In this document: piece by piece, positions 1-64,000 of the stretch
Numbering within the stretch: position 1 is the stretch's first letter
How the letters are laid out: every line of letters begins with the position of its first letter
Origin: Clostridiales bacterium
GTDB lineage: Bacteria > Bacillota > Clostridia > Peptostreptococcales > T1SED10-28
NCBI GenBank assembly: GCA_007120165.1
Contig: SKOH01000087.1
Coordinates: 1,167-65,166, forward strand
Reading direction: 5' to 3'
Length of the DNA stretch: 64,000 bases
Notes under the pieces: model-generated
The model's database searches: none
The model's input: only the letters and a program-made list of their open reading frames with translations
What the model was told of the DNA's origin: nothing
Translations under genes and position numbers: made by a program

Positions 1-449
1 TGGGTACCGGTTTTGAAAAAACCCATAATCGGTGTGCCCTTCTCCATGCCGATGGGGAACTGGGCTTTGTTTCGGTAGTGAAAGGGTTCTTCCATCCCGA
101 TAGTCTCATGCACCGGCGCATCAATTTTCCCGATACGCTTCAGGGTTTCCTCCACCCGTTCGGTTTTAATATTCAGTTGCGCTGAGTAGTCCAGGCTCAT
201 GATCTGACACCCGCCGCAGACTTCTGCAAGAGGACATCGGGGAATTACCCGTTTATCGGAAGGCTTTTGTATTTCCAGCAATTTGGCGAAACCGTAGTTC
301 TTTTTTAGTTTGGTAATCTCCACTTTCAGCTCATCACCGGGAAGACCCCCTTGAATAAATAAAGGAATTCCTTTTACTTTCCCGATCCCTTCCCCTTTAT
401 GTCCGATATCCTCTATGGTTACGGTATATATTCCGTTTTTCTTTAACAT
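1..449 (-). CDS. rlmD: 23S rRNA (uracil-C5)-methyltransferase RlmD/RumA, 5' part; runs off the window edge
   Basis: Not in the ORF track. Manual translation from the ATG at 449 gives MLKKNGIYTVTIEDIGHKGEGIGKVKGIPLFIQGGLPGDELKVEITKLKKNYGFAKLL...RCPLAEVCGGCQIM, i.e. a TRAM domain plus the Fe-S Cys motif. GGAG RBS upstream. Confidence 0.9.
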   Translation of the reverse strand, partial: MLKKNGIYTVTIEDIGHKGEGIGKVKGIPLFIQGGLPGDELKVEITKLKKNYGFAKLLEIQKPSDKRVIPRCPLAEVCGGCQIMSLDYSAQLNIKTERVEETLKRIGKIDAPVHETIGMEEPFHYRNKAQFPIGMEKGTPIMGFFKTGT

Positions 450-610
450 ATTTTTTCACGACTCCTTAATTCATCCTGATATTCTTAAGATACCTCTATC
501 TTACAACAAAAAACTGATAAAATCATCGGTAAATTAAATTATACGGTTTATTATTTTTTCAAACTATTCTATAATGGTATTAGTGACTAATAAAGGTGGT
601 GGATAAATTC

Positions 611-2020
611 ATGCTTAAAGGAATCGCCAAACTCCTGCTTTTACTGATTTTAGTACTAATGGCTACAGGATTTCCAATATATTTCGACCGTATCGATTCA
701 GAATCCTTTTGGGAACGGGCTTCCAGCCGAATTGACGTGGAGGAGGTTCCGGAAACTATCGGATCCGTCAATTTAAATTATGATTTAGAACAGCCCTCCG
801 GGGATACCTACCTTCTTCAGATGAGAATTGACAATCATGGAGAACCGATGATTTTTGAAGAGGATTTAGTCGAGTTTACCATTCTTCACCAGAATCAGCC
901 CGTAAATGTATTAACCCTTAATGATTTCAACATAGATATTCCCTTCGGTCAAAACATCGGAACCGACGAAGCTATTGACTTTACCGTTGAACTGGATCGT
1001 AAGTCCCTGGGTTATCCCTATGAATTCTTTACAATGGAACTTAAACTTCGGGATGACGTCATTTCTCTGGAAGATGCTGAATCAGAGATTTCCTTATTCT
1101 TTGAAGAAGGCTTTACGTACTTACCGGCAATGTTCACTGCCGGCGGCGGTCAAACCGCTTTGACCCTTTATTTTCCCACCAGTATGGAGAACTACTCTGT
1201 ACCGATTACTCGGATCATACCGTACACCGATATGCAAATCCGGGCTACAGTGGATGGCCTCTTTGAAGGCCCTGATGAGGCTTTGGGTCTTACTATACCG
1301 GAAGAAGGCATTATGCCTCCTTGGCAAAATCTCGCTTTTGATGGTGGTCTTGCCACCATTAATTTGAGTGATGATCTGGAGGTTTTCGACGAGGATCCCC
1401 GGTTGGGCCAACAAGCTTACCAGGCCTATGCCTACTCGATAAATGCCACAAGCTTTACCAACCGGGTGCAGTTCACCTTCAATCATGGTACACGGGAGGA
1501 AGCATTCGGAGGCATCTCCGTGGAAAATCCCATTACATTGCCGGAAGGGCCGGCTCTGTATTTCGGGTATGAGACCGAGACCGAACGGCTTTTATTAGTT
1601 CCCGGTTACACGGAGGAGGATTCGGCATTTAATGAAAGTCGAAATTATTATAATGAAGAATACGAGCTGGAAGATCCGGAAGGCTTTTATCAATTGCTGC
1701 GCTTTGACGGTAATCCCGATTTTTATAATGCCCAGCGGCTACCCCTTATAAGCAGTTCAGTTGTACTGAATAATGTTGTTCTGGAAGACAATTTCATTGA
1801 GTTTACCTTTGCTGATAACTTTATGGAAGAGCTCTCCCTAGAGGCTCAGCATGCAATGCTCGATGGACTGCTGTTAAGCTATACCAGCTTTTCTAATATC
1901 GACGCTGTTGTGTTTACTATTACCGGTTATGATGAAGAAACCCTCTACCATTATCCTATAGGTACCCCGGTGGAGGCTCCTGCTCATATCAATCCGGAAG
2001 TTCCAAACAGCGATTCGTAA
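611..2020 (+). CDS. Secreted/membrane-anchored GerMN-domain protein, probably with two GerMN repeats
   Basis: N-terminal hydrophobic segment. Two repeats of the pattern 'LYF...L(V/I)P(I/V)T...' followed by 'AYSINATSFTNRVQFTFN' and 'LLLSYTSFSNIDAVVFTITG'. The ATG at 611 follows AAAGGTGG; the track starts at GTG 596. Confidence 0.65.
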   Translation: MLKGIAKLLLLLILVLMATGFPIYFDRIDSESFWERASSRIDVEEVPETIGSVNLNYDLEQPSGDTYLLQMRIDNHGEPMIFEEDLVEFTILHQNQPVNVLTLNDFNIDIPFGQNIGTDEAIDFTVELDRKSLGYPYEFFTMELKLRDDVISLEDAESEISLFFEEGFTYLPAMFTAGGGQTALTLYFPTSMENYSVPITRIIPYTDMQIRATVDGLFEGPDEALGLTIPEEGIMPPWQNLAFDGGLATINLSDDLEVFDEDPRLGQQAYQAYAYSINATSFTNRVQFTFNHGTREEAFGGISVENPITLPEGPALYFGYETETERLLLVPGYTEEDSAFNESRNYYNEEYELEDPEGFYQLLRFDGNPDFYNAQRLPLISSSVVLNNVVLEDNFIEFTFADNFMEELSLEAQHAMLDGLLLSYTSFSNIDAVVFTITGYDEETLYHYPIGTPVEAPAHINPEVPNSDS

Positions 2021-2062
2021 ATTTGACCTTAAAATTCTTACAGCTAATTATTTTTCATAAGC

Positions 2063-2094
2063 AGAAGGCTGATCTTATATAAGATCAGCCTTCT
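2063..2094. terminator. Bidirectional terminator between convergent genes
   Basis: Perfect 32-bp palindrome AGAAGGCTGATCTTAT|ATAAGATCAGCCTTCT. Confidence 0.8.
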
Positions 2095-2103
2095 TTCATA
2101 TTG

Positions 2104-3117
2104 CTACCCCTTGTCCATAATTTCCTTCACTTCGTTGAGCATTTCCCTGATCGGCAGATCGTAGGGACACTTCGGCTCACACAGTCCGCACTGTTCACAA
2201 TCGGAGGCTTTCTTATCCAAGGCGTCGTACCGGGATTTCGCCCATTCCTTTAAATTGTACCTGGAGTAATACCCTTCCATTAAAAACTGTGCCGGAATGT
2301 CAATGCCTACCCCGCAGGGACCGCAGTACCCGCATCGTCGGCAGAATCGATTCCCCAGTTTTCGTTGAATTTCTTCAATCTTTTCCAACTCCCTTTTGGT
2401 TAAGGTATAGTCTTTTGCAGGAACCAAAGCATTTTCCTGTACCTGTTCAATGGAATCCATTCCCGGTATAATCACGGAGATATTGGGATTGTTTAAAATG
2501 TATTTGATGGCCAGGGTTCCATCCTCTAAGGCTCCTCCTGCCAGGGGCTTCATTACAATTACCCCGATGCCTTCTTTTTTCGCTTTTTCAAATACTTTTT
2601 CCCCTTGACTCTCCACAATATTATAGGGAAACTGAATACTGGCAAATTTTTTGCTGTCAACCGCCCTTTCCGCCATGGCCACATCATGGCCGGTAAATCC
2701 GATCGCCCTGATTTTCCCTGCTTCTTTGGCTTCCAAAAGAGCCTGATAAGCGCCGTTCTCTCCCATTATTTCTTCGTATTCCGCGTCTTTACGTACATTA
2801 TGAAGCTGATATAGATCAATGTATTCTGTTTGGAGGTTTTTCAAACTGATTTCAATATCATTTTTCATGCCCTGATAATCCCGGACCATGGACTTGGTGG
2901 CCAGAACCCATTGATCCCGATTGCCTTTAACGGCTTTTCCAATGACTTCTTCGCTTTTTCCATAGCCCCGGGCGGTATCAATAAAATTGATCCCGGACTG
3001 CAGACAGGCCTTTACTACTTCGATTCCCTCTTCATCGGTGATCCGCTGAATCGGGATGCCTCCAAATCCGATGACGGACCCTCCAAATTCCCATTTTCCT
3101 AACCTTCGTTTTTCCAT
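2104..3117 (-). CDS. Aldo/keto reductase with C-terminal 4Fe-4S dicluster domain
   Basis: GFGGIPI, GINFIDTARGYG, YIDLYQLH, GIGVIVMKPLAGG. C-terminal CRRCGYCGPC and CEQCGLCEPKCP. Confidence 0.88.
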   Translation of the reverse strand: MEKRRLGKWEFGGSVIGFGGIPIQRITDEEGIEVVKACLQSGINFIDTARGYGKSEEVIGKAVKGNRDQWVLATKSMVRDYQGMKNDIEISLKNLQTEYIDLYQLHNVRKDAEYEEIMGENGAYQALLEAKEAGKIRAIGFTGHDVAMAERAVDSKKFASIQFPYNIVESQGEKVFEKAKKEGIGVIVMKPLAGGALEDGTLAIKYILNNPNISVIIPGMDSIEQVQENALVPAKDYTLTKRELEKIEEIQRKLGNRFCRRCGYCGPCGVGIDIPAQFLMEGYYSRYNLKEWAKSRYDALDKKASDCEQCGLCEPKCPYDLPIREMLNEVKEIMDKG

Positions 3118-3200
3118 ATGCACACTCCTATAACTGTGGTTGATTATACTTCTTTAGGGTTTGATTTTCTTTCTGCCGGGGATTGTTAAGACAATCATGT

Positions 3201-3713
3201 TTATTTTTCCTCGTCACTTTTTACTTCCTCGTAATCCACATCCTTCACGTTTTCAAAACCGTCTCTGTCCTCCTGGAAAGGCGACTCCTTGGAAGAGGAT
3301 TTTCTTCCAAAACCCTCCCGATCTTTGTAATAAATATTTACCGCACCTTCCTTGATCATGGATTTGATTTTTCGCTTAATGGTTTTGATCAGGAAAATCC
3401 GCGTAAAGGGGATGACCAGCACAAAACCGAAAACATCGGTAAAGATCCCCGGTGTTAAAAGCAGGGCGCCTCCGATCAATACACAAAGACCATTGATCAG
3501 CTCATCGGCGGGCATTTTGCCGCCGGCCATATCCTTCTTTATATTTCGAATGATATGACTGCCTTCGCTCTTCGCAAGAAAAGCCCCCACCACCCCGGTA
3601 ATAAATACCAGCAGGATGGTGTTTAACGCCCCGATCTGGTTTCCGATTTGTATTAGAATATAAAGCTCGATAATGGGTACCACTGTAAACAGCAGAATTA
3701 GTTTTCCAAGCAT
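3201..3713 (-). CDS. fxsA: FxsA family membrane protein
   Basis: LFTVVPIIELYILIQIG...LLLTPGIFTDVFG signature. Confidence 0.88.
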   Translation of the reverse strand: MLGKLILLFTVVPIIELYILIQIGNQIGALNTILLVFITGVVGAFLAKSEGSHIIRNIKKDMAGGKMPADELINGLCVLIGGALLLTPGIFTDVFGFVLVIPFTRIFLIKTIKRKIKSMIKEGAVNIYYKDREGFGRKSSSKESPFQEDRDGFENVKDVDYEEVKSDEEK

Positions 3714-4144
3714 TATTTCACCTCTTGGGTCTGATATATTTTTTCCAGCAACTGGTAAACCTCCGGATAATTTTTCTTCAGATTAACCGGACGTTTTTTA
3801 TTTTTATCCAAAAATACATGTTCCGTAAAGCCCGTGGATAAAAGTTCTTCCTTATCCCTTAAAATCCGGTAATGAAACGTGATTCTGCTGCCCCGGAATT
3901 TTTCGATCCAAACTTCAACGGTTAAATCGTCGTCGTAGAGGGCGGAGCTGATATATTTGCAGTTCACTTCAATGACCGGAAGGAAGATGCCGAGCTTTTC
4001 CATCTCCCGATAGCTCATCCCCAGTTCTTTTAGAAAAGTGGTCCGTGCCACTTCAAACCAGGGAAAGTAATTGGAATGATAAATAACTCCCATTTGATCA
4101 GTTTCGCTGTAGCGTGGTCGGATACGGGTTGTATGAACCTTCAT
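3713..4144 (-). CDS. Acyl-CoA thioesterase (YbgC/4HBT hotdog family)
   Basis: RYSETDQMGVIYHSNYFPWFEVART motif. Confidence 0.88.
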   Translation of the reverse strand: MKVHTTRIRPRYSETDQMGVIYHSNYFPWFEVARTTFLKELGMSYREMEKLGIFLPVIEVNCKYISSALYDDDLTVEVWIEKFRGSRITFHYRILRDKEELLSTGFTEHVFLDKNKKRPVNLKKNYPEVYQLLEKIYQTQEVK

Positions 4145-4165
4145 GATCTTCCTCCTTGGTTGTAT

Positions 4166-5920
4166 TTAAAGCACTTTGCTTTTGCCGCTGTAAATCAAAC
4201 CGGTTTTGCCGTCCACGGTTATAATGTCTCCGTTTTCTAATTTGGTGGTAGCGTTATCCACTTCCACCACGGTGGTTTTATGCAGATTAAGACCTACGAT
4301 TGCTGCGTGGCTGGTAAGTCCCCCTTCTTCCACCACCACGGCACCGGCCCGTTCCATGGCTTCAATGTAGTCCCGGTTGGTTGCATAGGAAACGAGGATA
4401 TCCCCTTTTTCGACCTTCTCTAAATCCTCATTGCTGTTGACAACAATTGCCCGGCCTGTAATCGACTGTTTTCCGATTCCTTTACCGGAAAGTAAAATCT
4501 CACTGGCCACGTGCACCTTTATTAAGTTCGTCGTCCCGGAGACGCCGACGGGAACCCCGGCAGTAATGACCACCAGATCTCCTGCCTGAATATGATTTTT
4601 TCTCAATGCTTCCATCACGGAAAGGTTGATAATGTCATCGGTGCCTTCCAGCTCGTCCATTAACATACTGTAGACTCCCCAGCTGAGGCTTAACTGTCTT
4701 CGGACATGTTCCTTCGTGGTGGCTGCAATGATGCTTGAGCTCGGTCTGAATTTCGATACCATTCTGGCTGTATGGCCGCTGGATGTGGCGGTAATAATGG
4801 CGGCAGCTTCCAGATCCATGGCGGTGGTGCAGGTTGCGTAGCTGATGGCATCGGTTACGGAAGGAGCGTCCTCGGAGCCTCTTTCTTTCAGTTTTTTCCC
4901 ATAATCAATAGACTCTTCCGTCCGAACAGCTATCGTGGCCATGGTCTTCACTGCTTCCTCCGGATATTTCCCCGCTGCAGTCTCGCCGGATAACATAATG
5001 GCATCACTGCCGTCGAGGATTGCATTGGAAACGTCGGTTACCTCCGCCCGGGTGGGTCTGGGATTTCGGATCATCGAGTCCAGCATCTGTGTGGCAGTGA
5101 TTACCGGTTTACCTACGGCGTTGCATCTTGCGATCATATCCTTTTGGATTAACGCAATGTCTTCCGTCGGAACCTCCACACCCAGATCCCCTCGGGCGAC
5201 CATGATCCCATCGGAAACTTCGATAATGGCATCTAAATTGTCTACCCCTTCCTGGTTTTCGATTTTTGGAATGATTTGTATGGACTCTCCCCCGTTTTCT
5301 TCCAGGATGGCTTTGATTTCCAATACATCCTCCGCCTTTCGTACGAAGGAAGCGGCAATGAAGTCCACACCCATTCTGATACCGAATTTGATATCATCAA
5401 TATCTTTCTCGGTAAGGGGGGGTAAATTCGTTTTTACGCCGGGAAGGTTCACACCCTTATGGTCTTTGATCTCTCCGTTATTCTCCACGGTACACTGGAT
5501 ATCGGTTTCATTTAAAAAGCCTTCCACTTTTAACGAAACCAAACCGTCGTCGATCAGAATTTTATCGCCGATTTCCAGGTCATCTATAATACCTTTATAG
5601 GTAACCGAAGCCATGCTCTGATCTCCCAGGACGTCCCGGGTGGTAATGATGTAAGAGTCTCCCTCTTGAAGTTCTACCTTATCTACTTTAAATTTTCCCG
5701 TTCGGATTTCCGGACCCTTGGTATCCAGCATAATGGCAAGGGGAACTTCCAGATCCTCCCGAACTCTTTTGATTACTTCGATTCTTTGCTGGTGCTCCTG
5801 CTGATTCCCGTGGGAAAAGTTGAGTCTCGCCACATTCATTCCCTTCTGCACCAAATTCTTTAAAATGTCATAGGTTTCACTGGCGGGTCCTATGGTACAT
5901 ACTACTTTTGTTTTCTTCAT
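4166..5920 (-). CDS. pyk: Pyruvate kinase with C-terminal PEP-utiliser swivel domain
   Basis: KTKVVCTIGPAS, ARLNFSHG, DGIMVARGDLGVE; C-terminal GGLTSHAAIVG. Confidence 0.97.
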   Translation of the reverse strand: MKKTKVVCTIGPASETYDILKNLVQKGMNVARLNFSHGNQQEHQQRIEVIKRVREDLEVPLAIMLDTKGPEIRTGKFKVDKVELQEGDSYIITTRDVLGDQSMASVTYKGIIDDLEIGDKILIDDGLVSLKVEGFLNETDIQCTVENNGEIKDHKGVNLPGVKTNLPPLTEKDIDDIKFGIRMGVDFIAASFVRKAEDVLEIKAILEENGGESIQIIPKIENQEGVDNLDAIIEVSDGIMVARGDLGVEVPTEDIALIQKDMIARCNAVGKPVITATQMLDSMIRNPRPTRAEVTDVSNAILDGSDAIMLSGETAAGKYPEEAVKTMATIAVRTEESIDYGKKLKERGSEDAPSVTDAISYATCTTAMDLEAAAIITATSSGHTARMVSKFRPSSSIIAATTKEHVRRQLSLSWGVYSMLMDELEGTDDIINLSVMEALRKNHIQAGDLVVITAGVPVGVSGTTNLIKVHVASEILLSGKGIGKQSITGRAIVVNSNEDLEKVEKGDILVSYATNRDYIEAMERAGAVVVEEGGLTSHAAIVGLNLHKTTVVEVDNATTKLENGDIITVDGKTGLIYSGKSKVL

Positions 5921-6037
5921 TATTGCACCTCCGTTTTGTTAAACCGCTTTCTAACTTCCTGCCGTCTTTGCTTGGTATCTCTTCCGGTTTCATTAATTTT
6001 AAACCGGGAAACGAGTTCTTATTATACCGGACAAGGC

Positions 6038-6997
6038 TTATTTTGATAAAATATCCGCTAACTGATAGGTTTCTTTTTCAATGGTGTTTTCCACGGCCAA
6101 GGCCTCTCCAATGGTCATTGCAATAATTTTCGGGCCTATCATTCCAACCGCCATGCTTTTTTTTCCTTCAACCAGGAGTTCCACAGCCTTCGCTCCCATT
6201 TGACTGGCCATCATTCGGTCCCTTGCACTGGGTGTGCCTCCCCGTTGGATATGACCGAGAATTGTTGCCCGGGTCTCAATACCGGTTTTTTCCTGAATCT
6301 GTTTTCCAATGTCGATGGCGCTTCCCGCACCTTCCGCAAGGACGATCAGGCTATGGAGCTTTCCCCGATTTCTTCCTTGAAGGAGTTTACTGCATACCCG
6401 GTCGATATCAAAGGGGACCTCCGGGACAATGATGCTTTCCGCCCCTCCGGCAAGTCCCGCATGGAGGGCTAAATCTCCACAATCCCTGCCCATAACTTCT
6501 ATAATGTTGGCCCGGCCATGGGAGGTGGAGGTATCCCGGATTTTGCTAATGGCGTCCAGGGCGGTATTTACTGCCGTATCAAAGCCAATGGTGTATTCGG
6601 TGTAGTCCAGATCGTTATCGATGGTACCGGGAATTCCCACGGTGGGTACCCCGTTATCCGCAAGGACCTGGGCGCCTCGAAAAGAGCCGTCCCCTCCAAT
6701 GACCACCAGGCCGTCGATATTGAAAATATTAATGACGTTTAAGGCTTTACGAAGACCTTCCGGGGTCATAAACCGTTCGCTTCTGGCACTTCTCAGTTTT
6801 GTGCCTCCCCGGTGAATAATATCCGCAACAGAGGAAAGATTCATCTCCTCAATTTCTGCATTCAACAGCCCTTCATAACCCTGCTGGATGCCGAGAACCT
6901 TTAACTCTTTATGAATTCCGTAACGTACAACGGCACGAATTGCTGCATTCATGCCTGGAGAATCCCCTCCACTGGTGAGTACCGCAATTGTCTGCAT
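6038..6997 (-). CDS. pfkA: ATP-dependent 6-phosphofructokinase
   Basis: [35 protein letters not shown]. Start placed at the ATG 6997 behind a GGAG RBS. Confidence 0.97.
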
Positions 6998-7079
6998 TTT
7001 TATCACTCCATTTCCATTCGATGATTATGTTCCCTATGACATCGCTTTCCCCGGGAACCCGTAATGATAAGGAAAATCC

Positions 7080-10000
7080 TTATTCATACAGGGTAACCGC
7101 CTCTTCCCCCAGCTCCTTTTTAAGCAGGGAAAGGGCTTTACCGTTATGGGGAATCCAAAGGGATCGGGGGGCTTTAAGTTTTTCCTCGGTATCCTTTATT
7201 CTTAAATACACCGGGGTGTCTCCGTTTTCCTTCCCCAGTATCATTTTTACCCTATCAAAGGTTTCTTTATCATTTTTATGTTCCAGGGTAATACAGATTT
7301 TCCTTTTCTTTAAGGTTTCCACGGACTTGATTTTGTTGATCAGAATTTTCGGCTCCTCATCTTCTTTTAAATCCAGGGTTCCTTTGACGAGCAGAATCTG
7401 GTCTTCTTCGATTAACGGCTGGTAGCGTTCATAAACATTGGGAAAAATTACGCATTCCAAGTCCCCGTACAGATCCTCCAGGCGAATAAAGGCCATCAAA
7501 TTGTTGTTTCGGGTCATTTTCGTGGATTTTTCCGCCACCAGACCTCCCACAATCACCGGCTGTTTATCTCGAAATATCGGGGTGTTTTCCGCCGATTTAA
7601 CCCCTTCTTTCAGTTCAGCGCTGTTGGTACTGATAAAGTCTTTTAAGATATTTTCATACTCTGCCAGGGGGTGTCCGGTAATATACATGCCTACGGTTTC
7701 CTTTTCCATGGCCAGCTTCTTTTTCTCATTAAATTCTTTTAAATCCGGCAGCCGCTGGCTGGGCATGGCAAGATTTTCACTGGCTCCCAAATCGAACAGT
7801 CCAATCTGACCGTCCACATTTTTTTTCTTTGCTTTGGATACACTGTCCAGCACGGTCTCATGAATGGACATCAGCTGAGCCCGGTTGGCATCAAAACCGT
7901 CGAAGGCTCCGCTTTTGATCAGACTCTCAATGGCCCGTTTATTCAAATCCTTTGAGGGAACTTTCTGGCAAAAATCATTAAAATCCTTATATTCCCCTTT
8001 TTCCTTTCGAATGTTCACGATGGAGTCAATCATCGATACCCCGACATTCTTCACCGCAGCCATGCCGAATCGGATTTTTCCCTTTTCCACCGTAAATTTC
8101 GAATAACTTTTATTGATGTCCGGGGGCAGGATTTCAATGTCCATCTTTTTCGCATCGTGAATGTACTGGGCGACTTTCGAAGTATCTCCCATGATGCTGG
8201 TCATCAGGGCCGCCATAAACTCTACAGGGTAATAATACTTTAAATAGGCGGTTTGATAGGCCAGTACCGCATAGGCCGCCGCATGGGATTTATTAAAGGC
8301 GTATTTGGCAAAATCTATCATCTCGTCATAGATCTTGTTTGCCGCTTCTTTGGGAATGCCGTTTCTGATACAGCCCTGTATTTCCACTTCTCCCTGTTCA
8401 TTTTCTTTTCCGTGGATAAAATACTCCCGTTCCTTTTCCATTACATCCATTTTCTTTTTTCCCATGGCCCGACGAACGATATCGCTGCGACCGAAACTGT
8501 AGCCTGCCAGTTCTCTTACCACCTGCATTACCTGTTCCTGGTAGACCATGCAGCCGTAGGTCACATCAAGAATCGGTTTTAATGATTCATGGGTGTATTC
8601 CACTTTCAACGGATCCTTTTTCGAAGCAATGTAGCGGGGAATGGATTCCATCGGACCGGGCCTGAAAAGAGAAATTCCCGCCACTACGTCCTCAAAGGAA
8701 TCCGGTTTTAATTCTTTCATAAAAGAGATCATACCGGTGCTCTCCAGCTGGAAAACCCCCAGGGTATCCCCTTTACTGATCAGCTGATAGACGTTGGCGT
8801 CCTCATAATCGCCATTGGAAAAGTCCACCTTCACTCCATGGATCGCCGCTACATTATCCATGGCATTTCGAATAACCGTAAGGGTTCGAAGACCGAGAAA
8901 GTCCATTTTCAACAGTCCCAACTCTTCTAAGGTCCCCATCGTAAACTGAGTGGAGACACTGTCATTGTGCATATACAGCGGGACGTACTGGTCCACGGCT
9001 TTTTTTGCAATAACAACCCCGGCGGCGTGGGTTGAGGCGTGGCGGGGAAGGCCCTCCACCCGTCTTGCCATTTGAATCAGATAATCCGCCTGATCATCCT
9101 CTTTCATAATTTCCTTCAGCTTCGGGTTGATTTTCAGGGCCTGATCAATGGTCATCCCGATGGCAAAGGGTATTTCCTTTGCGATCCGGTCCACCTGAAT
9201 ATAAGGCATATCAATTACCCTTCCCACATCCCGAATCGCAGCCCTTGCCGCCATGGTTCCGAAGGTGATAATCTGAGCCACTTTTTCCGAACCGTATTTT
9301 TCTTTAACATAATCAATGACTTCTTCCCGGCGTTCATAACAAAAGTCGATATCAATATCCGGCATGGAGATCCGTTCCGGATTTAAGAACCGCTCAAAAA
9401 TCAGTTTATATTTTATCGGATCGATATCGGTAATTTCCAGGGTATAGGCTACAATGCTTCCGGCGGCACTGCCCCTTCCCGGACCCACCGCAATATTCTG
9501 ATCCTTGGCATAGCGGATAAAGTCCCAGACAATTAAAAAATACTCCACATAGCCCATGCTTTTTATGGTGCCGAGCTCATACTGCAGGCGGTCCTCCATC
9601 TCTTTTGTGGGTTCTTTGTAACGCATATAGAGCCCGTCGGTACATAATTTTTCTAAATACTCATATACGGTGTAGCCCTCGGGCACTTGATAATCCGGAA
9701 GGTGCATGGCATTAAAGTCAAAATCCACATTGCAGCGATCCGCAATTTTCACCGTGTTTTCCAAGGCTTCCGGTACATGGGAAAACAGCGCTTCCATCTC
9801 CTCCGGGGATTTTAAATAAAACTCACTGTTGGGAAATTTCATCCGCTGGGTATCCTGGATAATTTTTCCCGTTTGGATACAAAGAAGTATGTCGTGGGGC
9901 TCATGGTCCTCCCGGTCAATATAATGCAGATCATTCGTTGCAACCAGCGGAATCCCCAGTTTCTTACTCATTTGGATAAACTCATGATTTACAATCTTTT

Positions 10001-10553
10001 GTTCCTTTAACTGATGATCCTGCAGTTCCAGATAAAAATGCTCCGGCCCGAAGATTTCCTTAAGCTTCAGCGCCAGTTTTTCCGCATTCTGATGTTCCCC
10101 GTTCAGGATCAGCTGCTGAATATCTCCCCCTAAACAGGCGCTAAGGCAAATCAGACCCTCTTTATATTTTGCCAGGGTCGAATAATCAATCCTGGGCTTA
10201 TAATAAAAACCGTCCAAAAATCCCATGGATACCAGCTTAATCAAATTCTGATAGCCGGTTTCATTTTCCGCCAGCAACACCAGATGACCCTGATGTTTAT
10301 CCTTCACCGGATCCTTTTCCTGCATTTTTCTGCGGGCGGTATATACTTCGCAGCCGATAATCGGCTTGATTCCTTTTTTCTTCGCTTTTTTATAAAACTC
10401 CACTACGCCGAACATGGATCCATGATCGGTAATGGCGATGCTGTCCATTCCTTTGGCCTTGACCTGGTCCATTAGCCGGTCGATGGTGGTAAAACCATCA
10501 AGCAGGCTGTATTCCGTATGAACATGCAGGTGGGTAAATTTCTGCTCAGTCAT
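7080..10553 (-). CDS. dnaE: DNA polymerase III alpha subunit (DnaE)
   Basis: PHP domain HLHVHTEYSLLDG, GRGSAAGS, MPDIDIDF, LLKMDFLGL, FNKSHAAAY, OB fold. Confidence 0.97.
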   Translation of the reverse strand: MTEQKFTHLHVHTEYSLLDGFTTIDRLMDQVKAKGMDSIAITDHGSMFGVVEFYKKAKKKGIKPIIGCEVYTARRKMQEKDPVKDKHQGHLVLLAENETGYQNLIKLVSMGFLDGFYYKPRIDYSTLAKYKEGLICLSACLGGDIQQLILNGEHQNAEKLALKLKEIFGPEHFYLELQDHQLKEQKIVNHEFIQMSKKLGIPLVATNDLHYIDREDHEPHDILLCIQTGKIIQDTQRMKFPNSEFYLKSPEEMEALFSHVPEALENTVKIADRCNVDFDFNAMHLPDYQVPEGYTVYEYLEKLCTDGLYMRYKEPTKEMEDRLQYELGTIKSMGYVEYFLIVWDFIRYAKDQNIAVGPGRGSAAGSIVAYTLEITDIDPIKYKLIFERFLNPERISMPDIDIDFCYERREEVIDYVKEKYGSEKVAQIITFGTMAARAAIRDVGRVIDMPYIQVDRIAKEIPFAIGMTIDQALKINPKLKEIMKEDDQADYLIQMARRVEGLPRHASTHAAGVVIAKKAVDQYVPLYMHNDSVSTQFTMGTLEELGLLKMDFLGLRTLTVIRNAMDNVAAIHGVKVDFSNGDYEDANVYQLISKGDTLGVFQLESTGMISFMKELKPDSFEDVVAGISLFRPGPMESIPRYIASKKDPLKVEYTHESLKPILDVTYGCMVYQEQVMQVVRELAGYSFGRSDIVRRAMGKKKMDVMEKEREYFIHGKENEQGEVEIQGCIRNGIPKEAANKIYDEMIDFAKYAFNKSHAAAYAVLAYQTAYLKYYYPVEFMAALMTSIMGDTSKVAQYIHDAKKMDIEILPPDINKSYSKFTVEKGKIRFGMAAVKNVGVSMIDSIVNIRKEKGEYKDFNDFCQKVPSKDLNKRAIESLIKSGAFDGFDANRAQLMSIHETVLDSVSKAKKKNVDGQIGLFDLGASENLAMPSQRLPDLKEFNEKKKLAMEKETVGMYITGHPLAEYENILKDFISTNSAELKEGVKSAENTPIFRDKQPVIVGGLVAEKSTKMTRNNNLMAFIRLEDLYGDLECVIFPNVYERYQPLIEEDQILLVKGTLDLKEDEEPKILINKIKSVETLKKRKICITLEHKNDKETFDRVKMILGKENGDTPVYLRIKDTEEKLKAPRSLWIPHNGKALSLLKKELGEEAVTLYE

Positions 10554-10719
10554 TTTTTACACCTCAACTTCTAATTGTTCTTAAAAAATATTATATCATA
10601 AATACCCGCTGCTTTTTATCCTCTCCCCCATTTTCACCATGGAAAAAGCCCTAAGACCGTAAGTCCCAGAGCTTTAAATTTTCTTGGTTTGCCCCTATAC
10701 CCTATAGTAAACTCAATTG

Positions 10720-12039
10720 CTAGAGGATTAAGTACGCCACCGGCGCCGCAATCAATATGGTAAGGATCGTCCGCTCTATCCAGATAATGACCATTTCCGT
10801 GATGCTGATCGGAATTTCCGTGGCGACAATACAGGGAATGGAAGCAGAAAAGAACAATATGGAGGAAACGCAAACCACTCCAATCACATACTGGGTGATC
10901 AGCGGAGCCTCCACCACCATCAGTGCCGGCAGAAACATTTCCGCAATCCCCATGGAAGCCGCTTCCGCCGCCAATAAGGGCTCTGGAATTCTGGTCAGCA
11001 GGGTAAAGGGATAGAAGATGAAACCTACAAAACTGAATAGCGGCGTATACTCTGCCAGCAGCAGGCCTACGAGACCCACGGACATAATCGACGGCAGGAT
11101 ACTGAATACCATATAAAATCCATCGACAATATTTTCTTTGATGTTCTGTTGGAAGCTCTTGGAAAAATGTGCGGCTTTTAATCCTTCACTCCATGCATTT
11201 TTAAAAATATTGCCCTTCATTTTTACCTCCGGGTGGCCTTCCCCTTCAATATAGGTCTCTTTTTTCCGGTTCAGCGGCCATATCCGGATAACAATTGCGG
11301 TAACCAGAAAGGTAATCAGTAATGTGGACCAGAAGTACCGGTTCCACATATCCATCAGCCCTAAGGTATTGGCCACAATTACCATAAATGTGGCGGAAAC
11401 CGTGGAGAATCCGGTGGCAATAATTGAGGCTTCCTTTATCGTGTATTTTCCTTCTTTAAAGACCCGATTGGTAATCACAAGACCTAAGGAATAACTGCCT
11501 ACAAAAGAGGCTACCGCATCGATTGCCGACCGTCCCGGAGTTTTGAATATCGGACGCATGACCGGGCGCATGATGACCCCGATGAATTCCAGCAGTCCGT
11601 AGCCTACCAGAAAAGCCAGAAAAACCGATCCGATGGGCACAATCAGACCCACAGGAATGACCAGGGCGTTGTATAAAAATGGACCGATGGAGGGGGCTAA
11701 AATCCACTCCGGTCCGAAATTCAAGTACACCATAAAAGCCACCAGGACCCCTAAAATTTTAAATCCGGAAAAGACCCGGTCCACAGTGGAGTTGTTCCAG
11801 GTTTTCTTGACAAAGGGGATCACAGCCCCGATTACGATTACAATCAATGCATAAAGCCGGGCAAAGGCCGCCCCATTATTTCGAATCCAGGAGACGATAT
11901 GATCCAGCGGAATCGTTCGGGTCCCCGCGATCTCCAACGGAACAAAAAACATAAAAAACCCGATAAAGCTGAACAGTACCAATTTAAGGGCATTTTTATT
12001 ATTATGGAAATTCTGCTGATTGATCTTTTTTTCTGACAT
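10720..12039 (-). CDS. YjiH-family (nucleoside-recognition gate domain) membrane transporter
   Basis: Polytopic protein with PGRSAIDAVASFVGSYSLG, IATGFSTVS and GIAEMFLPA motifs. Confidence 0.75.
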   Translation of the reverse strand: MSEKKINQQNFHNNKNALKLVLFSFIGFFMFFVPLEIAGTRTIPLDHIVSWIRNNGAAFARLYALIVIVIGAVIPFVKKTWNNSTVDRVFSGFKILGVLVAFMVYLNFGPEWILAPSIGPFLYNALVIPVGLIVPIGSVFLAFLVGYGLLEFIGVIMRPVMRPIFKTPGRSAIDAVASFVGSYSLGLVITNRVFKEGKYTIKEASIIATGFSTVSATFMVIVANTLGLMDMWNRYFWSTLLITFLVTAIVIRIWPLNRKKETYIEGEGHPEVKMKGNIFKNAWSEGLKAAHFSKSFQQNIKENIVDGFYMVFSILPSIMSVGLVGLLLAEYTPLFSFVGFIFYPFTLLTRIPEPLLAAEAASMGIAEMFLPALMVVEAPLITQYVIGVVCVSSILFFSASIPCIVATEIPISITEMVIIWIERTILTILIAAPVAYLIL

Positions 12040-12109
12040 AACCTTTCCTCCTTTAATATACCTTTGCTGTTGTCAACCCTCATTCTTTCTATCAAAAGTA
12101 TTGTAAATA

Positions 12110-12139
12110 AAAACCCCAAGCATCGGGCCTTGGGGTTTT
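12110..12139 (-). terminator. Intrinsic terminator after the YuiF-like gene
   Basis: AAAACCCCAAG-N8-CTTGGGGTTTT. Confidence 0.7.
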
Positions 12140-12185
12140 CTAAGAAGCTGCTTTTTTTACCTTCTCCCTAGGAATGTATCCGCTA

Positions 12186-13502
12186 TTATAAAAGCATCGC
12201 ACCGATAATTCCGAAAATCATAATCGGAATATTAAAGTGAATAAAAGTCGGCACGCAGGTATCCCAGATGTGGTCGTGCTGTCCATCCACACTGAGACCC
12301 GCTGTAGGTCCAAGAGTACTGTCCGAGGCCGGTGAACCGGCATCTCCAAGCGCTGCTGCGGAACCGATCAACAGGACCGTTGCCATCGGACTGAATCCAA
12401 GTTCTGCCGCAAGGGGTACGTATATGGCTGCAATAATCGGAATGGTTCCAAAGGAAGTCCCGATACCCATCGTGATCAACAGACCAATCGTAATCATTCC
12501 TGTCGCGGCAATCAGCTGATTATTTCCAATTACCCCGCTTACAGAATCGACTAAGGTCTCTACCCCGCCGGTTGCCCGTATCACATCACCGTATCCGGAA
12601 GCTACAAGCATTACGAAGGCGATAAAGCCCATCATGCCGATCCCGCTTTTAATCATGTCGTCGATACCGGTCCATTTAATCGCGCCGCCGACTAACATAA
12701 TTGCAAGGCCCAGGATAGCCCCCAGTGCTAAGGAACCTACCGTTAACTGAACCACTAAGGCCGCTAAAGCTCCGATCACCGTGATGGCGTGATTTTTGTT
12801 AAACTTCACATCCTCCACTGCCTGCTCCTGAAGACCAAACTCTGTTCCGGTCTCTTCAGCGGGTAAGTATTCTCTTGGTTTTCGATAAGTAAAAAGAATT
12901 GCAATAAACAGACCTACCACCATGGCCAGTCCGGGAATCCACATTACGTGCCAGATTTCGCCTTCAACCAGTTCCAATCCGCTGGCTGCCATTTCATCTC
13001 GAATAATACCGTGAAAGATCAGACCAAAACCTACCGGCAGAGCGACATAGGGTGCTTTCAGACCAAAAGTCAAGGCGGAAGCCACGGCTCTTCGATCAAT
13101 TTTTAATTTGTTCATCACCATAATCAATGGAGGAATCAGAATTGGAATAAATGCAATGTGTACCGGAATTAAATTTTGTGAAAAAATACTGATGAATGCA
13201 ATAATAAAAACTAAGGATTTTCCACTACCGGTCATGCTTTTTGATAGTTTCTGGGTAATAATCGTGGCTGCTCCGGTTTTGTGAATCGCTGCAGCCAGAG
13301 CCCCAAGTAAAATGTAGTTCAACGCCGTACTGGCGTTACCTCCCATACCGCCAATCAGGGTATCCATGGTTTCCATTAAGGGCATATTTGCCACAAGACC
13401 CCCAACCACGGCGGCGATGATCAATGCAAGCAATACGTTAAGTTTCAATAAGGATAATGCCACCATTACAATAACTGATATTACAACGGGATTCGTTAAC
13501 AT
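12186..13502 (-). CDS. YuiF-like (Na+/H+ antiporter NhaC-superfamily) amino-acid permease; probable histidine transporter
   Basis: MLTNPVVISV..., FGLKAPYVALPVGFG, GIGTSFGTIP, GDAGSPASDSTLGPTAGL, HDHIWDTCVPTF. Lies directly downstream of hutH. Confidence 0.75.
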   Translation of the reverse strand: MLTNPVVISVIVMVALSLLKLNVLLALIIAAVVGGLVANMPLMETMDTLIGGMGGNASTALNYILLGALAAAIHKTGAATIITQKLSKSMTGSGKSLVFIIAFISIFSQNLIPVHIAFIPILIPPLIMVMNKLKIDRRAVASALTFGLKAPYVALPVGFGLIFHGIIRDEMAASGLELVEGEIWHVMWIPGLAMVVGLFIAILFTYRKPREYLPAEETGTEFGLQEQAVEDVKFNKNHAITVIGALAALVVQLTVGSLALGAILGLAIMLVGGAIKWTGIDDMIKSGIGMMGFIAFVMLVASGYGDVIRATGGVETLVDSVSGVIGNNQLIAATGMITIGLLITMGIGTSFGTIPIIAAIYVPLAAELGFSPMATVLLIGSAAALGDAGSPASDSTLGPTAGLSVDGQHDHIWDTCVPTFIHFNIPIMIFGIIGAMLL

Positions 13503-13665
13503 GTTCTCACTCCTTTAGTTGAATTTTTTTGAATATTATTACTTAAGTAAATATTATATTAACATAACGTCTCCATTTCGTCTATAAAATAAAAAAACTA
13601 CCGGCAACAAGGCCGGAAGTTTCTTATATTATTGTCCTGTGCTGTTGTCTGCAATAATCTTTTTT

Positions 13666-15189
13666 CTAAATACTTAAGGCTCCAATGGATTTTTCCACTG
13701 CCTGCAGAATTTTTTCATTATCAATCAGCTCCGAGGCGATATTGATATCTTTGTATAGAATCCGGTCTTCCTTAAGAGGGGTCAGTACCTCCCGGATGGT
13801 ATTATAGGCCGGTTCAGTTCCAAGGCCCAATTCCTTATGTTCATGAAACTCAATACCCTGGGCTGCTGCCATCAGTTCAATTCCCAAAACTCTGGAACTG
13901 TTAAAGACAATATCTCTGGCTTTTCTTGCAGCAATGGTTCCCATACTGACGTGATCCTCTTGATTTGCCGATGAAGGAATGGAATCCACACTGGCGGGAT
14001 GGGCAAGCACCTTATTCTCTGATACCAGAGCCGCCGCCGAGTACTGTGCGATCATAAATCCGGAGTGCAGTCCTCCTTTTTCCGTCAGGAAGGCGGGAAG
14101 TCCGCTAAGTTGAGGATTCACCAGCCGTTCGATTCTTCTTTCCGAAGCGTTGGCCACCTCTGCCATGGCAATCCCCAGGTAATCAAAGGTCAACGCCATG
14201 GGCTGACCGTGAAAGTTTCCGCCGGAAATCACGTGGTCTTCTTCGGTAAAAATTACCGGATTATCGGTTACGGAGTTCATTTCAATTTCCACTTTTTCCA
14301 GCACATATCGAAGGGTGTCCTTTGTAGCCCCGTGAATTTGAGGAATGCAACGAAGACTGTAAGCATCCTGCACCCGTATTTCTCCCTGTCTGGTGGTAAG
14401 TTTGCTGCTGTCCAGCAGCCGTCTTAAGTTGGACGCGGTATTAATTTGTCCCTTGTGGGGTCTGACCTCATGCAGCTTCGGGTCAAAGGCGTCAGTGATC
14501 CCGTTTAGGGCTTCAATACTGAGGGCCGAGGAGATATCCGACATCTTCGCCAACACAATGGCTTTATGAAGGGTCAGGGCACCAACCGAAGTCATCGCCT
14601 GGGTGCCGTTAATCAGACCCAATCCTTCTTTAGAAGTCAGCGTAATGGTTTCAATGCCGGCCTGGTCCATGGCCTCTTTCCCGGTCATTCTTTTACCTTG
14701 ATAGACGGCTTCCCCTTCGCCGATCATAACCAGTACCATATGGGAAAGGGGAGCTAAGTCTCCACTGGCTCCGAGAGACCCTTTTTCAGGAATAATCGGA
14801 TGCACCCCTTCATTTAACATATTAATTAAGGTTTCTATCGTCTTAATCCGAACACCGGAATACCCTTTTGCCAGAGCATTGGCCCGCAGCAGCATAATCC
14901 CCCGGGATTCCTCCTCGGAAAAAGGATTTCCCACGCCGCAGGCATGACTGATGATTAAGTTCCGCTGCAGATCTTCGGTTTCTTCCTTGGAAATTGCCAC
15001 ATCACTGAATTTACCAAAACCCGTGGTGATTCCATAAGCCACCCGCTCTTCATTTACATAACGCTCTACCAAGTCCCGGGATTCCTGGATTTTCTCTTTT
15101 GCCTCTTCCGCCAGGGAGACCTTCTGCTGATGCACTGCAATATCAACAAAACCTTGTAAATTTAATGAGTTACCGTCTAGTTTAATCAT
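13666..15189 (-). CDS. hutH: Histidine ammonia-lyase
   Basis: YGITTGFG; MIO-forming GSLGASGDLAPL; RVQDAYSLRC; SGGNFHGQP; SANQEDHVSMG. Start moved to ATG 15189 behind AGGAGG. Confidence 0.97.
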   Translation of the reverse strand: MIKLDGNSLNLQGFVDIAVHQQKVSLAEEAKEKIQESRDLVERYVNEERVAYGITTGFGKFSDVAISKEETEDLQRNLIISHACGVGNPFSEEESRGIMLLRANALAKGYSGVRIKTIETLINMLNEGVHPIIPEKGSLGASGDLAPLSHMVLVMIGEGEAVYQGKRMTGKEAMDQAGIETITLTSKEGLGLINGTQAMTSVGALTLHKAIVLAKMSDISSALSIEALNGITDAFDPKLHEVRPHKGQINTASNLRRLLDSSKLTTRQGEIRVQDAYSLRCIPQIHGATKDTLRYVLEKVEIEMNSVTDNPVIFTEEDHVISGGNFHGQPMALTFDYLGIAMAEVANASERRIERLVNPQLSGLPAFLTEKGGLHSGFMIAQYSAAALVSENKVLAHPASVDSIPSSANQEDHVSMGTIAARKARDIVFNSSRVLGIELMAAAQGIEFHEHKELGLGTEPAYNTIREVLTPLKEDRILYKDINIASELIDNEKILQAVEKSIGALSI

Positions 15190-15228
15190 TATTATAAACC
15201 TCCTAATCAACTGTTTAATTATATCCTA

Positions 15229-18200
15229 TTAATCCTCCGTCGCTAAACCGTCTAATCTTCGTAAAATATCAATCTCGTAGCAGCCATGGATTTTCTCCAG
15301 ATTTTCAATTCCCTTCCTGCAGTACCATGAAAGAGTTTGGGGCAACAGCTCCTGAAGGGATTCTGGAACCTGTTTTCGCTCCGTCATTTCCCGCTTAATG
15401 GCACTTTTGATACGATAGATGATCCCCCATTCGTAGGGACTTTTAATTTTATCACTGTATTTTACACCCCGGCTTAAACAGTCCTGGGCTTTATAATAAT
15501 CTCCCTCCCGAAAATATATAAGGGCCATAAAGCCTTCCGCCGTGGATCTACCCCAGACCACATCATACTTTCCGTATAGGCGCAGTCCTTCCTTTAAATA
15601 CCCCTTGGCCCGGATAAAATCCCCCCCGTCGAAGGCTGCCTGACCGGCTTTCGTATAAAACATATTCAGGCTGCGGGTGATATTATGATCATTGCATATT
15701 TTAATGGCTTGATCATAATACTTTAAGCCTTCAAAGAATTTCATCTGGGATCTTCGAACTTCCCCTAAATAATTGTAGCCCGCGGCAATATTGAGTACAT
15801 ACTTCTCCCTGGATTTAGAGATCTGACTAAACAGCCGAATGGAGTGGCGCAGGGTCTCATCCGCCTGGTCGTAGGCGCCGGTCATCAAGTAGTAGACCCC
15901 CTGCAGCCGGTAAAAAACCGCTTCTTCCTTAGGGTAATCAATGATCTTTAACAATTCCATGCCCTGCTCGATATTTTTTCTGACCGCATCGATGTCATGA
16001 ATCTGTATACCATGATAAATTCGCTGTTTATAGCCCTTAACCGCATTTCGGTAATCCTTATGCTCCAGGGCCACTTGAATCATCCGGTCAATATGATCCA
16101 GCCCGGATTTATAGGACCCTTCCCAAATCAGGTACCTCCCTTTGATGTAGTGAAAATACATCTCTTCTTCCGCAAAGTCCCGATTGCGGGAATTACTTTT
16201 CTTTCCCTTATTCAGGTAATATTCAATATCCTTCATCGCTTTGGTCATTTGTCTTTTGGACAGATTAAACTGGCTGAGATCCTCTCCGGTATGCTGATCG
16301 AGTACCGGAAACAGCTCATGGGTGAAATCCACATGCTGATTCAGATTTTTAATGCTGTACTGCAGGGTTTTTTCATAATCCTTCGCCCGGGAAAAATGAT
16401 AAATCAGCTTGGAATACAACAGTCGATCTCGGTTCCCCTGATTCAGCTGTTCCTCCAAGATATCTGCAATACGGGTGTGAAGAATTTTCCGCTTTCCTTT
16501 GCTTTGTCTGAGATAACAGTATTCCCGCAGCTTTTGATGAGTGAAGCGGTACTGGATTTCCTCCCCGTCTTCATCCTCTTCAAGAATTCCTTCCTTGGCC
16601 AGAGCCTCCAGATGGTTGATCAGCTCCAATTCATCCCATCCGGTTAATGCTTTCAATCCTTCAAAGTGGACCTTATCAAAAAATATCGAGGCCATATCTG
16701 CAATCTCCTCTTCTTTTTTCGATAAACTCCTAAAACGGGTTTTCAGCAGATCCTCGATTTTCGGGGTGAAACCGGAAAAATCCCCCTGATTTAACAGCGC
16801 ATGAAGGTATTCCACAATGAAAAAAGGATTCCCTTCGGTTTCATGGTAAATTTCCTTTGTTACACTCCCGGGAGGTCCGACTTCCTTTGTTGCCCCCTCC
16901 TGCTGGTTGGCCTTCTTATAATAAGCCTGATAGCTTTTCATAAAGGCCAGGGTCTCTTCTTTGGTAAAGCGTTCCAGCTGAATCCTTTCCAACCGGTTTT
17001 CTTTACTTAGCTCCGAGAGGAAAAATTTCATATCTCGATTTTCCCCGAGCCGTAAGGTTCCCATCAGCTGCAGTTTTGGGGAATGGATTTTGACCAGCAG
17101 ATTTTCCAGCAGGCGCAGACTTTTTTCATCCATCCACTGCAGATCTTCAAAAACCAGTAAAATTTCCCGATTGCGAAGGACCCGGAGGAAAATTTCCACA
17201 ATCGCTTCTTCCAGCAGCTGGTCCTGGACTTTTCCTTTTCCGAAAAAGTGGTCTTCAGGCTTATCCTCACCGGGGACAAAGTGGGGAAATACCCCGGCAA
17301 TGATACTGCTCCAGGGCTCCGGCAAATATATATCTTCTTTTCTGATTATCGGTATCAGTTTTGAAACGATGGCGTTCCAAGGCTTGAGAATATAATCTTC
17401 CTCTGCAGCGTAGCAATTGGAAGAAAGGAGGGTTTTATTTTTCCATAGGGAATCCCTCAGGATTTCATCCTTTAAACTGGTTTTTCCAATGCCCGCTTCT
17501 CCCAGAATAATCAAGGCGCTCTTCCCTTTCTGGTCACCGGAATCCTCAATAAATGATTTTCCTATGTCCAGCTCTCTGCTCCGTCCGAAGAAAAGACTTT
17601 TTTCTTCCTTTCCCTCCCGGGGTTTTTCTTTATTTTCTCTTTGTTGAATTTCCTGATAAATCCGCTGGGTTTTCTCATCGGGGGTAATGCCCATCTCTTC
17701 AAGCAAACACGCCTCGAGTTTCTGATAAACCTCTAAGGCCTTGGAACTGAGCCCCAGGGCCTGGTATACTTCCATCAGTTTTCGATAACCCCGCTCATCA
17801 AACTCATCTTCCCGGATCACTTTTTTGCATTCTTTCTCCCCCTGTATGAAGTTTCCGTTGTTGATTGCCTGATCGATCTTCTCAAAGGATTTCTCAATGT
17901 AAAGGTTCCGGTAGAAGTTTCGAAGCTCTTCCACCCATTGGGCAAATCCCTCTTCCCCTTTAATATAAAAACCCTTTAAAAACTCGCCCTGATACAGTTC
18001 CAATATATTATCGGGATCTGATTGAATCCTCTGGATATCGCTCTCCACCGGCAGTTCCTTATTCATCATCACCATGGATTTTTTAGGGGAGTGGACAATC
18101 TCCAAGCCAAAAGCTTTCCGGGTTTTATACATGGCGTTTCTGAGATTCTTCTTGGCCACCTCTTCACTGCTTTCCCCCCAAAAAAGATTGACCAGTTCTT

Positions 18201-18330
18201 CCCGGGTGCCCTGGTTTTGTACAATTAAATAATAAAAAAGGGCTTCCGCCTTTCGGTAGGGAAAGAAGAGTTTTTCTCCATTTTTATATACTCCGGGAGT
18301 TCCGAATAAGTTGACTGTAATTTTATCCAT
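15229..18330 (-). CDS. Large transcriptional regulator: wHTH + BTAD + STAND (AAA_16) NTPase + TPR-like C-terminus (AfsR/MalT-like architecture)
   Basis: N-terminal YRKAEALFYYL...REELVNLFW...KKNLRNAMYKTRK; BTAD-like DEFDERGYRKLM; Walker A GEAGIGKT; Walker B LLVFEDLQWMD; TEGNPFFIVE; helical repeats. GAGGAG RBS before ATG 18330. Confidence 0.85.
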   Translation of the reverse strand: MDKITVNLFGTPGVYKNGEKLFFPYRKAEALFYYLIVQNQGTREELVNLFWGESSEEVAKKNLRNAMYKTRKAFGLEIVHSPKKSMVMMNKELPVESDIQRIQSDPDNILELYQGEFLKGFYIKGEEGFAQWVEELRNFYRNLYIEKSFEKIDQAINNGNFIQGEKECKKVIREDEFDERGYRKLMEVYQALGLSSKALEVYQKLEACLLEEMGITPDEKTQRIYQEIQQRENKEKPREGKEEKSLFFGRSRELDIGKSFIEDSGDQKGKSALIILGEAGIGKTSLKDEILRDSLWKNKTLLSSNCYAAEEDYILKPWNAIVSKLIPIIRKEDIYLPEPWSSIIAGVFPHFVPGEDKPEDHFFGKGKVQDQLLEEAIVEIFLRVLRNREILLVFEDLQWMDEKSLRLLENLLVKIHSPKLQLMGTLRLGENRDMKFFLSELSKENRLERIQLERFTKEETLAFMKSYQAYYKKANQQEGATKEVGPPGSVTKEIYHETEGNPFFIVEYLHALLNQGDFSGFTPKIEDLLKTRFRSLSKKEEEIADMASIFFDKVHFEGLKALTGWDELELINHLEALAKEGILEEDEDGEEIQYRFTHQKLREYCYLRQSKGKRKILHTRIADILEEQLNQGNRDRLLYSKLIYHFSRAKDYEKTLQYSIKNLNQHVDFTHELFPVLDQHTGEDLSQFNLSKRQMTKAMKDIEYYLNKGKKSNSRNRDFAEEEMYFHYIKGRYLIWEGSYKSGLDHIDRMIQVALEHKDYRNAVKGYKQRIYHGIQIHDIDAVRKNIEQGMELLKIIDYPKEEAVFYRLQGVYYLMTGAYDQADETLRHSIRLFSQISKSREKYVLNIAAGYNYLGEVRRSQMKFFEGLKYYDQAIKICNDHNITRSLNMFYTKAGQAAFDGGDFIRAKGYLKEGLRLYGKYDVVWGRSTAEGFMALIYFREGDYYKAQDCLSRGVKYSDKIKSPYEWGIIYRIKSAIKREMTERKQVPESLQELLPQTLSWYCRKGIENLEKIHGCYEIDILRRLDGLATED

Positions 18331-18431
18331 ACACGCACTCCCTCTCTTCACCTTCATTTCACCAGTTAACATTCTTTTTTACCGGTTCTTTTGCGCAAGT
18401 CTTAAGTTCTTATCAAATGATCTACTTTATC

Positions 18432-18460
18432 ATTATATCTCATTCTAATTCTTCCGTAAA
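18432..18460 (-). promoter_or_regulatory. sigmaA-type promoter for the regulator-hutH unit
   Basis: Minus strand reads TTTACG-17 bp-TATAAT. Confidence 0.55.
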
Positions 18461-18462
18461 AC

Positions 18463-18494
18463 AAAAAAATCGGAGCAGATTTTCTACTCCGATT
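18463..18494 (-). terminator. Intrinsic terminator after pruA
   Basis: AAATCGGAG-N10-CTCCGATTT followed by a U tract on the minus strand. Confidence 0.7.
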
Positions 18495-18519
18495 TAAACT
18501 GTGAATTTTTCACTGTAAT

Positions 18520-20151
18520 TTATTCTTCCTCCATGAAGGGATAACGGTAATCCGTCGCAGCGATATACGTCTCTTTTATTGCTCTTGGAGACATCCAGCG
18601 CTGCATATTGAACTTGCTTCCCGCTTTGTCATTGGTGCCGGATCCCCGGGCACCCCCAAAGGGCTGCTGATTTACCACAGAGCCCGTGGGCTTGTCATTA
18701 ATATAAAAATTTCCTGCTGCCTGTTTTAAAATTTCCTGGGCCTGCATCACGGCCTTCTGGTCTTTAGCGAAAATACTTCCGGTAAGGGCGTAAGGGGTAG
18801 CCTCGTCGCACTCCCGAAGAATTTCCTCAAATTTTTCATCCTCGTATACATAAATGGTGATTACCGGACCGAATATTTCCTCCACCATGGTTTTAAAACG
18901 GGGATTGGCGGTTTCAATAATCGTAGGATCCACAAAGAATCCCTTCGTGTCGTCATAGGTTCCCCCCAGAAGTATTGCGGCTTCATCGGAGTTCCTGGCG
19001 TCTTCGATATAGGAAACTATCCGGTCATAGGCGTCCCGATCAATAACGGGATTGATAAAGTTTCGAAAATCCTCCGTGGAACCCACCTTCAGTTCCTTTG
19101 TTAACTTGATAAACTCCTCTTTGAGATCCCCCCATAAACTTTTGGGAATATAGGCTCTTGAGGCGGCGGAACACTTCTGTCCCTGATATTCAAACGCTCC
19201 TCGAACCAGGGCCGTGGGTATCGGTTTAATATCCGCTGAAGGGTGTACCACGACAAAATCCTTTCCTCCGGTTTCCCCGACAATCCGGGGATAATTCCGG
19301 TATCCGGCGATGTTTTTACCGACGGTCTCCCACATATACTGGAAGGTTTTGGTGGACCCGGTAAAATGGATCCCCGCTAAATCCCTATGGGGCAGAATTT
19401 TCTCTCCGATTTCCGCTCCGGAGCCCGGTAAAAAGTTAATGACCCCTTTGGGAAGTCCTGCTTCTTCCAGGATTTTCATAAACAGATACGCGGAGTACAC
19501 CGCCGATGAAGCCGGCTTCCATATTACCGTATTCCCCACCATGGCCGGAGCCGTGGGCAGGTTCCCGGCGATGGCCGTAAAGTTAAAGGGGGTCACCGCA
19601 AATACAAATCCGTCCAGGGGCCGGTACTCCATACGGTTCCAGGTGTTATCCGGGGAATAGGGCTGTTCTTTCATAATCTCCGACATAAAATACACATTGA
19701 AGCGTAAAAAGTCAATCAGTTCGCAGGCCGCATCAATTTCCGCCTGGTGAATATTTTTTCCCTGTCCCAGCATGGTAGCGGCGTTAATTGTTGCCCGGTA
19801 GGGACCGGCAATTAAATCCGCTGCTTTTAAAAATATGGCCGCCCGCTCTTCCCAGGGCATATCAGCCCATTTATCCTTCGCCTCCAGGGAAGCCTCAATG
19901 GCTTTTTCAACTTCCTTGGGGCCGGCCTGATGATACTTTGCCAGCAAAAGGTTATGGTCTTCGGGTGAAGTTCTCTTTTCCATATTTCCGGTTCTGATTT
20001 CTTCTCCGCCGATTATCAGAGGAATTTCGGTAACTTCCTTTTTTAATTCCTTTAGTTTTTCCTTGACTTCCTTTTTCTCCGGACTATCCTTCCGGTAGGT
20101 GAGTGTTGGTTCATTTTCAGGTTTTTCGATTTTAAAATAGGCATTCGACAT
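18520..20151 (-). CDS. pruA: L-glutamate gamma-semialdehyde (P5C) dehydrogenase
   Basis: ALDH fold: QAEIDAACELIDFLRFN, PFNFTAIAGNL, HFTGST, GETGGKDF, catalytic FEYQGQKCSA, EEIFGPV, NDKPTGSVVNQQPFGG. Confidence 0.93.
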   Translation of the reverse strand: MSNAYFKIEKPENEPTLTYRKDSPEKKEVKEKLKELKKEVTEIPLIIGGEEIRTGNMEKRTSPEDHNLLLAKYHQAGPKEVEKAIEASLEAKDKWADMPWEERAAIFLKAADLIAGPYRATINAATMLGQGKNIHQAEIDAACELIDFLRFNVYFMSEIMKEQPYSPDNTWNRMEYRPLDGFVFAVTPFNFTAIAGNLPTAPAMVGNTVIWKPASSAVYSAYLFMKILEEAGLPKGVINFLPGSGAEIGEKILPHRDLAGIHFTGSTKTFQYMWETVGKNIAGYRNYPRIVGETGGKDFVVVHPSADIKPIPTALVRGAFEYQGQKCSAASRAYIPKSLWGDLKEEFIKLTKELKVGSTEDFRNFINPVIDRDAYDRIVSYIEDARNSDEAAILLGGTYDDTKGFFVDPTIIETANPRFKTMVEEIFGPVITIYVYEDEKFEEILRECDEATPYALTGSIFAKDQKAVMQAQEILKQAAGNFYINDKPTGSVVNQQPFGGARGSGTNDKAGSKFNMQRWMSPRAIKETYIAATDYRYPFMEEE

Positions 20152-20226
20152 ACATAACAACCTCCTTGTGATTCATGTTTATCCTCTAATGATATATTTA
20201 CCCAGGAGATTCTTATTTCAAACGTA

Positions 20227-21504
20227 CTATCGGTAAACCGCAGGACTGCCTTCTTTATCGTAAACCAGTTTTCCGTCTTTGATAACCTTTTCCACGGTGC
20301 TTACCCCAATATGGTAAGGGATGAATTTATAGGATTCGAATTCCAGTAAAATCATATCCGCTTTCTTGCCTGCATCAATGCTGCCGATGGTATCGGCACG
20401 GTCCAGGGCTGCCGCTCCGTTTATCGTAAAGGCGGTGATGGCTTCCTCGGTGGAAATATTCATATACAGCGTTGCCAGGGAAAAAATCAACGGAATGGAT
20501 TCGGAAAAACAGCTTCCCGGATTCAAATCCGTGGCTAAGGCTACCGCGGCGCCCCGGTCAATCATCTCCCGTCCCCGGGCATATTTTTCCTTAAGGCTGA
20601 AGGCCGTACCGGGCAGCAAGGTGGCCACCACGCCTTCCTTTGCCATTTGATCAATCCCTTCATCCGAGGCTTGCAGTAAATGGTCCGCAGAAACCGCTCC
20701 CAGTTCCGCTGCAAGCTCGGCGCCTCCTAAGGGAACAATTTCATCCGCATGGAGTTTTACTTTCAGGCCCATTTCCTTGGCCTTGCTTAACAGTCGTCGG
20801 GACTGTTCGATACTAAAAACGTTTTTTTCACAGAATACATCACAAAATTCGGCGAGTTTTTTCTCCACCACCACCGGCAGGACGTCGTTAATGATTTCCT
20901 CAATCATTTCATCCTCCCGGCCCTTATACTCCTTGGGTACCGCATGGGCTCCCAAGTAGGTTTTTACCACTTCAATGGGATGGTCCCGGTCGGTATCCTG
21001 CATAACCTCCAATTGCTTTATTTCCGTATCAAAATCCAGTCCGTACCCGCTTTTTCCCTCTACCGTGGTGACCCCGAAGGACAGCATCGAGTCCAGGCGT
21101 TTCATCCCGTCCCGGTAAAGTTCCTCTTTTGAAGCGGCTTTGGTTTGACGTACACTGCTGAGAATGCCGCCTCCCCGGTTCATGATGTCCATATAGTCAT
21201 CTCCCCGAAGTCTCCAGGAAAACTCCTCCGCTCGGTAGCCTCCCCAAATATAGTGGGTATGGGAATCCACAAATCCCGGTAACAGGGCCTTTCCGTCAGC
21301 ATCCAGGACATCGTATTTTTCTTCATCATACTTCTGGAGAATTTCCGATTGAGGCCCCACGGCTTTAATGATGCCGTCTTCCACAACCACCGCTCCTTTT
21401 TCAATGATTCCCAGATCCGACATTTCCTTACCCTTTTTTGCAGTAAATCCGGAACACGTTACCACTTCCGAGGCATTTTTGATGATCATATTTCTTTTAT
21501 TCAT
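20227..21504 (-). CDS. hutI: Imidazolonepropionase
   Basis: PGFVDSHTH, GVTTVEGKSGYGL, KLHADE, SADHL, ALATDLNPG. Confidence 0.95.
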   Translation of the reverse strand: MNKRNMIIKNASEVVTCSGFTAKKGKEMSDLGIIEKGAVVVEDGIIKAVGPQSEILQKYDEEKYDVLDADGKALLPGFVDSHTHYIWGGYRAEEFSWRLRGDDYMDIMNRGGGILSSVRQTKAASKEELYRDGMKRLDSMLSFGVTTVEGKSGYGLDFDTEIKQLEVMQDTDRDHPIEVVKTYLGAHAVPKEYKGREDEMIEEIINDVLPVVVEKKLAEFCDVFCEKNVFSIEQSRRLLSKAKEMGLKVKLHADEIVPLGGAELAAELGAVSADHLLQASDEGIDQMAKEGVVATLLPGTAFSLKEKYARGREMIDRGAAVALATDLNPGSCFSESIPLIFSLATLYMNISTEEAITAFTINGAAALDRADTIGSIDAGKKADMILLEFESYKFIPYHIGVSTVEKVIKDGKLVYDKEGSPAVYR

Positions 21505-21559
21505 TGGTACATCGCTCCTTTCTGTGAACCTTTAATTTTTTATTGATGGAACTTATAAC

Positions 21560-21592
21560 AATAGCATAAGCACCCGCGGTACTTATGCTATT
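21560..21592 (-). terminator. Stem-loop between ftcD and hutI (terminator or mRNA stabiliser)
   Basis: Minus strand AATAGCATAAGTACC-GCG-GGTGCTTATGCTATT: 15-bp stem with one G.U pair and a weak U tract. Confidence 0.5.
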
Positions 21593-21695
21593 ATGATCCT
21601 AAAGATCTTTTTTATTCCATTTTATAATATACCCTGCGGATAACCTTTTATTCAGCCCCCTTGGCTGAACTTTGAAGGTTTATTGGAATCTTTCT

Positions 21696-22592
21696 TTATT
21701 CCATAATCCGCTGTTCCAATATCTGATCCATCGAGAAGTCTTCCACGCCAAGATAATACACAGCAGTGTCAATTAACGCTTCCATCGGCAGCAGGCCGAT
21801 AATTTCCGAACCTACCACATTCACACCGTAGCGCTTTGCTTCAATTTTAATCATTTCAAATACCCGGTATAAAGCGGTTTTTGTAAAGTCCGTCATATTC
21901 ATTGAAACCTGTACAATTCCCCGGTCCTTCAGTTCTATGCCAATGCCTTTGCAGTACCTGAACCCGCCGCTTAAATGGCGGACATTCCTGGCAATCTGAT
22001 TGGCAAAATCAAGATTGTCCGTATCCAGGTTGACATTAAAGGCAACCAGGGGCATTCTAGCTCCCACTGCGGTGATGCCTGCGGTGGGATGGATTTTTCT
22101 GCCGCCGAAATCCGGCTCCCATTCCTCCTGCTGTACTTTTTCTTCCATTCCCTCAAACTGTCCTTTTCTTACCTTGGCAAGGTTTTGTCTGTGTAGGGCC
22201 GAAGCCGAATTTTCATAGAGGAAAATCGGCAGATCATATTTTTCATTTACCGCCTTGGCCACTTCCTTGGAAAGTTCAATGGCCTCATCCATGGTCACGT
22301 TTTTGATCGGAATAAAGGGAACCACATCGGTCGCCCCCATTCTTGGATGCTGTCCTTCGTGTCTGGTCATATCGATTTCGTTAATGGCCGTGCCAATGGC
22401 CTCAATTACCGCTTCCTTTAACGGATCCGGTTCTCCCACCAGGGTTACCACGGTCCGGTTATGATCTTCATCGGAGCTGTAATTCAACAGTTTTACCCCG
22501 TTTTTTCCCCGGAAGGCTTCGACGATTCGATCCACTTTTTTCGGATCTCTTCCTTCACTGAAATTCGGTACGCATTGTACGATCTTGTTCAT
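21696..22592 (-). CDS. ftcD: Glutamate formimidoyltransferase (transferase domain only)
   Basis: CVPNFSEGR, DHNRTVVT, HEGQHPRMGATDVVPF, VQVSMN. Confidence 0.95.
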   Translation of the reverse strand: MNKIVQCVPNFSEGRDPKKVDRIVEAFRGKNGVKLLNYSSDEDHNRTVVTLVGEPDPLKEAVIEAIGTAINEIDMTRHEGQHPRMGATDVVPFIPIKNVTMDEAIELSKEVAKAVNEKYDLPIFLYENSASALHRQNLAKVRKGQFEGMEEKVQQEEWEPDFGGRKIHPTAGITAVGARMPLVAFNVNLDTDNLDFANQIARNVRHLSGGFRYCKGIGIELKDRGIVQVSMNMTDFTKTALYRVFEMIKIEAKRYGVNVVGSEIIGLLPMEALIDTAVYYLGVEDFSMDQILEQRIME

Positions 22593-22663
22593 TTGTATAA
22601 TCCCCTTTCATTTTGAAACTGCTCGCTGAATCGCAGATTCAGTTAATTATTTCACGAATAATC

Positions 22664-22700
22664 AGCCCTATCCGAAAGATTTTTTCTTTCAGATAAGGCT
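22664..22700 (-). other. Intercistronic 16-bp stem-loop directly after the hutU stop
   Basis: Minus strand AGCCTTATCTGAAAGA-N5-TCTTTCGGATAGGGCT with two G.U pairs. A second small hairpin CTGAATC-GCA-GATTCAG follows. Confidence 0.55.
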
Positions 22701-22707
22701 ATAGGTG

Positions 22708-24744
22708 TTATTTTTTATTTTTTTCAAAGGCTGAGGCTACTAAATCCTCTACTAAGCCTTCTCTCGGAATATAGGGAATCGTAATATGATCCGCTCCGGT
22801 ATTTTCTTTATTGTATTCGATACTGGTAGTGATGGAGTTTTCATTTCTGGCCCAGGCCCGTCTTGCAACGCCGCCCATAACATCCCAGGGCATGGCGGTA
22901 CTAAGAATATCATCCACTCTTCGGCTTCCGTCAAGAACCATTCCGAAGCCTCCGTTGATGGATTTTCCGATCCCCACGCCTCCGCCGTTATGAAGGGCAA
23001 TCAGGCTCATGCCCCTGGCTGCATTTCCGGCGAAGCACTGGGTAGCCATATCCGCCATGACATTGCTGCCGTCTTTAATATTGGCGGTTTCTCTAAAGGG
23101 TGAATCGGTGCCGCTGACGTCGTGGTGATCCCGTCCAAGCATAATCGGACCCACTTCCCCTTTTCGTACCATTTCATTAAATTTCAGTGCAATTTTTGTC
23201 CGTCCCATGGCGTCCTGATAAAGAATTCTTGCCTGGGTGCCCACAACCAGTCTGTTTTCCTCCGCATCCCGAATCCAAACGTAGTTATCCCGGTCCTGGC
23301 CCCGTCGATCCGGGTCTATGCAGTCCATGGCCGCTTTATCGGTCTTTTGAAGGTCCTTAGGGTCTCCGCTTAGGCAAACCCATCGGAAGGGTCCATAACC
23401 ATAGTCAAAGAGCTCCGGTCCCATGATGTCCTCCACATAGGAGGGGAAAATGAAACCATCTTTGTCATCAATCTTATTCTTGGAAATCTCCTTTACTCCC
23501 GCATCGTATACCGCTTTCATAAAAGAGTTTCCGTAATCAAAGAAGTAGGTTCCCCGCTCGTCCAGGGTTTTGATCAGCTCAAAGTGTCTTTTCAGGGTGT
23601 CGTCCACCATTTCCTTAAACTTTTCCCGATCCGTCTGAAGCAGTTCGGTCCGTTCTTCGAAGGAAAGTCCCTGGGGACAATAGCCTCCATCGTAAACTGC
23701 ATGACAGGAAGTCTGGTCCGATAACAGCTCAATTTTTTCGTGATTTTCCACGGCATACTCCAGCAGATCCACAATATTACCATGGTAGGCAATAGAGATG
23801 GGCTCCCGTTTTTCCATATATTCCTTCGCGGTGTCGAAAACTTCTTTTAAGTCGCTGGAAATTTTACTGACCCACCCTTGATCATATCGGGTTTTAATTC
23901 GGGAGTAATCAACCTCTGCCACAATCCCGACGCCGTTGGCAATTTCTATGGCCTTTGGCTGGGCACCACTCATGCCCCCAAGTCCCGAGGAAACGAACAG
24001 ATGTCCCCGTAGGTCCTGATCATCGGCGATGCCAAGCTTTTTCCGCCCGGCGTTGACAATGGTATTAAAGGTGCCGTGGACAATTCCCTGAGGGCCGATA
24101 TACATCCATCCCCCGGCAGTCATCTGCCCGTAATTGGCAACGCCCATCTGTTCTGCAATCTCCTGATCCGTAATATTATCAAACATTCCGATCATTAAAG
24201 AATTGGTAATGATTACCCTTGGGGCTTTTGGATGGGATTTAAACAGTCCCAGGGGATGGCCGGATTCCACCACTAAGGTCTGATCCTCCGTCAATTCTTC
24301 CAAATATCTCTTTAACAGCTGATACTGCATCCAGTTCTGGCACACCCGTCCGGTTTCTCCGTAGGTTACCAGCTCATAGGGGTATAGAGCAATGTCAAAG
24401 TCCAGATTGTTGTCAATCATCACCTGCATCGCTTTTCCTTCAAGACATTTTCCTTTATATTCATGGACCGGTTTTCCTTTGATTTCCCCCTCCGGCCGAA
24501 AACGGTAGCCGTAGATTCTTCCCTTGGTCATCAGCTCCTCCAGAAATTCCGGAGCCAAGGTTTCGTGCAGGGACTCGGGAACATAACGGAGGGCGTTTTT
24601 CAACGCCACTTCCGTCTGGTCCTTGGATAATTTAAATCCCCGATTGGGAGCTCTACGGATTCCCTCCTGAAAAATCGGATCCTTCGGCAACTGATCCTCC
24701 AGTTTAATGGTCATTGCCTGAGATACATCAAAATTGCTGCTCAT
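22708..24744 (-). CDS. hutU: Urocanate hydratase (long, ~680 aa form)
   Basis: YPYELVTYGETG, QMTAGGWMYIGPQGIVHGT, DQTSCH, GRDHHDVSGTDSPFRET, LHNGGGVGIG. Confidence 0.96.
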   Translation of the reverse strand: MSSNFDVSQAMTIKLEDQLPKDPIFQEGIRRAPNRGFKLSKDQTEVALKNALRYVPESLHETLAPEFLEELMTKGRIYGYRFRPEGEIKGKPVHEYKGKCLEGKAMQVMIDNNLDFDIALYPYELVTYGETGRVCQNWMQYQLLKRYLEELTEDQTLVVESGHPLGLFKSHPKAPRVIITNSLMIGMFDNITDQEIAEQMGVANYGQMTAGGWMYIGPQGIVHGTFNTIVNAGRKKLGIADDQDLRGHLFVSSGLGGMSGAQPKAIEIANGVGIVAEVDYSRIKTRYDQGWVSKISSDLKEVFDTAKEYMEKREPISIAYHGNIVDLLEYAVENHEKIELLSDQTSCHAVYDGGYCPQGLSFEERTELLQTDREKFKEMVDDTLKRHFELIKTLDERGTYFFDYGNSFMKAVYDAGVKEISKNKIDDKDGFIFPSYVEDIMGPELFDYGYGPFRWVCLSGDPKDLQKTDKAAMDCIDPDRRGQDRDNYVWIRDAEENRLVVGTQARILYQDAMGRTKIALKFNEMVRKGEVGPIMLGRDHHDVSGTDSPFRETANIKDGSNVMADMATQCFAGNAARGMSLIALHNGGGVGIGKSINGGFGMVLDGSRRVDDILSTAMPWDVMGGVARRAWARNENSITTSIEYNKENTGADHITIPYIPREGLVEDLVASAFEKNKK

Positions 24745-24761
24745 ATAGGATCTCTCCCTTC

Positions 24762-26432
24762 CTAAAATAATCCTGTGATGGTTCCTTCTTCGTCAATATC
24801 CATTTTTTCTGCAGATGGAACTTTAGGAAGTCCCGGCATAGTCATAACGTCTCCGGTTAGGCAAACGATGAATCCGGCTCCTGCGGATACGTTTACTTCC
24901 CGTACGGTAATATCAAAACCTGTGGGTGCTCCCAGTAACGTCGGATCGTCGGATAAGGAGTATTGGGTCTTTGCCATACAAATCGGCAGTTTGTCCAATC
25001 CGAGTTCTTCAAGTTTTTGAATCTGCTTTTTCGCTTTTCCGGTAAAGACTACTTCGTTACCACCATAGATTTCTCTAACAATGGTTCCCACTTTTTCCGG
25101 AATGGAGGCTTCAACTTCATATAAAGGTCTATAATCCGCTTCCCCTTTTTCTACAATGCCTACCACCTTTTCAGCCAGTTCAATTCCGCCTTCTCCTCCG
25201 GCAGTAAATACTTCGGACAGTGCCACTTCCACACCCAGCTCATCGCAAAGGGTTCTCATAGCATCGATTTCTGCGTCGGTGTCTGTCGGGAATTTATTCA
25301 TTGCCACAACTGCGGGTAAACCGAACTTTCGAATGTTTTCCACTTGCTTTTTAAGATTTACAAATCCTGCAGTAAGCGCCTCTACATTTTCTTCCTGTAA
25401 ACTCTTTTTGTCCACGCCGCCGTGCATCTTCAGTGCCCGAATGGTACCGACAATCACTACAGCGTCCGGTCGTAATCCGCCGTATCGACACTTGATGTCT
25501 AAGAATTTCTCAGCTCCAAGGTCTGCACCGAATCCGGCTTCAGTTACCGCATAGTCTCCTAACTTAAGAGCCATTTTGGTAGCCATGATACTGTTGCAGC
25601 CATGGGCAATATTTGCAAAAGGTCCGCCGTGAATGAAGGCTGGCGTGTTTTCCAAAGTTTGTACCAGGTTCGGCTTCATCGCATCTTTCAATAATAGCGC
25701 TAAGGCCCCCTGAATGTTTAACTCTCTTGCATACACCGGCTTATTCGTTCTTGTATAGGCAACCACAATGTTTCCAAGTCTTTCCTTAAGGTCTGCTAAG
25801 CTGTTGGCAAGACATAACGTTGCCATAATTTCCGATGCAACGGAGATCATAAAGCTGTCCTGTCGGGTAAATCCGTTTCCTTTTGGTCCAAGACCCACCG
25901 TTACTTCCCGTAGCGCACGGTCGTTCATATCCAGTACCCGTTTCCAAACAATTTGTCGCATATCAATATCCAAGGCGTTTCCCTGGTGAATGTGATTGTC
26001 AATGGTTGCAGATAACAGGTTGTTTGCAGTGGTAATGGCGTGCATATCTCCGGTAAAGTGAAGATTAATGTCTTCCATTGGAACTACCTGTGCATATCCG
26101 CCTCCCGCAGCTCCGCCTTTTACACCGAAAACCGGTCCTAAGGAAGGTTCCCGAAGGGCGATTGCGGTTTTCTTGCCGATTTTATTCAGTGCCTGGCCCA
26201 GTCCTACGGTGGTGGTTGATTTTCCTTCACCGGCGGGAGTAGGGTTGATGGCTGTCACTAAGATTAATTTTCCGTATTCTTCCTTTTCCAGTCGATCAAA
26301 TAAATCAAGGGATACCTTTGCTTTATAATGTCCATACATCTCCAGCTCTTCGCTTTTGATGCCTGCCTCCTCAGCGATTTCAGAAATATACTTCATTTTT
26401 GCCTGTTGTGCAATTTGAATATCAGTTAACAT
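24762..26432 (-). CDS. fhs: Formate--tetrahydrofolate ligase
   Basis: [63 protein letters not shown]. Confidence 0.97.
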
Positions 26433-26457
26433 TTTATCTCATCCTTTCTTTATTGTG

Positions 26458-26486
26458 ATAATAGTATGATAACTTTCCACCGTCAA
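26458..26486 (-). promoter_or_regulatory. sigmaA-type promoter at the head of the fhs-hut cluster
   Basis: Minus strand TTGACG-17 bp-TATTAT, ending about 25 bp before the fhs ATG. Confidence 0.6.
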
Positions 26487-26496
26487 TTTTACGTCG

Positions 26497-26532
26497 AAAA
26501 AAAACACGCTGAAGTACTTTTTTCAGCGTGTT
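26497..26532 (-). terminator. Intrinsic terminator after whiA
   Basis: AACACGCTGAA-N8-TTCAGCGTGTT plus a U tract. Confidence 0.8.
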
Positions 26533-26641
26533 GTAAGGATCAACTTTGATATTTTTTTGCCTTTCCCAGGGTGGCCCTGAAAACTGCTGAAATGAAGCTT
26601 CGGGAAACCCATTAAATAAACTGTCTGCTGCAAAATAATGG

Positions 26642-27589
26642 CTAACGGTTACCACGAATTTTATCTGCAAGGCTTTCAATTTTTCGGAATCGGTGATTCA
26701 CCCCGGATTTCCCCACCGGGGGGTCCATCATCTCTCCCAGCTCTTTAAAACTGGCGTCTTCATGGCGGATCCTCAGTTCCGCCAAGGTTCTCAACCCTTC
26801 GGAGAGCTCGTCTAAACCGATGGTCCGCTGGATAAGATGAATATTTTCCAACTGTTTTACCGAGGCATTTACAGTCTTGCTGAGATTGGCGGTCTCACAG
26901 TTGACGATACGGTTAATGTTGTTGCGCATCTCCTTTAAAATCCGGGCGTTTTCCAACTCCAGCAATGCATTATGGGCGCCGATAATATTTAACAGTTCCA
27001 CGATTTGATCCCCTTCTTTGAGGTATACCACCTGGTATTTTTTCCGGGGGACGATCTTGGCATTGAGACCAAAGGAGTTGATCAGGTTTTGGATCCCTGC
27101 GGCAACCTCCATTTCATGGGCGACAAATTCCAGATGATAGGTTTTTTCAGGGGCGCTGACGGACCCGCCGGAGAGAAATGCTCCCCTGAGATAAGCCCTT
27201 TTACAGCACCGTTTTTTAAATATATCGGTCTCAGGAAAATGCTTTAGTTCCTGGGCCGTGTTTTTTCTCATCAGTCCCAGCTCTTCCAGTATTCTACTGC
27301 TGCCCATGGTATGGGTAATGGCCATTAAATAATAATTGGATTTTTTAAAGCTTGAATTTTTCCGGACCTTTATTTCCGGATTAATGGCAAACTGCATCTT
27401 GATCAGTTTGAAAATTTTCCTCGCTACCGCCGGATTCTCCACGGTTACCTTTAAGTTGAATTTTTCCCCGGGGGTCTGGACAGCTTCCCCATTTAAACCG
27501 ATTAAGGCCGCAAGTTCCGCTTTGCTGCAGCAGCTTTTCTCCCCTTCCAGTCGTGCCAGTTCCCCTTTGGTTTTTAACGAAAAAGACAT
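26642..27589 (-). CDS. whiA: DNA-binding protein WhiA
   Basis: CCKRAYLRGAFLSGGS, NRIVNCETANL, SKTVNAS, GKSGVNHR. Confidence 0.95.
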   Translation of the reverse strand: MSFSLKTKGELARLEGEKSCCSKAELAALIGLNGEAVQTPGEKFNLKVTVENPAVARKIFKLIKMQFAINPEIKVRKNSSFKKSNYYLMAITHTMGSSRILEELGLMRKNTAQELKHFPETDIFKKRCCKRAYLRGAFLSGGSVSAPEKTYHLEFVAHEMEVAAGIQNLINSFGLNAKIVPRKKYQVVYLKEGDQIVELLNIIGAHNALLELENARILKEMRNNINRIVNCETANLSKTVNASVKQLENIHLIQRTIGLDELSEGLRTLAELRIRHEDASFKELGEMMDPPVGKSGVNHRFRKIESLADKIRGNR

Positions 27590-27608
27590 TTCCTCACGTC
27601 CTTATTTT

Positions 27609-28025
27609 CTACATTTTCTTTTTATACAGCCGTAGACCCCGTTCAATAATCTTCTTTTCATCCTGGTAGCGGGCCATGTCCACGGCTTTGTCCTCATGTA
27701 CGAAAATCGCTTCAATAAAACCTTCTTCTTTTTGAGGAATACAGTCAATCGAATTGGACTCCATTAAAAACCAGTGCACGGTTTTATACACCCGCTGGTC
27801 TTTGCTCCAGGAGTTGTGATAACTGTATTCAATTTTATCGATATATTTAAGAGGCCGTGCACGGACTTTTGCCTCTTCCAAGACTTCCCGCTGAGCGGTT
27901 TCCTCCAAGGTCTCCCCCGCTTCCACCTTCCCTTTGGGAAGTACAAAATCCCCATTATATTTTTTAAGCAGAAGGATCGCATTCCCGAAAATCACAACCC
28001 CGCCGGCACTGATTTCTATGCTCAA
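27609..28025 (-). CDS. NUDIX hydrolase
   Basis: Nudix box PKGKVEAGETLEETAQREVLEE; TTG start. Confidence 0.85.
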   Translation of the reverse strand: MSIEISAGGVVIFGNAILLLKKYNGDFVLPKGKVEAGETLEETAQREVLEEAKVRARPLKYIDKIEYSYHNSWSKDQRVYKTVHWFLMESNSIDCIPQKEEGFIEAIFVHEDKAVDMARYQDEKKIIERGLRLYKKKM

Positions 28026-28225
28026 AACTCTCCACCCCTTTATTTTGTGGATGTGCGTATAATTTTGTTAATTATTATTTATTATAGCATAATAAGGGCA
28101 ATCTTTAAAATCCTTAAAAAAGAAGCCCCGGATATCAAGGGGCTTCTTCAGCTCGCTGTAATTAAGTACTTTCATGTATCACGTTTTCCTTTTTCCCGGT
28201 ATTATGAAATAATTAGGGGGGTTTT

Positions 28226-29521
28226 TTATAAAAGCTTTTGAAGCCGTTTCTTTGAGCGCCACCGGTTAAACCACCGTGCTCCCTTGTTTTCGTAGGCGCA
28301 GGACAGGATCAGCCGGGAAAGCTCCAGATTATTATGTCGAACATAGTCCTTTCGAATATCCACTAAATCCTGTTCAATAATCTTAATATTCAGGGCTTCC
28401 AGTTTTTTCCGGTCATCCTCGGTAATAGAGATTAACTCCGCCCCTTCCATTTCATATTTCTCCTTTACTTTAACCGGCAGGGAATCGCTGTTGTTGGCAA
28501 TAACCCAGTCCAATTGCAGATTCGGGTGGTGATTGAACAGACCCTGCACATGGTCAAATACCGAGTATCCGTCGGTCTCCCCGGGCTGGGTCATAATATT
28601 GGGAATATATACCTTTGCCGCCCTGGTATTTTTAATCTCTTTACTTACCCGCTCTACCAACAGGTTTGGAATGATACTGGTATATAAGCTCCCGGGACCG
28701 AGAACCACCACATCGGCTTCTTCAATGGCCCGCAAGGCTTCCCGAAGGGGTTTGGAATACTTGGGCTTAATAAATACCCGCTGGATCGGACTTTGATGTT
28801 CCAGACTCTTCAGGGGAATATCCGATTCCCCTTTGATCACCATGCCGTTTTCCAGTTTCCCGTAAAGGGTAATGTTCTCTAAGGATACCGGCAGCACCTG
28901 GCCGGTAACGGCTAGAATACTGGACATTTCCTTAACGGCCTTTCCGAAATTACCGGTAATGGCGTTCATCGATGCGATAAACAAATTTCCGAAACTTTGT
29001 CCTTTCAAATTCCCCTCTTCAAAGCGGTAATTAAGAAGCTTTTCCATGGTAGGCTCCATGTCCGACAGGGCTAGAATACAGCTTCGGATATCTCCCGGGG
29101 GCAGCATTCCCAAGTCCTCCCGCAGTATCCCCGAGCCGCCGCCGTCGTCGGCTACGGTAACGATCGCCGTTATGTTTGAGGTGAGTTTTTTCAGCCCCCG
29201 AAGGAGCACCGAAAGGCCCGTGCCTCCCCCGACAACCACAACCTTCGGACCCCGGATCAGATGCTTTTGTTTAAGGATCTGACTTCTCAGATCCTTCATT
29301 GAAAAGGTTCTCAGTTTCGTATTGGTAAGGAAAAAAGTAAGCATTCCCCTGAGTGAGGCTATGGTAAGCAATATCCCCACCAAAAGCAAGAGTCCCTTTA
29401 TCGGCAGCGTTAAGTATTCATTCAGTGTAACAAATACGCCGCTGAAAGCGGAGAGGATCATGACCATTCCTAAAAACACTACCAGGATATATTCTTTAAT
29501 CCGCCAGCCGGTTTTCAACAT
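28226..29521 (-). CDS. yvcK: YvcK/GlmR family gluconeogenesis factor with N-terminal membrane segments
   Basis: VVVVGGGTGLS, DDGGGSG, PPGDIR, GPGSLYTSIIPNL, NIMTQPGET. Confidence 0.92.
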   Translation of the reverse strand: MLKTGWRIKEYILVVFLGMVMILSAFSGVFVTLNEYLTLPIKGLLLLVGILLTIASLRGMLTFFLTNTKLRTFSMKDLRSQILKQKHLIRGPKVVVVGGGTGLSVLLRGLKKLTSNITAIVTVADDGGGSGILREDLGMLPPGDIRSCILALSDMEPTMEKLLNYRFEEGNLKGQSFGNLFIASMNAITGNFGKAVKEMSSILAVTGQVLPVSLENITLYGKLENGMVIKGESDIPLKSLEHQSPIQRVFIKPKYSKPLREALRAIEEADVVVLGPGSLYTSIIPNLLVERVSKEIKNTRAAKVYIPNIMTQPGETDGYSVFDHVQGLFNHHPNLQLDWVIANNSDSLPVKVKEKYEMEGAELISITEDDRKKLEALNIKIIEQDLVDIRKDYVRHNNLELSRLILSCAYENKGARWFNRWRSKKRLQKLL

Positions 29522-29566
29522 ATCTTTTACGATAACGGTCTCCCCCTTTCCGGATTTCAGCGTCCC

Positions 29567-30430
29567 CTAGCTCTTTCCTTTGTCTTTGTCCCGATGATGA
29601 ATGGTTACCCGGCTGCCGTCTTCCGTTAGTTCTTTGTAGAGTTTGTTAACCAGTGTAACGGACCGGTGCCTTCCGCCGGTACAGCCAATGGCAATCACCA
29701 GATTGTTTTTTCCTTCCTGTATATAGTTTGGAATTAAGAATCGTATCATATCCAATAGTTTGTCATAGAAGGTTCTGCTTATTTCATGATTCATAACATA
29801 CTGCTGCACCCGGGGGTCGTCCCCGGTATATTCCTTTAATTCTTTCACATAAAAGGGATTTGGTAGAAACCGCACATCAAAAACCAGATCCGATTCCAGG
29901 GGAATTCCGTATTTATAACCGAAGGAAGTTAAGGATATTCTAAGGTTTCTTCCCTTTCGCCCTTCAATGTATAAATTTCGCAGCTCTTCCTTTAAGGACT
30001 GGAGATCCAGACCGGTGGTATCGATGATATTTTTCGCCATCTGACGGAGATTCTGCAGTTTTTTCCGTTCTCTGCTGATTCCTTCTTCCAGGGAACCGTC
30101 CATGGACAGGGGATGACTTCTGCGGGTTTCCTTGAACCGTTTGATCAGTTCCTGATTGCTGGCGTCGAGAAATAAAATTTCATAATAATAACCCAGCCGC
30201 TCCAGTTCTTCCAGGTTTGAGACCAGATCCTCGAAAAATTCTCCTCCCCGGATATCCAGTACAATGGCCACTTTCTCAAAGGTGCCCTGGGACTGGTCGC
30301 ATAATTCCGCAAACTTCGGCAACAGCATTGGAGGCATGTTATCAACACAGTAATACCCTAAATCTTCCATGTATTTGACCACTTGACTTTTCCCGGCACC
30401 GGACATCCCGGTAATAATGGTGAACTTCAT
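29567..30430 (-). CDS. rapZ: RNase adapter RapZ/YvcJ (P-loop NTPase)
   Basis: [34 protein letters not shown]. Confidence 0.95.
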
Positions 30431-30473
30431 CCCATCATCTCCTTGTTTATGACTGATCAGTAAGTCCTTCAGA

Positions 30474-31397
30474 CTACTCTTCTCCGATAATGCGGAGTTC
30501 CCGTTCTAAGGTGACACCGAATTTTTCTTTGACGGTCTTTTGTATGGTTTCGACTAAATCCATTACATCCTGGGCAGTAGCGTCTCCCTGATTTACAATA
30601 AAGCCGCAGTGCAGGGTGGATACTTCCGCTCCGCCGATCCGATGGCCCCGAAGATTGCTGTCCTGTATCAGTTTTCCTGCATAATACCCTTCCGGACGTT
30701 TAAAGACGCTTCCGGCACTGGGCAGCTGCAAGGGTTGTTTCGTGGTCCGCTTATGATCCAGGTCCTGAATGGTTTCGTAGATTTCTTTCGGATCTCCTTT
30801 TTCAAGCTCCATTACCACTTCCAGTACCGCATAATCATTATCCTGCAAAATACTGTTCCGGTAACGCATTTTCAACTCCTCATTTCGAAGAGTGATCACC
30901 TGTCCTTTATCATCCAATGCGGTTACGGAAGTGACCACATCCTTCATCTCGCCGCCGTAAGCCCCGGCATTCATAAATACTGCACCCCCTAGGCTCCCCG
31001 GGATGCCGCTGGCAAATTCAAAACCTTTCAGTGACGCCTTTGCAATTCTTTTGGCCAGTCTCGACAACAAAATTCCCGATTCCGCGGTTACCGTGGTGCC
31101 TTCAATGGTTACATGATTATAACTCTCTCCCAGCTTTATTACCACTCCCCGGATGCCTTTGTCCCGGACCAGTAAATTGCTTGCATTGCCGATGATCATG
31201 TAGGGGATTTCCTCTTTTTTCAAATTTCTTACGGTCTCCGTGATCTCCTCCATTTTTGTCGGCAGCACCAGATAATCCACCGGCCCTCCGATTTTGAAAG
31301 AAGTATGATTTTTCATCGGTTCATCGATTAAAATCCTGTCACTGTCCACGGTTTTTTTCAAGATTTCCAACACATTCTTATTTTCCAAACTGTTCAC
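30474..31397 (-). CDS. murB: UDP-N-acetylmuramate dehydrogenase
   Basis: [48 protein letters not shown]. Confidence 0.96.
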
Positions 31398-31441
31398 TCC
31401 TCGTAATTATTCTATGTTTTTTTGAATTTCCCATTGTATTT

Positions 31442-31885
31442 TTATCGGTTCGCTGCCCTATCCTTCAGCTCTCTGCTCCCGTTAGCCGATTGGTCATTCA
31501 GCTCTTCCATCACCCTTAGCCTGCCGGGGTTTTGAACGCTCAGAAACAAAATTTCCTTAAGAAAAGCACACCCTTTATTCGTGTAGATCCGGCAGTTGCT
31601 ATGACAGTTTTTACCCGCCTGCGCAACGGTTAGGATGACTTCTTCAGCGGCTAACCGATCTCCCGGTTTTAGGGCGGGGAGGTTACCCTCGGGGGGGGTG
31701 TCCCATACAATATTTGCCTTGAATATCCCATGGCAAAACCCGGTTCTTTTACGGTCAATATCGCTTTCGATGATTTCTTTTCCCCGAAGGGTAATCAGCG
31801 AAACCGTTTCCGCTGCTTTCAGCATCAGCTCTTTCCGGTCCTCCCAGCGGCCTTCGGTTTTCGATTGAAGTTTTAATATCTTCAT
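31442..31885 (-). CDS. Divergent MOSC-domain-like protein
   Basis: C-terminal half matches the clostridial MOSC pattern (FKANI...LKPGDRL...VILTVAQAGKNCHSNCRIY...C). Translationally adjacent to moaA. Confidence 0.6.
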   Translation of the reverse strand: MKILKLQSKTEGRWEDRKELMLKAAETVSLITLRGKEIIESDIDRKRTGFCHGIFKANIVWDTPPEGNLPALKPGDRLAAEEVILTVAQAGKNCHSNCRIYTNKGCAFLKEILFLSVQNPGRLRVMEELNDQSANGSRELKDRAANR

Positions 31886-31887
31886 GA

Positions 31888-32850
31888 TCAGCCTCCGATT
31901 TGAGACATGTTCCGGGTGATGATTTCATACTCCTCGGTATCCAGATAATGTTTTTCCGGTTTCGATACGATCGCTTCCGTGAGCAGTTTTTTTAAGGATC
32001 CTTCGTTATTTCGAAGGGCCGGAAGAAGATCAATTTCCTGGCTGCTGTGCAGGCAGGGCTTTAGTTTCCCGTCAAAGGTAACCCTTAAGCGATTACACTC
32101 CCCGCAAAAATGACTGGAAATCGGATCGATAAAGCCCACTCGGCCTTTTGCCTCGGGCAGTTTGAAATATTTCGCAGGACTTCCGATCTCCTGATTCAGC
32201 GGAAGAAGCTCGGGAACCCGGGATCTTACCTCTTCATTGGAAATAAAATGTTCCTTAGACCAGGAACTGGCCTGTCCAATGGGCATCAGTTCAATAAACC
32301 GTACATCAATGGGATATATTTTCGTCAGATTCATCAGTTTCAAAATATCTTCTTCATTTTCCCCGCCTACAATTACGGTGTTCAGCTTCACCGGCACCAG
32401 TCCCAGCGTCAATGCTTCTTCAATTCCTTCCAGCACCTGCTGTACTTCTCCCCCCCGGGTAATTTTCCGGTATTTGTCGGGATCCAGGGAATCGATGCTG
32501 ATATTGACTCGATTGAGTCCTGCTTTTTTCAGGTCTTTTCCGTATTTTTTCAGCAGCAGACCATTGGTGGTCATAGCCACGTCTTCAATGCCTTCAATAC
32601 CGGAAATTCCCTCGACCAAATCGATAATACCCTTTCTTACCAGGGGCTCCCCTCCGGTGATGCGCACCTTTCGTATTCCCAGGGCCGCACTTTCTTTTGC
32701 GATGGTTATGATCTCTTCAATACTCAATACATCCCCGTGCTGAATCTTCTCCACCCCGGCTTCCGGCATGCAGTATTTACAACGGAGATTGCAAAGGTCC
32801 GTTACGGAAATTCGAAGGTAGTTTATATTTCTTCTATAGGTATCCTTCAT
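31888..32850 (-). CDS. moaA: GTP 3',8-cyclase MoaA
   Basis: YLRISVTDLCNLRCKYCMP, RITGGEPL, C-terminal FCGECNRLR...KPCL. Confidence 0.96.
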   Translation of the reverse strand: MKDTYRRNINYLRISVTDLCNLRCKYCMPEAGVEKIQHGDVLSIEEIITIAKESAALGIRKVRITGGEPLVRKGIIDLVEGISGIEGIEDVAMTTNGLLLKKYGKDLKKAGLNRVNISIDSLDPDKYRKITRGGEVQQVLEGIEEALTLGLVPVKLNTVIVGGENEEDILKLMNLTKIYPIDVRFIELMPIGQASSWSKEHFISNEEVRSRVPELLPLNQEIGSPAKYFKLPEAKGRVGFIDPISSHFCGECNRLRVTFDGKLKPCLHSSQEIDLLPALRNNEGSLKKLLTEAIVSKPEKHYLDTEEYEIITRNMSQIGG

Positions 32851-32864
32851 AGTATCGCTCCATT

Positions 32865-33665
32865 CTACATTGCCTTTCGGCTGACTCGTTTGCCTCCATG
32901 ATAGATATTCATACGGTTCCCCCGGGCAAAACCGATCAGGGTGATGTCCAAATCTTTGGCTATATTAATCGAAAGCTCCGTCGGTGCCGATCGGGACACG
33001 ATAATCGGAATGGCTTTTTTGGCAGCTTTGATAATCATCTCCGAGGACAGCCTTCCGCTGGTAATCAGAATTTTATCCTTTAATTCTATACCCTTGGAAA
33101 AAGCCTCGCCGATAATCTTATCCAGCGCATTGTGCCTTCCAATATCTTCATGGAAAAACAGGATCTTCTCCCTGTTTCCAAGAGCACAAAAATGCACGCC
33201 TCCGGTTTCTTTAAAAAGAGCGGACATTTGATTCAGCTTTCTGGAAAGGTTTAAAATATGCTGATAATCATAGATTATATCTTCATTGATTTTTTTGCTG
33301 CCCAGGGAGTCCAATACATTATAAAAAACCGTTCCTTTTCCGCAACCGGTGGTTACGGTTCGTTTTCCATAAAGCTTTTGTTTTAAGTCGGTTTTGTTGT
33401 TTAACTGCAAATGAATATGACCGGCGTCTTCCTCCACGGCAACCTTTCCCACATGGGATTTTTCAGCAATCATTCCTTCGGATATTAAAAAACCCAGCGC
33501 CAGATAAGTAAGCCCCTCTGAAGAATCCGGTGAACAGAGTAAAGTGATGAATTCTTCCCCGTTTAAATAAATCGTTAAGGGATACTCCATGACTACCTGG
33601 TCTTCCATCTCCTCCATCTGCCCTTCTTTTATCTGCTGTATCCGAATTTTTTTGGTTCGCTCCAT
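32865..33665 (-). CDS. fdhD: Formate dehydrogenase accessory sulfurtransferase FdhD
   Basis: TTGCGKG, FKETGGVHFCAL, EDIGRHNALDK, SGRLSSEM, SRSAPT. Confidence 0.94.
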   Translation of the reverse strand: MERTKKIRIQQIKEGQMEEMEDQVVMEYPLTIYLNGEEFITLLCSPDSSEGLTYLALGFLISEGMIAEKSHVGKVAVEEDAGHIHLQLNNKTDLKQKLYGKRTVTTGCGKGTVFYNVLDSLGSKKINEDIIYDYQHILNLSRKLNQMSALFKETGGVHFCALGNREKILFFHEDIGRHNALDKIIGEAFSKGIELKDKILITSGRLSSEMIIKAAKKAIPIIVSRSAPTELSINIAKDLDITLIGFARGNRMNIYHGGKRVSRKAM

Positions 33666-33703
33666 GCTCTTCCCCCCAACCTTTCCCTTCGTCGCCCTTC
33701 CCG

Positions 33704-33889
33704 TTACCAGTTTTTATCTTTGTATTTTTGATAAACCGCAGAGTGCAGCGAGACCAGGATTCCTAAAAACAGATAAACCACCAATCCCTCGATGAATTGT
33801 ACCCCGACGGTTGCTATAATCAAAAAAGGGATGACGGTGATAAAAAAAACCTTTTTATTAAAACGCTGAAATTTTTCTTTGATTTTCAT
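33704..33889 (-). CDS. Small hypothetical membrane protein (two hydrophobic segments) heading the fdhD-moaA unit
   Basis: 61 aa, AGGAG RBS, co-oriented with fdhD. Confidence 0.55.
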   Translation of the reverse strand: MKIKEKFQRFNKKVFFITVIPFLIIATVGVQFIEGLVVYLFLGILVSLHSAVYQKYKDKNW

Positions 33890-34292
33890 TGATCCTTCTC
33901 CTTTAATAAAACCTGTTATGTTCTTTTTTCCGTTATGCTTATTTTAACATAGAAACCATAAAAAAAGCCATGTTTCAGATGGATTTCTTTCTGAACCGCG
34001 GCTTTCATTCTTCAGGGCAAAGGGGATTATTGTCTGTTTTTTATCAATAACTCTCTCCTTCAGTACGATTTTTATAACGCTGCCCCTCTTTCTATGGAAT
34101 TACTGCCTTCCCCAGGAAATTTTCCTCTCATTCTCAACGCCCCATTCTCCCCTTCTCCCCCTATTTCCCAGGATTTTGCCAAATGGCAATCCCTTTTCGA
34201 ATCCCGTCTCCATTACTACACAATGTGAAGGTTTGTGTTATAATATTATTGCTAAGGTCCGTTTAAACTCAGGGGGAAAGGAAGTCTTTATC

Positions 34293-35183
34293 ATGAACTT
34301 ACAGAACTTAAAATCATTTTATACCACGGTAAAACTCAATAGCATTTCAAAGGCAGCAAAAGAGCTGCATCTTACCCAGCCCGGTTTGAGTATGCAGCTT
34401 CAAGCCTTGGAAAAAGAACTGGATTCCAATCTTTTAATCCGCAGCAATCGGGGAGTGGAGCTTACCGAAGCGGGAAAAATTCTCTTTGATTATGCCGATA
34501 CCCTTCTTTCGCTTCAAAGCAACATCCAGCGGGATTTGAGCAATTTTAAAACCTCTACAAAGGAGCTGTTTTTAGGGGCCTGTAAATCCATCGGGGAGCA
34601 TGCCCTACCCTGCAGTATTTATATTTTCAAGCAGCAGCATCAGGACATCATGATCAATTTCAATACCTATAACTCTCAGGAAGTAATCACCCGGCTTAAG
34701 GACAAATCCATTAATCTCGGAATCATCCAGGAGGACCTCTCCCAGGAGGGAATTGTTACCGAACTAATTGGTGAAGATCCTCTGCTGCTGGTTACTTCTT
34801 CGGCAAATCATAAGAAAGAGCTTTCTCTGGAAGAATTATTAACGGTGCCCCTGATTTCCCGGGAAAAGGGTTCCGGCACCCAGCGAGCCATCGAAAAAGC
34901 ATTACACAAACACGGCGTTAAAAGCGAAGACTTAAATATTATGTACCGGTTAAATTCCATGGAAGCGATTAAAAGCTCTGTGGTATCAGGTAAAGGGATG
35001 GCTTTTATCCCCAAATTAACCATTGAGCGGGAACTGTATGAGGGGACGCTGCAGGTAATCGACGTGAAGGACCTGACCATTAACAGCAGTTATTACATTG
35101 CTTATCGGGAAAAACAGCCGCTTTCGATTCATGAAGAGGCCTTTAAGAAGTTTCTAAAATCCTCGGAGCGAGGCTTTTGTTAG
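34293..35183 (+). CDS. LysR-family regulator resembling the selenium-metabolism-associated/CysL type
   Basis: MNLQNLKSF...SISKAAKELHLTQPGLSMQLQALE; REKGSGTQ; SMEAIKSSV..GKGMAF. Start placed at ATG 34293; the track's upstream extension covers the promoter (TGTGTTATAAT). Confidence 0.85.
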   Translation: MNLQNLKSFYTTVKLNSISKAAKELHLTQPGLSMQLQALEKELDSNLLIRSNRGVELTEAGKILFDYADTLLSLQSNIQRDLSNFKTSTKELFLGACKSIGEHALPCSIYIFKQQHQDIMINFNTYNSQEVITRLKDKSINLGIIQEDLSQEGIVTELIGEDPLLLVTSSANHKKELSLEELLTVPLISREKGSGTQRAIEKALHKHGVKSEDLNIMYRLNSMEAIKSSVVSGKGMAFIPKLTIERELYEGTLQVIDVKDLTINSSYYIAYREKQPLSIHEEAFKKFLKSSERGFC

Positions 35184-35203
35184 CGTGAAATTTATCAGAC
35201 TGT

Positions 35204-35238
35204 AAAAGGACCCTTTAAAGTTTTTAAAGGATCCTTTT
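35204..35238. terminator. Bidirectional terminator between lysR and the yeeE unit
   Basis: AAAAGGA-C-CCTTTAAA-GTT-TTTAAAGG-A-TCCTTTT. Confidence 0.75.
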
Positions 35239-35239
35239 T

Positions 35240-35758
35240 TCATACCATATAACGCATCATGATCCTCGAACCGATCACCCCTCCGGCCCCCATTGACAGG
35301 GCAAACACCCAGCCATGGAGGGAAAATGAGGGAATTGCGCTGAAAAAAGCGCCGATATTGCATCCAAAGGCAAGTCTTGCCCCATACCCCATCAGCAGTC
35401 CCCCGAAAATTGCAAAACCCACCTGTTTGGGGTTTTTAATTCGGCGCCATTTAAACTCACTGCTGATCAGTACCGATAATAGAGCGCCCAGCAGTACGGC
35501 CGCATTTAAAATACTGACGGAGTTTACTAAAAAAGTTTCCCCTCCCGCGAGTCCCCCATGCAGTGCAAAGTAACTGCCGGTGAAATCGTTATAGCCCAGT
35601 TTTTCCAGAATCCACATTCCCCAGTACAAAAATCCGGAAGTAACCCGCCAGGGAGAGCCGGTAAGGATCAGCAAGGAGATATTCAAAAGGCTCAGAACAA
35701 TGGCTGCCACCCAGTAGGGCCAGGGGGCTTTGAGAACTTTATGATACAGTTTATCCAT
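35240..35758 (-). CDS. YeeE/YedE (TsuA-like) sulfur/selenium transporter, C-terminal-half polypeptide
   Basis: PWRVTSG and GYGARLAFGCNIGAFFS motifs. ATG 35758 overlaps the tusA stop and follows AAGGTGGT. Confidence 0.82.
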   Translation of the reverse strand: MDKLYHKVLKAPWPYWVAAIVLSLLNISLLILTGSPWRVTSGFLYWGMWILEKLGYNDFTGSYFALHGGLAGGETFLVNSVSILNAAVLLGALLSVLISSEFKWRRIKNPKQVGFAIFGGLLMGYGARLAFGCNIGAFFSAIPSFSLHGWVFALSMGAGGVIGSRIMMRYMV

Positions 35759-35987
35759 CGGATACCACCTTTTCAATATAAATTTCCCACTCTCCCTTCC
35801 CCACTTCTATATAATCCATTTTATGCCCCTGCTTATCCACCCATTCAATGACATTGGTAATCGAGCAGTTATGGTCGGTTTTCATAATCAGCAAATCTCC
35901 CGCCTTCATTTTATTCAGTTTTTTCAATGCTTTCAGCAGTGGAATCGGACAAGGCTCGTACAAGCAGTCTAAAAATTCTTCCTTCAT
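35751..35987 (-). CDS. TusA/YeeD (TsuB)-family sulfur carrier
   Basis: LDCLYEPCPIPLLKA (CPxP) motif; about 78 aa. Confidence 0.88.
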   Translation of the reverse strand: MKEEFLDCLYEPCPIPLLKALKKLNKMKAGDLLIMKTDHNCSITNVIEWVDKQGHKMDYIEVGKGEWEIYIEKVVSDG

Positions 35988-36021
35988 ATGTTTCACCCCT
36001 CTCACCTTCTATACATATGGT

Positions 36022-36708
36022 TTATCTCATTTTTCCAAGTTTTCTAGCCGCCGCAAATAATATCCCTAAAACCGACAACTGCAGGATAAGTGCCGGGAAA
36101 AAACCGATAAGTTGAGGCAGATAAATTACGGTTCTGCCTTCAATCAGTAAATCGTGCCAAAAGGGATAATGAAAAACCCCGGAAAGTACCGAGCCGCCGA
36201 CAAAAGCCCCGAGGACCACTATCTGAAGAGTGAACCCTTCGCCGATCCTCATTAATGTTCCGGAAGCGCAGCCCCCGGCGATTACCATCCCCGTCCCAAA
36301 GAGAATGCCCCCGATAACGGTGTTCCATCCCACGGGCCTTAGGCTGCCCGGAATTTCACTAATTTGAAAGTTATTAATATCCACCGTTACGATCTGCAGG
36401 ATAAAAAATCCCAAGGTCGAGACCATCAATGCCAAAATTACCGCCTGCAGCAGCTTGGTTGTTCCCACAATCAAGGGGTTTCGAACGGCTGCAGCAAAAC
36501 AAAACCGGGAACGTTCCAATGTAAATCCCAGCATAATTCCTATGGGAAAAACCCACATATACGGCGATTGATTGACCAGCAACGCCGTGGATAGTAAGAT
36601 GACTGCTGCAAGCAGCAGCCACGCATAAAGATTTTGGTTCCGGTTTGTCATTTGATTTCGTTCTTTTTCCCGCCTTTTTTTCAAGGCTTCAATCCGTTCA
36701 GAGGTCAT
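36022..36708 (-). CDS. YeeE/YedE (TsuA-like) transporter, N-terminal-half polypeptide
   Basis: GFTLERSRFCF and GGILFGTGMVIAGGCASGTLMRIGEG motifs. Confidence 0.85.
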   Translation of the reverse strand: MTSERIEALKKRREKERNQMTNRNQNLYAWLLLAAVILLSTALLVNQSPYMWVFPIGIMLGFTLERSRFCFAAAVRNPLIVGTTKLLQAVILALMVSTLGFFILQIVTVDINNFQISEIPGSLRPVGWNTVIGGILFGTGMVIAGGCASGTLMRIGEGFTLQIVVLGAFVGGSVLSGVFHYPFWHDLLIEGRTVIYLPQLIGFFPALILQLSVLGILFAAARKLGKMR

Positions 36709-36774
36709 ACGGTCCCCCCCTTCTGTATTTGTTTCAATAGCTGCCTATTCAATGGCGCTTGAATAGAGAGTTCT

Positions 36775-36810
36775 AAAAAAAGCCCTCCTTGGATGAAAGA
36801 GTGCTTTTTT
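36775..36810 (-). terminator. Probable terminator after tatC
   Basis: AAAAAAGC...CTC-loop-GAG..GCTTTTTT imperfect inverted repeat. Confidence 0.55.
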
Positions 36811-36813
36811 GTC

Positions 36814-37551
36814 CTATTGCTGTTCATCCTCTATTACAATCTCCTTTTCTTTCTTTCGGTAAATAACCGATGAAATGAGAATACTCAATTCAAATAAAAC
36901 CATCATCGGACCGGCCAGAAGCATTTGAGAAATAATGTCCGGCGGCGTAAGGATGGAGGATAGAACCACCACGCCCAGCAGTACAAACTTTCGAAATTTC
37001 CGAAGGGTTTTCGGCTGCACCAGGTTGAATTTGGTCAGCAGCAGCACCAGCATGGGCAGTTCAAAGGCCACACCGAAGGCCAGAAGAATGGATGTGATAA
37101 AGCCGATGTAGCTGGTAAATGAAAATAAGGGCTGTACCTGGTCCGTAGCCATTCCTGCAAAGAAGGCAATACTCAGCGGCAGTATTAATACGTAGGCAAA
37201 AACGATGCCCCCTACAAAAAAGAAGGTGCCGAAGAATACGGACAAAAATAAAAATATTTTTTGCTTTTTTTCAATCCCCGGCACGATAAAGGCCCAGATC
37301 TGATAAAATATAATCGGTAATGCCCCCACCAGTCCTGTCAGTAAGGCTACCTTGATATGGGCCATTAAAAGTTCCGGCGGACTCAGATAGATAAAATCCA
37401 CCTCGCCTCCGGGACGAAGAATCAGACGTTGAATTTCCTCAATAAAATAAAATGCAATTCCTGATGCCCCGAAAAGAGACAGCATAATGATGATAATTCT
37501 TTTTCTTAATTCGGTTAAGTGTCCAACCAGTGTTAATCCTTCTTCATTCAC
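36814..37551 (-). CDS. tatC: Twin-arginine translocase subunit TatC
   Basis: HLTELRKR, YQIWAFIVPG, AFELP, LTPPDIISQMLLAGPM..LFE. GTG start behind GGGAGG. Confidence 0.93.
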   Translation of the reverse strand: MNEEGLTLVGHLTELRKRIIIIMLSLFGASGIAFYFIEEIQRLILRPGGEVDFIYLSPPELLMAHIKVALLTGLVGALPIIFYQIWAFIVPGIEKKQKIFLFLSVFFGTFFFVGGIVFAYVLILPLSIAFFAGMATDQVQPLFSFTSYIGFITSILLAFGVAFELPMLVLLLTKFNLVQPKTLRKFRKFVLLGVVVLSSILTPPDIISQMLLAGPMMVLFELSILISSVIYRKKEKEIVIEDEQQ

Positions 37552-37616
37552 TGAAGGTGCCTCCCTTAGCACAAATGCTTTTATCGTTTCAACTGCTTCC
37601 TTACTGCTTTAGCTGC

Positions 37617-37922
37617 TTATTTCCTATTTTCTTTCGGAGGTTCTTTCTGCTTTACTTCTTCCGATACCGGCTCGATCTTCTCTTCCTCGGTTTTATCAGC
37701 GGTTTGCAAGTTTGTCTGCTGCTCTTTTGTCTGCTGCTCTTTTGTCTGCTGCTCTTTTGTTTGTTCTCCATCACCCATCAGATTGCTGGTTTCTTTTTTG
37801 AACTCCCTTAAACCCTTCCCTACGGCTTTGCCGATCTCGGGAATTTTTGCAGGACCAAAAATCACTAAGGCGATCACCAATATCACTGCCAACTCCAAAA
37901 AACCTATTCTTCCACCCAACAT
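37617..37922 (-). CDS. tatA: Twin-arginine translocase subunit TatA
   Basis: IGFLELAVILVIALVIFGPAKIPEIGKAVGKGLREFKK. Start placed at ATG 37922 behind GGAGGAG. Confidence 0.93.
   Translation of the reverse strand: MLGGRIGFLELAVILVIALVIFGPAKIPEIGKAVGKGLREFKKETSNLMGDGEQTKEQQTKEQQTKEQQTNLQTADKTEEEKIEPVSEEVKQKEPPKENRK
37711..37755. repeat. Three perfect 15-bp tandem repeats in tatA (TKEQQ-type peptide repeat)
   Basis: (TTTGTCTGCTGCTCT)x3. Confidence 0.9.
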
Positions 37923-38103
37923 GTTTACTCCTCCTAAAATGTATTCCCCATTCATAATAAACTTATCATTGTTAAACCTTACTCTTCCATTGATAAAATT
38001 ATAACATATTATTATCAGGAATAATTCTCTTTTTCCTGTACATGTTAAAATGTTATAGTCCATAATGTTTGGTTATGCGCTCTGCGATCCGTTTCTTTTC
38101 TCC

Positions 38104-38976
38104 TTATAATCTCCGGTACCGCTCCTTCAGGCAGTACTTTTCCGTATCGGCCAAAACTTCTTCGATTTGACGCAGCAGATTACTTTTCTCCTTCGGAAGG
38201 GTGCCTTCCAAAGCCACATAGTTTGATGGATGATTGCTCCGAAAAACCGTATGGTTCAGTTCCAGTTCTTCAATCATTTTATGGGTTTCGACTAATACTT
38301 CCATGGGGGTTAACAGCTGAAAGGCTCCGCTTTCTACCTCGCTGTAGAGTTCTGTACCTTCCTGAATGAGCAGGGTCAGCAGGGCGAGATAATCCGGCTG
38401 GATGGCATTGATAACCTTCGCTGAATCCACGGCGTGCTGCTGCCATAACGCTATTCCCCCAAGACCGGATATTACCGTAACGGAAAGTGTAAAGCCTGCA
38501 GCCTTTGCCTTTTTCCCCGCTTCAATCATTTCCTCCCGGCTCACTCCTTTTTGGACCCTTTGCAATACCCTGCTGCTGCCGGATTCTATTCCGAGATAGA
38601 GCATCCCAAGCCCTAAACCCTTAAGTTCTTCCAGCTCCTCAGGGGTTTTTCTTAAAATATCCTTTGGTGCGCTGTAGGCTGAGACCCTTTTGCATTCAGG
38701 GAAAAGCCTGCTGATTTCCGCCAGAATTTCCCTTAAACTCTCCAAGGGCAGGGCCAGTGCATTTCCGTCAGCCAGGAAAATCTTTTCAACAAACCGGTGA
38801 TCCTTCCGTGCCCTTTGCAAATCCTGAAGGATTTCATCAACTTTACGGATCCGGAATTCTTTATCTTTATACATTCCGCAAAAACTGCATTGATTATGGG
38901 AACAGCCGATACTCACCTGCAGAATTAAACTATAGGCTTCACTGGGGGGCCGATATATCTGTCCTTCATACTTCAT
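38104..38976 (-). CDS. Radical SAM protein of unknown function
   Basis: YRPPSEAYSLILQVSIGCSHNQCSFCGMY (CX4CX2C), FLADGNAL, YLGIESG. Confidence 0.85.
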   Translation of the reverse strand: MKYEGQIYRPPSEAYSLILQVSIGCSHNQCSFCGMYKDKEFRIRKVDEILQDLQRARKDHRFVEKIFLADGNALALPLESLREILAEISRLFPECKRVSAYSAPKDILRKTPEELEELKGLGLGMLYLGIESGSSRVLQRVQKGVSREEMIEAGKKAKAAGFTLSVTVISGLGGIALWQQHAVDSAKVINAIQPDYLALLTLLIQEGTELYSEVESGAFQLLTPMEVLVETHKMIEELELNHTVFRSNHPSNYVALEGTLPKEKSNLLRQIEEVLADTEKYCLKERYRRL

Positions 38977-39007
38977 AAACTCATCTCTCCTATACTCATT
39001 ACTATCT

Positions 39008-40288
39008 CTATTTTACCACAGGTTCATAACTATTATCAGTCCGTTTCATCGTTGACTGTTTAAACTTCTCCCCGAGGAGCCGCTGCTGGGTCTCTAAAAA
39101 CCTCCGGGATACGGGAAAGCGTTCTTCGGCCCAGTGAAGATACCGGGGACTGAAGCAGGAAGGATTGATCAGCACCGAACCCAGTATTAACAGCAGCGTG
39201 TTTTCTCTTAGGAAAACCTCCATACCCCCGGCCTTTTTACCGTTAAAAAAGTCCCAAAAGGTCCTTGCAGAGAAGCGGATTAACTGGTGGGCTCTTCTGT
39301 CAAAGTCGGTGCCCCCGTAATCCACCGAAAAAAGGGTTTGATGTCCATTCTGATAATCCCCTTTACAGTCCTGTAAATCATCAGCCATCTGCAGCAGGAC
39401 CCCGTAGTTAAAGCAGAATTTCTGTTCATCGGGATCCAAAACTCCCTTTACCAGATAGCCGTCTGCCAGCACGGATGCTCCCCCTTTATGAACGCTGATT
39501 CTTAAAATCTCTTGCTGCCGGGAGGCTGTCTCCCAATCTTTCTGCGGGTTCTTTGTGGACTTTCCCGATTGCTGCTTTAAACTATCCACCTGGCACTGAT
39601 GAATATATAAAAGGCTCTGAAAAACCTCAGAACAGGATTCCCTTGGGTAGGTTTGTTCAATTTTTGCGATCATATCGTAAATCTTTCTCTCGTTTTTTCC
39701 CCGGGATTTTATCTTTTCCCCGGACAAACGCTGCTTTAACCGTTGGCTGGCGGAATACTTTTCCTTCATTTCAACCTCCGGGTCGTCCATGAAATTGTCG
39801 GTATAGGGATAGAGCATACTGTATCCGAAAACCCCATCACTGCAGCTCACCGGAAGCATAAAAGCCTTTTGCAGCATATTCATAATCCATACATTCCGAA
39901 AAGCCTGTCCCACATCCTCTTTGGGGATTTCCGGTTCATAGTCCTGAACTTTTTTAATAAAGGCTTTAGAGCTTTTGAAAAAGTCAGGATCCTTAAATAT
40001 CTCTTTGGCTTCCCGGGAAAACACCGGCCCTTCCAGGAAAAATTTTTTCAGTACTTTTTCCAGCTTCTCCTGAGAGGCTGCTTTCTCCATTTTTTCAATC
40101 AATTGGAGGAGGGCCTTTTCATTCTCCCTTTTTTCCCTTGGGCTGACCTTTTGTATCCCGGCCGATAATCCTCCCCCCCAAGAATTTTCCCAGAGACTTA
40201 CGGCTTGCTGATATAACCCTTCAGAACTGAAATGCAGTTGACTGGATTCCCCTGGGTTCCCTTTTATATACATTAGGCTGTCCTCCAC
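39008..40288 (-). CDS. Hypothetical protein with class I isoprenoid-synthase-like motifs
   Basis: Two Asp-rich motifs, YPYTDNFMDD and GVLLQMADDLQD, with KGGASVLAD between them. Confidence 0.55.
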   Translation of the reverse strand: MEDSLMYIKGNPGESSQLHFSSEGLYQQAVSLWENSWGGGLSAGIQKVSPREKRENEKALLQLIEKMEKAASQEKLEKVLKKFFLEGPVFSREAKEIFKDPDFFKSSKAFIKKVQDYEPEIPKEDVGQAFRNVWIMNMLQKAFMLPVSCSDGVFGYSMLYPYTDNFMDDPEVEMKEKYSASQRLKQRLSGEKIKSRGKNERKIYDMIAKIEQTYPRESCSEVFQSLLYIHQCQVDSLKQQSGKSTKNPQKDWETASRQQEILRISVHKGGASVLADGYLVKGVLDPDEQKFCFNYGVLLQMADDLQDCKGDYQNGHQTLFSVDYGGTDFDRRAHQLIRFSARTFWDFFNGKKAGGMEVFLRENTLLLILGSVLINPSCFSPRYLHWAEERFPVSRRFLETQQRLLGEKFKQSTMKRTDNSYEPVVK

Positions 40289-40321
40289 TTTTTTATTTCG
40301 TTATTTATCCAGGCCTTTGAC

Positions 40322-40361
40322 AATAAAGCCCCGCAAGGACCGCTTCCTGCAGGGCTTTATT
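40322..40361 (-). terminator. Terminator after the formate dehydrogenase operon
   Basis: AATAAAGCCC...GGGCTTTATT inverted repeat with an inner AGGA/TCCT stem. Confidence 0.7.
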
Positions 40362-40402
40362 AAACAACTGATCAAAGGACCGTTTTTTGCTGCGTATTGT
40401 TC

Positions 40403-43078
40403 TTACATTGCTTTTTCGATATTTACTGCACTTACCTTCAATTCCGGTATTTTGGAGTATTCGTCCAGCACACTTCCGCTGGTCAGCACGTTTGCCGCCC
40501 CTTCAGCCCAGTGGAAAGGAATAAATACGGTGTTGCCGGAAATTTTATCGGTAACCTTCGCTTTAACGGTAATGGAACCCCGTCGGGAGGAAACCTTAAT
40601 CAAGTCCCCATTTTCAATATTCTTTCTGACGGCCGCTTCGGGACTGATCTCAATATAACTCTCCGGGGCCAGGTTATTCAGGCCTTCGGTCTTTCCGGTC
40701 ATGGTTCTTGTGTGGTACTGATAAAGCACCCGTCCGGTGGTCATAATCATTGGATATTCTTCGTCGGCGACTTCCGCCGAGGGCCGGTACTGAGCAGGTT
40801 TAAACAATCCGAGTCCCCGGGCGAAGCGCTCCCCGTGCAGGATCTTGGTTCCTTCATGGGTTTTGGTCGGACAGGGCCACTGCAGACCGTCGCCTTCCAA
40901 TCGGCTGTAATCGATTCCCGCATACTGGGGGGTCACCACCGCGATTTCATCCATGATCTCCGACGCACTTTGATAGGTTTTTTCATAACCCAGACGGTTC
41001 ATCAGGTTCATAAAGATCTCCCAGTCGTTCTTCGCCTCTCCCGGTGCATCGATGGCTTTACGGATCCGCTGGACTCTTCGCTCGGTATTTACAAAAGTTC
41101 CGTCCTTCTCCGCATAGGCGGTGGCCGGAAGGACCACATCGGCAAGCTCCGCGGTCTCGGTCATAAAGATGTCCTGTACCACTAAAAAGTCCAGACTCTC
41201 TAAGGCTTTTCGAATATGGGCCGTATCGGGATCGGAAACCATGGGGTTCTCTCCCATTACATAAATCATTTTTAAGCTTTTTCGAAGGGCATTGTCCATC
41301 ATTTCCGGCAGGGTCAGCCCGTTTTCATCGGAAAGTTCCACGCCCCAGGCATTTTCGAATTTTTTCTTTATCTCCGGATGCACCACCGGCTGATATCCCG
41401 GATACACATTGGGAAGTCCCCCCATATCACAGGCGCCCTGAACATTGTTTTGTCCTCTAAGGGGATTTACGCCGGTGCCTTCTCTTCCGATATTTCCGGT
41501 AAGCATTGCAAGGTTTGCAATACTCATTACACTTTCGGTGCCGGTACTGTGCTGGGTAATTCCCATACAGTAGTAAATCGCCGAACGTTCTCCTTCTCCG
41601 TAAATTCTTGCCGCTTTAATAATATCGTTGGCATCCACTTCACAGATTTCCGCCACTTTTTCCGGTGTATAGTCTTTTACCAGTTCCCTTAAGGCTTCAA
41701 AGTTTTCCGTACGTTCTTCAATAAACCCATCATCCTGAAGTCCCTCTTCCAGAATCACGTGCATCAGTCCGTTGGAAAGGGCAAGGCTGGTCCCGGGTTT
41801 GATCTGCAGGAAGACATCGGCATAGTGGGCCAGTTCAATCTCCCGAGGATCGGCAACGATGAGTTTTGCTCCGTTTGTTACCGCCTGTTTCATTTTGGAT
41901 CCGATCACCGGATGATTCTCCGTGGTGTTGGAACCGGTTACGAATAATACGTCGGACTTTAATACTTCGTCTACACTGTTTGTCATTGCTCCACTACCAA
42001 AGGTTGTTGCAAGACCTGCAACGGTAGAGGAATGTCAGAGCCGGGCACAGTGGTCCACACTGTTGGTTCCGATGGCTGCCCGCATAAACTTTTGCATCAT
42101 ATAATTGTCTTCCGTACTGCATCTTGCAGAGGTGAGTCCCGCAAAGGCTCCGGGCCCGTTTTCCTCTTTAATGGAATTGATTTTCCCGATAATGGTATCG
42201 TAGGCCTCTTCCCAGCTGGCCTCCTGAAGTCTGCCGTCCTTTCGGATCAAAGGCATCTTCAGCCGATTGGGATGACTCAGAAAATCGAAGGCAAATTTCC
42301 CCTTTACACAGAGCATGCGGTCATTAACGCCCTCCGCCGGCTGGACCTCGACGACTTTATTATCCTTTACCAGCAGATCCATCTGACATCCCACCCCGCA
42401 GTAAGAACAGGTGGTACGTACTTTTTCCGTTTCCCAGTAGCGGAACTTCGTTTTCTTTTTCGGTGCCAAAGCATCTACCGGACAGACGGAAACACAGTTT
42501 CCACAGGATACACAGGTGGATTCGGAAAGCCCTCTTTCCATCGGGGTGGCAATATGGGTTTCAAACCCTCTTTCCGCAAATCCGATGGCATGGGTTTCCT
42601 GAAGCTGGTCACAGACCATTACACATTTTCCGCATTTGATGCATTTATTCTGATCACTATAATAAAAATCATTGGAATAATCGATTTCATAGTGGTTTCT
42701 TTCGCCGTCATAGGAGGTTCTCTCTATTCCATACTGATAACAAAGATCCTGCAGCGTACATTCCCCTGCCTTTTCACAGGTTAAACATTCCAGCGGATGA
42801 TCCGCTAACAATAAATCCAATATTTCTTTCCGGGCGGTTACCACTTCTTCACCTTCGGTTTCTACCTCCATCCCCTCATAAACCGGGGTTACACAGGCCG
42901 TGGGAAGGTTTTTCCCGCCATTTACTTCCACCACACAGATTCTACAGGAACCGTGGGGTTTTAATCTGGGGTCGTGGCAGAAGGTCGGAATTTTGATGCC
43001 GATTGTTGCTGCCGCTTCCAATACGGTGGTGTCTTGTTCCACTTCCACCCTTTGACCATTAATTGATAAGGTCACCAT
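40403..43078 (-). CDS. fdhF: Selenocysteine-containing formate dehydrogenase alpha subunit (NuoG/HydA-like Fe-S N-terminus plus Mo/W-bisPGD domain), 891 aa
   Basis: The track ORFs 42035..43078 and 40403..41986 are in frame and joined through TGA at 42035-42037, reading [27 protein letters not shown]. Also TTCSYCGVGC, catalytic Arg in PLRGQNNVQG, and a SECIS hairpin. Confidence 0.95.
41984..42034 (-). promoter_or_regulatory. Bacterial SECIS element
   Basis: Upper stem GUUGCA-GGUCU-UGCAAC (42022-42006) begins 12 nt after the UGA. Lower stem: CAUU..UCUACC pairs with GGUAG..GGA..AAUG. Confidence 0.9.
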
Positions 43079-43164
43079 ATACGTTCTCCTCCTTCATAAA
43101 ATCATTTTGCTGTATTTCAATTATCGATCGCTGCGAAGCATCTTTAAGATGCCCGGGGTAACCC

Positions 43165-44961
43165 TTAGCCTTTTTTAATGGCGTCAAAAGGACAGGCTTC
43201 CAAACAGGCATTGCATTTGATACATTGTTCGGTATCTATATGATACACGGTTTTGCCTTTTGTTCCGCTGATACAGTTCACCGGGCATTTTGCTGCACAG
43301 ATTCCGCATTTTTTACATTTTTCATCAATCACCATATAATTCAGTAAGGCTTTACAGACCCCGGCAGGACATCGTTTTTCATGCACATGGGCTTCATACT
43401 CATCCATAAAATAATGCAGTGTAGAGAGTACAGGATTCGGGGCGGTTTGTCCCAGACCGCAAAGAGACGCATTTTTAATGGTCTTCGCCAGGGTCTGAAG
43501 TTTTGTCAGATCCTCGACAGTACCTGTCCCTGCTGCAATTTTATCCAGCATTTCCAGCATTCTTTTTGTGCCGTCCCGACAGGGGGTGCATTTGCCGCAG
43601 GATTCTTCTACAGTAAAGTCTAAGAAGAACCGGGCGATATCCACCATACAGTTATCTTCATCCATTACAATCATTCCGCCGGATCCCATCATGGAGCCCA
43701 GTTCAATCAGATTATCATAATCAATGGGCGTATCAATATGGGCCGCAGGAATACATCCTCCCGACGGTCCACCGGTCTGCACCGCTTTAAATGCTTTTCC
43801 GTTGGGAATGCCTCCCCCTACATCATAAATCGCTTCCCGAAGGGTGGTTCCCATCGGAATCTCCAACAGTCCGGTATTGTTGATTTTTCCACCTAAGGCA
43901 AATACTTTGGTGCCTTTGGATTTTTCCGTTCCGATACTGGAAAACCACTCGGCTCCCCGGAGGATGATCTGGGGCACATTGGCATAGGTTTCAACATTAT
44001 TTAACAGCGTAGGTTTATTAAAAATACCCTTTACTGCAGGAAAAGGCGGTCTTGGTCTGGGCATTCCCCGTTTTCCTTCAATAGAATTTATCAGTGCAGT
44101 TTCCTCTCCACAAACGAATGCCCCTGCTCCAAGGCGTATTTCCATATCGAAGCTAAAGTCTGTATCAAAGATATTTTCTCCCAACAGGCCCATATCCTTT
44201 GCCTGATCAATGGCAATCTGCAGTCGATTTACCGCAATCGGATACTCTGCCCGAATATATACGTAACCTTTATTGGCTCCCACAGCATAAGCTGCGATGG
44301 CCATCGACTCAATTATTACATGAGGGTCCCCCTCCAGGACGGAACGGTCCATAAAGGCCCCGGGATCCCCTTCATCGGCGTTACAGGCCACATACTTCTG
44401 GTCGCCCTCGGCCTTTGCGGTAAAGTCCCATTTCAGACCCGTGGGAAAACCCCCGCCTCCTCGTCCACGTAGTCCGGAATCCTTTACAATTTGAATGACT
44501 TCTTCCGGAGTCATGTCCGTCAGTACCCGGCCTAAGGCTTCATATCCGTCGTAGGCAATATATTCTTCAATAACCTCAGGATTAATCACCCCACAGTTTC
44601 TAAGGGCCACCCGCTCCTGCTTTTTATAAAATCCAACATCATTAATGGACTGCATTTCTCCTTCTTGAATGGATTCTTTATACAGTAAGTCCGTAACAAT
44701 TCTTCCCTTTACCAAATGCTCCGAAACGATGGTATCCACATCTTCTACTTTCAGTTGACTGTAAAAGGCCCCTTCAGGATAAACGATTACGATGGGACCA
44801 GCCTCACACAGCCCGAAACATCCGGTCTTTACGACCTTCGCTTCATTCTTTAAATCATTTTTTTCGATTAGGTCAATAAAACGTTCTTCAATTTTCAAGG
44901 AATCGGAAGATACACAACCGGTTCCTCCACATACAAGTATATGGGATCGATATAATTCCAT
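43165..44961 (-). CDS. NuoF-like NADH/FMN-binding subunit (HydB/HylB-like) of the FDH complex
   Basis: N-terminal thioredoxin-like 2Fe-2S domain, SGLRGRGGGGFP, NADEGDPGAFMD, GGPSGGC, ESCGKCTPCR, C-terminal 2x[4Fe-4S]. Confidence 0.93.
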   Translation of the reverse strand: MELYRSHILVCGGTGCVSSDSLKIEERFIDLIEKNDLKNEAKVVKTGCFGLCEAGPIVIVYPEGAFYSQLKVEDVDTIVSEHLVKGRIVTDLLYKESIQEGEMQSINDVGFYKKQERVALRNCGVINPEVIEEYIAYDGYEALGRVLTDMTPEEVIQIVKDSGLRGRGGGGFPTGLKWDFTAKAEGDQKYVACNADEGDPGAFMDRSVLEGDPHVIIESMAIAAYAVGANKGYVYIRAEYPIAVNRLQIAIDQAKDMGLLGENIFDTDFSFDMEIRLGAGAFVCGEETALINSIEGKRGMPRPRPPFPAVKGIFNKPTLLNNVETYANVPQIILRGAEWFSSIGTEKSKGTKVFALGGKINNTGLLEIPMGTTLREAIYDVGGGIPNGKAFKAVQTGGPSGGCIPAAHIDTPIDYDNLIELGSMMGSGGMIVMDEDNCMVDIARFFLDFTVEESCGKCTPCRDGTKRMLEMLDKIAAGTGTVEDLTKLQTLAKTIKNASLCGLGQTAPNPVLSTLHYFMDEYEAHVHEKRCPAGVCKALLNYMVIDEKCKKCGICAAKCPVNCISGTKGKTVYHIDTEQCIKCNACLEACPFDAIKKG

Positions 44962-44991
44962 GTTCAAACCTCCTTGCGTTTAGTTTCTACT

Positions 44992-45360
44992 TTACTTTTC
45001 ATAGGCTCCTATGGTATATTCCTGGACCACTTTGCCGTTGACAATGTGCTCCGCAACCACTCTTTTGGCTTTTTCCCCGTCCATGTGGACATAGGTCACT
45101 TTTTCTTCTCCTGCTCGATATACTTCAAACATCGGTTCCAGTCGACAGGCTCCGATACAGCCGGTTTGGGTTACCGTGACATCCTGTAGAGTTCTTTTCT
45201 TTACTTCTTCTACCAGCGCCATCATCACCGGTCTTGCCCCGGCGGAAATTCCACAGGTTGCCATTCCTACCACAATTCGGGTCCCTTTGCCGCTTCTTCG
45301 CATATCCACCTGATCCAACGAGTCTTTTCGAAGTTTACGCAGTTCTTCTAAACTTTTCAT
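44992..45360 (-). CDS. Thioredoxin-like [2Fe-2S] ferredoxin subunit (HydD/HndB-like) of the FDH module
   Basis: IVVGMATCGISAGA, TGCIGACRLEP. Confidence 0.88.
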   Translation of the reverse strand: MKSLEELRKLRKDSLDQVDMRRSGKGTRIVVGMATCGISAGARPVMMALVEEVKKRTLQDVTVTQTGCIGACRLEPMFEVYRAGEEKVTYVHMDGEKAKRVVAEHIVNGKVVQEYTIGAYEK

Positions 45361-45403
45361 CAATAAACCTCCCTTATCCATATAGTTTTACCTTGGGATT
45401 TCA

Positions 45404-45892
45404 TTACCCTTGGTATTTCTTCATAATTCCCGGAATATCTTTAACGTCCAGCTTTCCATAAACGTCTTCATTAATGGTGATTACCGGTGCAAGGCCGCAG
45501 GCCCCGATACACCTTGTAGCCTCTAACGTAAACTTCCCATCCGGTGAGGTCTCCCCGGTTTTGGTATCAATAATTTCACTGATCTTGTCCAAAATGGGTT
45601 GTGCGTTTTTAACATAACATGCGGTTCCCATACAGACCCCCACTACGTATTCCCCCTTGGGTACCAGCGAGAATTGAGAGTAAAAAGTTACCACTCCGTA
45701 AATATCACTCATGGGCACCTTTAATTCATCGGATACGTACTTTTGTACTTCATAGGGCACGCAGCCGAAAATCTTTTGAGCCTGGGTTAAGACCGGCATC
45801 AGAGGCCCTTTAGTTCCCCTTACTTTTTCAATCTGCTGATCCAGCTGCTGAAAATTTTCTTCCGTTAATACTTTTTCCACTAACTCTTTCAT
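45404..45892 (-). CDS. NuoE-like [2Fe-2S] subunit (HydC/HylC-like) of the FDH module
   Basis: GVVTFYSQF, VCMGTACYVK, RCIGACGLAP. Confidence 0.92.
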   Translation of the reverse strand: MKELVEKVLTEENFQQLDQQIEKVRGTKGPLMPVLTQAQKIFGCVPYEVQKYVSDELKVPMSDIYGVVTFYSQFSLVPKGEYVVGVCMGTACYVKNAQPILDKISEIIDTKTGETSPDGKFTLEATRCIGACGLAPVITINEDVYGKLDVKDIPGIMKKYQG

Positions 45893-45997
45893 TATGTCCC
45901 TCCTTATTAATAAATATTATCGCTAAATAAAAAATATTTTCACAGTTGGAATTTTCGGAAAATTCTTTTTCCTAAAACACCTGAACCGTTCCGGGAA

Positions 45998-46048
45998 GCG
46001 TTAAATTTTTAACTAATTAATTATAACCCATTATTTTTCTAAAATCAA
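45998..46048 (-). promoter_or_regulatory. sigmaA promoter plus Rex-like operator for the FDH operon
   Basis: TTGATT-17-TATAAT (46048-46020); GCGTTAA-ATTT-TTAACTA at 45998-46015. Confidence 0.7.
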
Positions 46049-46154
46049 TTCTTTCCCGTTCAGTACTTTGAGGTTTTTATGCCTTAACCAACTTCCTTGG
46101 TCAGTTCCGTATTCAAAATCATCGAAACCGCCAATGCAGAACTATTCTTTCCTT

Positions 46155-46192
46155 AAAAAAAGAGAAAAATTCATTAAAGTAGAATTTTTCTC
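46155..46192 (-). terminator. Terminator after hydF
   Basis: GAGAAAAATTC-N9-GAATTTTTCTC plus a U tract. Confidence 0.7.
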
Positions 46193-46212
46193 ACTATTAA
46201 CCTTATTCTATT

Positions 46213-47466
46213 TTACCCCAGAACACTTTGGAATTCAACTGATGTTTTCCCGGCAAAGGGTTTTAGTGCCCGTTCTAAAATCCTATTGCTGTGGGCAATA
46301 AAAACGCCATAGTTTACGATGGGTACGCCTTGAGACTTTGCTCGCTGTATGCGGTGCATCATTTCCCTTCGGTTATGCATACAGGCTCCGCAGTGAATAA
46401 TCAGTTTATAATTCGAAAGATCCTCTTCAAACTTCGTACCGGAGACCCAGGTGAAGTTCAGACTTCCTCCAGCTTCCCTTTCCAGCCAGTTGGGAATCTT
46501 TACCTTACCAATATCGTCTTTTTGCTGATGGTGGGTACAGCCTTCGGCGATCAGTATGTTATCCCCGGGTTTTAAACTTTTTACGGCCTCTGCCCCCTTT
46601 ACCAATTCCTGCAGATCCCCTTTGAAGCGGGCATATAAAATTGAAAAGGCGGTTAAGGGTATCTCTTCGGGAACCATTTTCGAGACCTGATGAAACATCT
46701 GAGCATCGGTAATTACAAGCCTGGGCGGAGGGGTAAGATTTTTCAGAGCCTCCTGCAGTTCCGTTTCTTTGCATACCACCATAAATCCGTCGTGGTCTAA
46801 AATGTCCCGTATGACCTGTACCTGAGGTAAGATCATCCTTCCTTTAGGAGCAGCGGAATCAATGGGGGTAACCAGCACTACCATGTCCCCTTTATTGATC
46901 AGATCCCCCACCAGGGGTGGGTCAACCTCCTTTGGTGTGATGCCGGACATCCGCTCCTTTAGTTCCTCTATGCCGTCTTTGGTCTTCGCACTGATGAAGA
47001 CCCCTTTAGCTCCGTACTCTTTAAGGGTTTTGGTCATCTGCTGCTGCATGATTTCTAAGGCGGCCTTATCCCCGTTCATCTGGTCGGTCTTGTTGATCAC
47101 GATTAAAAATGGAATTTCTTTTTCCTGTATGGATTTTATTAACCCTCTTTCATATTCTCCAATCCCTGTGTTCACTTCGGTGACGATCAGGGCCATATCG
47201 GTTTTATTAAGAACCTCCTTCGTTTTTTGAATTCTCAGTTCTCCCACAACCCCCACATCATCAATCCCGGCGGTATCAATAATTACCACAGGACCCATGG
47301 GGAGAATCTCCATAGCCTTATATACAGGATCCGTAGTGGTTCCCGCCATCTCCGATACCAGGGCAATGTCCTGATTCGTAATTCCATTAATCAAACTGGA
47401 CTTTCCGGCATTTCTCCGTCCAAATATAGCAATATGGATTCGACTGCTTCTGGGCGTATTGTTCAT
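46213..47466 (-). CDS. hydF: [FeFe]-hydrogenase maturation GTPase HydF
   Basis: GRRNAGKSS, GTTTDPV, DTAG, NKTD, EGCTHH, HCGACM. Confidence 0.96.
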   Translation of the reverse strand: MNNTPRSSRIHIAIFGRRNAGKSSLINGITNQDIALVSEMAGTTTDPVYKAMEILPMGPVVIIDTAGIDDVGVVGELRIQKTKEVLNKTDMALIVTEVNTGIGEYERGLIKSIQEKEIPFLIVINKTDQMNGDKAALEIMQQQMTKTLKEYGAKGVFISAKTKDGIEELKERMSGITPKEVDPPLVGDLINKGDMVVLVTPIDSAAPKGRMILPQVQVIRDILDHDGFMVVCKETELQEALKNLTPPPRLVITDAQMFHQVSKMVPEEIPLTAFSILYARFKGDLQELVKGAEAVKSLKPGDNILIAEGCTHHQQKDDIGKVKIPNWLEREAGGSLNFTWVSGTKFEEDLSNYKLIIHCGACMHNRREMMHRIQRAKSQGVPIVNYGVFIAHSNRILERALKPFAGKTSVEFQSVLG

Positions 47467-48777
47467 CTAAACCGCCTCCTCAGGGATAATATTAAGATAT
47501 TTCGGCAGCTTTCTGCCGGCGTCCTCTACCGCTTTAAAGGCAGATGCTAAGTCGATCATGTTTTTGTTGCTGTAAATTTGATAGTTGGATCGGTACTTCA
47601 TCGGGGTGGAGATCAGCATAATGGTATTTGCTCCCGCTTTTAACGCTTTGGATTGCCCATCGGGGTCTATGGAAGCAAGGGCTGTGGTGGCAGGTAAGAA
47701 GACATTTTTACAAATCAGTCGGGTTACCGCCACGGCTCGAAGGGTCATGTCCACACTTCCCCGGGCGCAGGTTTCAAAGGGTGTACCCTTGGCCGGAATA
47801 AAAGGACCGATGCCGATCATATGGATTCCCATTTCTTTAAAGTATAAAATATCCTCAGCAATGTCCTCGGGCCTTTGGCCCGGGAGCCCGATCATATTCC
47901 CTGATCCGTTGACATAACCCAGTTCCCGCAGCCACTTTTGGCACTGTACTCTATGATCAAAATCGTCATCGGGATGAATGAAATTAAAGATCTCCCGGTT
48001 GGTGGTTTCAATTTTCAATAAAAAATGGTTCGCGCCGGCCTCTCTCAAGGTCTGATACTGTTCCCGGCTGAGTTCTCCGATACTAAGGGTAATTTTCATT
48101 CCCGTTTCTATTTTAATCCGCTTAATGATTTTCACAAGCATCTCTGCCGTATAGTAATCATCTTCCCCTGACTGGAGTATTACGGTTTTTAATCCCATAG
48201 CATGAAGTTTATGGACCTCTGCAAGGATCTCCTCTTGAGACATTCGATATCGTTGGGTCTCTTCACATCCTTTTCGTATTCCACAGTAATTGCAGCTCTT
48301 CCTGCAGTAGTTGGAAAATTCAATAGCTCCACGGATTTCAACCACATCCCCAACAATTTCCTTGCGCATCCGATCAGCGGCATTAAAGATGGCTTCGATT
48401 TCCCCTTGGTTTTCCGTTTTTAATAAATAGGTGATTTCTCCCTTTGTCGGAGTCTTCCCCTGTTCAATTTTACCGATGATTTCCCGGAAAAGAGCGGTAA
48501 TCCTATTGGTTTTTAAGCTCCTGATCAGCCCCTCCATTTTACGGGATTGATACCGGTGGATCTCCTTATACCCTAATGGATGCTCTATCAGGAGTTTTAG
48601 AGCGAAATCCCGATCTTCTCCGGAAATGGCAATGGAGGTGCTGCAGATTTCTCCAAACTCACTGGGTGTCGGCACCAATTCCGTCTTAATTTCCATGGAT
48701 CTTAATAATCCGTCGGCCTTTAGCATCTCACTGGTGGAATAACAAATAATAATATAGCGTTCCTGGTTTTGAATCAT
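47467..48777 (-). CDS. hydE: [FeFe]-hydrogenase maturase HydE with an N-terminal DUF3343-like (putative Se/S carrier) extension
   Basis: Core IEFSNYCRKSCNYCG, IGIGPFIP, PATTAL, C-terminal YQIY; sits between hydG and hydF. About 85 extra N-terminal residues. Confidence 0.9.
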   Translation of the reverse strand: MIQNQERYIIICYSTSEMLKADGLLRSMEIKTELVPTPSEFGEICSTSIAISGEDRDFALKLLIEHPLGYKEIHRYQSRKMEGLIRSLKTNRITALFREIIGKIEQGKTPTKGEITYLLKTENQGEIEAIFNAADRMRKEIVGDVVEIRGAIEFSNYCRKSCNYCGIRKGCEETQRYRMSQEEILAEVHKLHAMGLKTVILQSGEDDYYTAEMLVKIIKRIKIETGMKITLSIGELSREQYQTLREAGANHFLLKIETTNREIFNFIHPDDDFDHRVQCQKWLRELGYVNGSGNMIGLPGQRPEDIAEDILYFKEMGIHMIGIGPFIPAKGTPFETCARGSVDMTLRAVAVTRLICKNVFLPATTALASIDPDGQSKALKAGANTIMLISTPMKYRSNYQIYSNKNMIDLASAFKAVEDAGRKLPKYLNIIPEEAV

Positions 48778-48808
48778 AATCTTCCCCCATTTCTCAAGTC
48801 TTATATTG

Positions 48809-50179
48809 TTATCGGAATAAGTCCCGCTGTCCCTTTTCGATGGCCAATAAGGCAGCTTCGATTTTAGCCCTTGCTCCCGGATCTGCCATCTCTTCGAGGG
48901 ATTCCCGGATTATAATTTCGCCGGTATCAACGGTTTCCTCGGAAGCAAAGTCCATCAGATTCTCCTTAAAGGTCAGCAGTGCGTTCAGCTGACAAAGATC
49001 ATTGATATCAATATCCTTAACCAAGTCCATAAAGGCTTTTCCGGTTCTATTGGTGCGATAACATGCGGTACAAAAGCTTGGCAGGTGTCCCTGCTTACAG
49101 ATAACCGTTAGCATCTGATCCAGACTTCGTTCATCCGAGGTTTCGAATTGGGAGGCCTTAGCATTCTTTTTGTCATGGCCGCCGGGGCTGGTTTTGGATC
49201 CTGCGGATATTTGGGAAACTCCCAGATTCAGCACGTCATTCCTTACTTCTTCACTTTCTCTGGTGGATAAAATAATTCCGGTGTAGGGCACCGCCAGTCG
49301 GTAGATTGCAGTAATCTTTTTAAAATCCTGATCACTGACCGGGTTAGGGGCCTTTTCAATGGCAGCACCCGGGGCAGGTCTCAGTCTCGGTATGGAAATG
49401 GTATGGGGTCCGATCCCGTACTGTTTTTCCATATATTCAGCGTGCATCAGCGTTGCCAGCACATCAAACCGATAATCATACAGTCCTAACAATACCCCAA
49501 TTCCGTAGTCGTCGATCCCCGCCTCCAAGGCTCGTTCAACAGCGGTTAAGCGGTAATCATAATCGGCTTTCAGTCCTGTGGGATGCATCTTTTTATAGCT
49601 TTCCCGGTGATAGGTTTCCTGAAAGATCTGGTAGGTTCCGATGCCTGCCCTTTTCAATTTTTTAAAGTCCGCCACTGACATAGGGGCGGCATTTACATTG
49701 ATTCTTCGGATATCTCCGGCTTCATATATGGCTTTTACCGCTCCGGTAATATGATCGATATCGGTGTTTTTCCGATCCTCTCCGCAGACCAGCAGAATTC
49801 GTTTATGCCCCTCTTTTTCAATGGCTCGGGTTTCCTGTCGGATTTCCTCGAGGTTTAAGGTTTTTCTTTCCATTTCCTTATTGGCGGCCCGAAATCCACA
49901 GTACAGACAGTTATTGGAGCAGGCACTGCTGCTGTATAGGGGCGTAAAGATGACAATTCGTTTCCCGTATATTTTATGTTTAATCCATCGCGCAGCTTCA
50001 AAGAGATTTTCCAAAAGACTCTGATCCTCTATTTGCAGTAGCTTCGCCGCCTCTCCTAAACTCAGACCATTACATTCCTTGGCCTTTTCCACAATGGCGT
50101 TGATTTCTTCTTTTGTGGCATTTCCTGCTTCATTTAATAACCCGTTTATTTGATTTTCATCGATTATTGCTGTGCTCAT
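48809..50179 (-). CDS. hydG: [FeFe]-hydrogenase maturase HydG
   Basis: CSNNCLYC plus the auxiliary CX2CX22C motif (CTAC...DLCQLN), GPHTISIPR. Confidence 0.96.
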   Translation of the reverse strand: MSTAIIDENQINGLLNEAGNATKEEINAIVEKAKECNGLSLGEAAKLLQIEDQSLLENLFEAARWIKHKIYGKRIVIFTPLYSSSACSNNCLYCGFRAANKEMERKTLNLEEIRQETRAIEKEGHKRILLVCGEDRKNTDIDHITGAVKAIYEAGDIRRINVNAAPMSVADFKKLKRAGIGTYQIFQETYHRESYKKMHPTGLKADYDYRLTAVERALEAGIDDYGIGVLLGLYDYRFDVLATLMHAEYMEKQYGIGPHTISIPRLRPAPGAAIEKAPNPVSDQDFKKITAIYRLAVPYTGIILSTRESEEVRNDVLNLGVSQISAGSKTSPGGHDKKNAKASQFETSDERSLDQMLTVICKQGHLPSFCTACYRTNRTGKAFMDLVKDIDINDLCQLNALLTFKENLMDFASEETVDTGEIIIRESLEEMADPGARAKIEAALLAIEKGQRDLFR

Positions 50180-50221
50180 TCAAATCCTCCTCAATCCTTG
50201 GTTTCCCATGCTTCCGTCACT

Positions 50222-50467
50222 TTAATTCTTAGACAGGGCGCTTTTAACCGCTACTCCTTGCAGCTTCCCTAATTGTCCGGTCAATCCTCCGATTTCATCC
50301 GTGGTGCCGTCGATAATGGCGCTGATAATATTTAAGTTTTTTTCTTTATAGGGTACCCCCATCCGGCCAATAATGATCTCTGCATATTTACTCAGTATCC
50401 GATTGACCATCGGGATGCTTTCTTTATCTTCGATGATGATGGCCACCACCCCTACCCGTTTACCCAT
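50222..50467 (-). CDS. TM1266-family iron-only hydrogenase system putative regulator (ACT-like)
   Basis: RVGVVAIII...ILSKYAEIIIGRMGVPY...GTTDEIGGLTGQLGKL. ATG 50467 behind AGGAGG. Confidence 0.88.
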   Translation of the reverse strand: MGKRVGVVAIIIEDKESIPMVNRILSKYAEIIIGRMGVPYKEKNLNIISAIIDGTTDEIGGLTGQLGKLQGVAVKSALSKN

Positions 50468-50498
50468 GGCTGTTCCTCCTGTCCTGAAAATGAGCATC

Positions 50499-50525
50499 AA
50501 AAAAAACTCTCCAAAGGTTGGAAAG
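50499..50525 (-). terminator. Intrinsic terminator 31 bp upstream of the maturase operon start codon (attenuator candidate)
   Basis: mRNA reads CUUUCCAA-CCU-UUGGAGAG followed by U8. Confidence 0.75.
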
Positions 50526-50643
50526 GCCCCTTTAGCTCAGAAAATTCCTTGCCGGCAGTGCTTTTCAGATCCTTTCCGTGAATCTCATCCACGGAGCAGA
50601 TTTTGGTATGATGATTTTTTTCGATACCGTTTTTATCAATGAT

Positions 50644-50683
50644 GTTTATAGAAAGCATAGTTTTTACTACGCTTTCTATAAAC
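50644..50683 (-). other. 17-bp stem-loop just after the hydA stop (terminator or stabiliser)
   Basis: GTTTATAGAAAGCGTAG-TAAAAA-CTATGCTTTCTATAAAC on the minus strand; no clear U tract. Confidence 0.6.
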
Positions 50684-50699
50684 CGTATTTTTGCATTCC

Positions 50700-52511
50700 T
50701 TACCCTGATACCCCTACTTTTTCTTCCAGTAAACCGATAACCATTTCCTTTACTTCCGGCAAATCCGCTGCCGGGTATTTGACCCGGGCAGTATAATGGG
50801 TGTGAAGGAGTTCGTGCGCCCTATGGCTGTTGGGCTTTTCCAGAAATTCTCTGTATAGTTTTTTTACTAATGGATTTTCATGGGATTTACGGAATTCCTT
50901 TACGGTATCCTCCTGATACAGCGCCTTTGCCCGTTCCACTCGGATATCCAGATCCATTTTTTTACTTACCGGGACATGGGGCTGACCGCCACCGTTGACA
51001 CAGCCTCCACTGCAGCCCATCATTTCGATGAAGTGATACTCCTTTTCCCCGGATTCAATCATCTGAAGAAGTTTTTCTGCATTGGCGGTTCCGTGGGCGA
51101 CTCCCAGTTTAATGACAGCGCCTCCCAGGGTGATCTCCCCCTCTTTAATGCCGGAGATGCCTCGAATATTATGGTATTCAATTTTTTTCAGGTCCTCATG
51201 GTCCACTAAATCCTTCAGCGATCGTAAGGAGGCTTCCATTACGCCGCCGGTAGCTCCGAATATTGCTCCGGCCCCGGTATAATCTCCCAGCGCAGGATCA
51301 AACTCTGCATCTTCAAGCTTCATAAAGTCAATCCGGGCCTGTTTGATCATTTTTGCCAGCTCTCGGGTGGTTAGGACGGCGTCCACATCCTGAAGTCCGT
51401 TTACCTGGAGTTCAGGTCTTGCCGCCTCGGATTTTTTCGCCGTACAGGGCATGATGGAAACCATAAAGATCTTTTTAGGATCAATACTATGTTTTTTTGC
51501 ATAATAGGATTTTACAATGGCTCCCATCATCTGGTGGGGTGATTTACAGGTAGAAAGATTCTCCAGTAATTCCGGATGATTGTATTCACAGTATTTTACC
51601 CATCCCGGTGAACAGGAGGTAATCATCGGCAGTTTCCCGCCATTTTGAATTCGATCCAGCAGTTCATGCCCCTCTTCCATAATGGTAAGGTCCGCAGCGA
51701 AGTTGGTATCGAATACCTGATCAAATCCCAGTCTTTTAAGGGAAGCTACCATTTTCCCCGTGACCCGGGTGCCAATGGGCATTCCAAACGCTTCACCCAA
51801 AGCAGCTCTTACCGCCGGAGCGGTCTGTACTACCACATGCACCTCCGGATTCTCAATAACGTCCCAGACTCTGTCGATATCTTCCTTTTCCTTCAAGGCC
51901 CCTACCGGACATACCGACACACACTGTCCGCACTGGATACAGGGCATTTCATTCAAGCCCCTATTGAAGGCCGGTGTAACTTCAGTTTCAACGCCTCTTT
52001 TCGTAAAGTCAAGAATTCCGATTCCCTGCTCTACTTTACAAACATTCACACATCGTCCGCAGAGGATACATTTATTCGGATCCCTTACGATCGCTTCGGA
52101 TTTAGTATCCACGGGATGCACCGTATCTCTTTTATTAAAAGGGATTTCAGTTATATTTAACTCTTCGGATAATGTCTGCAGTTCACAACTTTTATTTCTA
52201 AAGCAGGTTAAGCATTCCCGGTCATGATTGGAAAGCAGCAGTTCCACCGTGGACTTTCTAACATTCCTCAGCTTCTTCGAATTGGTTTTTACAACCATCC
52301 CTTCATAGATCGGCTGCACACAGGAAGCCTGCAGAGACCTCGCTCCTTCCACTTCCACTAAACAGACTCGGCATGCGCCAACTTCATTAATATCTTTTAA
52401 AAAGCACAGGGTTGGAATATCAATTCCGGTGGCTTTGGCCGCTTCCAATATGGTATATTCCTTAGGTACCTCCACTTGAATATTATCTATGGTTAAGGTG
52501 ACTTTTTCCAT
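50700..52511 (-). CDS. hydA: [FeFe]-hydrogenase catalytic subunit, heteromultimeric (group A3-type)
   Basis: H-cluster motifs TSCSPGW, MPCTAKKSE, EMMGCSGGCVNGGGQP; N-terminal 2Fe-2S, His-ligated 4Fe-4S and 2x4Fe-4S domains. Confidence 0.96.
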   Translation of the reverse strand: MEKVTLTIDNIQVEVPKEYTILEAAKATGIDIPTLCFLKDINEVGACRVCLVEVEGARSLQASCVQPIYEGMVVKTNSKKLRNVRKSTVELLLSNHDRECLTCFRNKSCELQTLSEELNITEIPFNKRDTVHPVDTKSEAIVRDPNKCILCGRCVNVCKVEQGIGILDFTKRGVETEVTPAFNRGLNEMPCIQCGQCVSVCPVGALKEKEDIDRVWDVIENPEVHVVVQTAPAVRAALGEAFGMPIGTRVTGKMVASLKRLGFDQVFDTNFAADLTIMEEGHELLDRIQNGGKLPMITSCSPGWVKYCEYNHPELLENLSTCKSPHQMMGAIVKSYYAKKHSIDPKKIFMVSIMPCTAKKSEAARPELQVNGLQDVDAVLTTRELAKMIKQARIDFMKLEDAEFDPALGDYTGAGAIFGATGGVMEASLRSLKDLVDHEDLKKIEYHNIRGISGIKEGEITLGGAVIKLGVAHGTANAEKLLQMIESGEKEYHFIEMMGCSGGCVNGGGQPHVPVSKKMDLDIRVERAKALYQEDTVKEFRKSHENPLVKKLYREFLEKPNSHRAHELLHTHYTARVKYPAADLPEVKEMVIGLLEEKVGVSG

Positions 52512-52603
52512 TTTTCACACTCCTTTGTCTGTATTTACGCCAACAATCCGTATATGTCCAGATTCTATATTTACGTCTAAATTCTATATTTTACATCGAT
52601 AAC

Positions 52604-54394
52604 CTATTTTTTAATAATCGCTTTGAAAGGACATTTATCCACACATGCGCCGCACTTAATACATTTTACGGTATCCACCACATGCATCTCTTTTCTTTCC
52701 CCTTCAATCGCATCCACGGGGCAAGCTTTTTTACATAGGGTACAGCCTTTGCAGTCCTCTGTAATAAAGTAATTGGTTAGCGCCTGACAGGAACCCGCAG
52801 GACATTTCTTCTCATTAACATGGGCTTCGTATTCATTTCTGAAATAATGCAGTGTGGAGAGCACCGGATTCGGTGCGGTTTGGCCCAGACCGCAAAGGGA
52901 TGCGGATTTAATCGTATCGGCTAAATTCTCAAGCATATCGAGATCCTCAGGCGTGCCTTTACCCTCAGAAATGTCATCTAAAATATCAAGCATTCTTTTT
53001 GTTCCCTCACGACAGGGTGTACACTTCCCGCAGGATTCCTCCACGGTAAAGTCCAGGAAGAACCGGGCGATATCCACCATACAGTTGTCTTCGTCCATAA
53101 CAATCATTCCACCGGAGCCCATCATGGAGCCAAGTTCGATGAGATTATCATAATCAATGGGGGTATCGATATGTGCCGCCGGGATACATCCCCCTGACGG
53201 TCCACCGGTCTGTACCGCTTTAAAGGCCTTCCCATTTGGAATTCCCCCTCCCACGTCATAGATCACTTCCTTAAGGGTTGTACCCATGGGTACTTCCAGC
53301 AGTCCGGTATTTTGAATCTTTCCTCCAAGGGCAAATACTTTGGTTCCTTTGGATTTTTCCGTTCCGATCCCGGCAAACCAATCGGCACCCTTTAAAATAA
53401 TTTGAGGCACATTGGCATAGGTCTCTACGTTGTTAAGGGAAGTAGGCTTGTTCCAGATTCCTTTGTGGGCCGGGAAGGGCGGTCTCGGTCTTGGCATCCC
53501 CCGTTTCCCTTCTATGGAATTAATCAGCGCCGTCTCCTCACCGCATACGAAGGCCCCTGCCCCGAGGCGGATTTCCATGTCAAAATTGAATCCGGTGCCA
53601 AAGATATCCCTTCCCAACAATCCCTTTTCTCTGGCCTGATCAATGGCGATTTGGAGTCGGTTTACGGCGATCGGATATTCTGCTCGGATGTATACATATC
53701 CCATATCTGCGCCTACCGCATATCCGGCAATGGCCATGGCCTCAATTATTACATGGGGATCTCCTTCAAGAATCGACCGGTCCATAAATGCTCCCGGGTC
53801 TCCTTCGTCTGCATTACAGGCCACATACTTCTGATCACCCTCGGCCTTCGCTGTAAATTCCCATTTGAGTCCCGAGGGAAAGCCGCCGCCCCCCCGGCCC
53901 CGAAGACCGGAATCTTTAATAATCTGTATGACTTCTTCCGGACTCATTTCCGTCAGCACTTTTCCCAGTGCTTCGTAACCATCATAGGCAACGTATTCTT
54001 CGATAACCTCGGGATTGATCACGCCGCAGTTCCGTAGAGTGACTCTTTGCTGCTTTTTATAGAATCCGACATCATTAATGGACTTAATGACCTCTCCTTC
54101 TACCGATCCTTTATAAAGTAAGTCTTTTACCATTCTTCCCTTTACCAGATGCTCACTGACAATCCTGTCCACATCTTCTACCTTAATCTGACTGTAAAAG
54201 GCACCTTCGGGATAAATGACCACAATCGGTCCAGCCTCACAAAGTCCGAAACATCCGGTCTTAACCACTTTTATCTCCCGGTCCATATCATTTTCTGCTA
54301 ATAATTCATTAAATCGATCCATAATTTTCATGGAACTTGAGGATACACACCCTGTTCCGCCGCAAACCATTACATGCGATCTTGATAAATCCAT
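52604..54394 (-). CDS. hydB: NuoF-like NADH/FMN-binding hydrogenase subunit
   Basis: Same motifs as 43165..44961. Confidence 0.93.
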   Translation of the reverse strand: MDLSRSHVMVCGGTGCVSSSSMKIMDRFNELLAENDMDREIKVVKTGCFGLCEAGPIVVIYPEGAFYSQIKVEDVDRIVSEHLVKGRMVKDLLYKGSVEGEVIKSINDVGFYKKQQRVTLRNCGVINPEVIEEYVAYDGYEALGKVLTEMSPEEVIQIIKDSGLRGRGGGGFPSGLKWEFTAKAEGDQKYVACNADEGDPGAFMDRSILEGDPHVIIEAMAIAGYAVGADMGYVYIRAEYPIAVNRLQIAIDQAREKGLLGRDIFGTGFNFDMEIRLGAGAFVCGEETALINSIEGKRGMPRPRPPFPAHKGIWNKPTSLNNVETYANVPQIILKGADWFAGIGTEKSKGTKVFALGGKIQNTGLLEVPMGTTLKEVIYDVGGGIPNGKAFKAVQTGGPSGGCIPAAHIDTPIDYDNLIELGSMMGSGGMIVMDEDNCMVDIARFFLDFTVEESCGKCTPCREGTKRMLDILDDISEGKGTPEDLDMLENLADTIKSASLCGLGQTAPNPVLSTLHYFRNEYEAHVNEKKCPAGSCQALTNYFITEDCKGCTLCKKACPVDAIEGERKEMHVVDTVKCIKCGACVDKCPFKAIIKK

Positions 54395-54425
54395 TATTTG
54401 TCCCCCTCCTCGGTTATCCTACGCT

Positions 54426-54794
54426 TTATTTTTCATAGGCTCCAATGGTATATTCACTGATTATCCTGCCGTTGACGATATGTTCATTAATCACTTTTCT
54501 TGCCTTTTCCTCTGTCATTTCAACATAGGTGGTTTTTTCTCCACCCCGGGTATATACTTCGATGATCGGTTCCAGCTTACAGGCCCCGATACATCCGGTT
54601 TGGGTAATCCGGACACTGTCCAGGCTTCTTCTTTTATTTTCATCCAGCAACGCTTTCATAACCGGTCTGGCTCCGGAAGCAATTCCACAGGTTGCCATCC
54701 CCACCACAATCCGTGCGCCGTCCTTTTCTGTTCGAATATTCACTTGAGCTTTCGCATCCTGCCGAATCCTTCTTAATTCCTCGAGGCTTTTCAT
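54426..54794 (-). CDS. Thioredoxin-like [2Fe-2S] ferredoxin subunit (HydD/HndB-like)
   Basis: IVVGMATCGIASGA, TGCIGACKLEP. Confidence 0.88.
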   Translation of the reverse strand: MKSLEELRRIRQDAKAQVNIRTEKDGARIVVGMATCGIASGARPVMKALLDENKRRSLDSVRITQTGCIGACKLEPIIEVYTRGGEKTTYVEMTEEKARKVINEHIVNGRIISEYTIGAYEK

Positions 54795-54828
54795 GTTTGT
54801 TTCCCCCATTCAACATTAGTCTTCGAAA

Positions 54829-55302
54829 TCAATATTTCTCCATAATTCCCGGTACATCCTCCACTTTTAATCTTCCGTAAACATCTTCATTCACGGTAAT
54901 CACCGGTGCCAATCCGCAGGCTCCGATACATCGGGTAGCCACTAACGTAAATTTCCCGTCTTTAGAGGTCTCCCCGACTTTAGTGTCGATAATATCGGCT
55001 ATCTTATCCAGAATCGGCTGGGCATTTTTCACATAGCAGGCCGTCCCCATACAGACGCCGATTACGAAATCTCCTTTTGGTTCCAGTGAAAATTGTGAAT
55101 AAAATGTCACAACACCGTAAATTTCACTGAAGGGAATGTTCAGTTCCTCAGAGATTTTTTGTTGAACTTCCAATGGTACACAGCCGAAAGTTTTTTGCAC
55201 ATCGTTCAGAATCGGCATCAGAGGCCCTTTTATTCCCCTATGTCTATCGATTGACTGTTCCAGTATACTGAAATTCTCTTGGGTTAATACATTTTTCGCC
55301 AT
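54829..55302 (-). CDS. hydC: NuoE-like [2Fe-2S] hydrogenase subunit
   Basis: GVVTFYSQF, VCMGTACYVK, RCIGACGLAP. Confidence 0.92.
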   Translation of the reverse strand: MAKNVLTQENFSILEQSIDRHRGIKGPLMPILNDVQKTFGCVPLEVQQKISEELNIPFSEIYGVVTFYSQFSLEPKGDFVIGVCMGTACYVKNAQPILDKIADIIDTKVGETSKDGKFTLVATRCIGACGLAPVITVNEDVYGRLKVEDVPGIMEKY

Positions 55303-55411
55303 CGTATCACTCCTCGTTTATTTTGCGCTGTTTATTTTCTGAATATTCTATGATTATTGCAATTGCTTACTTACAAAGTCTTTTTCAAAGAATCCATAAC
55401 TTAATTATTTC

Positions 55412-55463
55412 TTGTTAATTTTTTAACTACTTATAGTTTACCTGCAGCCATATTTAAAGTCAA
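55412..55463 (-). promoter_or_regulatory. sigmaA promoter plus Rex-like operator for the hydrogenase operon
   Basis: TTGACT-17-TAAACT (55463-55435); TTGTTAA-TTTT-TTAACTA at 55412-55429. Confidence 0.72.
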
Positions 55464-55577
55464 TTATTATTTAGTAGCAACTAAGAAGTAGTATTATTTA
55501 AAATATTCTGCAATTTATTGACCTTTATTCGTTTTCTTTCCGGTGGTGATTTTACGGATTAGGATAAGGCTTCAACA

Positions 55578-55620
55578 ATAAAAAAGCTATAGACTCTTTT
55601 AAACAAAGAGCCTATAGCTT
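55578..55620 (-). terminator. Terminator after uvrC
   Basis: AAGCTATAGGCTCTTT-loop-AAAGAGTCTATAGCTT plus a U tract. Confidence 0.75.
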
Positions 55621-55708
55621 CAGGATTGATCCCTTTACGCTATCCGCCGAACACAAACTTTTATCATGGAATTCTTGTATCATGGAATTCCTGCTTAATT
55701 CAAAGGAA

Positions 55709-57592
55709 CTATAAAAGCTTTTGAATATTTTCCACATCCTTCTTCGTCACACGGTCCACGGAAAGCAGCTCCTCACTGGAAGCCTTCTTGATATTTTCAA
55801 TGGTTTTAAAATGGTTGAACAAGGCCATTTTTTTCACCCGGCCGATTCCCGGTATATCATCCAAAGCGGATTTTTCCTGATTTTTCTTCATCAGACTCCG
55901 GTGATGGGTAATGGCAAAGCGGTGAACTTCCTCTTGTACCTGACTGATAAAAAGCATCAGCGAACTGCCCTTTGCCAGCGGAATTTCCTGACCCTGGTAG
56001 ACCAAGCCCCGGGTACGATGCTTGTCATCTTTTACCATACCGCATACAGGGATATCTATGCCCAGACTCTTCAGCACTCTTTCCACAATACCCACCTGTC
56101 CTTTACCGCCGTCGATTAAGATCAGGTCCGGGAAAGTGGCGAATTTCCCTAAGGTTTCCACTTCTGAAAAATCCTCCAGGGACTGCAGCTCTTGAATCTC
56201 TTTTAAGCCCCGCATAAAGCGCCGCTCCAGTACTTCTTCCATACTCTTATAATCATCGGGGCCCTTAACCTTTCGGATTTTAAACCGGCGATATTCCTTG
56301 CGGTCCGGTATCGTATCGGTAAAAACCACCATGGAACCTACCGACTCCACCCCTTGAATATTGGAAATGTCATAGGCCTCCATCCGGAGGGGAGGCCCAT
56401 CCAGGTTTAAAAGACTTTGCAGACCGGAAAGAACCTGATCCACTTTTTCTTCCTTTTGCTTTTCCACTTCCACTTTCTGATCCAGGAACAGTTTCGCATT
56501 TTCCTTAACCATGGAAAGCAGTTTTTTCTTTTCCCCGATTTTCGGAACCTGCAGCGTGACCTTCTCATTCTTTCTGGAGGAAAGCCAGCTTGCGATGATT
56601 TCCAGGTCCTCGAAGTCCTGTTCCACCAGCACTTCCTTGGGAATGAAATTCATGCCGCTGTAAAACTGTTTGATAAAGGAGGATAAAATCTCTTCCTCCT
56701 TTTCTTCCACATCATTCTCCAGAATAAAGTTTTCCCGCTGCACCAGTTTTCCTTTACGGATAAAGAAAACCTGTACGGAACTTTTGCTGTCTTTTTTGGC
56801 CATGGCGATTACGTCCTGGTCATACTCCTTCGTGGACACCACCTTCTGCCGCTGCAGGATTTCCTTTAAGGCCTGTACCTGGTCCCGATACTTTGCCGCC
56901 CCTTCAAAATTCATCCCTGCCGCCGCCTGATGCATCTTTCCCTCAATGTTTTTAATCAGTTCATCCTCCCGGCCTTCCAGAAACAGCAGGATCCCCTGAA
57001 TCATTTCCTGATAGGCCTCTTTATTGACCCGGCCGGTGCAGGGACCGATGCATTTTTTAATATGGTAATTCAGACAGGGGCGAACCTTGCGCTCAATCAG
57101 TTTATTAACATCCTTATTGCACTGACGGATGGGATATAGACTCCGAAGAATACTCAGCGTCTCGTTTAGGGCCCATACATTGGTATAGGGGCCAAAGTAT
57201 TTGGCCCCGTCCTTTCGGATTTTCCGGGTTTTCATCAGCCGGGGAAATTCCTCCTGCAGGGTTACCTTGATATAGGGGTAGGTTTTATCATCCCGAAGAA
57301 GCACATTGTACTTCGGTTTATTTTCCTTAATTAAATTATTCTCCAGAATCAGCGCTTCAATCTCCGAGTCCGTGACAATATACTCGAAGTGATGAATATG
57401 GGGGACCATGGCCCGCACCTTCGGCGTGTGATTTTTGTATGACTGAAAGTATTGACGGACTCTGCTTCTAAGATTAATCGCCTTTCCCACATAAATAATA
57501 TGTTCCTTGGAATTTTTCATCAAATAAACGCCGGGACTTTTGGGTAAGTTCTCCAAGAGCTGCTGCAGCTGCTCTGAGATCTTCTCATTCAT
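55709..57592 (-). CDS. uvrC: Excinuclease ABC subunit C
   Basis: GIY-YIG PGVYLM...IIYVGKAINLRSRVRQYF, EAYDISN, DLILIDGGKGQ, HhH. Confidence 0.97.
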   Translation of the reverse strand: MNEKISEQLQQLLENLPKSPGVYLMKNSKEHIIYVGKAINLRSRVRQYFQSYKNHTPKVRAMVPHIHHFEYIVTDSEIEALILENNLIKENKPKYNVLLRDDKTYPYIKVTLQEEFPRLMKTRKIRKDGAKYFGPYTNVWALNETLSILRSLYPIRQCNKDVNKLIERKVRPCLNYHIKKCIGPCTGRVNKEAYQEMIQGILLFLEGREDELIKNIEGKMHQAAAGMNFEGAAKYRDQVQALKEILQRQKVVSTKEYDQDVIAMAKKDSKSSVQVFFIRKGKLVQRENFILENDVEEKEEEILSSFIKQFYSGMNFIPKEVLVEQDFEDLEIIASWLSSRKNEKVTLQVPKIGEKKKLLSMVKENAKLFLDQKVEVEKQKEEKVDQVLSGLQSLLNLDGPPLRMEAYDISNIQGVESVGSMVVFTDTIPDRKEYRRFKIRKVKGPDDYKSMEEVLERRFMRGLKEIQELQSLEDFSEVETLGKFATFPDLILIDGGKGQVGIVERVLKSLGIDIPVCGMVKDDKHRTRGLVYQGQEIPLAKGSSLMLFISQVQEEVHRFAITHHRSLMKKNQEKSALDDIPGIGRVKKMALFNHFKTIENIKKASSEELLSVDRVTKKDVENIQKLL

Positions 57593-60463
57593 TTATTGTC
57601 CTCCTCCGGATGAACGTTTTTTCCTTTTCTCGGGAAACAGCATCGGTTTTAAATATTTTCCGGTATAGGATGCTTTGACTTTCGCAATTTCCTCCGGGGT
57701 GCCGGCGGCTAAAATTCCTCCGCCTTCCTGGCCCCCTTCCGGTCCTAAATCAATGATATGGTCCGCAATTTTAATAACGTCCAGATTGTGTTCAATCACC
57801 AGTACCGAGTTTCCGCCTTCCACCAGTCGCTGCAGCACACCGGTTAATTTATGGACATCGGCGGTATGAAGGCCGGTGGTGGGTTCGTCTAAAATATACA
57901 GGGTTTTCCCGGTACTCCGTTTGCTCAGTTCCGTGGCAAGCTTAATCCGCTGGGCTTCTCCGCCGGAGAGCTGGGTGGAGGGTTGACCCAGTTTGATATA
58001 GCTGAGGCCCACATCGGTTAAGGTTTGAATCTTCCGTTTGATTTTCGGAATGTTTTCAAAAAATTCCAGGGCGTTTTCCACGGTCATATCGAGGACATCG
58101 GCAATGGTTTTCCCTTTGTATAAAATATCCAGGGTTTCCCGGTTATACCGCTTTCCTTTACAAACTTCACAGGGGACGTAGACGTCGGGAAGAAAATGCA
58201 TTTCAATTTTGATGATTCCATCCCCGTTACAAGCTTCGCATCGTCCGCCTTTTACATTGAAACTGAACCGTCCTTTTTTATAGCCCCGGGTTTTGGCCAT
58301 TTGGGTTTTGGCAAAGGCCTCCCGAATTTCATCAAAGACCCCGGTATAGGTGGCGGGATTGGAACGGGGAGTTCTTCCGATGGGGGACTGATCAATTTCA
58401 ATTACTTTATCAATATGTTCCATACCCTTTACATCATCATGGTCTCCCGGGATCACTTTTGCCCGGTTTAACGTGTAGGCCAGCTTTTTATATAATATTT
58501 CATTAATCAGCGTACTTTTCCCGGAACCGGACACCCCGGTCACGCAGGTGAATAACCCTAAGGGAACGCTTACATCAATATTTTTTAAGTTGTTTTCCCG
58601 GGCTCCCAGGATTTCAATATATTTTCCATTGGGCTTGCGCCGCTCCTGGGGAATCGGGATGAATTTCTTTCCACTGAGATACTGGCCGGTAACGGACTCC
58701 GGTACCTCTTCAATCTCCTTGGCGGTCCCCTGGGCAACAATATAGCCCCCAAGATTTCCGGCGCCCGGTCCTACATCAATCACGTGATCGGCCTTTCGTA
58801 TGGTGTCTTCGTCGTGTTCCACCACCAGGACCGTGTTTCCGATATCCGATAAGTCTTTTAACGTCTTCAGCAGCTGGTCATTATCCCGCTGATGAAGGCC
58901 GATACTGGGTTCGTCCAGGACATAGAGCACCCCTACCAGTTTCGAGCCGATCTGGGTGGCTAGACGGATTCGCTGAGACTCTCCTCCCGATAAGGTGCCC
59001 GCATTTCGGGATAAGCTTAAATAGCCGAGTCCTACGTCAAACAGAAAGCTTAGCCGGGCCCGAATCTCTTTGATCACCTGATGGGCAATAAAGGTTTTCC
59101 GATCGTCCAGTTCCACTTCTTCAAAAAATTTCAATGCGTCCTTTACCGAGTAGTCGGTGATCTGCTGAATGTTTTTATTATCAAAGGTGACGGCCAGGGC
59201 CACATCCTTCAGTCGTCCGCCGTCACAGGTTTTACAGGTTTTTTCGCTCATAAAACCTTCGATTTTTTCCCGCATATAGTCGGAGTGGGTTTCCAAATAC
59301 CGCCGCTCCAGATTATAAACCACCCCTTCGAATACGATGGAATGGGTTCTTCTGCCCCCATATTTCGAGTCGTACTGAAAGTTCACTAAAGTGCCGCCGG
59401 TGCCGTACAGAAGATCCTCAATAAAGGCTTCGGGAAGGTCTTTAATCGGCGTGTTAAGATCAACCCCGTATTTATCCGTTAAGGAGCGGGCCATTTTAAA
59501 GTAATAGGTTTCCTCGATATTGCCGGTGGCTTTACCCCAGGGGGCAACCCCGCCCTCTTTAATGCTCAGTTCCCGATTGGGAATAACCAGCTTCGGATCC
59601 ACCACTTTTTTGTGACCGATCCCTCCACAGGTTTCGCAGGCCCCATAGGGACTGTTAAAGGAAAACATTCGGGGAGACAGTTCCTCCAGTCCGATTTCAT
59701 GTTCCGGGCAGGAAAACTTTGTGGAAAGCAGCATTTCCTCCCCGCCGATCACATCCACTTTAACCAGGCCGTCGGAGAGTTTGATTACGGTCTCCAGGGA
59801 ATCGCTGAGCCGACGCTCCACCCCTTCCTTTACCACGATCCGGTCCACCACCACATCAATATCATGTTTTTTATTCTTCTCCAGTTCGATGTCTTCGCTG
59901 ATTTCCCGCATCTCTCCGTTTACCCGAAGACGGACAAACCCTTCCTTTTTTAAATCCTCCAGGTTTTTTTTATGCATCCCTTTTTTTCCCCGAATAATCG
60001 GAGCAAGGAGCTGTATTTTGGTGCCCTCTTTAAGCTCCAGGATTTTATCGGTAATCTCTTCGATGGTCTGCTGGCGTATTTCAATGCCGCATACGGGACA
60101 GTGAGGGGTCCCTACCCGGGCAAACAACAGTCGTAAGTAATCATAAATCTCCGTTACCGTACCCACGGTGGAACGGGGATTTTTATTGGTGGTTTTCTGA
60201 TCAATGGAAATGGCCGGGGATAATCCTTCGATGGACTCCACATCGGGTTTTTCCATTTGACCCAGAAACTGTCTGGCATAGGCGGATAAACTCTCGATAT
60301 AGCGACGCTGCCCTTCGGCATAAATCGTATCAAAGGCCAGGGAGGATTTCCCGGACCCGGAAATTCCGGTGATCACCACAAATTTGTCCCTGGGGATTTC
60401 CACGTTTATGTTTTGCAGGTTGTGTTCTTTACCGCCCTTTACTATTATTTTATCTCTTGTCAT
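57593..60463 (-). CDS. uvrA: Excinuclease ABC subunit A
   Basis: Two ABC cassettes ([34 protein letters not shown]) and Zn fingers. Confidence 0.97.
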
Positions 60464-60465
60464 CT

Positions 60466-62457
60466 TTACACCTCTTTTAATTGTTCGATTTCATCACGAA
60501 GTTCCGCTGCCTTTTCAAATTCCAGAGCCTTAGCCGAGGCTTTCATTTCCTTTTCCAATACTTTGATGCGTTTTTCCCGCTGGCTTTTGGTCATCTGATC
60601 GATTCTCGGCTGTTTTTTCGCAAGTTCCAGCGTATATTCCACTTCATCCTCTGCCACTTTGGTGGCTTCAATGATTTCACTGATATTTTTCTTAATGGTA
60701 ATCGGTTTAATATTGTGCTTTTCATTGTATTCAATCTGCACGCCCCGCCGTCTTTCCGTCTCGTCAATCGCCCGTTTCATGGACCCGGTAATCTTATCGG
60801 CATACATTACCACCCGGCCTTCGGTGTTCCTTGCGGCACGGCCGATGGTCTGCACCATGGAAGTCTCGGAGCGAAGAAAACCTTCTTTATCCGCATCCAG
60901 TATGGCAACCAGGGATACTTCCGGTAAATCCAGTCCTTCCCGCAACAGGTTGATTCCGATTAATACATCAAATTTACCCAGGCGAAGATCCCGAATGATT
61001 TCCATCCGTTCCATGGTATCAATGTCGGAGTGCAGATACCGGACTTTGATGCCCAGTTCTTCCAAATAATTGGTCAGATCCTCCGACATCTTTTTTGTCA
61101 GCGTGGTGACCAATACCCGGAATTTTTTCTCCACTTCTTTGTAAATCTCCCCTACCAAATCATCAATTTGCCCTTTTACCGGCCGTACATCGACCTTCGG
61201 GTCAATAATTCCCGTGGGCCGAATCAACTGCTCGGTAATCATTTGGCTGCGTTCACTTTCATAGGGTCCCGGCGTTGCGGAGACGTATACAATCTGATTA
61301 ATCAAAGACTCAAACTCCTCAAAATTCAGGGGCCGGTTATCATAAGCCGAGGGCAGACGGAATCCGTACTCCACCAGGTTTTCCTTCCGGGAACGGTCCC
61401 CGCCGTACATCCCCCGGACTTGGGGAATACTTACATGGGATTCATCCGCAATCATTAAATAGTCATCGGGAAAATAATCCAGCAGGGTATAGGGACGACT
61501 CCCCGGCGCTCTACCCGATAAATGCCGGGAGTAGTTCTCTATTCCCTGACAGAAGCCGGTTTCTCTAAGCATTTCAATATCATACATGGTTCGTTGACGG
61601 ATCCGCTGGGCTTCCAGCAGTTTTTCCTCCTGTTTGAAATAGGCCTCCCGTTCCACCAGTTCTTTTTCAATGGCGGTTATGGCGCTTTCCAGCTTATCCG
61701 ATCCGGTAGCGTAGTGGGATGCGGGAAAGATGGAAATATGCACCCGTTCTCCTACAATTTCACCGGTTAAGGCATTTACTTCGGTAATCCGTTCAATTTC
61801 ATCTCCGAAAAATTCTATCCGAACGGCCTGTTCCGATGAATTTGCCGGAAAAATTTCCAAAATGTCTCCCCTTACCCGAAAGGTACCCCGGACAAAGTTT
61901 ATATCATTCCGTTCATACTGGATGTCTACCAGTTTTCTCAGGATTTCATCCCGGTCCCGTTCCATGCCCGGTCGGAGGGATAGTCCCAACTCCTTATACT
62001 CTTCGGGATTACCCAATCCATAAATACAGGATACACTGGCCACAATAATTACATCCCGGCGCTCAAACAGCGCAGAGGTGGCGGAGTGGCGGAGTTTGTC
62101 GATCTCATCGTTGATGGAGGCGTCTTTTTCAATAAACATATCATTATGGGCCACATAGGCCTCCGGCTGATAATAATCATAATAACTTACAAAATACTCC
62201 ACGGCATTATCGGGAAAAAAATCCCGAAACTCACTGGCCAGTTGGGCCGCCAGGGTTTTATTATGGGCCAGGACCAAGGTCGGCCGTTGGACCTGCTGAA
62301 TCACATTGGCCATGGTAAAGGTTTTTCCTGAACCGGTAACCCCTAATAAGGTTTGATCCCGGTGGCCTCTTTTCAGACTGTTTACCAGGTCCTCAATGGC
62401 CTTGGGCTGATCCCCTGTGGGTTGAAAATCCGACTTGATTTGAAAGCGTTCCTTCAT
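60466..62457 (-). CDS. uvrB: Excinuclease ABC subunit B
   Basis: [31 protein letters not shown]. Confidence 0.97.
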
Positions 62458-62611
62458 TGAACCTCATCCTTTTTTATAATCTCTTTTTCGATAATCTCTT
62501 TTTCGATATTCCTTGGTAATTTCATTTCGGTAATTTCTTTGGTAATTTCTTTTCTCTAATTTATTTCCCGATGCCTCTTTAAACGGCTTTGATGCCGAAG
62601 CCGCCGGGTTC

Positions 62612-62658
62612 AGAACTTCAGTTCGTATAATTGTATGGTTTTTCCCCGGATTTGTCAA
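62612..62658 (-). promoter_or_regulatory. sigmaA promoter with LexA (SOS/Cheo) box for uvrBAC
   Basis: TTGACA-17-TACAAT (62658-62630); CGAAC-TGAA-GTTCT at 62625-62612, around the predicted +1. Confidence 0.85.
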
Positions 62659-62686
62659 CTATATACCCTGAAAACTTATCCTTTTA

Positions 62687-62983
62687 TCATATCATTACCC
62701 GATAATGCCAGATCCAAGCCATATGTATAAACAAAATCACGGCATAGATCACAAGGCCGAATTTCGCAATCGGCTCTTTATATTTTTTTGTCCGACGGAT
62801 AAGAAACAGCACCGCTAAAATCATCAGTATTCTAATAGATGCAGCCGCTAAAAGCGGGAGCTCGAAAAGCCAAACCATCAAAGGATTTCCTTCTTCGATG
62901 ACATTGAGTTCCACCACACCGAAATAAGTCAGCAGAAAATCCAAAAACATCATATATCCCAGTACCCTTAATTTCTTTTTCAT
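62687..62983 (-). CDS. Small membrane protein, DUF5658-like
   Basis: LDFLLTYFG...EGNPLM motif; three hydrophobic segments. Confidence 0.6.
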   Translation of the reverse strand: MKKKLRVLGYMMFLDFLLTYFGVVELNVIEEGNPLMVWLFELPLLAAASIRILMILAVLFLIRRTKKYKEPIAKFGLVIYAVILFIHMAWIWHYRVMI

Positions 62984-63143
62984 GGCTTTGTTCCTCCAGA
63001 GATTTCTTAATTAATAATCATTATTGACGAATAAACAAAAATAATGTGGCAGTTGACATAATCTCACTACCACATTATTATTATAGCACAATGCATCTTT
63101 TTATTCAATTAACTTCCATCGGGTTTTTTTAAGCCAGGGAGTA

Positions 63144-64000
63144 CTAATCCTCCAGATTAAGGGCTTCTCTTAATACCTCAATTCCCCGCTGCAGCTGCAG
63201 GTCTTCTCCCTCTTCTATCAGTTCCACACTGACCGGTCCGTCCATTTCTACGATGATATCCGGCTCAATGCCTTCGTCCTGGATGTAGTTCCCGTCAGGG
63301 GTAAAATACTGGGAGACGGTATATCGAAAACCGGAACCGTCTTCCGCGTAATTACGGATTCCTTGAACCAATGCTTTTCCGAAAGTAGTCTCTCCGATGA
63401 TGGTTCCCCGCTCCCCGTCTTGGACCGCACCGGCTAAAATTTCTGAAGCACTGGCACTTCCTTTATTGACAAGCACGGTTAAGGGGACATCCACATGACT
63501 GCTGGAAGAGGTTTCTTCCCGTCGAGTGCCATCCCGATCCTCAGTGAAAACGATAACCTGTTCATCCAATATCAGATCAGCAATTTCAATGGTCTGACTG
63601 AGGAGTCCGCCGGGATTGTTTCGAAGGTCCAGCACCAATCCCTGCATATCATTATCCACTAAATCATCCAGGGCTTCTCTGAAGTCCCGGGCGGTTTGCT
63701 GATTAAAGTTAGTGATGCGGATGTAGCCGATAGCATCCTCCAGCATTTCGTGATGAACGGTTTCAATTTTAATGGTATCCCGTACGATGTTGAGTTCGAT
63801 CAGCTCCCGTTCCCCTTCTCTTCGAATGGTAACATTCACTTCTGTTCCCGGTTCACCCCGCATCAGTTCCACGGCTTTGTTAAGATTCGGACCCTGTACT
63901 TCCTGTCCGTCAACTTCTATGATACGGTCTCCCGTTTGAATTCCTGCCCGGAATCCCGGGGTGCTTTCGATAGGGGATACTACCGTTACATATCCGTCTT
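63144..64000 (-). CDS. ctpA: S41 carboxyl-terminal processing protease, 3' part; starts beyond the window
   Basis: PDZ domain (VVSPIESTPGFRAGIQTGDRII), LDLRNNPGG, catalytic SASASE and TFGKALVQ. Confidence 0.92.
   Translation of the reverse strand, partial: DGYVTVVSPIESTPGFRAGIQTGDRIIEVDGQEVQGPNLNKAVELMRGEPGTEVNVTIRREGERELIELNIVRDTIKIETVHHEMLEDAIGYIRITNFNQQTARDFREALDDLVDNDMQGLVLDLRNNPGGLLSQTIEIADLILDEQVIVFTEDRDGTRREETSSSSHVDVPLTVLVNKGSASASEILAGAVQDGERGTIIGETTFGKALVQGIRNYAEDGSGFRYTVSQYFTPDGNYIQDEGIEPDIIVEMDGPVSVELIEEGEDLQLQRGIEVLREALNLED

Follow-up and report, generated by a model that had tools for sequence, protein, structure and literature searches.

Among the regulators described for histidine utilization (hut) genes are HutC, a GntR/UTRA repressor, HutP, an RNA-binding antiterminator, and proteins of the LysR and IclR types. 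Large regulators of the kind considered here, which join a SARP DNA-binding module to a STAND ATPase and a TPR region, have so far been described mainly for Streptomyces antibiotic genes. Two STAND regulators differ in the placing of their DNA-binding part: in GutR it is N-terminal and accompanied by an NB-ARC-type ATPase, and in MalT it is a C-terminal domain of the LuxR type, with sites that are not SARP boxes. According to a paper on AfsR (PMC10936776, which cites Poon et al. 2001 and Liu et al. 2013), GutR from Bacillus subtilis and the Escherichia coli protein MalT both activate catabolic operons and are switched on by inducer together with ATP. AfsR itself (Streptomyces coelicolor; SARP-NOD-TPR; PDB 8K60, 8HVR, 8JKE) is under phosphorylation control, no ligand is known for it, and inducer binding by its sensor domain is described as still an open question (PMC10936776). 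The SARP-LAL regulators of Streptomyces (PimR, SanG, and PolR) combine an N-terminal SARP with a LAL/guanylate-cyclase-like ATPase half and lack a LuxR helix-turn-helix; their sites are heptameric direct repeats with 4-bp spacers, giving an 11-bp period, and the SanG and PolR operators overlap the -35 element (PMC5930380). A 2024 review calls the SARP family exclusive to actinobacteria and to secondary metabolism (PMC10972967), a norm from which the protein described here departs, being clostridial and having predicted hut targets.

The 64-kb window, by which we mean the whole stretch of DNA analyzed, carries on its minus strand a regulator gene (15229..18330; hereafter REG) that encodes 1033 amino acids plus a stop codon. 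Its open frame extends over 15229..18372 on the same strand, and we place the start at the ATG at 18330, which agrees with homologues (M..I.VKLFGTP...) and comes with a ribosome-binding site (GAGAGGGAG). An earlier note on this DNA had read the gene as a wHTH-BTAD-NTPase-TPR protein of about 1030 residues, and Pfam matches to BTAD, AAA_16, and TPR, together with the predicted fold (AF2 model, mean pLDDT 83.5), bear out that description. The SARP module (residues 1-243; 17602..18330, minus strand) consists of an OmpR-type winged helix (about residues 1-110) and a BTAD helical bundle (PF03704, residues 124-243; 53 bits, cut-off 22.1) directly C-terminal to it, the arrangement by which the SARP family is recognized. 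The Pfam winged-helix model, Trans_reg_C, has no match in REG, so this assignment rests on the predicted fold, in which the beta-strands and helices of a winged helix precede a helical bundle, and on a conserved N-terminal motif; in an alignment of 38 homologues, K61, L63, R64, and Y68 of the putative recognition helix are invariant. Foldseek aligns the module with the SARP chains of AfsR (8k60_J, TM 0.68 on the target over 256 columns; 8hvr_I, TM 0.67; 250-256 columns overall), and among the matches listed the AfsR entries align over the SARP part only. The folds are alike but the sequence similarity is marginal: the REG-family profile reaches AfsR residues 40-232 weakly, with E of about 0.003-0.008, and a phmmer search of REG against PDB sequences gave no match.

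The STAND nucleotide-binding and oligomerization module (residues about 250-630; 16441..17583, minus strand) matches AAA_16 at residues 261-426 (50 bits, cut-off 32.6) and, weakly, NACHT, with NB-ARC not among the Pfam matches listed; an NCBIfam kinase/cyclase-fusion match also falls in the ATPase half, and it and the AAA_16 match are in keeping with a SARP-LAL type of protein. Its make-up is that of STAND proteins: a P-loop with Walker A and B motifs, followed by helical and winged-helix subdomains and a conserved histidine. The invariant positions in the 38 sequences include G277, G280, G282, and K283 of Walker A (GEAGIGKT), D396, W399, and D401 of Walker B (VFEDLQWMD), R427, and F596-x-H598-x-K600-x-R602 (FTHQKLRE) in the winged-helix subdomain. 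The rest of the protein is an all-helical TPR sensor region (residues about 633-1033; 15232..16434, minus strand), with TPR_12/TPR_2 matches at residues 862-972, a partial TPR_MalT match of 26.7 bits that falls under its cut-off of 45, and stacked helix pairs in the AF2 model (pLDDT mostly 80-95). This region runs to the C-terminus, and no LuxR/GerE domain is among the Pfam matches listed; the domains of HutC (GntR winged helix and UTRA) and the HutP fold are absent from REG by Pfam and NCBIfam. REG also matches the STAND-TPR protein 6mfv_A in Foldseek (E 4e-16), as well as Apaf-1, CED-4, and Avs3. The Avs3 match would suit an antiphage STAND protein that sits in the hut cluster by chance, a reading we rejected and hold to be next to impossible: REG carries a SARP domain for DNA binding, it lacks effector domains of the nuclease or protease type, and its neighborhood is conserved and metabolic, with no defense island.

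We class REG with the large SARP or SARP-LAL regulators, and its nearest mechanistic models are AfsR, the SARP-LAL regulators, and GutR, rather than MalT. REG and AfsR have the same module order, but Pfam lists AAA_16 rather than NB-ARC for the ATPase of REG, its host is a clostridial anaerobe, and its predicted target is a catabolic operon, whereas the target of AfsR is a secondary-metabolism regulator. Like the SARP-LAL regulators, REG joins a SARP to an AAA_16/LAL-like ATPase half and has no C-terminal LuxR helix-turn-helix, a likeness drawn with PimR from its published description; those regulators, in contrast, are actinobacterial, belong to antibiotic clusters, and recognize the heptamer CGGCAAG, as against the GACG core found here. 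GutR and MalT resemble REG in the logic that we propose for it, that of a pathway-specific STAND activator of a catabolic operon, but their substrates are sugars, not histidine. The analogy with MalT drawn in the earlier note holds for this activator logic and fails for DNA binding, which would be by an N-terminal SARP in REG and is of the C-terminal LuxR type in MalT; membership of REG in the MalT family was rejected because its TPR region is C-terminal and its DNA-binding domain N-terminal. HutC, HutP, and the LysR/IclR types do the same job that is proposed for REG, substrate-dependent control of hut genes, but are unrelated to it in protein class and mechanism.

The genes around REG all lie on its strand: fhs, hutU, ftcD, hutI, and pruA on its 5' side, and hutH, a Na_H_antiporter-family permease, and a Gate-domain permease on its 3' side. 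NCBIfam equivalogs identify fhs (24762-26432), hutU (22708-24744), ftcD (21696-22592), and hutI (20227-21504), all minus strand and all predicted targets; the span of these four genes (20227..26432) is predicted to be read from the fhs promoter. Two further predicted targets are hutH, for histidine ammonia-lyase (13666..15189, minus strand; TIGR01225, 711 bits, cut-off 539), and the NhaC/YuiF-like Na_H_antiporter-family permease gene (12186..13502, minus strand; Pfam PF03553), whose product probably takes up histidine and which lies beside hutH again in other genomes. What the earlier note had said of the position of REG stands: the Pfam and NCBIfam annotation of the flanking genes puts it between pruA and hutH, and it has its own promoter, the sigma-A-like TTTACG-N17-TATAAT (18432..18460, minus strand; 10/12), which is without the GACG repeat pair discussed below. 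A hairpin 3' of pruA (18467..18495, minus strand), an intrinsic terminator, sets REG apart from the hutI-pruA transcript. The distance from the REG stop to hutH, given before as about 40 bp, is 39 bp after a small correction that places the hutH start at the ATG at 15189. A terminator was looked for in this spacer and none was found, so read-through from REG should supply basal HutH. HutC and HutP, also noted earlier as missing, were sought genome-wide: the 2.41-Mb genome (98% complete) has no HutP and no HutC above the cut-off, and REG is its sole copy and its sole BTAD protein.

Across the same order, REG homologues occur in 72 of the 151 genomes sampled, and all 72 also carry hutH or hutU. 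By a hand tally, a REG copy lies no more than 10 kb from hutU or hutH in 53 of the 72, and no more than 30 kb away in six more; the hutH positions were taken from TIGR01225 matches, and the gene contexts examined extended outside the order. The association prevails in at least ten GTDB families, and gene order varies by family while linkage is kept, for example REG-hutH in families f1, f4, and f53, hutI-fchA-(degV)-REG in f3, f5, and f11, and hutU-REG-fhs in f2. The nearest named relative of the source is Isachenkonia alkalipeptolytica, and homologues are found in Alkaliphilus, Caloranaerobacter, Clostridium, and others. REG homologues of one genus (g9, family f8) are without hut linkage, and one divergent homologue (G075; 27% identity) adjoins hut-like genes that have no recognizable box of the kind described next. 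Hut linkage is widespread in this survey, which therefore does not refute the reading of the earlier note, whose refuting condition was homologues not associated with hut genes.

Three hut promoters of the window share a candidate operator, GACG-N7-GACG, followed after 9 nt by a -10 hexamer, with the -35 element missing. On the minus strand, it lies at the hutH promoter (15223..15252; GACGGTTTAGCGACG at 15252-15238, 9 nt, TAGGAT at 15228-15223), at the fhs-hutU promoter (26466..26495; GACGTAAAATTGACG at 26495-26481, 9 nt, TATCAT), and at the NhaC-type permease promoter (13553..13582; GACGAAATGGAGACG at 13582-13568, 9 nt, TATAAT). The hutH box sits within the final nine codons of the REG gene (..LDGLATED*), and conservation of this promoter's DNA extends to seven more genomes of the family (L002-L008); the fhs and permease boxes are both conserved in genome G005 (L032 and L031). 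The three GACG-N7-GACG pairs in the window compare with 0.63 expected, and all are on the coding strand at hut promoters; 21 such pairs occur genome-wide, and N9 and TAnnnT follow only at the fhs, hutH, and NhaC-type permease promoters. In this genome no box was found upstream of ftcD, hutI, REG itself, or the Gate-domain permease, and the hutU-ftcD and ftcD-hutI gaps contain hairpins and no box. These negatives give no support for autoregulation and leave the second permease off the list of predicted targets in this genome. A wider role in one-carbon, formate, or amino-acid fermentation in place of a histidine-specific one, with REG sensing for example formate, folates, or the energy state, would fit with fhs as the first gene of the main operon and with the box carried, in some genomes, by a formate/nitrite-transporter gene beside REG. 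We think such a role very unlikely: the boxes of this genome are only the three of the hut cluster, fhs and formate export complete the formimino branch of histidine degradation, and outside the cluster the genome has three FTCD_C cyclodeaminase genes, on contigs without a box.

The link between box and REG extends to other genomes. Of the 39 REG-bearing genomes examined, 38 have a box upstream of hut genes, including three in which REG is 12-30 kb away; in the hut loci of 20 REG-free genomes of the same order, 280 kb in all, the box has no match, and the SARP-type direct repeat was seen at hut promoters only in REG-bearing genomes. As the genomes are related, such counts overstate the independent support. 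Three genomes of 4.2-4.6 Mb each contain a single instance of the strict 30-nt pattern, located at the hut promoter. Among 47 unique sites, positions left free in the search pattern are also conserved: T two bases 5' of the first repeat in 41, and TTT 3' of the first repeat in 39-40. SARPs bind direct repeats that are 11 bp apart and overlap the -35 element, with the 3' repeat 8 bp from the -10 element (PMC10936776), and the geometry of the box agrees with this rule (11-bp or 22-bp period, 3' repeat about 8 bp from -10); the afs box and the REG box alike have two direct repeats 11 bp apart over -35, the 3' repeat being 8-9 bp from -10. We take GACG-N7-GACG to be the candidate binding site of REG, an assignment made from co-occurrence and geometry. 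Since it leans on co-occurrence, the box could instead be the site of another factor that travels with REG, with REG regulating something else or affecting hut only indirectly. This is unlikely, because no second candidate regulator gene recurs consistently across the hut loci, the geometry is specific to SARPs and REG is the genome's sole BTAD/SARP protein, and paralogues of REG carry box variants of their own beside themselves. The proposal that REG is a hut regulator accordingly draws support both from linkage across families and from the SARP-type repeat at hut promoters. For annotators, the box is a simple marker of the hut regulon in Peptostreptococcales-like anaerobes.

Whether bound REG would activate or repress bears on how these promoters are read. 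The box overlaps the core promoter, and the second repeat at fhs, TTGACG, also fits the -35 of a second -10 element, TATTAT at 26463-26458 (10/12 match), a reasonable pair unaided; the fhs promoter may therefore not depend strictly on an activator, and REG could in principle repress, or act dually, by occluding the -35 region. That REG does so seems to us quite improbable, given that most box promoters have ACGyTT at the -35 position, with no match to TTGACA, beside a near-consensus -10, as is typical of activator-dependent promoters, and that the SARPs characterized with such geometry are all activators (PMC10936776, PMC10972967). The computational analysis shows the domain architecture, the conserved hut linkage, and the operator-like motif with its co-occurrence with REG; we infer that REG binds the boxes and activates, and consider it likely that it is a pathway-specific, class-II-like hut activator with a SARP/STAND/TPR mechanism, presumably gated by ATP and a ligand, histidine or urocanate; very probably, it is the dedicated on-switch of the hut genes. 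REG would be made from its own box-free promoter and, on the MalT/GutR model, would be held inactive by its STAND ATPase and TPR region until ligand and ATP are bound. Two N-terminal SARP domains would then bind side by side on GACG-N7-GACG with its 11-bp period, where the repeat 9 bp upstream of -10 would replace the -35 element at the fhs-hutU, hutH, and NhaC-type permease promoters, and on the AfsR model the bound domains would recruit RNA polymerase. The ligand, most likely histidine or urocanate, and an ATP-driven oligomerization of REG are conjectured.

A search of a paper library found no described hut regulator of this class, which agrees with the earlier note and falls short of proving novelty. 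If REG acts as proposed, it would add a mechanistically distinct class to the HutC, HutP, and LysR/IclR types of hut regulator, and SARP activation, with tandem monomers on direct repeats that replace -35, would extend beyond Actinobacteria and into primary catabolism. With three promoters here and one in several other genomes, the predicted regulon is small and well delimited, and so would offer a clean system for studying the TPR ligand of a large SARP and the release of its DNA-binding domain by ligand and ATP. More tentatively, REG could be the founder of a clostridial SARP-STAND family whose TPR regions sense small molecules, the main clade responding to histidine or urocanate and governing the entire hut regulon, with fhs and, in some genomes, formate export among its parts, and a sister clade controlling another pathway. 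Such a family would be an instance of large SARPs with a defined ligand, operator, and regulon where SARPs reputedly do not exist. The paralogues form a separate clade (SH-aLRT support) in a quick IQ-TREE tree, which was used for this separation only, and have their own box variant, GACT-N7-GACG, in their own neighboring gene clusters. The pathway attributed to the sister clade would comprise a HutH-like lyase, an XDH-type molybdoenzyme, and transporters of the BCCT or NhaC type.

Sequence comparison makes it quite probable that the regulator encoded at 15229..18330 (minus strand) is a dedicated activator of the histidine utilisation (hut) genes, acting through a predicted SARP box. An ORF scan of the window gives an open frame of 15229..18372 on the minus strand. 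The start is ATG 18330, which has a ribosome-binding site (GAGAGGGAG); read from there, the N-terminus, MDKITVNLFGTP..., lines up with those of all homologues, which makes the protein 1033 aa long, close to the length given in the earlier note. By Pfam and NCBIfam, fhs, hutU, ftcD, hutI and pruA lie upstream, and hutH, an Na_H_antiporter-family permease and a Gate-domain permease downstream, all on the same (minus) strand, and the enzymes of the cluster score far over NCBIfam equivalog cut-offs. The earlier note's promoter and spacing hold as well: a hairpin and T-run (18495-18467, minus strand) follow pruA, the promoter TTTACG-N17-TATAAT (18460-18432, minus strand; 10/12 match) precedes the regulator gene, and hutH starts at ATG 15189, so that 39 bp, where about 40 had been estimated, separate it from the regulator's stop, with no terminator in this spacer. 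The absence of HutC and HutP, also claimed there, extends beyond the window: a search of the whole genome (2.41 Mb in 229 contigs, 98% complete) found no HutP and no HutC above cut-off, one copy of the regulator and one BTAD protein.

When the intergenic regions were read by eye, GACG was found repeated at an 11-bp interval 5' of three genes. A pattern search of both strands of the 64-kb window returns exactly three GACG-N7-GACG sites (versus 0.63 expected), all on the coding strand: before fhs (26495-26481), before hutH (15252-15238) and before the NhaC-type permease gene (13582-13568), all minus strand and followed after 9 nt by TATCAT, TAGGAT and TATAAT, respectively. There are 21 GACG-N7-GACG matches in the whole genome, and N9-TAnnnT follows only the three hut ones. 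At fhs, the second repeat, TTGACG, fits a good -35 for another -10, and basal expression from this promoter is therefore likely. The regulator gene overlaps the hutH box and the spacer to the -10 with its final nine codons and stop (15229-15252, minus strand; ..LDGLATED and stop), so the same 24 bases are coding sequence and promoter; seven further genomes of the family (L002-L008) have almost the same DNA here. The promoter of the regulator itself lacks a box, and there is accordingly no sign of autoregulation. The hutU-ftcD (22593-22707) and ftcD-hutI (21505-21695) gaps (minus strand) lack both a box and a clear promoter; they hold strong hairpins (for example, 22701-22663 in the former, with 17 pairs and a weak T tail) that may be processing or partial-termination sites of the fhs transcript.

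Other genomes have the same arrangement 17-126 bp 5' of the first hut gene, typically as ttaGACGyTTTaGnGACG-N9-TATAAT, with one repeat reading GACA in GTDB families f2 and f8. Across 47 unique sites, the -10 is near consensus and the -35 position reads ACGyTT, and bases left free in the search pattern recur: a T two bases 5' of the first repeat (41/47) and TTT after it (39-40/47). The box lies 5' of a hut gene in 38 of the 39 regulator-bearing genomes with hut promoter sequence at hand, though these genomes are related and the counts are not independent trials. The box-bearing genomes span families f1, f2, f3, f4, f5, f8, f11, f19 and f53 and include three (L100-L102) whose regulator gene and hut operon are 12-30 kb apart; the sole exception, L040, has a 27%-identical homologue beside divergent hut-like genes. 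As a control, the hut loci of 20 regulator-less genomes of the same order (280 kb) gave no strict or relaxed match. Background is low, with four relaxed matches in 2.41 Mb of the bacterium's own genome, three of them the hut sites, and each of three genomes of 4.2-4.6 Mb has a single match to the strict 30-nt pattern, at its hut promoter. The association of box and regulator holds over many families and several gene orders.

The earlier note had made its proposal depend on homologues being tied to hut genes, and as a rule they are. In 151 genomes drawn evenly from the bacterium's GTDB order, a homologue (E <= 1e-30) is present in 72, hutH in 112 and hutU in 108; all 72 regulator-bearing genomes have hut genes. 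Counted by hand from reported positions, 53 of the 72 have a regulator copy no more than 10 kb from hutU or hutH on one contig, and in 6 more the distance is up to 30 kb; the other 13 are mostly fragmented assemblies, with genus g9 of f8 truly unlinked. In maps of 40 fetched loci of 20 kb, the link outlasts gene rearrangement. The regulator gene is directly 5' of hutH in 8/8 genomes of its own family and, at an identity of only 32-35%, in 8/9 of f4; f3, f5 and f11 have (fhs)-hutU-ftcD-hutI-cyclodeaminase-(DegV)-regulator (the 205-aa and 278-aa genes of these loci being identified separately) and f2 has hutU-regulator-fhs. An even sample of the whole class has a match in only 8 of 300 genomes, own genome included. 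Outside the order, 5/7 fetched homologue loci (five genomes) are within a hut cluster, one of them, in f53, ordered hutU-hutI-regulator-hutH.

Pfam places BTAD at residues 124-243, AAA_16 at 261-426 and TPR repeats at about 818-972; it gives no match at the N-terminus, where the modelled fold points to a DNA-binding winged helix. In Foldseek searches of the PDB, an AlphaFold2 model built on 38 homologues (mean pLDDT 83.5) matches the STAND-TPR protein 6mfv_A (E 4e-16) and also Apaf-1, CED-4 and Avs3, and its first 250 residues resemble the AfsR SARP domain (8k60_J, TM 0.68; 8hvr_I, TM 0.67); the family profile reaches AfsR by sequence weakly (E 0.003-0.008, residues 40-232). In an alignment of homologues of only 34-82% identity, the invariant residues are G277, G280, G282 and K283 of Walker A (GEAGIGKT), D396, W399 and D401 of Walker B (VFEDLQWMD), R427, and F596, H598, K600 and R602 of FTHQKLRE in the winged-helix subdomain. 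Its domain content, AfsR and STAND fold matches and invariant ATPase motifs make the protein a 'large SARP'. Its ATPase belongs with AAA_16/LAL and not NB-ARC, the LuxR helix-turn-helix is absent, and by domain content SARP-LAL regulators such as PimR, SanG and PolR are nearest (PMC5930380).

The direct repeats that SARPs use are described as having a period of 11 (or 22) bp, the 3' one lying 8 bp from the -10, and by cryo-EM two AfsR SARP protomers lie side by side on the repeats, over the -35, touching sigma region 4 as well as the core of RNA polymerase (PMC10936776). The box geometry at the hut promoters is that of this rule, for which reason we propose that the regulator would activate the three promoters as AfsR does, with a SARP pair on the repeats over the -35. 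The STAND and TPR modules would be the switch, by analogy with MalT and GutR, in which, according to PMC10936776 (citing Liu 2013 and Poon 2001), inducer and then ATP binding turn the protein on. Histidine and urocanate are the obvious candidate ligands, and, should urocanate be the signal, the basal HutH that this requires could come from read-through out of the regulator gene into hutH.

The predicted regulon makes biochemical sense, running from uptake through HutH, HutU, HutI and FtcD to Fhs, with which the formyl group can give formate and a yield of ATP. In genomes G057 and G126, a formate/nitrite-transporter gene (PF01226) adjoining the regulator carries a hut-type box (loci L099, 9521-10517, and L047, 10907-11769; both plus strand), which suggests formate export as part of the regulon in these genomes; the bacterium's own genome has no PF01226 match. 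The formimino-THF cyclodeaminase (FTCD_C), whose gene is directly 3' of hutI in most other genomes, has no copy in the hut cluster of the window but three elsewhere in the genome, on contigs C91 (2238-2795), C223 (9547-10098) and C180 (408-959), none of which has a GACG-N7-GACG match. The Gate-domain permease gene at the cluster end (10720-12039, minus strand) has no box; its homologues elsewhere are inside the hut cluster (L070) or adjoin the regulator (L043, L047).

The regulator is not categorically new, since large SARPs are a known kind and so are STAND activators of catabolic genes. A 2024 review holds SARPs to be exclusive to actinobacteria (PMC10972967). New as far as we found are a SARP-type regulator family in Clostridia, its apparent dedication to histidine utilisation and its candidate operator. 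The earlier note knew of no hut regulator of this class, and our literature search likewise found no description of a SARP-type one, which may still exist.

Paralogues of the regulator form a separate clade in a quick tree (SH-aLRT 100) and are often in tandem with a hut-type copy (L051, 7927-19421; L063, 2202-12645; L054, 2311-12605; L061, 7631-14060; L062, 299-10799; L037, 325-10416; and L095). They are linked to clusters other than hut, with promoters carrying the variant GACT-N7-GACG. These clusters encode a HutH-like lyase (356-534 bits, under the HutH equivalog cut-off of 539), an XDH-type molybdoenzyme (2Fe-2S, FAD and XdhA-like subunits), a BCCT or NhaC transporter and sometimes AcnX; our guess at the substrate is a modified histidine or an imidazole betaine. 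In regulator-free hut loci of family f10 (L082, L088, L089 and L090), a gene of 333-337 aa directly 5' of hutH on the same strand may encode an alternative hut regulator or a transporter component.

Follow-up and report, generated by a model that had tools for sequence, protein, structure and literature searches.

In Bacillus subtilis, the oligomeric, ligand-gated protein TRAP acts on repeated short leader RNA elements, in the trp operon as well as at trpP/ycbK: its binding blocks an antiterminator so that a terminator forms or, at other targets, occludes the Shine-Dalgarno sequence, and its regulon combines a pathway with transporters. Repeated or symmetric RNA elements are indeed usual for the sites of oligomeric proteins. 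The CAT dimer of LicT and SacY clamps RAT, a short hairpin with two internal loops and pseudo-two-fold symmetry which overlaps a terminator, and tandem aptamers built from small hairpins and internal loops exist in NAD+-I and guanidine-II. RAT and the terminator compete (PMC5393181), and in the HutP system the regulated terminator lies between hutP and the target genes (PMC12591593).

Here we describe a leader RNA on the minus strand of a 64,000-nt stretch of Clostridiales DNA (the window, meaning the whole stretch that was analysed), which lies between a [FeFe]-hydrogenase gene pair and the genes for hydrogenase maturation. To our knowledge, hardly anything has been established about how cells control the maturases that assemble the H-cluster of [FeFe]-hydrogenases. 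An earlier note on this DNA had proposed that the maturase operon has a leader resembling an attenuator or riboswitch but assigned to no family, and the description stands: the leader is conserved and covarying, is followed by a terminator and matches no Rfam family. With roughly even confidence, we posit that it may be a conserved cis-acting transcription attenuator of the [FeFe]-hydrogenase maturation genes, driven by the TM1266 protein. The proposed mechanism, a choice between terminator and antiterminator, is of a known kind; what is new is the architecture of the RNA and, possibly, its protein partner.

Position of the leader and known RNA families

A bifurcating-type pair of [FeFe]-hydrogenase genes precedes the leader, and the gap between the end of hydA and the TM1266-family gene is 232 nt (Table 1). 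Downstream, PF21699 and Pfam assignments agree with the earlier note in placing a TM1266-like gene, hydG, hydE and hydF, and translation from the ATG behind the ribosome-binding site yields a protein of 81 residues, matched by PF21699 over residues 4-76. In metatranscriptome contigs from the same alkali-sediment sample, hydA, hydE and hydF are covered and the leader lies outside the coverage; for Sedimentibacter L021, a look for RNA runs turned up none.

Table 1. Features of the leader and its neighbourhood in the window
Feature	Position	Strand	Evidence	Details
hydB-like gene	54394-52604	minus	Pfam, NCBIfam	bifurcating-type [FeFe] hydrogenase pair
hydA	52511-50700	minus	Pfam, NCBIfam	bifurcating-type [FeFe] hydrogenase pair
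Promoter-like site	50639-50611	minus	consensus scan	-35 TTGATA 50639-50634, 17-nt spacer, -10 AATCAT 50616-50611
U1 module	50571..50599	minus		CUGC 50599-50596 opposite AAGG 50574-50571
U1 hairpin	50594-50576	minus		CCGUGGAU-GAG-AUUCACGG
GGAAAGG	50577-50571	minus		exact complement of CCUUUCC
Core	50529..50558	minus	covariance model R1	two-fold pseudo-symmetric hairpin, two modules
Core 5' half	50558-50547	minus		CUGC 50558-50555, P2 5' strand CGGC 50554-50551, AAGG 50550-50547
Core loop	50546-50541	minus		AAUUUU
Core 3' half	50540-50529	minus		CUGA 50540-50537, P2 3' strand GCUA 50536-50533, AAGG 50532-50529
CCUUUCC	50526-50520	minus		exact complement of GGAAAGG
Intrinsic terminator	50525-50499	minus	terminator scan	CUUUCCAA 50525-50518, loop CCU, UUGGAGAG 50514-50507, U8 50506-50499
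RBS and start codon	50465..50480	minus	sequence	AGGAGG 50480-50475, ATG 50467-50465 of the TM1266-like gene
TM1266-family gene	50467-50222	minus	PF21699	81 aa; putatively regulated gene or candidate trans-acting partner
hydG	50179-48809	minus	Pfam	putatively regulated maturase gene
hydE	48777-47467	minus	Pfam	with N-terminal Se/S-carrier-like domain
hydF	47466-46213	minus	Pfam	putatively regulated maturase gene
hydG-hydE-hydF block	46213..50179	minus	Pfam	putatively regulated maturase block

The earlier note had asked whether a promoter lies downstream of the terminator; a consensus scan of the window gave no sigma-70-like promoter between the terminator and the start codon, and the promoter-like site that was found lies upstream. 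Its -10 box ends 10 nt ahead of the UCUGC of U1, and this spacing is kept in relatives (L159, L136 and L143), where the -10 box is followed by 10 nt and then UCUGA. As this 10-nt distance from the -10 box to UCUG recurs in several relatives besides the window, the leader modules probably form the 5' end of the transcript, with a start site deduced from the promoter-like spacing.

Where the earlier note had recognised no T-box, SAM-I, Moco, TPP, cobalamin or c-di-GMP consensus, comparison with Rfam 15 bears it out, the families of that release being unmatched in the leader: cmscan of positions 50300-50800 gave no relevant match at E<=10, scans at the gathering score, of the window in full and of 18 homologous loci, left the leaders without a family, and a search of 11 homologous loci at E<=1 returned nothing consistent. 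Two further readings seem to us most improbable: that the leader belongs to a known riboswitch class, for instance as a divergent SAM-III (SMK box), and that it acts through a leader peptide. The first idea draws on the loose likeness of GAAAGGAU...AAAGGGG to the SMK box, a resemblance raised in the earlier note that does not survive, with no SAM family appearing even at E<=10; T-box, TPP, Moco, cobalamin and c-di-GMP families are likewise without matches in the leader at that threshold. The second draws on an ATG-initiated ORF of 53 codons (50658-50497) that spans the leader, but the probable transcription start lies inside this ORF, downstream of its first codon, and relatives interrupt it, offering open stretches of only 17-42 codons, and a leader peptide is rejected on both grounds. 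Full-text searches on TM1266, hydrogenase maturation and structured-ncRNA discovery gave no account of the motif, although supplementary tables or subscription journals may hold a description; the word 'hydrogenase' is absent from the main text of those Breaker-laboratory discovery papers that were found.

Repeated modules and their covariation

Taken by itself, the window sequence folds only weakly better than chance, with a z-score of -1.89 for the leader and 10 of 200 shuffles folding equally well. The case for the leader draws its strength from comparison with relatives, for which the upstream regions of 80 loci with TM1266 relatives in species-representative genomes were read, with more than 150 related loci compared in all. 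Across these regions one conserved module recurs, made of 5'-CU(G/A)N followed by a helix and then by (A/G)AGG-3'; in it, CU pairs with GG (a C-G pair and a conserved U.G wobble) and RN and RA are opposed as a 2x2 purine loop. The window holds three such modules: U1, set on a hairpin, and two placed back to back on a 4-bp helix, which together make up the core.

In comparison with relatives, the core is the most conserved part of the leader, with the consensus 5'-CURN-P2-RAGG-loop(4-8)-CURN-P2'-RAGG-3' across loci. Found by a regular expression without any pairing requirement, the 4-nt segments in successive units are reverse-complementary and vary by lineage (TTGC/GCAA, GCTT/GAGC, GCCT/GGGC, TGAT/ATTA, GAAT/ATTC, TTGT/ACAA, CGCC/GGCG), so that two successive units form one hairpin. 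An alignment of 37 core sequences has 96.6% of its cells paired, with covariation at each of the four P2 pairs, and in alignment A5, with 55 distinct core sequences from a covariance-model search, 95.4% are paired, figures to be read with the slight bias of a seed set that demanded at least three P2 pairs; the unfiltered regular-expression list is nearly identical. The double-change cells of A5 number 95; shuffles give 31+-5, and sliding the partners gives no more than 23. Wobbles are retained as such, U.G in P1 by 51 and G.U in P3 by 49 of the 55 sequences, which points to sequence-specific recognition of the sense strand. Back in the window, the pattern CTRN5RAGG-N6-CTRN5RAGG occurs once in 64 kb (0.02 expected), and the covariance model R1, built from relatives, has a single match there, at 50560-50527 on the minus strand (34.2 bits, E 7e-6).

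For the middle of the leader, the earlier note had suggested pairing of GAAAA (50566-50562) with UUUUC (50544-50540) around UGCCGGCA. These segments do pair in the single-sequence minimum free energy fold, but the conserved pairing differs: relatives show the two-fold pseudo-symmetric hairpin instead, and GAAAA/UUUUC is rejected as a conserved pairing. A kink-turn of the L7Ae/YbxF type was rejected too, the modules being symmetric 2x2 loops (RN/RA), with the 3-nt bulge in 0 of 55 aligned sequences.

The hairpin that the earlier note had placed first in the leader is present as it described and proves to be a genuine covarying element. It belongs to U1, whose C50599-G50571 and U50598-G50572 pairs and GC/AA 2x2 loop enclose U50595-A50575, a position at which relatives carry C-G, and then the hairpin itself. 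RNAfold closes this module unprompted in the window (C-G, U.G, then the GC/AA loop). Among the 22 sequences of U1 alignment A3, 95% of cells are paired and seven pairs change on both sides, which none of 500 shuffles matches. The same element, UCUGA-[9-bp hairpin]-RAGGA, precedes the core in the Alkaliphilus, Geosporobacter, Marinisporobacter and Clostridium aceticum group; the closest named relative of the window's TM1266 is that of C. aceticum, at 78% identity, with a leader of the same U1, core and terminator, the last of these 3 nt past the core. The comparison of regions upstream of TM1266 and hydG that had been called for thus finds both U1 and the core conserved and covarying. Across leaders the number of modules varies from two to four (L021, the window, L049): Sedimentibacter has a core only, L049 has two cores, and L028, L056 and L061 carry GC-rich modules on their own hairpins.

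Could the repeats instead act in DNA, as direct repeats CTRA-N4-AAGG about 17 bp apart that bind a transcription factor downstream of the promoter? Taken as DNA, the core halves do make a direct repeat, but the variable 4-nt segments are reverse-complementary and not identical (as in TTGC/GCAA, GCTT/GAGC, TGAT/ATTA and GAAT/ATTC), many G.U pairs would be A-C mismatches on the opposite strand, and 64 of 64 matches have the motif in the same orientation as the gene that follows, on its sense strand. Because the wobbles are conserved and P2 holds many G.U pairs, the structure is best placed on the sense RNA strand; we give a DNA operator next to no credence and reject it on account of the reverse-complementary segments, the G.U pairs and the single orientation.

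Terminator, competing folds and predicted regulon

The terminator scan agrees with the earlier note in finding an intrinsic (Rho-independent) terminator upstream of the putatively regulated ORF, with an 8-bp stem, a 3-nt loop and U8. This is a common feature of the relatives: a hairpin with a T-run follows within 170 nt in 62 of 64 homologous cores, as against 50 of 320 random windows (16%) from the same loci. An exception is L044, where the AAGGGGG at the 3' end of the core is the Shine-Dalgarno sequence of hydG, 9 nt before its ATG.

The 5' arm of the window terminator falls inside CCUUUCC, to which the GGAAAGG of U1 is, as the earlier note had pointed out, exactly complementary; the duplex is worth -11.7 kcal/mol in the window, compared with -9.2 kcal/mol with a shuffled terminator arm. 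Over 111 distinct leaders the best partner of the terminator 5' arm averages -12.0 kcal/mol, versus -9.0 for shuffled arms, and mostly overlaps either the 3' RAGG of the core, together with the next few bases, or the end of U1 on its 3' side. The complementarity is clearest in Sedimentibacter, where the terminator 3' arm duplicates GCAAGGAA of the core. The antiterminator proposed in the earlier note, GGAAAGG with CCUUUCC, holds as a complementarity and less well as a fold: when forced it reaches -23.7 kcal/mol, against -33.2 for the terminated structure, and relatives more often use the 3' end of the core. An alternative, UAAAGG with CCUUUG, reaches -28.8 kcal/mol. The anti-antiterminator likewise needs recasting, as the first hairpin alone shares just 2 nt with GGAAAGG, but closure of the whole U1 module (CUGC against AAAGG) fits the role.

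In the window the terminated fold is thus 4.4-9.5 kcal/mol more stable than either antiterminator, a point against the attenuation reading; read-through would therefore have to be kinetic. Perhaps the leader is bound by some other factor or has no effector, and fixes the ratio of hydA to maturase expression as a partial terminator that acts constitutively, as a site of processing or as an element of RNA stability. We find this unlikely. The thermodynamic optimum of the window is indeed simply U1 plus terminator, and in the many loci where hydA is the immediate upstream neighbour, constant attenuation of read-through would have its use. On the other side, the leader has a promoter-like site of its own with conserved spacing to U1, wobbles and purine loops repeated two to four times exceed the needs of a stability hairpin, the motif also heads stand-alone importer and TM1266 operons, and the L044 copy overlaps a Shine-Dalgarno sequence. 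Returning to regulated attenuation, these complementarities suggest that free modules would allow the antiterminator and locked modules would allow termination. Since each module's purine-rich 3' strand could pair with the terminator 5' arm, and the core of L044 overlaps a Shine-Dalgarno sequence, locking the modules should switch expression off; we infer both this OFF sign and the effector.

What would be switched off? Just upstream of the gene, 60 of the 80 TM1266 loci carry the core. We also scanned genomes and metagenomes by RNA sequence pattern alone, ignoring gene content and sampling only lineages with a matching P2: the TTGC/GCAA type gave 43 good genome matches, with TM1266 as the next gene in 36 and usually hydG, hydE and hydF thereafter; the Sedimentibacter type gave 42, with TM1266 next in 37 and the other five cut by the locus end; and metagenomes added 24 further cases of motif and TM1266. 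The Sedimentibacter operon runs motif-TM1266-NMT1/SsuA-like ABC importer, with no hydGEF within the locus.

Other arrangements widen the picture. The first gene after the motif may be hydG (L105, L081), hydE-hydF (L091, L106), hydE-hydF and then an ABC importer (L254, L336), an ABC importer alone (L128, where the motif is the second one of Clostridiaceae 35-E11), an ECF S component (L142, L288) or TM1266 followed by an ECF S component (L132, L144). Linkage to the motif is found for a NitT/TauT-type ABC importer in L128, L192, L207, L254 and L015, and for an ECF S component in L142, L132, L144 and L288. Peptoclostridium litorale has hydF, permease, ATPase, TM1266 and binding protein in one row, and Clostridium pascui has separate motif copies ahead of TM1266 and ahead of hydG-hydF. 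The regulon, as predicted from these neighbourhoods, is TM1266, hydG, hydE and hydF together with two uncharacterised importer families. The best PDB match of the importer binding protein is 3HN0, an uncharacterised 'nitrate transport protein', and in NCBIfam it shows sub-threshold SsuA/TauA similarity only. As the regulon joins hydG, hydE and hydF to two importer families, an imported substrate relevant to maturation is suggested, and such a link could be of use in engineering H2 production.

The candidate effector and comparison with described systems

The window protein is a member of the TM1266 family (PF21699, 106.6 bits with a cutoff of 27; TIGR03959, 110.6 bits with a cutoff of 60.8) with the fold of PDB 2NZC (E 7e-13; Foldseek TM-scores 0.88-0.90). 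Its AF2 model (pLDDT 95) has 2NZC as its closest fold, followed by ACT domains and by NikR C-domains, the latter with TM-scores of 0.74-0.88 and a weak NikR HMM match. With these sensors TM1266 shares the beta-alpha-beta-beta-alpha-beta fold; it differs from NikR in having no ribbon-helix-helix DNA-binding domain and, in the window protein, no His or Cys to act as nickel ligands. The invariant motifs of the family are GRMGxPY and DGTTDEIG. The structure of TM1266 dates from 2006, and the protein has reportedly been labelled a 'putative regulator' ever since, with neither a mechanism nor a DNA-binding domain. We know of no ACT or NikR-C domain that binds RNA, and a fold search for an RNA-binding relative returned only NikR-C, ACT, PII-like and generic ferredoxin-like proteins.

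Several observations favour TM1266. It is the one gene almost always present beside the motif. It adjoins the motif even where the motif would control other genes: divergent copies do so at L025 (hydE) and L044 (hydG), and at L055, L029 and L071 the gene lies upstream of the motif, still adjacent. It consists of a NikR-C/ACT-type sensor fold alone, with no nucleic-acid-binding module, and the RNA is small, symmetric and modular, with two to four repeated elements overlapping the antiterminator strand. Others count against it. In Thermotogae and Thermoanaerobacter no core occurs within 2.5 kb of the TM1266 genes, and yet these genes encode every invariant residue, including DGTTDEIG; a comparison of TM1266 from motif-bearing and motif-less loci gave no separating residues. 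At least one motif operon type, the Tepidanaerobacter-like motif-hydE-hydF-ABC importer, has no TM1266 within 15 kb, and L106 is similar.

These last cases, TM1266 without the motif and motif operons without TM1266, also speak for a direct riboswitch, a reading that we regard as possible. Here each module would take up one small molecule or ion in its symmetric CUGA/RAGG internal loop, and the modules so stabilised would bring about termination; TM1266, as the gene chiefly under control, would encode a protein that binds or carries the ligand and has no part as regulator. A conserved structured RNA supported by covariation is indeed present, together with a putative expression platform, tandem small aptamers have precedent in NAD+-I and guanidine-II, and a regulon mixing a pathway (hydG, hydE, hydF) with ABC and ECF importers is also typical of riboswitches and is explained equally well. 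On the other hand, some 14 conserved nucleotides, divided between a pair of identical 2x2 loops and lacking any junction or pseudoknot, make a very small pocket, the modules can be added, halved or duplicated, TM1266 adjoins the motif even when unregulated by it (L025, L044, L055), and the same OFF logic for importers and maturases needs a ligand acting as the end product of both.

Among the signals named in the earlier note, binding by the TM1266 protein is most likely the one that matters, judging from gene neighbourhoods and the build of the RNA. In the mechanism that we propose, the nascent RNA would start with the recognition modules, U1 and then the two-module core, followed by the terminator. 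In the antiterminated state, the purine-rich 3' strands of the modules would pair instead with the pyrimidine-rich 5' arm of the terminator. An effector that locks the modules would let the terminator form and cut the TM1266-hydG-hydE-hydF transcript short, an OFF switch; most likely this effector would be an oligomer of the TM1266-family protein encoded beside the motif, with its RNA binding gated by a small ligand. Such a system would be of the TRAP, PyrR or HutP type, with negative autoregulation where TM1266 heads the operon.

A more ambitious version, which we offer as improbable, is that TM1266 founds a new class of ligand-gated RNA-binding attenuation proteins on the NikR-C/ACT fold, responding to a building block of the [2Fe] subcluster of the H-cluster or of the Tyr- or Cys-derived ligands of that subcluster, or to an intermediate in making either; the compound would be made by HydG, HydE and HydF and also imported through the co-regulated NitT/TauT-type ABC and ECF transporters. 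If this were true, bacteria would run homeostasis, and possibly salvage, of the precursor through this RNA. Whichever molecule binds, the leader offers a concrete target pair, a 30-nt symmetric RNA and an 81-aa protein. Should TM1266 bind RNA, a very common sensor fold would gain an RNA-binding function and many Clostridia a new attenuation system; should a metabolite bind instead, the motif would be a new orphan riboswitch class with a ligand reporting on H-cluster assembly.

How, then, does the locus compare with the systems already described? Like the NAD+-I nadA motif and guanidine-II (mini-ykkC), it places repeated, near-identical small units upstream of one expression platform; it differs in its conserved nucleotides, and no covariance model of theirs matches. 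As with PyrR, a small gene, here for a putative regulator, is the first cistron in the window, with a putatively regulated terminator ahead of it, and L055, L029 and L071 recall hutP, where the terminator lies between the regulator gene and its targets. HutP, however, is an antiterminator protein on NAG triplets and PyrR binds a specific stem-loop, and in sequence, RNA motif and fold both are unlike the TM1266 system.

The likeness to TRAP extends to the repeated leader elements, the proposed choice between antiterminator and terminator, the Shine-Dalgarno overlap in L044 and the joining of a pathway to importers, although binding is only proposed here. TRAP takes 9-11 single-stranded (G/U)AG triplets, whereas the leader is made of structured helix-loop modules, and its fold is unrelated to that of TM1266. 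With LicT/SacY-RAT the leader shares a short hairpin, two pseudo-symmetric internal loops and overlap with the terminator, the protein clamp again being a proposal in the present case; the consensus sequences are unlike and there is no PRD or CAT domain here. The two would also work in opposite senses: binding to RAT stabilises the antiterminator and switches expression on, whilst here the bound element would compete with the antiterminator and switch expression off.

Variation in the leader and its surroundings

The leader architecture found in the window is not kept by all of its relatives. At homologous loci from Clostridium sensu stricto, Caloramator and Desulfosporosinus (L133, L138, L153, L116), another hairpin takes the place of U1, the single-hairpin module 5' of the core. 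This hairpin, CUGA...UYGGA-loop-UCUGA...UUGGA, lies about 40-80 nt 5' of the core and carries G.U/A-U pairs where the modules have purine loops. The core itself also diverges, to the point of being scored low or overlooked by the covariance model (L068 2264-2294; L069 2210-2239; L065 upstream of 2501): the central helix P2 is only 2 bp in the Limnochordales (CUGA-CG-AAGG...CCGA-CG-AAGG), and the apical loop of L065 carries an insertion of ~30 nt.

In the window, a perfect hairpin starts 17 nt 3' of the hydA stop codon (see table); it has no U-tract, and may serve as a 3'-end stabiliser or weak terminator of hydA. An ATG-initiated ORF also crosses the leader; it starts 5' of the likely transcription start, and relatives do not conserve it. 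At the maturase genes, the radical-SAM core of HydE (47467-48777, minus strand) is preceded by a fused Se/S-carrier-like domain at the N-terminus (PF11823, residues 7-75). The genes that follow hydF may represent the beginning of a second bifurcating hydrogenase cluster.

Coordinates of features in the window and at homologous loci
Feature	Locus	Position	Strand	Remark
Perfect 17-bp hairpin UUUAUAGAAAGCGUAGU-AAAA-ACUAUGCUUUCUAUAAA	window	50645-50683	minus	
ATG ORF, 53 codons	window	50497-50658	minus	across entire leader
NuoE-like gene, second short thioredoxin-like [2Fe-2S] gene, second NuoF-like gene	window	43165-45892	minus	immediately 3' of hydF
Membrane protein, 158-175 aa	L142	296-817		
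Membrane protein, 158-175 aa	L132 and L144			downstream of TM1266
Membrane protein, 158-175 aa	L288			
Membrane protein, 158-175 aa	L065	2771-3244		
NMT1/SsuA-like ABC importer	L128	1854-1	minus	
NMT1/SsuA-like ABC importer	L207	416-3200		
NMT1/SsuA-like ABC importer	L015	985-3767		

The TM1266 protein

Across 79 of 79 distinct TM1266 sequences (from L001-L080 and P0001-P0120), the octapeptide DGTTDEIG does not vary, and GRMGxPY is near-invariant. The acidic loop resembles a cation or small-ligand site. A NikR-type nickel site is excluded in the window protein, since it contains neither His nor Cys. At a Thermoanaerobacter-like locus (L066, 2501-5084), no hyd genes and no motif lie near TM1266, which has its own terminator after the gene and is flanked by divIVA and a LivJ/LivH-type (Peripla_BP_6) amino-acid ABC importer.

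Importers associated with the motif

A small membrane protein is an additional regulon member, placed directly 3' of the motif or 3' of TM1266. The copies of L142 and L132 match PF12822 (ECF transporter S component), with no NCBIfam family naming them; that of L065 has no Pfam match, and resembles these two by tblastn only (34% identity).

The link to the motif/TM1266 system is recurrent for an NMT1/SsuA-like (NitT/TauT family) ABC importer (L128, L192, L207, L254, L015). A separate motif copy precedes it in L128, a locus that also holds a glmS ribozyme (4018-4186, minus strand; 121.7 bits) bearing no relation to the leader motif. In Sedimentibacter the importer is co-transcribed with TM1266, and in L254 and P. 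litorale its genes are grouped with hydE/hydF. Its closest PDB match is the uncharacterised 3HN0.
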